36,023 bases of DNA from a bacterium (GCA_021817655.1 JAKAGE010000001.1:1-36023); one strand, 5' to 3'. Shown: positions 1 through 36,023, counted from the first letter of the stretch. A program made the numbers and translations. Notes: a model not told the origin generated them from the sequence alone.

Positions 1-163
1 TCAACGTTTATGTTTTCCATACCTCCTTCATATCAGCATTAAAAATATCTTAAACAAAGCTTGCGTTTTTAGAAGGTTTCTTTTTCTCAAATTATTTAGT
101 ATTATTTAATCGACCCACATCAGATGTTCCGCATCCTCGCTTGCCGGGGGCAACACACGAACA

Positions 164-3100
164 ATGGAAACCACACCTATCCCGTTCACCCATCTGCACG
201 TCCACTCGCACTACTCCCTTCTCGACGGCCTCACGAAGATCGACGAGCTCGTGGCGCGGGCGAAGAAGTGCGGCATGGATTCCATCGCACTCACCGACCA
301 CGGCGTCCTCTACGGCGCCGTTGAGTTTTACAAACTGGCGAAGAAGAACGGCGTGAAGCCGATCCTCGGCGTCGAGGCGTACATCGCGCCGCGCGACCGG
401 TTCTCGCGCGAATCGAGCGAGCGGTACACCCACCTCATCCTCCTTGCCGAAAACCAGACAGGATGGAAAAATCTGATCACGCTCGTTTCCAAGGCGCATC
501 TCGAAGGGTTCTATTATAAGCCGCGGATGGACAAGGACCTCCTCCGCGAAAACCACGAGGGACTTATCGCGCTTTCCGCATGCCTCGGCGGAGAAGTGGC
601 TCGCGCCCTTACCGACGGTCGCTACGACGAGGCCAAGCGCACCGCGTTCGAATATCAGGAAATCTTCGGCAAAGGCAATTATTTCCTCGAGATCCAGAAG
701 CACCCGCATATCCCCGAATCGGAAAAGATCGAAGCAGGCCTCGTGCGGCTTTCGGAAGATACCGGCATCCCGCTCGTCGCGACCCAGGATAGCCACTACA
801 CGCATTCGGAGGACGCCGAATACCACGACGTCCTGCTCGCCGTGCAGACCGGCAACAAACTGACGGACGACGACCGGATGACGATGAAAGAGGATGATTT
901 CTCGATCCTCACCGGCGAGGATATGCTGAAAAAGTTTTCGAAGATCCCGGGCGGCAGGGAGGCGGTCGCACGGACGCACGAGATCGCGGAACGCTGCAAT
1001 GTGGAGCTCGATCTCGGCCATAACCTTCTCCCGGATTTCCCGAAACCGCCCGGAAAAACAGCGAACCAATACGTGCGCGAGCTGATCGAAGAGCGCCTGC
1101 CGCGGCGCTTCCCGACGGAAACGACGCCTGCGGAGAAAATGAAGGAGGTCCGCGATCGCCTTGAATACGAACTCGGCGTCATCGAAAAGACCGGCTTCGC
1201 CGACTACTTCCTCATCGTGCAAGACCTCGTCTGGTGGGCGAAATCGCACGGAATCGCGGTCGGCCCGGGCCGCGGTTCCGCCGCCGGCGCGCTCGTCTCA
1301 TATGCGCTCGGCATCACCGACATCAATCCGCTCAAATACGGATTGCTTTTCGAGCGGTTCCTCAATCCGGAGCGCATCTCGATGCCGGACATCGACATCG
1401 ACTTCTCCGACGTACGGCGCGACGAGGTGCTCGCGTATGCGCGGCAAAAATACGGCGAGGATCACGTGGCGCGCATCATCACGTTCGGGACCATGGCCGC
1501 GCGCGCCGCGATCCGCGATGCCGGAAGCGCCATGGGGTACTCCTACGCCTTCTGCGACCAGATCGCGAAGCTCATCCCCTTCAATCCGACCCAGGGCATG
1601 AAAGAGGGCTGGCTCGACGAATGCCTCAAAAAAGTGACCGAACTGAAACAGATCTACGACTCGAACGCCGAGGCAAAGAAGCTCATCGATACGGCGCGGC
1701 ATCTCGAAGGCGTCGCCCGGCACGCATCGGTGCACGCCTGCGCCACGGTGATCGCCAAAGATCCCCTCGTGGAGCGCGTGCCGCTGCAGTTCGCCCCCCA
1801 GGAACAGAACACGATCCTTACGCAGTTCGAGATGCATGCCGTGGAGGACCTCGGCCTCCTGAAGATCGACTTCCTCGGACTGAAAAACCTCACCATCATC
1901 GAAGATGCCGTCCGCATCGTGAAAGAGCTGCACGGAATAACGATCGATATCTCGAACATCCCCGAGGACGACCCGAAGACGTTCGATCTCTTCCGCCGCG
2001 GCGACATGACCGGCGTTTTCCAGTTCGAATCATCGGGGATGCGGCGGTACATGAAGGAACTCCAGCCTACCAGCATGGAGGACCTTGTCGCGCTCGTGGC
2101 ACTGTTCCGCCCGGGCCCGATGGAGCTCATCCCGACATACATCAAGCGCAAGCACGGCGAAGAGCGGATCACCTACATCCATCCGGTGATGGAAGAGACG
2201 CTCAAGAGCACGTACGGCGTCATCGTCTACCAGGAACAGGTGATGGACCTCGCGACAAAACTCGCCGGACTCACCCGCGGCGAAGGATATCTGCTGATCA
2301 AGGCGGTCGGCAAGAAGATCAAATCGCTTCTCGACGAGCAGAAAGAAAAGTTCCTCAAGGGCTGCGCGAAAAACAACATTCCCGCCAAGGTCGCCACGCA
2401 GGCATGGGAGCTCATCGAGCCGTTCGCCCGCTACGGCTTCAATAAAGCCCACTCGGCATGCTACGCCACGATCGCCTACCGCACGGCATGGCTCAAGGCG
2501 AACTACCCGGAGGAATCGATGGCGGCGCTCCTGAATGCCGAAATGAACGACATCGAGCGCATTTCATTCCTCATCCAGGAGGCGAAGACGGCGGGCGTCA
2601 CGATCCTTCCGCCGGACGTGAACGCGAGCTTCGTCAACTTCACGCCCGAAGGGCCGAAGATCCGGTTCGGCCTGCTCGCCATTAAGAACGTCGGATCGGA
2701 AATCACGCGCGCGATCATCGATGAGCGCGCGCGAGGCGGCCCGTTCGAAAGTTTCGATGATTTTTTGACCCGTATCCGGCATAAGGATCTCAACAAAAAA
2801 TCCCTCGAGTCGCTCGCGAAAAGCGGCGCGTTCGATTCGCTCGGCGTCGAGCGCAACCAGATCCTCGCCAACATGGACGCGATCCTCCAGTTCGTCTCGC
2901 TCGTGAAGCGCAATGGCACCACGGCCGCCAATTCCCTCTTTGGCATGTCGGCGCCATCGGCGGCGCTGAAGCTCGCCCCCGCACCGCCCGCGACGAGCGG
3001 CGAAAAGCTCATCTGGGAAAAGGAGCTCATCGGATTCTTCATCTCGGCCCATCCGATGGAGAACTTCACATCGGCGATCGAACACTATAAATGCAGGCCC

Positions 3101-3385
3101 GTGAGCGAGGTCCTGGGAGAGACCGACGAAAAGCGCACCGTCCGCACCGCAGGCCTGGTCTCCAAGATGAAGAAAATCTTCACGAAAAGCGGGCAGCCGA
3201 TGATCTTCGCGACGATCGAGGACAATGTTTCCGGCCAGTCGATCGAGGTCGTTGTCTTTAACAGCGTGCTTGAAAAAACGTCCGCCGCATGGGCCGAGAA
3301 TGCCTGCGTCATCGTGGACGGGCATGTCTCCCGCCGCGACGGCGAGGTAAAACTGCTTGCCGAGAACGCAAAGCGGCTGGAATAG
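164..3385 (+). CDS. dnaE: DNA polymerase III alpha subunit, 1073 aa
   Basis: N-terminal PHP motif FTHLHVHSHYSLLDG; polymerase core motifs (GPGRGSAAG, MPDIDIDF); one uninterrupted long ORF. Overlapping antisense ORFs are Arg/Pro-rich shadows. Confidence 0.95.
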   Translation: METTPIPFTHLHVHSHYSLLDGLTKIDELVARAKKCGMDSIALTDHGVLYGAVEFYKLAKKNGVKPILGVEAYIAPRDRFSRESSERYTHLILLAENQTGWKNLITLVSKAHLEGFYYKPRMDKDLLRENHEGLIALSACLGGEVARALTDGRYDEAKRTAFEYQEIFGKGNYFLEIQKHPHIPESEKIEAGLVRLSEDTGIPLVATQDSHYTHSEDAEYHDVLLAVQTGNKLTDDDRMTMKEDDFSILTGEDMLKKFSKIPGGREAVARTHEIAERCNVELDLGHNLLPDFPKPPGKTANQYVRELIEERLPRRFPTETTPAEKMKEVRDRLEYELGVIEKTGFADYFLIVQDLVWWAKSHGIAVGPGRGSAAGALVSYALGITDINPLKYGLLFERFLNPERISMPDIDIDFSDVRRDEVLAYARQKYGEDHVARIITFGTMAARAAIRDAGSAMGYSYAFCDQIAKLIPFNPTQGMKEGWLDECLKKVTELKQIYDSNAEAKKLIDTARHLEGVARHASVHACATVIAKDPLVERVPLQFAPQEQNTILTQFEMHAVEDLGLLKIDFLGLKNLTIIEDAVRIVKELHGITIDISNIPEDDPKTFDLFRRGDMTGVFQFESSGMRRYMKELQPTSMEDLVALVALFRPGPMELIPTYIKRKHGEERITYIHPVMEETLKSTYGVIVYQEQVMDLATKLAGLTRGEGYLLIKAVGKKIKSLLDEQKEKFLKGCAKNNIPAKVATQAWELIEPFARYGFNKAHSACYATIAYRTAWLKANYPEESMAALLNAEMNDIERISFLIQEAKTAGVTILPPDVNASFVNFTPEGPKIRFGLLAIKNVGSEITRAIIDERARGGPFESFDDFLTRIRHKDLNKKSLESLAKSGAFDSLGVERNQILANMDAILQFVSLVKRNGTTAANSLFGMSAPSAALKLAPAPPATSGEKLIWEKELIGFFISAHPMENFTSAIEHYKCRPVSEVLGETDEKRTVRTAGLVSKMKKIFTKSGQPMIFATIEDNVSGQSIEVVVFNSVLEKTSAAWAENACVIVDGHVSRRDGEVKLLAENAKRLE

Positions 3386-3509
3386 AACCGCGCCCGCAAT
3401 AATGCTGTCCGCAAAAACATTGACGAAAAAGAAGGAATAGGATTAAACTGAAAACAGTTCACAAACAATGCCACTGACACTGGCATTGATCTCACATCGG
3501 AGAACAAAG

Positions 3510-3863
3510 ATGGATTTCCTATCACCACGACCGTCGGATCGCCGCCGGAAAGAGGTAAGCCTCAGCAGCGCTGTGGCATTGTCACCGGAAGCAATTTTCA
3601 TCGAGAATGAAGCGGCAACCGGGAGCCGACGCACCATACAGCAGAAAACGCTTGCCACCCTCCGCAAGGCGCCCGACTTCAGCGAGGAGGATCTGCAAAT
3701 CCTTCTCTGGACCCTCAATCATGACACCGTGTGCTGCATGGCCAGAGAAATGAGAGTCTCTCCGGATTACATCAAAAGCCGCCAGAAAGCGATCAGGAAG
3801 AAGCTTTCAGAAAATTTGTGCGTGATCCGCGCCATTTTTGAAAGTGGCGGCGAAACCAACTGA
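3510..3863 (+). CDS. small hypothetical protein with a C-terminal LuxR/GerE-like helix-turn-helix
   Basis: ORF 3468..3863. The ATG at 3510 follows GGAG (3498-3501). The C-terminal EEDLQILLWTLNHDTVCCMAREMRVSPDYIKSRQKAIRKKL fits the LuxR/GerE HTH pattern. A hairpin terminator follows. GC is about 50%, lower than the neighbours. Confidence 0.5.
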   Translation: MDFLSPRPSDRRRKEVSLSSAVALSPEAIFIENEAATGSRRTIQQKTLATLRKAPDFSEEDLQILLWTLNHDTVCCMAREMRVSPDYIKSRQKAIRKKLSENLCVIRAIFESGGETN

Positions 3864-3882
3864 ACCTCTCTATCCCCAACAA

Positions 3883-3910
3883 AACGCCGCCCCATCCCCC
3901 GGGCGGCGTT
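3883..3910. terminator. bidirectional hairpin between convergent genes
   Basis: AACGCCGCCC (3883-3892) pairs with GGGCGGCGTT (3901-3910) around an 8-nt loop. It sits between the small HTH gene (+) and lysS (-). Confidence 0.7.
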
Positions 3911-3913
3911 CAC

Positions 3914-5371
3914 TTATTTCTTCCTCCGCATAAGCGGGAAGAACACGGTCTCGCGCATAGGCTTGTCGACAAGAACCGAGAATACCCGCTCCGACATGCC
4001 GAACCCTGCGGTCGGCGGCATGCCATATTCGAGCGCGCGGAGGAAGTCCTCGTCAACGGACATCGCCTCCTTGTCCCCTTTTTTCCTGAGCGCCATTTGC
4101 GCCTCGAGGCGGGCACGCTGATCCACGGGGTCATTCAGCTCCGAAAACCCGTTTCCGAGCTCCGTCCCGCACGCCACGATCTGGAACCGCTCCGCGATCT
4201 CCGGATGTTCCCTCGACGCCTTCGCGAGCGGCGAAATGATGACTGGCGTATTGATGAGGAAGCACGGCTGGATGAGCGTCGGCCTCACCGTTTTTTTATA
4301 GATGAGGTCGATGAGCCGCCCTTTCTCCAGATTCTGTTCCGGCGCGAGGCCGAGTTCTCTTGCTGTGCCGAACAGCTCGTCCCGCGAGGCCGTAAGCGGA
4401 TTCATTCCGCCATTCGCCTCTTTGAACGCATGCACATAATCCACCTCCGGCCATTCCTCATCCCATGCGATCTCATATCCCTGCCATGTCGTGCGCAAGG
4501 TTCCCATGGAGCGTTCGATCGCACAACGGAACATTTTCTGCATGAGTTTCATGAGCTCCTTATAGTCATGGTATGCCCAGTAGCATTCCATAAAGGTGAA
4601 ATCCTGGAGGTGATCCCGGTCGATGCCCTCATTGCGGAACACGCGGCCGATCTCGAACACGCTCCCCATCCCGCCCACGACGAGTTTCTTAAGCTGCAAT
4701 TCGAGCGAGATGCGCAGATAAAAATCCGCGTCGAGCGCATTGTGGTGCGTCCTGAACGGCTCTGCTTCGGCGCCGCCCGCCTCCGGTTCGAGCACGCTCG
4801 TCTCCACCTCGACGAATCCGTGCTGCGCGAGGAAATCACGGATGCCCGCCCAGAACATCCCTTTCTTTACGAACATCGCGCGCACGTCCGGATGCATGAT
4901 AAGGTCGACGTACCGTTCCCGCAGGCGCAATTCGACGTCCTCAAGTCCGTCCCATTTGTCGGGCAGCGGCAGGAGTGTTTTCCCGCCGAACTGGAGTTCG
5001 CGCACCTCGATGCTCTTCTCGCCGCGCTTCGTCACGAAAAGCGGACCGGTCACGGATACGAAATCCCCGATATCGAGGTTCGCGCGCCAGAGTGCAAATT
5101 CATTTTCTTTCAGAACATCGTCTTTCAATACCGCCTGGATCTTTCCCGTACCGTCTTCGATGTCGGCGAAAACGATCTTCCCCTGGTCGCGCATGCTTCG
5201 CAGGCGGCCCGCAAGCGACACCGGCGCCATTTCGTTCGCGATCCGGTCAAACTCCGCAAGCGCGTGCGCGATCTCGGACGACCGCTTCACCCGCGCGGGA
5301 TACGGATCGATCCCTGCGGCCCGGATCGTTTCGAGCTTTTTGCGCCGTTCGGCGATGATGTCCTCAAGCAT
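3914..5371 (-). CDS. lysS: lysine--tRNA ligase, class II, 485 aa
   Basis: MLEDIIAERRKKLETIRAAGIDPYP start, OB-fold N-domain, and class II core (FRNEGID, ECYWAYHDY, GFGMSER). The upstream ORF extension to 5584 overlaps greA and is rejected. An extended -10 (TGCTATGAT) lies 6 nt upstream of the ATG. Confidence 0.93.
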   Translation of the reverse strand: MLEDIIAERRKKLETIRAAGIDPYPARVKRSSEIAHALAEFDRIANEMAPVSLAGRLRSMRDQGKIVFADIEDGTGKIQAVLKDDVLKENEFALWRANLDIGDFVSVTGPLFVTKRGEKSIEVRELQFGGKTLLPLPDKWDGLEDVELRLRERYVDLIMHPDVRAMFVKKGMFWAGIRDFLAQHGFVEVETSVLEPEAGGAEAEPFRTHHNALDADFYLRISLELQLKKLVVGGMGSVFEIGRVFRNEGIDRDHLQDFTFMECYWAYHDYKELMKLMQKMFRCAIERSMGTLRTTWQGYEIAWDEEWPEVDYVHAFKEANGGMNPLTASRDELFGTARELGLAPEQNLEKGRLIDLIYKKTVRPTLIQPCFLINTPVIISPLAKASREHPEIAERFQIVACGTELGNGFSELNDPVDQRARLEAQMALRKKGDKEAMSVDEDFLRALEYGMPPTAGFGMSERVFSVLVDKPMRETVFFPLMRRKK

Positions 5372-5394
5372 GGGATTATCATAGCAAAGAAAAA

Positions 5395-5410
5395 CCCCTC
5401 TTTCGAGGGG
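5395..5410 (-). terminator. intrinsic terminator after greA
   Basis: On the minus strand: CCCCTC-GAAA-GAGGGG followed by TTTTTCTTTG. Confidence 0.65.
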
Positions 5411-5426
5411 CCCCCTTCTTCGTCGT

Positions 5427-5888
5427 TTATTCGATCTTGAGTATCTCGTAGGTCGCGCTCCCCGCGGGGGTCGTGACCGGAACCTTGTCCCCCGGCTTGT
5501 GGCCGAGGAACGCTTTTCCGAGCGGAGATTCGTCTGAGATGCGGCCTTCTTCCGGTTTCGCTTCGTATTTTCCCACGATGGCATAGGTGGACGTCTTGTC
5601 TCCTTTCTTGATCGTCACGACGGACCCGACCGCAACGACGTCGCTCCCGCTCCCGTTCTTCTCGATGATCACCGCCGACTTCAAGAGGTCCTCCAGCTCG
5701 AAAATGCGCATCTCGACGTTCGCCTGCTCCTCGCGCGCCTCCGCATACTCCGAATTTTCGGAAAGATCCCCGTATTCCTTTGCCTGCTTCAGGCGCTGGG
5801 CGACATCGTTGCGCCGCTTATTCTTCAAATCGTCAAGTTCCGCCTTGAACTCCTCGAGGCGCTCCTTCGTAAGATATTGCTTGCTCAT
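5427..5888 (-). CDS. greA: transcription elongation factor GreA, 153 aa
   Basis: LTKERLEEFKAELDDLK coiled-coil, YGDLSENSEYAEAREEQ motif, and C-terminal FKBP-like domain. Confidence 0.93.
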   Translation of the reverse strand: MSKQYLTKERLEEFKAELDDLKNKRRNDVAQRLKQAKEYGDLSENSEYAEAREEQANVEMRIFELEDLLKSAVIIEKNGSGSDVVAVGSVVTIKKGDKTSTYAIVGKYEAKPEEGRISDESPLGKAFLGHKPGDKVPVTTPAGSATYEILKIE

Positions 5889-5893
5889 AGTGG

Positions 5894-6664
5894 TTAAGAA
5901 AGGGCGCTGTCGTTACGCGGTTGTTTTTCCGTCCGGAGGTGGTATCCGTCCCTCCATAACTTCCAACGAATCATACCGGTTTCCCGAAGAACTTTCAAGT
6001 AGGCCGACGCCTTCACGTGCGAACGGGTATCATTGACCCAGTGGACCGGGATCTCCCTGATCGTATAGCCCATCCGCTTCGCGAGCGCCAGAACCTCTAC
6101 GTCGAAGCCCCATCCGGGAACGCTCGAAAGGGTGAAGATCCGCTCGGCGGCCTCGGCGGTGAACGCCTTGAATCCGCACTGCGTATCCCAGATGCCCCAG
6201 AGCCCGAGCACGGACTGGAACACGATATTTCCGAGAACGCCCGGAATCCGCCTGAACCACGGCTCCGGCGGATCGAGCGTCGCCCCGCGCGCCGTGCGCG
6301 AGCCGATCACGACGTCCGCGCCTTCCTTGAACAGCGGGATCATGGCGGCGAACTGGTCGATGGAGGTGGAATTGTCGGCGTCGGTGAAAAGCCGGATCGC
6401 GCCGGCGGCAAGCAGCATCCCCTGCCGCACCGTCGCGCCTTTTCCGCCGTTCGCCGCCGCATCGACCAGTTTGAGGTTCCGCACCATCTTCGCCATGTTC
6501 CGCGCGATCGCCGCCGTATTATCGGTCGATCCGTCGTTCACGACGATGATCTCATAGGAATAATCCGCGCCCGCAAGGCGCTTGTCCATATCGACGAGCG
6601 TCGACGGAAGCCGTTCCCCCTCGTTATATGCGGGAATGATGATGGAAAGATATGGCTGCGCCAT
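5894..6664 (-). CDS. family 2 glycosyltransferase (dolichyl/polyprenyl-phosphate hexosyltransferase-like), 256 aa
   Basis: LSIIIPAYNEGERL, VNDGSTDNT and FTDADNS (DxD) motifs typical of GT2. Confidence 0.85.
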   Translation of the reverse strand: MAQPYLSIIIPAYNEGERLPSTLVDMDKRLAGADYSYEIIVVNDGSTDNTAAIARNMAKMVRNLKLVDAAANGGKGATVRQGMLLAAGAIRLFTDADNSTSIDQFAAMIPLFKEGADVVIGSRTARGATLDPPEPWFRRIPGVLGNIVFQSVLGLWGIWDTQCGFKAFTAEAAERIFTLSSVPGWGFDVEVLALAKRMGYTIREIPVHWVNDTRSHVKASAYLKVLRETGMIRWKLWRDGYHLRTEKQPRNDSALS

Positions 6665-6697
6665 AGGATAATGATACCACTCCCGCGGCCGGAGCGG

Positions 6698-7456
6698 TCA
6701 TGCCTTCGTGAGAACGAGCGGGCCGCGTTCCGTGATCGCGACGGTATGCTCGAAATGCGCCGCGCGGGACCGATCGGCGGTGCCGTAGCTTTCGTCGCGC
6801 AGCTGGACGATATCGCTCCCTCCTGCGGACACCATGGGCTCGATGGCGATCACCATTCCGGGCGCAAGCGCCATTCCCGTGCCGCGATCGCCGTAATTGA
6901 AGACGGTCGGTTCGTCATGAAGCACGCGGCCGATGCCATGGCCCGTAAGGCCGTCAACGATCGTGAACCTTCGTTTGCGCACCACGCGCTCGATCGCCCA
7001 GCCGATATCTCCCAGCGTCCACCCCGGCTTCGCCTCCTTGATGCCGGCGGCAAGCGCTTCCTCCGTCGCCGCCATCAGCTTCTTGTCTTCCGCGGATGCC
7101 CGCCCGACGGCGACGGTGACCGCGGCATCGAGATAGAATCCGCCGTGTTTCAGGCCAAGGTCGAGCGAGACGATGTCGCCATCGCGCAGGACGTAGTCCG
7201 ACGGCTGTCCGTGCACGACGACGTCGTTCACCGACGCGCACAGCGTGTACGGGTAGCCATGCCGCGCGCCGGCAGGACGGTAGTTCAGGAATGCCGGCGT
7301 ATCGCCTCCCTCGACGATGAGCGTTCGCGCGATGCGGTCAAGCGATATCGTCGTCACGCCGGGCCGCACCTCGCTCTTCAGGCGCTGCAGCACCGCGCCA
7401 AGGCGCCGTCCGCCTTCCGCCATGATCCTGATCTCCGATGGGGTCCGATATTCCAT
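6698..7456 (-). CDS. map: type I methionine aminopeptidase, 252 aa
   Basis: Metal-ligand context is visible (DIVSLDLG, GHGIGRVLHDEP, IAIEPM, FEHTV). Confidence 0.93.
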   Translation of the reverse strand: MEYRTPSEIRIMAEGGRRLGAVLQRLKSEVRPGVTTISLDRIARTLIVEGGDTPAFLNYRPAGARHGYPYTLCASVNDVVVHGQPSDYVLRDGDIVSLDLGLKHGGFYLDAAVTVAVGRASAEDKKLMAATEEALAAGIKEAKPGWTLGDIGWAIERVVRKRRFTIVDGLTGHGIGRVLHDEPTVFNYGDRGTGMALAPGMVIAIEPMVSAGGSDIVQLRDESYGTADRSRAAHFEHTVAITERGPLVLTKA

Positions 7457-7471
7457 AGTATAGTGATGCGC

Positions 7472-8053
7472 TTATGAATTCGGATTGACAAGCCACCGTT
7501 CGTACACTTCGACGATCATTGCGATGACGCTCCGCAGATCATGCGTTCCGGTGTCGATGACCATGTCGTACTGGGAAATATCGGTAAAATCGACCCCATA
7601 CAGGTCCCGATACCGCTTCTTTTCGCTCTCGATGCGCGCGAGCGTCTTCTGGATGATCTCCTCGAGCGAAGCCGGACCCTGGCCCATCCGCTCGCCGTTG
7701 CTCACCTGGGCGAATATCCGCCGCGCAGCGACGGTCGGATCGAGACGCAAAAACACCCTGAAGGAATCGGGGATCCAGTGAAACGCCATGCGGGAATCGA
7801 TGACGATGTTTTCCTTCCCGCTGCCAAGCGCCCGGAGCATCGCGTCAACGCCCTCGTCGATCGCCTTCTGCTGCTCCGCAACGATGTTCATCTCCTCGAT
7901 CGATACGCCCCGCTCCGCCGCCATCTTCCGGAAAAGATCCCCCGACGAAAAATGTTCGTATCCGAGCGCTGATGCCACCCCCGCCGCAGCGCTCGACTTC
8001 CCGCTCCCCGGCAATCCTCCGATCGTGATGATATGTTTCCGTTCCATTGCCAT
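7472..8053 (-). CDS. cytidylate kinase-like P-loop NMP kinase (archaeal-type cmk family), 193 aa
   Basis: P-loop GGLPGSGKSS, SSGDLFR NMP-binding motif, and YRDLYGVDFTD tail. It lies directly downstream of adk. Confidence 0.7.
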   Translation of the reverse strand: MAMERKHIITIGGLPGSGKSSAAAGVASALGYEHFSSGDLFRKMAAERGVSIEEMNIVAEQQKAIDEGVDAMLRALGSGKENIVIDSRMAFHWIPDSFRVFLRLDPTVAARRIFAQVSNGERMGQGPASLEEIIQKTLARIESEKKRYRDLYGVDFTDISQYDMVIDTGTHDLRSVIAMIVEVYERWLVNPNS

Positions 8054-8059
8054 TGTCGT

Positions 8060-8632
8060 TCACCGGCCGAGGGCCCCTTCGATCGCCGCGGCGACCGCAT
8101 CGGGCGCGGGCGCGCCGTCGATCGTGATGAATCTCGTATGGTCCTTCAGATATTCCATCGCCGCATGGATCTCGTCGTCAAAATCCCGGAAGCGCTGATC
8201 GATCGCCTCGGGCGTGTCGTCCGCGCGCCCTTCGCGCTCGGCGCGCAAAAGCAGCCGCCGCTTGCACTCATCACGCGAAAGATCGATATAGAGCGTCGCC
8301 ATCCGTCCTTCGTGCCCCCGCTCCCGCAACCACCCGATCATGAACTCGCTCTGCCGGATCCGCCGCGGCACGCCGTCGAAAATGATGCCGCGCCCCTCCG
8401 GAACGAGGGGCAGCTTCTCCTTCAGGATCTCGAGAATAAGATCGTCGTCCAGCAGTTTCCCGTGATCGATGGCTTTGATCCTCCCTGCAAGGGGCCCGCC
8501 TTCGGCGAGGATCGCCCGGAGCGTCCCGCCCATCTCCCAGAATAAAAAATCGAGCTTTTCGGCAAGCCGTTTTCCCTGCGTGCCCTTGCCCGATCCCTGC
8601 GGCCCCGCGACGAAGATGATGTCGTATTCCAT
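8060..8632 (-). CDS. adk: adenylate kinase, short form, about 190 aa
   Basis: MEYDIIFVAGPQGSGKGTQ P-loop and the DGVPRR motif. The alternative ATG at 8644 overlaps the predicted -10, so 8632 is preferred. Confidence 0.9.
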   Translation of the reverse strand: MEYDIIFVAGPQGSGKGTQGKRLAEKLDFLFWEMGGTLRAILAEGGPLAGRIKAIDHGKLLDDDLILEILKEKLPLVPEGRGIIFDGVPRRIRQSEFMIGWLRERGHEGRMATLYIDLSRDECKRRLLLRAEREGRADDTPEAIDQRFRDFDDEIHAAMEYLKDHTRFITIDGAPAPDAVAAAIEGALGR

Positions 8633-8642
8633 GAATGCCTCC

Positions 8643-8670
8643 ATTGTAGCAGAATATTTCCACGATTCAA
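8643..8670 (-). promoter_or_regulatory. sigma70-like promoter for adk
   Basis: On the minus strand: TTGAAT (8665-8670), 16 nt, TACAAT (8643-8648). Two AATATTTCC direct repeats are nearby. Confidence 0.5.
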
Positions 8671-8697
8671 AATATTTCCGTTGCGATACGTGAACAC

Positions 8698-8827
8698 GAT
8701 AGAATAGCCATCCCCTCCATCCGCCTGAGAGGCCTCGGAGGCCGCGAAGACGGCCGAAAACGAAACGCCCGCGCAGCAGCGCGGGACGTCGTAATCTCGA
8801 GCGGATGGAGGGGATGGCTATTCTATC
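8698..8827. repeat. 130-nt structured palindromic element (family member A)
   Basis: A perfect 27-bp inverted repeat, GATAGAATAGCCATCCCCTCCATCCGC (8698-8724) with its reverse complement (8801-8827). It encloses three GC-rich hairpins. The right arm overlaps the secY stop codon. Confidence 0.85.
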
Positions 8828-10089
8828 CCCTCGTATTCCCTGACGGTGAGCTGCGAATCCACTGCCCGCATCGTCTGGAGCGCGACCGCAACGACGATCA
8901 GAAGCGCGGTGCCGCTGATCGTGACGACCGAAAGGCCGGTCACCGACTGTACGATGATCGGAAGGATCGCGATGATCCCGAGGAACGCGGCACCGAAAAG
9001 CGTGATGCGATTCACGAGAGAGCCGAAATATTTTTCCGTGTTCTCGCCCGGACGGATGCCCGGGACGAAACCGCCGCTCCGCTGGAGATTTTTCGCGATC
9101 TCTTCCGGGTTGAATGTGATGGCCGTATAGAAGTACGTAAAGATGAATACGAGCAGGAAGAAGGTGATCCCGTAATACAGCTGGTTCGAGATGAATCCCT
9201 GCGCGAAATTATTGATCCGGAGCCCCCACGAGGCCGAGAATACCGCAACGATCTGCGCCAGGAACTGCGGGAAAAGCAGGACCGAAATGGCAAAGATGAG
9301 CGGGATCATTCCCGCGGAATTCACCTTGAGCGGGAGATAGCTCTGCGCGCCGCCATACATCTTGTTGCCGCGGACCCGACGGGCATATGCGACGGGGATC
9401 TTCCGCTCGCCTTCGTTCAGATATACCACGCCCGCAATGAGCGCCGCGCCGGCGACGATGAATCCAAGATACGACGTGAGAAGCTGAGGGGTGTAGGACG
9501 CGATCGCGACGCCGACGGCGCGGGGCAGGCCGGCGACGATGCCCGCCAAGATGATGAGCGAAACGCCATCTCCGACTTTCTGCTCGCTGATGAGCTCGCC
9601 GAGCCACAGCGCGATCATCGAACCGCACGTGATCACGATAACGTTCCGGACCATGCTGAACGCATCGGGACGCGGAATGACGCCCTGCGAAATGAGCAGG
9701 GTAAGGAACCCGTACGACTGGATGAAGGCGAACGGCACGGTGAGAAGGCGGGAATATTGATTGAACTTCGCCTGGCCCCGGGTCCCCTCCTCGTAGTACA
9801 TTTCCTTCATCTTCGGGAAGATGATCGTCATGAGCTGCATGACGATGGTGGACGTGATATACGGGCCCACGCCCAACATGACGACCGAAAGATTTGCAAG
9901 GCCGCCGCCGGAGAAAAAGTTAAGGAACCCGAGGAACTGGTTCGTGCTGAAATAATTCTGAAGCGCCTGGGCGTTCACTCCCGGTATCGGGATCGCCGCA
10001 AGCACGCGGTACGCCGCCAAAAGCCCCAGGACGATCAAGACCTTGTTGCGGACCTCCTTCACCCGGAATACCTGCAGCAACCGTTCCAT
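8818..10089 (-). CDS. secY: preprotein translocase subunit SecY, 423 aa
   Basis: Ten-TM profile, GVNAQALQ and GVGPYITSTIVMQL motifs, and its position after rplO. Confidence 0.95.
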   Translation of the reverse strand: MERLLQVFRVKEVRNKVLIVLGLLAAYRVLAAIPIPGVNAQALQNYFSTNQFLGFLNFFSGGGLANLSVVMLGVGPYITSTIVMQLMTIIFPKMKEMYYEEGTRGQAKFNQYSRLLTVPFAFIQSYGFLTLLISQGVIPRPDAFSMVRNVIVITCGSMIALWLGELISEQKVGDGVSLIILAGIVAGLPRAVGVAIASYTPQLLTSYLGFIVAGAALIAGVVYLNEGERKIPVAYARRVRGNKMYGGAQSYLPLKVNSAGMIPLIFAISVLLFPQFLAQIVAVFSASWGLRINNFAQGFISNQLYYGITFFLLVFIFTYFYTAITFNPEEIAKNLQRSGGFVPGIRPGENTEKYFGSLVNRITLFGAAFLGIIAILPIIVQSVTGLSVVTISGTALLIVVAVALQTMRAVDSQLTVREYEGIE

Positions 10090-10093
10090 ATCC

Positions 10094-10534
10094 TTATTGT
10101 ACGCTTCCGCCTGCTTTTTGGATCTTTTCCTTTGCGCTCACTGACACCTCGAATCCGGAAACGGCGATCGGGAATGCGATCTCGCCCGCGCCGAGGATCT
10201 TCACGCGTCCTTTATAGTCCTTTTTGATCATCTTTGCCGCACGAAGGAGCGCATACCCCACCGCGAGCGGCGCGCCCGCCGTGGCGTGCGCCTTGAGCTT
10301 TTCGGAAATGACGTTCAGATTGAAAACGACCGGCGCGGGAGCCTTCGGCTTATTGCGGAAGCCGCGCGCCTTCGGGATCTTAAGGATGATATCCCGCTCC
10401 GCCGGGCGTATACGATGGCCGGAACGCGAGCGCTGTCCCTTTACGCCCCGCCCCGAATAGCTGCCGCGCTTGCCGCTGCGGCCGATGCGCTGAAGGCGCT
10501 TCGCGCGGATAGGATTTCTTGAATGGAGTTTCAT
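10094..10534 (-). CDS. rplO: 50S ribosomal protein L15
   Basis: MKLHS...GRSGKRGSYSGRGVKGQRSRSG motif. The ORF start at 10555 is TTG, so the ATG at 10534 is preferred. Confidence 0.9.
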   Translation of the reverse strand: MKLHSRNPIRAKRLQRIGRSGKRGSYSGRGVKGQRSRSGHRIRPAERDIILKIPKARGFRNKPKAPAPVVFNLNVISEKLKAHATAGAPLAVGYALLRAAKMIKKDYKGRVKILGAGEIAFPIAVSGFEVSVSAKEKIQKAGGSVQ

Positions 10535-10576
10535 GATGGAATTTGTGTGTTGCAATTTGGAACCCGGCCGGATCGA

Positions 10577-11188
10577 TCAGGCCTTGAGCGTTTTCAGGGC
10601 TTCGATGGTCGCCATGGCGTTCGTCAGCTTGTTCGGCGTGCGGCCGAGGATCTTTGCCGTCGCGTCCTTGATGCCCGCGAACGCGAGCACGAAGCGGACC
10701 GATCCGCCGGCGCGGAGGCCGTGGCCTTTGCTCGCGGGCTTGATCATCACCTTGGCGGCGCTGTACTTGGCGCCGACCTCGTGGGCGATCGTGCGGCCGT
10801 CCTTGAGGCCGACCAGAACGAGATGCTTCTTCGCGTCCGCTTTCGCTTTCGCGACCGCCTGCTGCACATCGAGCCCCTTCGCCACGCCGATGCCGACGCG
10901 GCCCTTTTCATCCCCGATCACGATCGTGACGCGGAACCGGAAGCGCTTGCCGCCTGCGACCACGCGCGTAACGCGGCGATTGTCGAGCACGCGCTCCTTG
11001 AACTCATCGCGCACTACGGGGCGCATTCGATCCGGGCGGCGTCCGTACTGCGGGCCGCGCCCTCCACCCTGCGGGCGGCCGCCTTCCATCCGGCGGTCGG
11101 GCGTCTGCGCCTGGGGCTTGGTATTCATATTTTGGATATTGCTTTCGGCCATGCGGTTATATCGTAAGTCCTGATTTTTTTGCGCCAT
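10577..11188 (-). CDS. rpsE: 30S ribosomal protein S5 with a Gly/Arg-rich N-terminal extension
   Basis: VTRVVAGGKRFRFRVTIVIGD and GHGLRAGGSVR motifs. An alternative start at 11152 would avoid the 32-nt overlap with rplR. Confidence 0.9.
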   Translation of the reverse strand: MAQKNQDLRYNRMAESNIQNMNTKPQAQTPDRRMEGGRPQGGGRGPQYGRRPDRMRPVVRDEFKERVLDNRRVTRVVAGGKRFRFRVTIVIGDEKGRVGIGVAKGLDVQQAVAKAKADAKKHLVLVGLKDGRTIAHEVGAKYSAAKVMIKPASKGHGLRAGGSVRFVLAFAGIKDATAKILGRTPNKLTNAMATIEALKTLKA

Positions 11189-11531
11189 CGACGAAGCTCT
11201 TCACGCGGCCATGGAACTTGTACGAACGCCGATCGAAGACCGCCGCCCCGATGCCCTTCTCCTTCGCCTTCTTTCCGAGGAGCTCCCCGATCGCAAACGC
11301 ATTTTCGGACTTGGTCGTTTTCTTTCCGCCCGAAGCGGCCGCGCCCCCGAGCGAAAAGCTCGATGCGGAAACGATCGTGTGCCCCTTTGCGTCGTCGATC
11401 AGCTGTGCGTAGAAATAACGGTTGCTCCGGCGCACCGCAAGGCGCGGCCGCTCCGCGGTTCCGGTGATCTTTGCGCGGGTGCGCGCTGCGCGCCGCGAAC
11501 GCTTTACATTGAGTTTCTTGATTGCCTTCAT
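11157..11531 (-). CDS. rplR: 50S ribosomal protein L18
   Basis: RLAVRRSNRYFYAQLIDD and FDRRSYKFHGRVKSF motifs. Confidence 0.92.
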   Translation of the reverse strand: MKAIKKLNVKRSRRAARTRAKITGTAERPRLAVRRSNRYFYAQLIDDAKGHTIVSASSFSLGGAAASGGKKTTKSENAFAIGELLGKKAKEKGIGAAVFDRRSYKFHGRVKSFVDGAKKSGLTI

Positions 11532-11557
11532 GATGGTGATAATGGCGGATAAGACGA

Positions 11558-12100
11558 TTAGGCGCCGGTCCCCGCTTTCTTGCCGACCTTCCGCCGGATG
11601 ACCTCGCCGCGATAATGGATCCCTTTCCCCTTGTACGGTTCCGGCTTCTTCAGCGCGCGAATGTCCGCCGCCGCCTGGCCCACCGCATTCTTATCGATGC
11701 CCGAAACGGTGATGGCGTTCTTATCGATGGTGATCGTGACGTTCGCGGGAATCGGCCGGCGGACCGGAAGGGCATAGCCGAGGCGCAGCACAAGGTCCTT
11801 ACCTTCCGTCGCGGCGCCGTATCCGACGCCTTCGATCTCGAGCACCTTCGTGAATCCGTTCGTGACCCCTTCGATCGCGTTCGCAAGCAACGCCCACAGC
11901 GTTCCCTGTCCTGCGGTCGTTTTCGGGGCGGTGCCTGCGCCGCCCACCTGCGCCTGCTGCGCATCAATCGTCACTGCGGCGCCTTGCGGAACCTTGATCG
12001 CGAGCTCCCCTTTCGGGCCTTTGACCGTCACAACGCCGCCATGCTCTGCGATGGTAACGCCGGCGGGAATCGTGATGGGTTTTTTGATAAGACGGCTCAT
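11558..12100 (-). CDS. rplF: 50S ribosomal protein L6
   Basis: MSRLIKKPITIPAGV and KPEPYKGKGIHYRGE motifs. Confidence 0.93.
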   Translation of the reverse strand: MSRLIKKPITIPAGVTIAEHGGVVTVKGPKGELAIKVPQGAAVTIDAQQAQVGGAGTAPKTTAGQGTLWALLANAIEGVTNGFTKVLEIEGVGYGAATEGKDLVLRLGYALPVRRPIPANVTITIDKNAITVSGIDKNAVGQAAADIRALKKPEPYKGKGIHYRGEVIRRKVGKKAGTGA

Positions 12101-12125
12101 GGTGATAATAGTGGAATGAGAATCG

Positions 12126-12506
12126 CTACCAGACCTCGAAAAGATACTCTCCGCCGACCTTCTGCTTCTTCGCCTCCGCCCCGGTCATGATCCCCTTCGA
12201 GGTGGAAACGATCGAAAGCCCATGGCCCTGCTTGACCGTCGGCAGACTTCGGTAATCGGAATAGAAATGTCGGCTGGGCTTGCTCACGATCCTGAAATCG
12301 CTCATCGCCGCTTCCTTGCCCTTGTAGGCAAGGCGCACCGCGATCACGCTCATGCGTCCCGCGGCTTCCTTCTCCGCGCTCTTCACATAGCCGGCATCGG
12401 CAAGCTTCTTGAGGATGGCAAAGTCCATTTTGGAGTACGGGAAAACGACCCGATCCTTCTGGGCGCGCACCGCATTCTTCATTTCGGAAAGGATGTTGTA
12501 GTACAT
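12126..12506 (-). CDS. rpsH: 30S ribosomal protein S8
   Basis: Conserved position; GLSIVSTSKGIMT and GGEYLFEVW tail. Confidence 0.92.
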   Translation of the reverse strand: MYYNILSEMKNAVRAQKDRVVFPYSKMDFAILKKLADAGYVKSAEKEAAGRMSVIAVRLAYKGKEAAMSDFRIVSKPSRHFYSDYRSLPTVKQGHGLSIVSTSKGIMTGAEAKKQKVGGEYLFEVW

Positions 12507-12510
12507 AGGA

Positions 12511-12696
12511 TTACCAGCTCGCTTTCTTTACGCCCGGGATCTGCTGAGCGGTCGCCATTTCACGGAAGCAGATGCGGCACAGTCCGAAGTCGCGCATATA
12601 GCCGCGCTTGCGTCCGCAGCGGAAACAGCGCCGCACGACACGGGTCGAATACTTGGGGCGCTTTTTGCTGCGCGCGATGACGGATTCTTTTGCCAT
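12511..12696 (-). CDS. rpsN: 30S ribosomal protein S14, zinc-binding type Z, 61 aa
   Basis: [23 protein letters not shown], with CxxC...CxxC. Confidence 0.93.
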
Positions 12697-12700
12697 ATGA

Positions 12701-13252
12701 TTATTTCTTCTTTCTCGCCCTTGCCTTCGCTTTTCCGGCCGGCGCCTCTTTCTTCATCGGAACGCCGAACTCCCGGAACTTCTCGACGGAAACATCGCGA
12801 TCCCGCTTCTTCGGCACCGCGCTCACGCCGAGCGCGAACGAGACCGGCGACTTCTCCGGCGAGATCTCCGGGAACACATAGTGGTCACGGATGCCGACGT
12901 TGAGCGTGCCGCCCTGGTCGATCGCCGAATGCTCGAGCCCGCCGAAGTCCCTCACGCGAGGCAACACTATTGTAATCAAACGCTCGAAAAAATCAACCAT
13001 TTTCTCTCGGCGAAGCGTCACACGAAGGCCGACAATGCCGCCCTCGCGGAGCTTGAATCCGGCGATGGACTCTTTCGCGCGGCGGATCTGGGCCTGCTGC
13101 CCCGTGATCGCGGCAATGTCGCGCATCACCTGCGGGAGGATCTTCTCCTCGAAGCTCGGCTGCTGGGCGAGGCGCCCGACGCCCGCGTCAACAACGACCT
13201 TCTCAAGATAGGCCCGGATCGCTTTTCGGTTGGTGTTCGTCTTTCCGGCCAT
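12701..13252 (-). CDS. rplE: 50S ribosomal protein L5
   Basis: The internal ATG at 13252 overlaps the rplX stop by 4 nt. KIVVDAGVG-type N-terminus and [14 protein letters not shown] motif. The upstream ORF extension is rejected. Confidence 0.92.
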
Positions 13253-13254
13253 GG

Positions 13255-13560
13255 TTAAATGATTGCTTTGCACTTTTTGCAGTAACGGACCTTTCGATCG
13301 CCTTCGATGCGCCCGCCGACGCGGGTCGGCTGCTTGCAATTCGGGCAGATAAGCATCACTTTTGATGCCGCGATCGGACGCGCCACCGCGACGGTCTGGC
13401 CGCTCTCCCCCTGCATGCGGGGCTTTGCGCGCTTCTTGACGAGATTGAGGCCTTCGACCGTCACCCGCTCTTCGCGCGGGAACGCGGCGATGATCGCCCC
13501 CGTCTTTCCGCGGTCTTTGCCTACCATCATTTTTACGTTGTCTCCTTTCTTGAGTTTCAT
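13255..13560 (-). CDS. rplX: 50S ribosomal protein L24 with a four-Cys C-terminal zinc ribbon
   Basis: KOW motif KKGDNVKMMVGKDRGKTG. C-terminal CPNCKQPTRV...YCKKCK resembles the Thermus-type L24. Confidence 0.92.
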   Translation of the reverse strand: MKLKKGDNVKMMVGKDRGKTGAIIAAFPREERVTVEGLNLVKKRAKPRMQGESGQTVAVARPIAASKVMLICPNCKQPTRVGGRIEGDRKVRYCKKCKAII

Positions 13561-13574
13561 GGAAAAAATATCGG

Positions 13575-13943
13575 TTAGACGATCTCCTCTGCCATCGTCA
13601 TCAGCTTTTCATACCCTTTCTCCTTAAGCTCCCGCGGCAGCGGACCGAAGATGCGCGTCGCCGTGGGCTCCTTCTTGGCGTCGATGAGCACGACCGCATT
13701 CTCATCGAAGCGAACGTAGGAGCCGTCGCGCCGGCGGATCGCGTTCTTCGTGCGGACCACGAGCACCTTCACGACATCCTTCTTTTTGACCGGCTTGCGC
13801 GGCTCGGCGCTCTGCACCGATGCGACGATGATGTCGCCGACGCCCGCATAGCGGTGCCGCGTGCCGCCGAGGATGCGGAAGCACCGCACCACCTTGGCGC
13901 CGCTGTTGTCCGCTACTTTGATGACTGAACGTTCCTGTATCAT
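13575..13943 (-). CDS. rplN: 50S ribosomal protein L14
   Basis: MIQERSVIKVADNSGAK start. Confidence 0.95.
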   Translation of the reverse strand: MIQERSVIKVADNSGAKVVRCFRILGGTRHRYAGVGDIIVASVQSAEPRKPVKKKDVVKVLVVRTKNAIRRRDGSYVRFDENAVVLIDAKKEPTATRIFGPLPRELKEKGYEKLMTMAEEIV

Positions 13944-13953
13944 GGCTCGATGG

Positions 13954-14211
13954 TTATGCGATCTTGTTCACGATCTTCCAGCGCTTTTCCTTCGACATCG
14001 GGCGCGCCTCTTCGATGGTGACCTTATCCCCCGCCTTGTACTCGTTGTTCTCGTCGTGCGCCTTGAACTTGGCCGTCACGCGGTAATACTTCTGGTACTT
14101 CGGATGCTTCTTAAGGCGCTCCACGGCGACCACCCGGGTCTTCGTCATCTTGTCCGACACGACGACCCCGACGATCTTCCTCTTTTTCACTTGTTCTTTG
14201 GTGTTTGCCAT
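13954..14211 (-). CDS. rpsQ: 30S ribosomal protein S17
   Basis: [28 protein letters not shown] motif. Confidence 0.93.
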
Positions 14212-14219
14212 TGTGATCC

Positions 14220-14438
14220 TTATTTACTGTTCGCCGATGGTGAAGCCGCTGCTTGCGCGATGAATGTCTTCGCGCGCGCGATCCGGCGGCGCGTCTCGTG
14301 CACTTCGTTCACGTTCTTCACCTTGCCCGCGGCGAGGTCGAAACGAAGCCCCCGGAGCTTCTCGCCCGATTCCGCAACGATGCGCTCGAGTTCGCCGAGC
14401 GACTTGTTCTTCAGTTCTTTGATGTCGTTCTTCTTCAT
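14220..14438 (-). CDS. rpmC: 50S ribosomal protein L29
   Basis: Position between rplP and rpsQ; [19 protein letters not shown] helix pattern. Confidence 0.88.
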
Positions 14439-14448
14439 GGCGATAAAA

Positions 14449-14859
14449 TTATTTTTCGATGACGCGGGCCTTTACCGGAAGCTTGAACGATGCAAGACGG
14501 AGCGCCTCCTTCGCCCGCACCGCCGTGACGCCATCGATCTCGAAAAGCACGCGTCCGGGCTTCACCGGGAACACATAATGGTCAACAGAGCCTTTGCCGC
14601 CGCCGAGCGTCTTCTCCGGCGCCTGCTGGGTGATCGGCTTATCGGGGAAGATGCGGATCCACAGGCGCCCATCGCGCTTGAGGTAGTTCGTGATCGTCTT
14701 TCGCGCCGCTTCGATCTGGCGGGAGTTCACCCACGCCGACTCGAGCGACTTGAGGCCGAACGAACCGTAGCTCAAATCGAGCCCGCGCGTCTCGACGGCG
14801 CGCGTGCGGGAGCGTCCCTTCTGCCATTTGCGATGTTTTACTTTCTTAGGAAGCAACAT
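14449..14859 (-). CDS. rplP: 50S ribosomal protein L16
   Basis: MLLPKKVKHRKWQKGR start. Confidence 0.95.
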   Translation of the reverse strand: MLLPKKVKHRKWQKGRSRTRAVETRGLDLSYGSFGLKSLESAWVNSRQIEAARKTITNYLKRDGRLWIRIFPDKPITQQAPEKTLGGGKGSVDHYVFPVKPGRVLFEIDGVTAVRAKEALRLASFKLPVKARVIEK

Positions 14860-14870
14860 GGTTCGGATGA

Positions 14871-15626
14871 TTAAAATCGGGGCGACGGACGGCGCATCGC
14901 GGGACGCATGCGGCCACCCTCCTCTTCTTTATCCTTCTCGGTCTTTTTGAAAACCTCGCCTTTATAGATCCAGACGCGGACGCCGATCGTGCCGTACGTC
15001 GTGTATGCGGTCGCCGTGCCGTAATCGATGTTCGCGCGAAGCGTCTGCAGCGGAAGCGAACCCTTCGAAAGGTGCTCATTGCGTGCGATCTCGTTGCCGT
15101 CAAGACGGCCTTTGAGCAGGACCTTCGCGCCTTTTACGTCGCGGTTCTGGAGAAGCCCCTCGAGATACTTCTTCATCGTGCGGCGGAAACGGATGCGCTT
15201 CTCGAGGTCCCAGGCGATCTGCTGGGCGGTGTATCTGGCGGAAACATCGGTGCGCTTGAGCTCCTCCACATTGAGGCTGAGCGCGATCTTTGCCGGCGCG
15301 CCTTTCTTGCCGCCGTTCTTCGGCGACGATTCGCGCACGCGGCGGATCGCGTCGACGACCGCCTTCTGAAGATCCTCCATCCCCTTTCCGCCGCGGCCGA
15401 TCACAAGGCCCGGACGCGCCGCGCGGATGAACACCCGGAGATTGCCCTGCGTGCGCTCGATCTCGATGTTCGCAACGCCGGCAAGGCCGATCCTCTTATT
15501 GATCGTCTTGCGGATCGCCTCATCCTCTTCAAGGAACTGCGCATAGCCGCCTTTAAGGAACCAGCGCACCGGCCAGCCCTTCGAAATTCCCAAGCGGTAT
15601 GAATTTGGATTGATCTTCTGTCCCAT
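14871..15626 (-). CDS. rpsC: 30S ribosomal protein S3
   Basis: MGQKINPNSYRLGI start, KH domain, and a basic C-terminal tail. Confidence 0.95.
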   Translation of the reverse strand: MGQKINPNSYRLGISKGWPVRWFLKGGYAQFLEEDEAIRKTINKRIGLAGVANIEIERTQGNLRVFIRAARPGLVIGRGGKGMEDLQKAVVDAIRRVRESSPKNGGKKGAPAKIALSLNVEELKRTDVSARYTAQQIAWDLEKRIRFRRTMKKYLEGLLQNRDVKGAKVLLKGRLDGNEIARNEHLSKGSLPLQTLRANIDYGTATAYTTYGTIGVRVWIYKGEVFKKTEKDKEEEGGRMRPAMRRPSPRF

Positions 15627-15636
15627 AATAGTGATG

Positions 15637-16152
15637 CTATTCGCCGATCGCTTTACGGCCGAAACGGCGCTTCCAGAATCCGGGGGCCTGCTTCGACTGC
15701 GGCTCCGCCTTATCGGGCGTCTTCGGCTTCTTGGCCTTCACGCGCGGGGCCTCCCCGGGCGGAAGCTTCGCCTTCTTCGGAGGAACGATCGTGAAGCGGG
15801 GCTTCAAGGATTCGTTCACGCCGAGTATCAGCGTCACGTGGCTCATCTTCTTCTGGATCGGAGACGCGCTCCCGCGCGCGCGCGGCAGGATGCGCTTCAG
15901 CATCGGGCCGCCATCCACATGGATGCCCGACACGAAAAGATGCTGAGGGTCCACGGTCTTGCTATTTTTAGCATTCGCGACCGCGGAACGCAAGAGCTTA
16001 AGGAGCGCTTTCGATGGGCGTCGCGTCTGGACCATGAGCTGCGCTTCCGCTTCGTTCACCGAAAGCCCCTTTACGAGGTTGGCAACGCTGCGCACCTTTC
16101 GGGGCGCCTGGCGAAGATAGCGGAGCGTTGCTTTATACTCGGTGGTTGCCAT
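15637..16152 (-). CDS. rplV: 50S ribosomal protein L22 with a Lys/Pro-rich C-terminal extension
   Basis: ATLRYLRQAPRKVRSVANLVKG and RILPRARGSASPIQKKMSHV motifs. Confidence 0.93.
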   Translation of the reverse strand: MATTEYKATLRYLRQAPRKVRSVANLVKGLSVNEAEAQLMVQTRRPSKALLKLLRSAVANAKNSKTVDPQHLFVSGIHVDGGPMLKRILPRARGSASPIQKKMSHVTLILGVNESLKPRFTIVPPKKAKLPPGEAPRVKAKKPKTPDKAEPQSKQAPGFWKRRFGRKAIGE

Positions 16153-16161
16153 GGTTCGATG

Positions 16162-16485
16162 TTATTTTTTTGCCGGTCCTTTCGCCGCGGGCGCCGGAGC
16201 CGCCGCTTTCATCTCAAGCTCTTTCTGCATCTTTCCCCCGTGGCGGACGAATTTGCGCGTCGGCGAGAACTCGCCCAGGCGATGACCCACCATCTCTTCG
16301 GTGACGCGGACCTCGATATGCGTGCGGCCGTTATGGACGCCGAACACATGCCCCACGAATTCGGGAGCGATCTCCGAGGCGCGCGACCAGGTCTTGATCA
16401 CCGTGCCGGAACCCGGCTTGGCGTTCATTACCTTCTTCATGAGCTTCGGATCGACGAACGGTCCTTTTTTGAGCGAGCGAGACAT
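16162..16485 (-). CDS. rpsS: 30S ribosomal protein S19
   Basis: [12 protein letters not shown] and [11 protein letters not shown] motifs. Confidence 0.95.
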
Positions 16486-16503
16486 AGGAGTGGTGGTGCG
16501 ATA

Positions 16504-17352
16504 TTATTTGTTGTTCCGGTTGCGGACGCCGACGCGGCGCTTCACGATCAGCTTATTCGACCGCTTCTTCTTGTTGCGGGTCTTCCGGCCGCCGGTCACA
16601 TTGCCCCAGACGTCCTTCGGCTTGCGGGTGCCGCGCGGCTGCGCTCCTTCACCGCCGCCGTACGGATGGTCGACCGGGTTCATGGCGCTGCCGCGCACCG
16701 TCGGACGGATGCCCATCCAGCGCGAGCGGCCCGCCTTGCCGAAATTCACGAGCGTCCATTCCGCGTTCGAAACCTGCCCGAGCGACGCAAGGCACGTCCA
16801 AAGAACGCGCCGCACCTCTCCGGACTTCATCTTAAGGTCGGTGTATCCGTCGGCATTCGCGAGCACCTCCGCATACGTTCCCGCCGAACGCGCAAGCACG
16901 CCCCCCTGCCCCGGATTCATTTCGATATTGTAAACCTGATACCCCACTGGAATGTTGCGGAGCTGCATGCGGTTGCCGTTCTTGAGCGGCGCCGTCTCTC
17001 CGGTGACGATCTCATCTCCCGTCTTCATTTTCTCCGCCGCCAAGATATAGGAACGGGTCCCGTCCGCATACTGCACGAGCGCGATGAATGCCGTTCGGTA
17101 CGGATCGTATTCGATCGTCTGGACGGTCGCCTTCTCGTTCATCCGGTTCTGCTTGAAATCAATGATGCGATAGCGCTTCTTGTTCCCGCCGCCCTGATGG
17201 CGCACGGTGATCCGTCCCTGGGCATTGCGGCCAGCATTGGAGCGGAGCGTGACGAGCAGCGGCTTATGCGGACGCACGCCCTTCGTCAAAGTGCGGTAAT
17301 CGGCGGTCGTCATTTGGCGCCGCGAGGCGCTTGTGGGTTTATAGCTCTTCAT
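16504..17352 (-). CDS. rplB: 50S ribosomal protein L2
   Basis: RNAQGRITVRHQGGG and MNPVDHPYGGGEG motifs. Confidence 0.96.
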   Translation of the reverse strand: MKSYKPTSASRRQMTTADYRTLTKGVRPHKPLLVTLRSNAGRNAQGRITVRHQGGGNKKRYRIIDFKQNRMNEKATVQTIEYDPYRTAFIALVQYADGTRSYILAAEKMKTGDEIVTGETAPLKNGNRMQLRNIPVGYQVYNIEMNPGQGGVLARSAGTYAEVLANADGYTDLKMKSGEVRRVLWTCLASLGQVSNAEWTLVNFGKAGRSRWMGIRPTVRGSAMNPVDHPYGGGEGAQPRGTRKPKDVWGNVTGGRKTRNKKKRSNKLIVKRRVGVRNRNNK

Positions 17353-17356
17353 AGTG

Positions 17357-17635
17357 CTAGTTCAGATCGATCTTTTGGCCTTCTTTAATGGTGACGATGG
17401 CCTTCCGGTATCCCTCCGTGCGGCCCTTGATACCGCGGCCGGACCGCTTAACCTTCCCGGCGCGATTCAGGATGTTCACCGCGATCGGGTCCACGTTATA
17501 AAGCGCATGGATCGCCTTCTTCACCTCCGGCTTCGTCGCCGAGGATTTTACCATAAAAATATACTGATTGGAAGAGGTCAGCCGCGTCGCTTTCTCCGTG
17601 ATCCACGGTTTCTTGATGAGCATAGGGTCGGTCAT
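17357..17635 (-). CDS. rplW: 50S ribosomal protein L23
   Basis: Position between rplD and rplB; IKKPWITEKAT and KKAIVTIKEGQ motifs. Confidence 0.92.
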   Translation of the reverse strand: MTDPMLIKKPWITEKATRLTSSNQYIFMVKSSATKPEVKKAIHALYNVDPIAVNILNRAGKVKRSGRGIKGRTEGYRKAIVTIKEGQKIDLN

Positions 17636-17654
17636 GGCGATGAATGAAGATCGG

Positions 17655-18299
17655 TTATATCGTATAGTGCTTTTCGATGGTCTCGACCGCGCTCTTTTCG
17701 ATAAAAAGGTTCTTATGGTTCAGGATGTCGTAGATATTGAGGGAATCCGCTCCGATCGCCTGCGTCTTTTGGAGATTGTTCGTCGCCCGGAACAGGTTTT
17801 TGTTGTCATTACCCGAGACGAGGAGCGCATCGAATCGCTTTTCGCCCTTCTTCGGCGCGACGATCGCCGCGAGCGCCGCCGCCGCAAGCTTCGTTTTGGG
17901 CGATTCGATCGCGAGCGTGTCGAACACTTTGAGCTCGCCGTCCTTCGCTTTGCGCGAAAGAACCGCGAAGAGCGCGACGCGCTTCATCTTCTTGTTCACC
18001 TTCTGCGAATAATCACGCTCGTTGCGCGGACCATGCGCCTTGCCGCCGCCCACCCAGATCGGCGAGCGGGTGGATCCGTGCCGCGCCCGGCCGGTCCCCT
18101 TCTGGCGCCACGGCTTCTTGCCGCCGCCGCGCACCTCGCTGCGGTCCTTCACGTGCGCCCACGGCACGCGGGCGTTCGCGCGCTGGGCCTCGAGCACCTG
18201 CGCGACAAGCTTCGCGTTCCACTTCGCGCCGAACACGGCGTCCGGAAGCTCCACGCTTCCCACGACCTCGTTCTTCAAATTGTATACGTCCGTCTTCAT
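17655..18299 (-). CDS. rplD: 50S ribosomal protein L4
   Basis: GGGKKPWRQKGTGRARHGSTRSPIWVGGG motif. Confidence 0.95.
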   Translation of the reverse strand: MKTDVYNLKNEVVGSVELPDAVFGAKWNAKLVAQVLEAQRANARVPWAHVKDRSEVRGGGKKPWRQKGTGRARHGSTRSPIWVGGGKAHGPRNERDYSQKVNKKMKRVALFAVLSRKAKDGELKVFDTLAIESPKTKLAAAALAAIVAPKKGEKRFDALLVSGNDNKNLFRATNNLQKTQAIGADSLNIYDILNHKNLFIEKSAVETIEKHYTI

Positions 18300-18307
18300 G
18301 AATTTCG

Positions 18308-18919
18308 TTATTTGGCGCTTGAAATCTCCAAAAGGCTCCCGTTCGCGCCCGGGACCGCTCCGCGGAGGAAGATCAGGTTCTTTTCCTTATCCACGGCCGC
18401 GACGACAAGATTCTTGATCGTGACTCGCTCCGTTCCCATGTGTCCCGCCATACGGCGGCCCGGAACGACGCGCTGGAACGCGGTGGATCCGATGGAGCCG
18501 GGGTGGCGATAGCGGTTCTTCTGGCCGTGCGTCTTGGGGCCGCCATGGAATCCGTGGCGCTTCACGACGCCCTGATAGCCGCGCCCCTTCGTGAGTCCGC
18601 TCACGCGGACCTTGTCCCCCTCTTGGAACGAATCGATGCTGATGGCATCGCCCACCGCGCGGGAGGCGACATCCACCTTCTGGTTCGGACGGTTGCGGAA
18701 TTCCCGCTTCTGCTTGCCGAGCGCCACCTGGACCGCCTCATAGCCATCCCGCTCCGACGTACGCAAAAGCGCCACCGTGTTCGGCTCTGCGTGAATGACC
18801 GTGACAGGGACGACTTTAAGGATCTTCTCGGTGACCACCTTCTTATCCTTCGACACCTTGACCTCGACCTCTTTCCAGATCTGGGTCATCTTCAATTTTT
18901 TGCCTAAAATATATGACAT
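18308..18919 (-). CDS. rplC: 50S ribosomal protein L3
   Basis: GLTKGRGYQGVVKRHGFHGGPKTHGQ motif. Confidence 0.95.
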   Translation of the reverse strand: MSYILGKKLKMTQIWKEVEVKVSKDKKVVTEKILKVVPVTVIHAEPNTVALLRTSERDGYEAVQVALGKQKREFRNRPNQKVDVASRAVGDAISIDSFQEGDKVRVSGLTKGRGYQGVVKRHGFHGGPKTHGQKNRYRHPGSIGSTAFQRVVPGRRMAGHMGTERVTIKNLVVAAVDKEKNLIFLRGAVPGANGSLLEISSAK

Positions 18920-19143
18920 TTTCTTGATCGTCCGCCTCTTTTATCGAGTCGCGGCTTTGAATCGCGACCGGGCGGAATCCAGTAAAGGTTTAAGGAAAAC
19001 TCCGGTTCGGCGCCGGAGTTTTCACAAACCAACCTCCCTACCCGTCATCGGACGGGCACCAGAGAAAACGGAGTCCGTTTTTCTGCGCCGGGCTGAGCCT
19101 CGGGGAAATGGATGATATGCATAAAACTGCCGAGCAAACCTTG
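18920..19143 (-). promoter_or_regulatory. long structured 5' leader of rplC with terminator-like hairpins
   Basis: On the minus strand: AAACGGA-CU-CCGUUU plus a U-run; CCCGUC-CGAU-GACGGG; a 10-bp stem AAAACUCCGG/CCGGAGUUUU plus a U-run; GUCGCG...CGCGAC. Confidence 0.55.
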
Positions 19144-19149
19144 TGAAGG

Positions 19150-19177
19150 ATTATAGCAGAACGGATTTCGATGTCAA
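19150..19177 (-). promoter_or_regulatory. consensus sigma70-like promoter driving rplC and the downstream ribosomal genes
   Basis: On the minus strand: TTGACA (19172-19177), 16 nt, TATAAT (19150-19155). Confidence 0.65.
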
Positions 19178-19271
19178 ATAATGCCGACCGCTCCTATGGA
19201 CATCGCACCATGGCGGGAGTATAAGAAAATCAGCAGGACGGAACCGCCGCCCTACGGAAGGAAGGAGGACC

Positions 19272-19697
19272 ATGAGAAGGAGCAGCATGTCTGCCGCCAT
19301 CGCGGCATTCGTGGCGTTCATCACACTCTTCGTTATCGTCGAGACAGGGGCGCAGCAGCCGAATGTCATCCTTGCGCAAAAGCTCACGGTGGCGCCGTTC
19401 GTGATGCCTGCCGACACCAAACTCCCCGGCGACACGGTGTGTACGTATTTTTTCCTCACCCACTACGGCAATCCTGGCGGAACGGCATTCATCGCCTTCA
19501 ATCACATCGGGAAAAACGGCGCCGTAGCCGCCGAAGCGCTGCGCAGAGACAATGTAAAGATCGCAAAGGAAGGCGTCTCGCAGCCGTATGTCATGGTCGT
19601 CCAAACCGATGGTCCCGTGCATTGGACGATCCATATCAGCCAGTCCGATCTTGTCGGTTCGGAAACGAAGTGCCTTGCAGGGATCCCTGCGCAATAA
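19272..19697 (+). CDS. small secreted or membrane-anchored hypothetical protein, 141 aa
   Basis: N-terminal hydrophobic signal/anchor MSAAIAAFVAFITLFVIVETGA. AGGAGG/AAGGAG sits upstream of the two candidate ATGs (19272, 19287). Candidate promoter TGGACA-17-TATAAG (19197-19225). A hairpin terminator follows. No recognisable family. Confidence 0.6.
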   Translation: MRRSSMSAAIAAFVAFITLFVIVETGAQQPNVILAQKLTVAPFVMPADTKLPGDTVCTYFFLTHYGNPGGTAFIAFNHIGKNGAVAAEALRRDNVKIAKEGVSQPYVMVVQTDGPVHWTIHISQSDLVGSETKCLAGIPAQ

Positions 19698-19724
19698 CGC
19701 CCGCATCGCCGCACCAAAACAAAA

Positions 19725-19744
19725 GCCGCGCATCTCTGCGCGGC
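19725..19744. terminator. bidirectional intrinsic terminator
   Basis: GCCGCGCA-tctc-TGCGCGGC, flanked by an A-run upstream and a T-run downstream. It serves the plus-strand ORF and minus-strand rpsJ. Confidence 0.8.
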
Positions 19745-19764
19745 TCTTTTTTTTGTTTTTGGCC

Positions 19765-20088
19765 CTATACCATCTTGATCTCGATATCCACGCCCGCCGG
19801 AAGGTTCAGGTTTGAGAGGGACTCGATGATCTTCTGGCTGGGGTTCAGGATCTCGACAAGGCGCTTGTGCACGCGGAGCTCGAACTGTTCGCGGGCGTCC
19901 TTGTGGACGAAGGTCGAGCGGTTGACGGTGTAATGCTTCACCTCCGTCGGGAGCGGGATCGGGCCCGTCACCTTCGCGTCATTGCGCTCGGCCGCCTCGA
20001 TGATCTGGCGCGCCGAATTGTCGATCAGCTTGTGATCGTACGACTTGATGCGCAGGCGCAGTTTCTGGGGAACGTCGGTCTTGGCCAT
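19765..20088 (-). CDS. rpsJ: 30S ribosomal protein S10, 107 aa
   Basis: [23 protein letters not shown] and [10 protein letters not shown] motifs. The ORF extension to 20130 overlaps the promoter and is rejected. Confidence 0.94.
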
Positions 20089-20102
20089 TTGAGTACCAGA
20101 GG

Positions 20103-20130
20103 AGTATAGCAAAACCGGCAAAACTGTCAA
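20103..20130 (-). promoter_or_regulatory. sigma70-like promoter for rpsJ with an extended -10
   Basis: On the minus strand: TTGACA (20125-20130), 16 nt containing TGc, TATACT (20103-20108). The ATG is 14 nt downstream of the -10. Confidence 0.65.
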
Positions 20131-20194
20131 ATAAGTAGTGCGGCTGACTTTGGATAGTTTTAACCCACGATTTTATAGAATGCCTCCGGGGGTG

Positions 20195-20366
20195 GCATAG
20201 TGCTGAATCCGGGTTGACACTCATGGATTCACAAGGGGCAAATCCTCGCACCCCCGCCGAAAAACATCGAAGGAAAACATTAAATAAATATTAAAAAATA
20301 TTTTGACAGATCTCTTTGAGCTGCTACCATAATTATGGTGTCAGCCCGGATTCTTCAGTACTATGC
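20195..20366. repeat. 172-bp imperfect inverted repeat around an AT-rich core
   Basis: GCATAGTGCTGAATCCGGGTTGACAC (20195-20220) pairs with GTGTCAGCCCGGATTCTTCAGTACTATGC (20338-20366), with one 3-nt bulge and two G-U positions. A 14-nt palindrome ACCATAATTATGGT lies next to the right arm. Confidence 0.7.
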
Positions 20367-20376
20367 TTGGATCCGC

Positions 20377-20398
20377 AAAAACCCAGCAACGGGTTTTT
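20377..20398. terminator. weak bidirectional terminator-like hairpin
   Basis: AAAAACCC-agcaac-GGGTTTTT. Confidence 0.35.
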
Positions 20399-20405
20399 TG
20401 TTTTG

Positions 20406-20457
20406 CGCACCGGATTCGAACTTCTCCGATGAAGCACTAACTTAAGGCGTCCGGTGC
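20406..20457 (-). other. tRNA 3'-half-like minihelix (not a complete tRNA)
   Basis: On the minus strand: a 7-bp stem GCACCGG/CCGGTGC, with a TTCGAAT T-loop motif directly before the 3' strand and GCAA after it. There is no cloverleaf. The 3' end resembles that of the tRNA-Arg at 30554. Confidence 0.4.
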
Positions 20458-20482
20458 CGCGACAATAGACCAGCGCAGGATA

Positions 20483-20547
20483 ACACAAAACCCCCCTCTT
20501 TTTGGACCTTCGTGTCTGCACGGGGCCGGTCCAAAAAAAGAGGGGGG
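20483..20547 (-). terminator. intrinsic terminator after tuf
   Basis: An 18-20 bp stem CCCCCCTCTTTTTGGACC / GGTCCAAAAAAAGAGGGGGG, followed on the minus strand by TTTTGTGTT. Confidence 0.8.
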
Positions 20548-20557
20548 TTGCGTTATC

Positions 20558-21757
20558 TTACTTGACGATCTTCGTCACGACGCCGGCGCCGACGGTCTTG
20601 CCGCCCTCGCGGATGGCAAAACGCATCTTGTCTTCCATGGCGACCGGGGTGATGAGCTTCACCGTGATCTTGACGGTGTCGCCCGGCATGACCATCTCCA
20701 TGCCCTCCGGAAGCGAGACCTCGCCGGTCACGTCCGTGGTGCGGATATAGAACTGCGGCTTATAGCCCTTGAAGAACGGAGAGTGGCGGCCGCCCTCTTC
20801 CTTCGAGAGCACGTAGATCTCGCCTTCGAACTCCGAGTGCGGGGTCACCGAGCCCGGCTTCGCGAGCACCTGGCCGCGCTCCACGTCCTCCTTCTTGAGG
20901 CCGCGGAGGAGCAAGCCGGCGTTGTCGCCTGCCTGGCCCTCGTCGAGCGACTTGTTGAACATCTCGATGCCGGTAACGACGGTCTTCGCGGTCGGGCGGA
21001 GGCCCACCACTTCGACCTCCTCGTTCACCTTCACCTTGCCGCGCTCGATGCGGCCCGTCACGACGGTGCCGCGGCCTTCGATCGAGAAGATGTCCTCGAT
21101 CGGCATGAGGAACGGCTTGTCGAGATCGCGGACCGGATCCGGGAAGAAGTCATCCATCGCCTTCACGAGGTCGATGATCGGCTTCGCATCCTCGCCGTCG
21201 GCGGAGGTGGCGTTCAGCGCCTTCAACGCCGAACCGCGGATCACCGGGGCCGTGTCGCCCGGGAAGCCGTTCTTCGTGAGGAGCTCGCGCACCTCGGATT
21301 CGACGAGGTCGATAAGTTCCGGATCGTCCACCATGTCGCACTTGTTGAGGAACACGATGATCGACGGCACGCCGACCTGGCGGGCAAGCAGGATGTGCTC
21401 GCGCGTCTGCGGCATCGGACCGTCGGTCGCGGCAACCACGAGGACCGCACCGTCCATCTGAGCGGCGCCGGTGATCATGTTCTTGATGTAGTCGGCGTGG
21501 CCCGGCGCGTCAACGTGCGCGTAGTGGCGCTTCTCCGACTGGTACTCCGAGTGATGGAGCGCGATCGTGATGCCGCGCGCCTTCTCTTCCGGAGCGTTGT
21601 CGATCTGGTCGACCTTCTCCTCTTTCTTCGCGAGACCCTTCATGAAGAGCACGTGCGTGATCGCGGCAGTGAGGGTCGTCTTGCCGTGGTCGACGTGACC
21701 GATCGTGCCGACGTTCAAGTGCGGCTTGGACCGATCGAATTTCTCCTTTTCAGCCAT
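20558..21757 (-). CDS. tuf: elongation factor Tu, 399 aa
   Basis: [23 protein letters not shown] and NKCDMV GTPase motifs. Confidence 0.97.
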
Positions 21758-21817
21758 ATAATTGAATGATTAAAAGTTTATTTTGATTTTTTACCAGCTC
21801 CCCCCTTCTCAACAAAA

Positions 21818-21862
21818 ACAGCTTCGAGAGCTGTAAAAACCTAAACCAATCGACCGGTTTAG
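21818..21862 (-). promoter_or_regulatory. two tandem terminator-like hairpins in the tuf leader
   Basis: On the minus strand: CTAAACC-8nt-GGTTTAG plus GTTTTT, then ACAGCT-5nt-AGCTGT plus TTTTTG. Both lie downstream of the promoter and upstream of the tuf ATG. Confidence 0.5.
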
Positions 21863-21881
21863 AGAAGAGGTTTACGAAGAG

Positions 21882-21911
21882 ATTATAGACGAAAACCGGG
21901 CATTTTGTCAA
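21882..21911 (-). promoter_or_regulatory. consensus sigma70-like promoter upstream of tuf
   Basis: On the minus strand: TTGACA (21906-21911), 18 nt, TATAAT (21882-21887). Confidence 0.65.
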
Positions 21912-21969
21912 CGCCGTCGGCCTCAGGAGTGGATAAGGTGTGAATAAAAAAGCACGGAAGGAAAGAAAA

Positions 21970-22002
21970 CCCGCCGCACCCCGAAAAGAGAGTGGCGGCG
22001 GG
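21970..22002 (-). terminator. intrinsic terminator after the 22015..22878 gene
   Basis: CCCGCCGC...GCGGCGGG stem, followed on the minus strand by TTTTCTTTC. Confidence 0.75.
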
Positions 22003-22014
22003 AGAACCCAAAAG

Positions 22015-22878
22015 CTAATAGCGTGCAAACGGATCCTTGAATGAAGAGGTCAGTCCGTCCCTGAAGATCCGGTTGTCCGGATATCTCGGTTGGAGCCGGG
22101 CGATGATCTCCGCCGGAGGATGGATCCGTTCGATGCGGTCGCCTCCCGGCTTGCGTTCCAATTCCGTGCGGAGCGCAAAGAACCAGACGTCGTCGGCGAA
22201 CGGACTTTTGTCTCCGAACGCGCCGCTCACGATCCGCAGCGCATCGTCCATGTCCGTCGGAATGTTCTTCATCTTCAGCATGAGCGACCATCCGGAATTG
22301 CTTGCCTCATACTCATGAAGCCCTGCCAGGAACATCGTCTGCGCGGACGGATGCGGCTGGCGGATATAGAAGAAGAATCGCCGGTCATCTGCGCCGATGA
22401 CGTCCTTATGCATCAGGCGCCACAGGGTCCCGTGAAACGCGAGGTGCAATGCCTCGCGGGACGAGTACAGCGCCGCACCGACGTAATTGCAGTCGAGCAT
22501 GTTTCTGCCGATGCCCCGGAGATCCGTTCCCGCGCATCCTATGCGCGTGAAGCGGGAGATCGCTCCGTTCAGCATGACAATCAGCGCATCGTACTCTCCC
22601 CTGCTCATGCCCATATCGCGGACATCGAACAAATGATCGTACAAGACGCGGACAGGAACGAGCATATCGTCGGGATGGCGTTCCCGGTACTCGCGGAACT
22701 CCTCCCGCGCCATCTCGTGCTTTCCATCATACGAATCCCGCAACGCCCGGTAAAAAAGGCGGACGTCGGCATCCGCCGGTTCTGGGCGCGTGCGAGCGCC
22801 ATCGTTTCCTAGGGCAGGAGCCGCAAGACATACCGCCAATGAACAGCACCCAGCCGCCGATCTCCATCGTATGCGCAT
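22015..22878 (-). CDS. secreted hypothetical protein, 287 aa
   Basis: N-terminal signal-like MRIRWRSAAGCCSLAVCLAAPALG, GC3-rich codon usage, and its own promoter and terminator. No recognisable family. Confidence 0.65.
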   Translation of the reverse strand: MRIRWRSAAGCCSLAVCLAAPALGNDGARTRPEPADADVRLFYRALRDSYDGKHEMAREEFREYRERHPDDMLVPVRVLYDHLFDVRDMGMSRGEYDALIVMLNGAISRFTRIGCAGTDLRGIGRNMLDCNYVGAALYSSREALHLAFHGTLWRLMHKDVIGADDRRFFFYIRQPHPSAQTMFLAGLHEYEASNSGWSLMLKMKNIPTDMDDALRIVSGAFGDKSPFADDVWFFALRTELERKPGGDRIERIHPPAEIIARLQPRYPDNRIFRDGLTSSFKDPFARY

Positions 22879-22932
22879 ATCTTTCCGCTCCCGTGTTCAA
22901 AATAGTGCGGCATTCCTGCCGTTACTGTAATT

Positions 22933-22961
22933 ATTATACAACGTTTTTTCGATATGTGCAA
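22933..22961 (-). promoter_or_regulatory. sigma70-like promoter for the secreted protein gene
   Basis: On the minus strand: TTGCAC (22956-22961), 17 nt, TATAAT (22933-22938). Confidence 0.55.
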
Positions 22962-22984
22962 TTTTTGCGGGCGTGGTGGGGACA

Positions 22985-24136
22985 TCATGCAAGCCGCTCG
23001 GCGCGGACGCCCAAAAGGCGGATCGCCTTGCGGTCCGGATTCTCGCGGCGGTCGAGGAACGGCATGAAAAGCCGGAGCGACTGGAAGCGGAGCGTCTCTC
23101 CCGCCGCAGGAGCGTCTACGGCGATCGCGCGGGACAGGGTCACCACGCGCGTCTTCGTCGAAAAATCAGCGAACCGCACGGTGATGCCGACCGCGCGGAA
23201 CGACGAGAACCCCTCCGCGCCGCGTTCCGCGCGCAAGCGCGCGGCAACATCGTCCGCGATCGCGGCGAGCGCGTCCACGAGCGTCTTCCGGTCCCGCGCC
23301 GCGCGCGCGCCGCCGACCGGCACGTCCCGCACGAACGTCATCTGCTCGCTCACCGACCGCATCATCGCCTCCTCATGGACCGGCGCATCGCTCGCCCCCC
23401 GGACTTTTCGATAGAGATCGAGCCCCCACTTCCCCATCATCCCGTAGAGCTCCGCCTCGCTGAACCGGCGCGCGTCGGCGACCGTCCGGACGCCGCGCGC
23501 CGCAAGCTGCGCCTCCGTCTTCGGCCCCACGCCCGGGATCGTGCGGATCGCCATCGGTGCAATGAACGCCGCGGCATCCTCATCCCGCACGGCCGTGAGC
23601 CCGTCCGGCTTCCGGAAATCCGATGCGATCTTCGCGATGAGCGTATTCGGCCCGATCCCCACCGATGCCGTCAGCCGCTCGGCCCCGAGGATCGCCGCCT
23701 TGATCGCCCGCGCGAGCGCCTCCGCTTCCTCGAACGACGCGCAGAACGACAGGTCGATGTACGCCTCGTCCACGCTTGCCTGGCCGATCACCGCCGGCCG
23801 GCCGCTCGCGGCACGGACCGTATCGCGGACGACCGCCATCACCCGCCGGGATACGGCGGCGTATTTCTCCATATCCACATCCATGAATACCGCCGGCGGC
23901 AGGCCGCGGCGGCGCGCATCCTCCGAATACCGCCACGCGGTCGCGATCGGAAGCGCCGAGCGGATCCCGTACGCCCGCGCCGGATAGTTCGCCGTGGAGA
24001 CGACGCCGCGCCCGCGCCCGTTCAGCGGATCCGCGCCCACCACGATCGGCGACCCCCGGAGGCGCGGATGGTCCCGCTCTTCGATCGCGGCGAAGAACGC
24101 GTCCATGTCGAGATGTGCGACGATCGCCATAGGCAC
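22985..24136 (-). CDS. dinB: DNA polymerase IV (Y-family), 383 aa
   Basis: IVAHLDMDAFFAAIEERDHP start, SVDEAYIDL catalytic motif, and IGPNTLIAKIASD and GVGPKT (HhH) motifs. Confidence 0.92.
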   Translation of the reverse strand: MPMAIVAHLDMDAFFAAIEERDHPRLRGSPIVVGADPLNGRGRGVVSTANYPARAYGIRSALPIATAWRYSEDARRRGLPPAVFMDVDMEKYAAVSRRVMAVVRDTVRAASGRPAVIGQASVDEAYIDLSFCASFEEAEALARAIKAAILGAERLTASVGIGPNTLIAKIASDFRKPDGLTAVRDEDAAAFIAPMAIRTIPGVGPKTEAQLAARGVRTVADARRFSEAELYGMMGKWGLDLYRKVRGASDAPVHEEAMMRSVSEQMTFVRDVPVGGARAARDRKTLVDALAAIADDVAARLRAERGAEGFSSFRAVGITVRFADFSTKTRVVTLSRAIAVDAPAAGETLRFQSLRLFMPFLDRRENPDRKAIRLLGVRAERLA

Positions 24137-24167
24137 ATTAAAGCATGAAAATTGGTAGAATGAAGCT

Positions 24168-24710
24168 ATGATGGAGACGAACCAGCAGCCCCAACCCGCG
24201 GCGCCCGCGAAGCCCCTCCGCTTCCGACGCGCCGTGCCCGTGCTCGCGCTCGCGATCGCCGTGGTCTACGCCATCGGCATCATCGTCAGCAACACCGCGA
24301 TCGCCGCGTTCGTATGGATCGTGCTCACCGTCCTCCTCGGGCTTCTCTCGATCGCGATCGGCCTCATGGCCGGCGCCGTCGTCGTGAAATCGCTTTTCGC
24401 CGTGGCGGCGGAGCTCTCGCTCCTCATCTTCCTCACGCAGGCGTTCTGCGGCGCACCGGCCCGGCATCCGGCGAACAACGCCGCGATGACCGTGCTCTTC
24501 ACGATCGGCATGCTCTATATCGCCTATCTCTTCTTCACCACCCTCCGGGACGAACTGAAGGGCGTGTACCGCCGCCGCCTCGAAGAGCATCCGCGCACCT
24601 GGGAGAAGGTCATCACCGTCGCCGCATTCATCGCGTTCGTGCTCCTCTTTGTCTGGGAGCTCTATCTCATCGTCGCACCGATCGTGCGCGGGCTGTGCGT
24701 CTATAAATAG
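24168..24710 (+). CDS. multi-pass membrane protein, 180 aa
   Basis: About five hydrophobic helices. An extended -10 TGgTAGAAT (24153-24161) lies 6 nt before the ATG, suggesting a leaderless mRNA. Divergent from dinB. Confidence 0.65.
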   Translation: MMETNQQPQPAAPAKPLRFRRAVPVLALAIAVVYAIGIIVSNTAIAAFVWIVLTVLLGLLSIAIGLMAGAVVVKSLFAVAAELSLLIFLTQAFCGAPARHPANNAAMTVLFTIGMLYIAYLFFTTLRDELKGVYRRRLEEHPRTWEKVITVAAFIAFVLLFVWELYLIVAPIVRGLCVYK

Positions 24711-24736
24711 GCGAATAGGCGGCCGACCGCACCGCG

Positions 24737-25213
24737 TCAACGGTTCATCCCCCACACGCGATAGTTCAGGTAACAGGCGAACGTCACCCAGGCCGCATAC
24801 GGCACGAGGAGCCATGCGGCAAGAAGGGATGCGGGAGCGAGCAACTGGATCAGCGCCACGATCGTAAGATCGAGCGCAAGGCACACCCACACCGCGGCGA
24901 ACGGCCGCCGGAGATAAAAGAACACCCAGCTCCACGAAACGTTAAGGGCCGCGTTCAGGCAGAAGAGCGCATACACTCCTGCCCGCACCGGCGCCCACAC
25001 CGTACCCGCCGGCACATTCCACGCGATGATCGCCGCCCACGCGGCGAGAATATAGAGCACCGTCCATACGGCGCCGATCACCCGCCCCGGCGGCGTCCAT
25101 GACGGCTTCCGCAGATGCACGTACCACGTGCGCACCGACGACGCCGTGAACCGTCCGCCGAGCCAGGCGACCGCCACCGTCACAAGCGGGATCAAAACGT
25201 AGGAAAGACGCAT
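24737..25213 (-). CDS. tspO: TspO/MBR family tryptophan-rich sensory protein, 158 aa
   Basis: WYVHLRKPSWTPPGRVIGAVWTVLY motif and five TM helices with Trp-rich loops. Confidence 0.88.
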   Translation of the reverse strand: MRLSYVLIPLVTVAVAWLGGRFTASSVRTWYVHLRKPSWTPPGRVIGAVWTVLYILAAWAAIIAWNVPAGTVWAPVRAGVYALFCLNAALNVSWSWVFFYLRRPFAAVWVCLALDLTIVALIQLLAPASLLAAWLLVPYAAWVTFACYLNYRVWGMNR

Positions 25214-25292
25214 ACCACTATTCTACACCTTCACGCCCCCGCGGATCCGGCGAAAGCCCCACCCGCACCGCTGGTCTCAGAAGGGCAAATTC

Positions 25293-26291
25293 CTATCCCC
25301 AGCTGAACCCGCGGCCGAAGTGGCCCCACGCCGCCGTGTCGGCCCATCGCACCGCGTCGAGCCGCAGGAAGGACCGGATACCCGCGGGCGAAAGGTCATA
25401 GCCCGTCACGGGCACCGCGCGGAGCACGCCGCCACGCTCATCGAGCAGTTCCGCGACCGCCATCACGGGCTCCGCCTTGCCGATCGCATATGCGAGCTTG
25501 GCGCGCACGGCAAAGACCGCGGCATCCGCATCCGCATCGGCGTGGCCGGCACCACCGCCGCCCATATGCTTTCGCAACTCGTCCACCGCGATCCGCCGCG
25601 CCATATAGGCGCCCGACCGGTCCACCTTGGTGTAATCCTTGCCCGAGAACGATCCGCCGCCCGCGCCAACCTCCGGCCCGTAGTTGTCGACGACGATCTT
25701 GCGTCCCGAAAGCCCCGAGTCGGCGTCGAACCCGCCGAGCGTCCAGTCGCCCGCCGGATTCACCAGGTATTCGTCGGCCGCGATGAGCAATCGCACGAGC
25801 GGGAGCAGTTCGCCGCTCGGCGCGTTCTGAAAGCTCGCGACGACGGCCGTCACGCGCCCGTCCGCCACCGTCACCTGCGTCTTGCCGTCAAAGGGATACC
25901 GCGCATAGATGTCGCGGCACAGCTTCCGCGCGAGCTCGTACTCGAGCGGCATGAGCGCCTCCGTCTCCCGCGTGGCATACCCCGTCATGATTCCCTGGTC
26001 CCCCGCGCCGCCCGCGTCCACGCCCTGCGCGATCGACGGGCTCTGCACCGAAAAATACCGGTGCACCGCATGCCCCGGCGCCACCCGCGCGACGAGCGCC
26101 GGCACGTCCACCGCGCACGCGCTCGTCACCTCGCCCGAGAGCGTGAGGTGCCTGTGCCCGCCCATCACCTCCACCGCCACCCGGCTCTTCGGATCCCCGG
26201 CGAGATATGCATCGAGCACGGTGTCGGCGATCACATCGCACACCTTGTCCGGATGCCCCGGCGAAACGAACTCCGCAGTCCGCATCTTCAT
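25293..26291 (-). CDS. metK: compact S-adenosylmethionine synthetase, 332 aa
   Basis: SPGHPDKVCDVIAD, GAGDQGIMTGYA, GGGSFSGKDYTKVDRSGAY and AAWGHFGR motifs. Preceded by a SAM-I riboswitch. Confidence 0.88.
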   Translation of the reverse strand: MKMRTAEFVSPGHPDKVCDVIADTVLDAYLAGDPKSRVAVEVMGGHRHLTLSGEVTSACAVDVPALVARVAPGHAVHRYFSVQSPSIAQGVDAGGAGDQGIMTGYATRETEALMPLEYELARKLCRDIYARYPFDGKTQVTVADGRVTAVVASFQNAPSGELLPLVRLLIAADEYLVNPAGDWTLGGFDADSGLSGRKIVVDNYGPEVGAGGGSFSGKDYTKVDRSGAYMARRIAVDELRKHMGGGGAGHADADADAAVFAVRAKLAYAIGKAEPVMAVAELLDERGGVLRAVPVTGYDLSPAGIRSFLRLDAVRWADTAAWGHFGRGFSWG

Positions 26292-26319
26292 AGAAGAAGA
26301 AAAATTTATTTATTGTTGT

Positions 26320-26470
26320 CCGACGAACAACGAAACAACCGCCTACACGGCGGTCGCTGTTCAGTGAACATCTTCCCCGTGAAGGGCTGGATTTCGCACC
26401 GTGCCGGATCGCCGGTCGGTTGCGGGCGGAGCTTTGGGCCAAATCCCTTAGCATCTCCGCTCTCTGGATG
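26320..26470 (-). promoter_or_regulatory. SAM-I (S-box) riboswitch with a terminator expression platform
   Basis: On the minus strand: CATCCAGAGAGCGGAG...GGGATTTGGCCCAAAGCTCCG..GCAACC...GGTGCGAAATCCAGCCC...GGGGAAGATG (aptamer 26369-26470). Then ACCGCC-5nt-GGCGGT (26338-26354) plus GTTTCGTTGTT. Confidence 0.85.
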
Positions 26471-26490
26471 TGTATTCGGTTGTTGGGTTC

Positions 26491-36023: not shown

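Follow-up and report, generated by a model that had tools for sequence, protein, structure and literature searches.

The REP, BIME and REPIN sequences of Proteobacteria, which are associated with RAYT proteins, are multi-copy extragenic palindromes situated just after the 3' ends of genes; their arms evolve in concert, and a role in stabilising or terminating the mRNA in which they fold has been ascribed to them. Non-coding repeats of 100-150 bp that form long hairpins at gene ends are known as the Correia elements of Neisseria, the ERIC/IRU elements of enterobacteria and the RUP and BOX elements of streptococci, all of which carry family-wide terminal inverted repeats and target-site duplications. 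RNase III cleavage and effects on mRNA stability have been reported for the Correia and ERIC elements. Integron attC sites are imperfect palindromes of 57-141 bp at gene 3' ends that act as folded single strands, in one orientation, and have conserved R and L box ends around a variable centre. Intrinsic and 'hairpin cluster' terminators, too, are GC-rich hairpins lying right after stop codons or tRNA ends, with the next promoter behind (PMC8355165). A mutational process, quasipalindrome correction according to the Ripley model, renders the arms of inverted repeats perfect, mirrors substitutions and indels between them, extends them into native flanks and occasionally inverts the spacer (PMC5941160, PMC7202029, PMC8604942 and PMC13100816).

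Here we analyse a fold-back element lying between secY and adk in a stretch of 36,023 nt of bacterial DNA, hereafter called the window (GCA_021817655.1 JAKAGE010000001.1:1-36023), and find that it is one copy of a large, lineage-restricted family of non-coding repeats, the Y-core family. REP stems are short and follow a genome-wide consensus, whereas Y-core stems are copy-specific and 20-47 bp long, the conserved part being the apex, a 65-nt three-way junction; no shared stem consensus was found, RAYT is missing from the genomes and Y1 occurs in 1/23 of them, where it is IS200-like, the extragenic downstream position being the REP feature that is present (55/98 copies). Unlike the Correia, ERIC, RUP and BOX elements, Y-core repeats have termini unique to each copy and target-site duplications in 0/98. 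Among the features of MITEs, presence/absence polymorphism was observed, and conserved termini matching an insertion sequence were not found in a search covering the Y1 and reverse transcriptase families. Since the defining features of REP/REPIN and MITE families were looked for and found wanting, we place Y-core outside both, as a kind of palindromic repeat previously undescribed in CPR/Parcubacteria, for which a full-text search of the literature returned no description of such elements. The arrangement is also opposite to that of attC sites, for the centre is conserved and the ends vary; the R''/L'' and L'/R' boxes were not found, and no cassette array is present at the element. Intrinsic terminators differ in their U-tract, which is missing after the closing stem of Y-core elements, whose T-run is found in the inner stem, on its 5' side. 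These genomes have canonical terminators as well, in some cases ahead of a Y-core copy. Quasipalindrome correction comes closest with regard to the arms, which grow outward into native flanks and show spacer inversion in this family as well, but it leaves the conserved core, the copy number and the fixed polarity unexplained.

The Fold-Back Element Downstream of secY

The features of the locus are collected in table 1. The two arms of the element, of which one reads GATAGAATAGCCATCCCCTCCATCCGC, are exact reverse complements and form a perfect 27-bp stem around 76 nt, just as the original prediction had it, and no inverted-repeat match like it arose in 100 shuffles; the pairing runs on imperfectly to 33 nt (94%). 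RNA folding of the 146-nt region 8690-8835 gave -97 kcal/mol for the minus (gene-sense) strand and -92 for the plus strand, with z around -10 for both, and DNA folding of the 130-nt element gave -54.1 and -54.0 kcal/mol on the two strands (z of -10.6 and -11.9). With fold energy and repeat unmatched by shuffles, and with 291 relatives of the core (see below), the early view that this is no chance palindrome holds. Three further proposals proved accurate: the right arm contains the two final codons of secY, its stop and one more base; the element lies between secY and a separate promoter for adk; and it does not appear to be a standard intrinsic terminator, there being no U-run after the closing stem. 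Inside the element, hairpin B is followed on the gene-sense (minus) strand by CGTTTCGTTT (CGUUUCGUUU), which gives it a terminator-like look.

Table 1. Features of the secY-adk region and related features of the window (positions counted from its first nucleotide)
Feature	Position	Strand	Remarks
Whole fold-back element, a copy of the Y-core repeat	8698-8827	R1 sense is window +, antisense to secY	Match to covariance model R1 at 8712-8813 (+), 85.6 bits
Distal arm, adk side	8698-8724		Outer 10 nt (8698-8707, GATAGAATAG) equal the last 10 nt of secY, inverted
Conserved core	8725-8800	+	Three-way junction on a short inner stem, CTGAGA/TCTCGA, that closes it
Core hairpin A	8740-8755	+	GGCCG / GAAG-type loop / CGGCC; loop CGAAG nearly invariant
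Core hairpin B	8765-8789	+	ACG-CCCGCGC / AGCA / GCGCGGG-A-CGT
Proximal arm	8801-8827		8818-8827 is native secY: one base of a Gly codon, Ile, Glu and the TAG stop
secY	8818-10089	-	Pfam SecY, 4.3e-97; stop TAG at 8818-8820
Promoter-like site for adk	8643-8670	-	TTGAAT-16-TACAAT, TG-extended; 28 nt beyond the distal arm
adk	8060-8644	-	Pfam ADK
Cytidylate-kinase-like P-loop kinase gene	7472-8053	-	Right after adk; weak adk-like match (27% identity) in all relatives
Second family copy	30977-31096	Same polarity as the secY copy	fusA stop (31090-31092) and two codons lie in the right arm

Of the three inner hairpins that had been proposed, GGCCG-CGAAGA-CGGCC and CCCGCGC-AGCA-GCGCGGG (8768-8785) are real and conserved in the family with covariation, whereas GGCC-TCGGA-GGCC found less support: it overlaps hairpin A and is missing from both the covariance-supported consensus of the family and the RNA minimum-free-energy folds, even if the gene-sense DNA fold of the secY element does show a GGCC/GGCC stem at this site. 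The second copy in the window has a 25-bp stem with two T.G wobbles and adjoins fusA, a gene that was confirmed by Pfam.

A Lineage-Restricted Repeat Family

When the whole element was used as a BLAST query against its own genome (G000, 718 kb in 75 contigs), only its own locus was found, the sequence of the arms being unique there. In genomes of the same genus, the inner ~68 nt found matches of 75-89% by BLAST, often several times per genome, each core match being enclosed by a long stem of unrelated sequence that was perfect or nearly so in most cases. The covariance model R1, which we built from 11 copies, then yielded 291 full-length matches in 22/23 genomes of the genus, with 0 to 31 per genome; G000 has three of them, including the secY and fusA copies of the window. 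Outside the genus, 3/5 of the genomes sampled among other genera of its family have R1 matches; farther afield in the order, matches are weak and rare. The suspicion that the element was a dispersed repeat was thus vindicated by covariance-model search of the genome and its relatives; the companion suggestion, that uniqueness in the genome would reduce it to a chance palindrome or a fossil insertion, would have led astray, for only the arms are unique, whereas the core is present in many copies.

The host genus belongs to Paceibacterota/Parcubacteria, the relatives of its SecY being found in metagenome-assembled genomes (MAGs) of Candidatus Paceibacterota, Parcubacteria and Minisyncoccia, with isolate names that suggest surveys of soil and peat. 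The window has no match in Rfam at gathering thresholds, the best permissive one being to the Leu leader (19 bits against a cut-off of 50), and a distant blastn search of a phage collection found no match to the element. Copies of the family are met at the ends of contigs, where they break MAG assemblies.

Anatomy and Covariation

Anatomy and context were evaluated on 98 distinct copies. The apex of the family is borne by a semi-conserved inner stem of ~10 bp (5'-CTTTTGAGGG...CCCTCAAAAG-3'), the only part of the stem that is shared across copies; a GGA bulge of 3 nt and the loop CGAAG mark hairpin A, the loop CAGCAG marks hairpin B, and the strands of the junction are purine-rich. K-turns, GNRA and UNCG loops and the loops of stable DNA mini-hairpins were sought by eye in the core, and none fits. 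The pyrimidine tract following hairpin B is mixed C/U in most subfamilies and U-rich only in some, and 6/55 gene-end copies have a terminator-like score inside the element.

Covariation supports the paired structure. Across the 98 copies, 98.3% of the cells are paired, a share that falls to 63% in shuffles and to 40-48% with the partner column slid; every modelled pair (29/29) changes on both sides, and in hairpin A swaps among GC, CG and AU occur at every pair. Complete closing stems vary from 7 to 47 bp in length (median 28.5 bp), are perfect in 38/98 copies and contain 2726 Watson-Crick pairs against 93 others (39 G.T, 23 A.C and 31 of other kinds). Beyond the inner stem the termini are specific to each copy, identity between outer arms being 0.34 for copies of one genome and 0.29 between genomes.

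Position and Polarity

Gene context was established with a self-trained codon model, aragorn and spot checks with Pfam. In 55/98 copies the right side, in the orientation of R1, lies on the 3' end of a coding sequence or tRNA. For the 33 copies at minus-strand coding sequences the offsets range from -23 to +18 nt and are mostly between -16 and 0, so that the stop codon falls within the arm; for the 22 at minus-strand tRNAs they range from -9 to +4. One further copy, on contig C52 of G000, has the same side next to what we take by eye to be the 3' end of an rRNA gene. Pfam confirmed the upstream housekeeping genes tuf, rpsI, ssb, greA, dnaB, hisS, lepA and rnj, as well as fusA and secY for the copies in the window. 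Further neighbours are, as read by eye, presumably uvrA, hsp20, rpsA, pilB and ftsQ; for the uvrA candidate, Pfam yields only generic ABC and SMC domains. The polarity toward gene 3' ends is fixed: the opposite one is seen in a single copy (L059), whose orthologue L046 has the usual polarity, which indicates that the core was inverted inside its palindrome.

In another 16/98 copies the right side falls on the -35 box of a promoter serving a downstream gene with a short leader or none; some of these follow immediately upon a canonical terminator, where little transcription is expected. Motifs resembling the 3' half of a tRNA (GGATTCGAAC...), devoid of a full tRNA body, occur in the left flanks of L053, L090, L092 and L038 and at 30675-30912 of the window, lying 50-70 nt from several promoter-side copies. 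The far flank contains the promoter of the next gene, as at adk, in 11/33 copies at coding-sequence ends. A canonical terminator lies within 120 nt behind only 4/55 gene-end copies; in G000, 48/383 genes possess one no farther than 100 nt from the stop. Looking for target-site duplication, we found direct repeats of 4-6 nt at the borders of the palindrome in 0/98 copies, and those of 2-3 nt at about chance level. In five near-complete genomes, the gene-sense strand is co-oriented with the inferred leading strand of replication in 53 copies versus 20, a bias to be expected from gene-linked orientation by itself.

The SecY End Is Native

The C-terminus of SecY reads ...REYEGIE* in 18/18 genomes of the genus with a readable secY-adk junction, whether a Y-core element, another hairpin or nothing follows, and also in most of 41 wider relatives; the secY site is filled by the element in 7/18. 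The proposal that an insertion had remodelled the SecY C-terminus therefore fails on comparison with relatives lacking the element, which have the same end. Because this end is native across relatives, the proximal side must be the source and the distal arm the copy. Indeed, the synonymous and stop-codon differences among orthologous secY genes reappear in the distal arm of the same locus: where the gene ends in gatagaatag (G000) the distal arm is CTATTCTATC (variant pair GATAGAATAG/CTATTCTATC), with catagaataa (G019) it is TTATTCTATG (pair CATAGAATAA/TTATTCTATG), with atcgaataa (G001) it is TTATTCGAT (pair ATCGAATAA/TTATTCGAT) and with ggtatcgaataa (G008) it is TTATTCGATACC (pair GGTATCGAATAA/TTATTCGATACC). 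As the suspected remodelling of SecY illustrates, the arms of such elements can mislead the annotation of gene ends.

In four other genomes (G014, G015, G011 and G006, at loci L152, L157, L155 and L154) hairpins of other families occupy the same spot after secY, one of them with an 18-19-bp stem, GGCATCTCTTTTTCGGAC, and a loop of 17-21 nt. More distant Paceibacterota (L163, L166-L168 and L171) have post-secY palindromes with unrelated cores of 94-136 nt, most of which also mirror the region of the secY stop. On the other side of the junction, adk of G001 is split by a frameshift (L079/L080), and the contigs of G015 and G013 (L077 and L078) end within adk.

Evolution of Arms and Core

The arms and the core of orthologous copies change at very different rates. 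Arm divergence is 0.37 at the dnaB site, 0.41 at that of a rodZ-like gene and 0.44 at gpmI, against divergences of 0.38, 0.49 and 0.42, respectively, at 4-fold degenerate sites; unpaired core bases differ by only 0-8% in 4/7 orthologous pairs. Identity of orthologous cores reaches 0.97-1.0, whereas paralogous cores within a genome have a mean of ~0.68, so that homogenisation between loci does not explain the conservation of the core, which is under purifying selection where it sits. The arms diverge about neutrally and yet stay complementary: over 12 orthologous pairs, 144 arm changes are compensated and 12 single (a few pairs may be off register, inflating the compensated count), and changes in arm length are mirrored as well, for example a 1-nt indel in L099/L139. 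A near-neutral rate together with only ~3% mismatches cannot arise from second, compensating point mutations that have to be awaited; it requires a process that resolves mismatches fast in either direction, and template switching does so. We therefore infer that template switching preserves the stem and lengthens it; this process is known to perfect, conserve and expand inverted repeats and to be capable of inverting their spacers (PMC5941160, PMC8604942 and PMC13100816). Spacer inversion has been seen once in the family, in L059 compared with L046. The family would thus be an unusually clean natural case of concerted evolution of inverted repeats, in which the arms change at an approximately neutral rate, remain paired and grow into their flanks.

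Occupancy of gene ends turns over. Both the ftsQ and the secY sites show presence/absence polymorphism at orthologous positions. G009 and most of the genus have no element at the end of ftsQ, the convergent genes overlapping there; G019 and G008 had the site filled independently, with unrelated arms, and the distal arm of G008 mirrors 18 nt of ftsQ. No donor for the arm at ftsQ of G019 was found within 3 mismatches of 23 nt in five genomes, a search in which older donors would have drifted beyond reach. In other species the same gene ends bear cores of other subfamilies, long hairpins devoid of a core or cores of an altogether different kind, as at pilB in G009 and at secY in G021, L163, L166-168 and L171. 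Downstream of pilB/gspE in G019 (L084:1201-2194) there is a low-GC insert of ~1 kb, absent from the sister genome G009, which contains a 237-aa ORF resembling class II aminoacyl-tRNA synthetases (weak match to PF00152) and is flanked by two Y-core copies in opposite orientation, in the manner of a cassette.

Candidate Partners

Several enzymes were considered as possible partners of the family. The Y1 transposase PF01797 occurs in G009 only, with 9 IS200-like copies, and is absent from 21 other element-bearing genomes that were searched; RAYT or Y1 transposase is thereby ruled out as mobiliser. The nine Y1 loci (e.g., C15:9300-9662) represent an expansion in a single species, in which Y-core copies are few (7 versus 26 in the sister G019) and some are decaying. 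Reverse transcriptases of the RVT_1 family are found in 15/23 genomes, mostly as ORFs of 320-405 aa, and are unsupported as partners, being absent from three genomes with 16-17 copies. SbcD_C was found in 0/5 genomes, a result to be read with the low sensitivity that a control showed for this family.

Function and Origin of the Elements

How did a nearly invariant core come to be enclosed by stems that differ in every copy? The explanation towards which we lean is that the core is a selected module marking the end of transcription units in genomes that seem to lack Rho, while template switching at the DNA level keeps the stem perfect and lengthens it. The element consists of two layers. One is a module of ~85 nt, formed by the semi-conserved inner stem of ~10 bp and the three-way junction of ~65 nt with its two GC hairpins, the loops and junction bases of which are near-invariant, under purifying selection in place. 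The other is the copy-specific perfect stem of ~15-35 further bp, the sequence of which drifts at an approximately neutral rate while intrastrand template switching, that is quasipalindrome correction, would keep it complementary and make it grow outward. Since the flank on the gene side is constrained, the far arm would become its inverted copy, comprising here the last 10 nt of secY with the stop codon. The module is placed in one fixed orientation right after the 3' ends of protein, tRNA and presumably rRNA genes and before the next promoter. Folded in the secY transcript, the element would signal the 3' end of this transcription unit, perhaps as a hairpin roadblock or terminator, perhaps by holding off 3' exonucleases, perhaps through cleavage by RNase III (an enzyme present in these genomes) that uncouples secY from adk; a factor would then recognise the conserved core. 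We infer this function at the RNA level more weakly than the action of template switching; it is suggested by the apparent lack of Rho, the RNA-binding domain of which was found in 0/23 genomes of the genus, and of a canonical terminator behind the secY copy. A conserved and orientation-specific module flush with the 3' ends of housekeeping and tRNA genes offers a testable candidate for a lineage-specific 3'-end signal in CPR/Patescibacteria.

Some observations go against the reading as a 3'-end signal. In 89/98 copies it is the R1-sense strand, the reverse complement of the transcript of the upstream gene, that folds better as RNA, by 4-5 kcal/mol (97/98 for the core alone), and on this strand G.U pairs outnumber A.C pairs by 49 to 25 (p about 0.005). 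G.U pairs are moreover rare (~1.7%), unlike in helices shaped by RNA-level selection alone; the U-tract is absent after the element and internal tracts are U-rich only in some subfamilies; and 16/98 copies are on the promoter side, some of them behind canonical terminators. Against the explanation as a whole we also count the sequence of the inner arm, which is not mirrored and so is left unexplained by the copying of flanks, the independent filling of the ftsQ site with unrelated arms and the failure to find a partner protein.

The main rival to a selected end marker is that the elements are selfish or neutral fold-back DNA, a non-canonical MITE without host function, which inserts near gene 3' ends and has its palindrome perfected afterwards by template switching, position and polarity reflecting insertion preference and the tolerance of sites. 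The promoter-side copies, some of which sit behind a terminator and ahead of a promoter in DNA that is probably not transcribed, and the turnover of occupants speak for such an origin: the family is multi-copy and lineage-restricted, with 0 to 31 copies between sister species; the same empty site has been filled independently; the same gene ends have varied core subfamilies, coreless hairpins and unrelated cores; copies break assemblies at contig ends and flank the low-GC gene cassette of G019; and the stems are almost purely Watson-Crick. Yet an immobile relic should decay, whereas the unpaired core bases of orthologues differ by 0-8% compared with 30-49% at neighbouring 4-fold sites and in the arms of the same elements. 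Arms are never shared by two copies of one genome, so that there is no sign of recent transposition, target-site duplications are absent and no transposase tracks the family (Y1 being confined to G009 and RVT_1 absent from three genomes with 16-17 copies). We consider this origin possible, if rather doubtful. A bolder reading, which we hold a little more tentatively still, takes the Y-core as the recognition module of a new factor-dependent and orientation-specific system of 3'-end formation in Rho-less Paceibacteria, by termination or processing, that serves mRNA, tRNA and rRNA genes alike and spreads to new gene ends; akin to it would be a self-propagating element of a new kind that uses snap-back DNA synthesis to enter transcription units at their 3' ends and derives its terminal repeats from the target.

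The near absence of wobble pairs, and the equal folding of both DNA strands of the secY copy, would also suit a structural or protein-binding site acting at the DNA level, namely a Y-shaped cruciform or single-strand hairpin at unit boundaries with a role in supercoiling, nucleoid organisation or replication. The overlap of promoter-side copies with -35 boxes, the co-orientation with replication (53 versus 20 copies) and the density of perfect inverted repeats in CPR phyla, the highest reported (PMC13155455), agree with such a site, which we nevertheless find unlikely, for the strict polarity of 55 to 1 toward gene 3' ends, tRNAs included, points to transcription, the replication bias is expected from gene-linked orientation alone and no binding protein is known. 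Spacers of 60-76 nt, moreover, disfavour the extrusion of cruciforms. The better fold of the R1-sense strand (89/98, core 97/98) and its excess of G.U over A.C pairs (49 to 25) might instead reflect an independent small or antisense RNA made from the plus strand of the window, convergent with secY. This is less likely again, since a sigma-70-like promoter directed into the element was found in only 5/98 left flanks (six sites), none of them at the secY copy, where the adk promoter lies in the left flank and fires the other way, and Rfam holds no matching family. A MITE-like insertion that remodelled SecY, or a chance or fossil palindrome, might have been surmised from the arm overlapping the last two codons and stop of secY and from the uniqueness of the arms in the genome; it is hardly credible, and indeed refuted by the 291 copies of the family and the native end of SecY, which is identical in relatives lacking the element, while shuffles never reach the fold energy or the repeat. 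Nor can a perfect stem be a fossil where 4-fold sites differ by 30-49% between species.

Palindrome Growth Beyond the Y-Core Family

Perfect stems of at least 16 bp number 23 in G000 against 0 after shuffling, and they include a second apex family and canonical terminators extended over apparent stop codons. The extended terminators imply that the growth of palindromes into gene ends is not confined to the Y-core family; such growth into native flanks appears to be a general property of these genomes, with the Y-core as one of several apex modules. A published survey puts the CPR phyla first for the density of perfect inverted repeats (PMC13155455), an extreme that may owe something to the concerted evolution of arms.

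Long perfect palindromes of the second apex family in G000 (C39:8052-8141, C72:3281-3365 and C15:5968-6031) have stems of 22-35 bp with a small conserved apex of a different kind (..CTCGTTTCTTCACGGGGCC..) and the same T-rich inner stem. The extended terminators (C41:4185-4224, C55:59-94, C14:5056-5095 and C64:2791-2825 of the same genome) are canonical bidirectional ones grown to perfect palindromes of 16-18 bp, and their outer ends have TAA or TAG triplets that resemble the upstream stop codon, which makes them, as judged from sequence alone, candidates for the same mirroring of gene ends.
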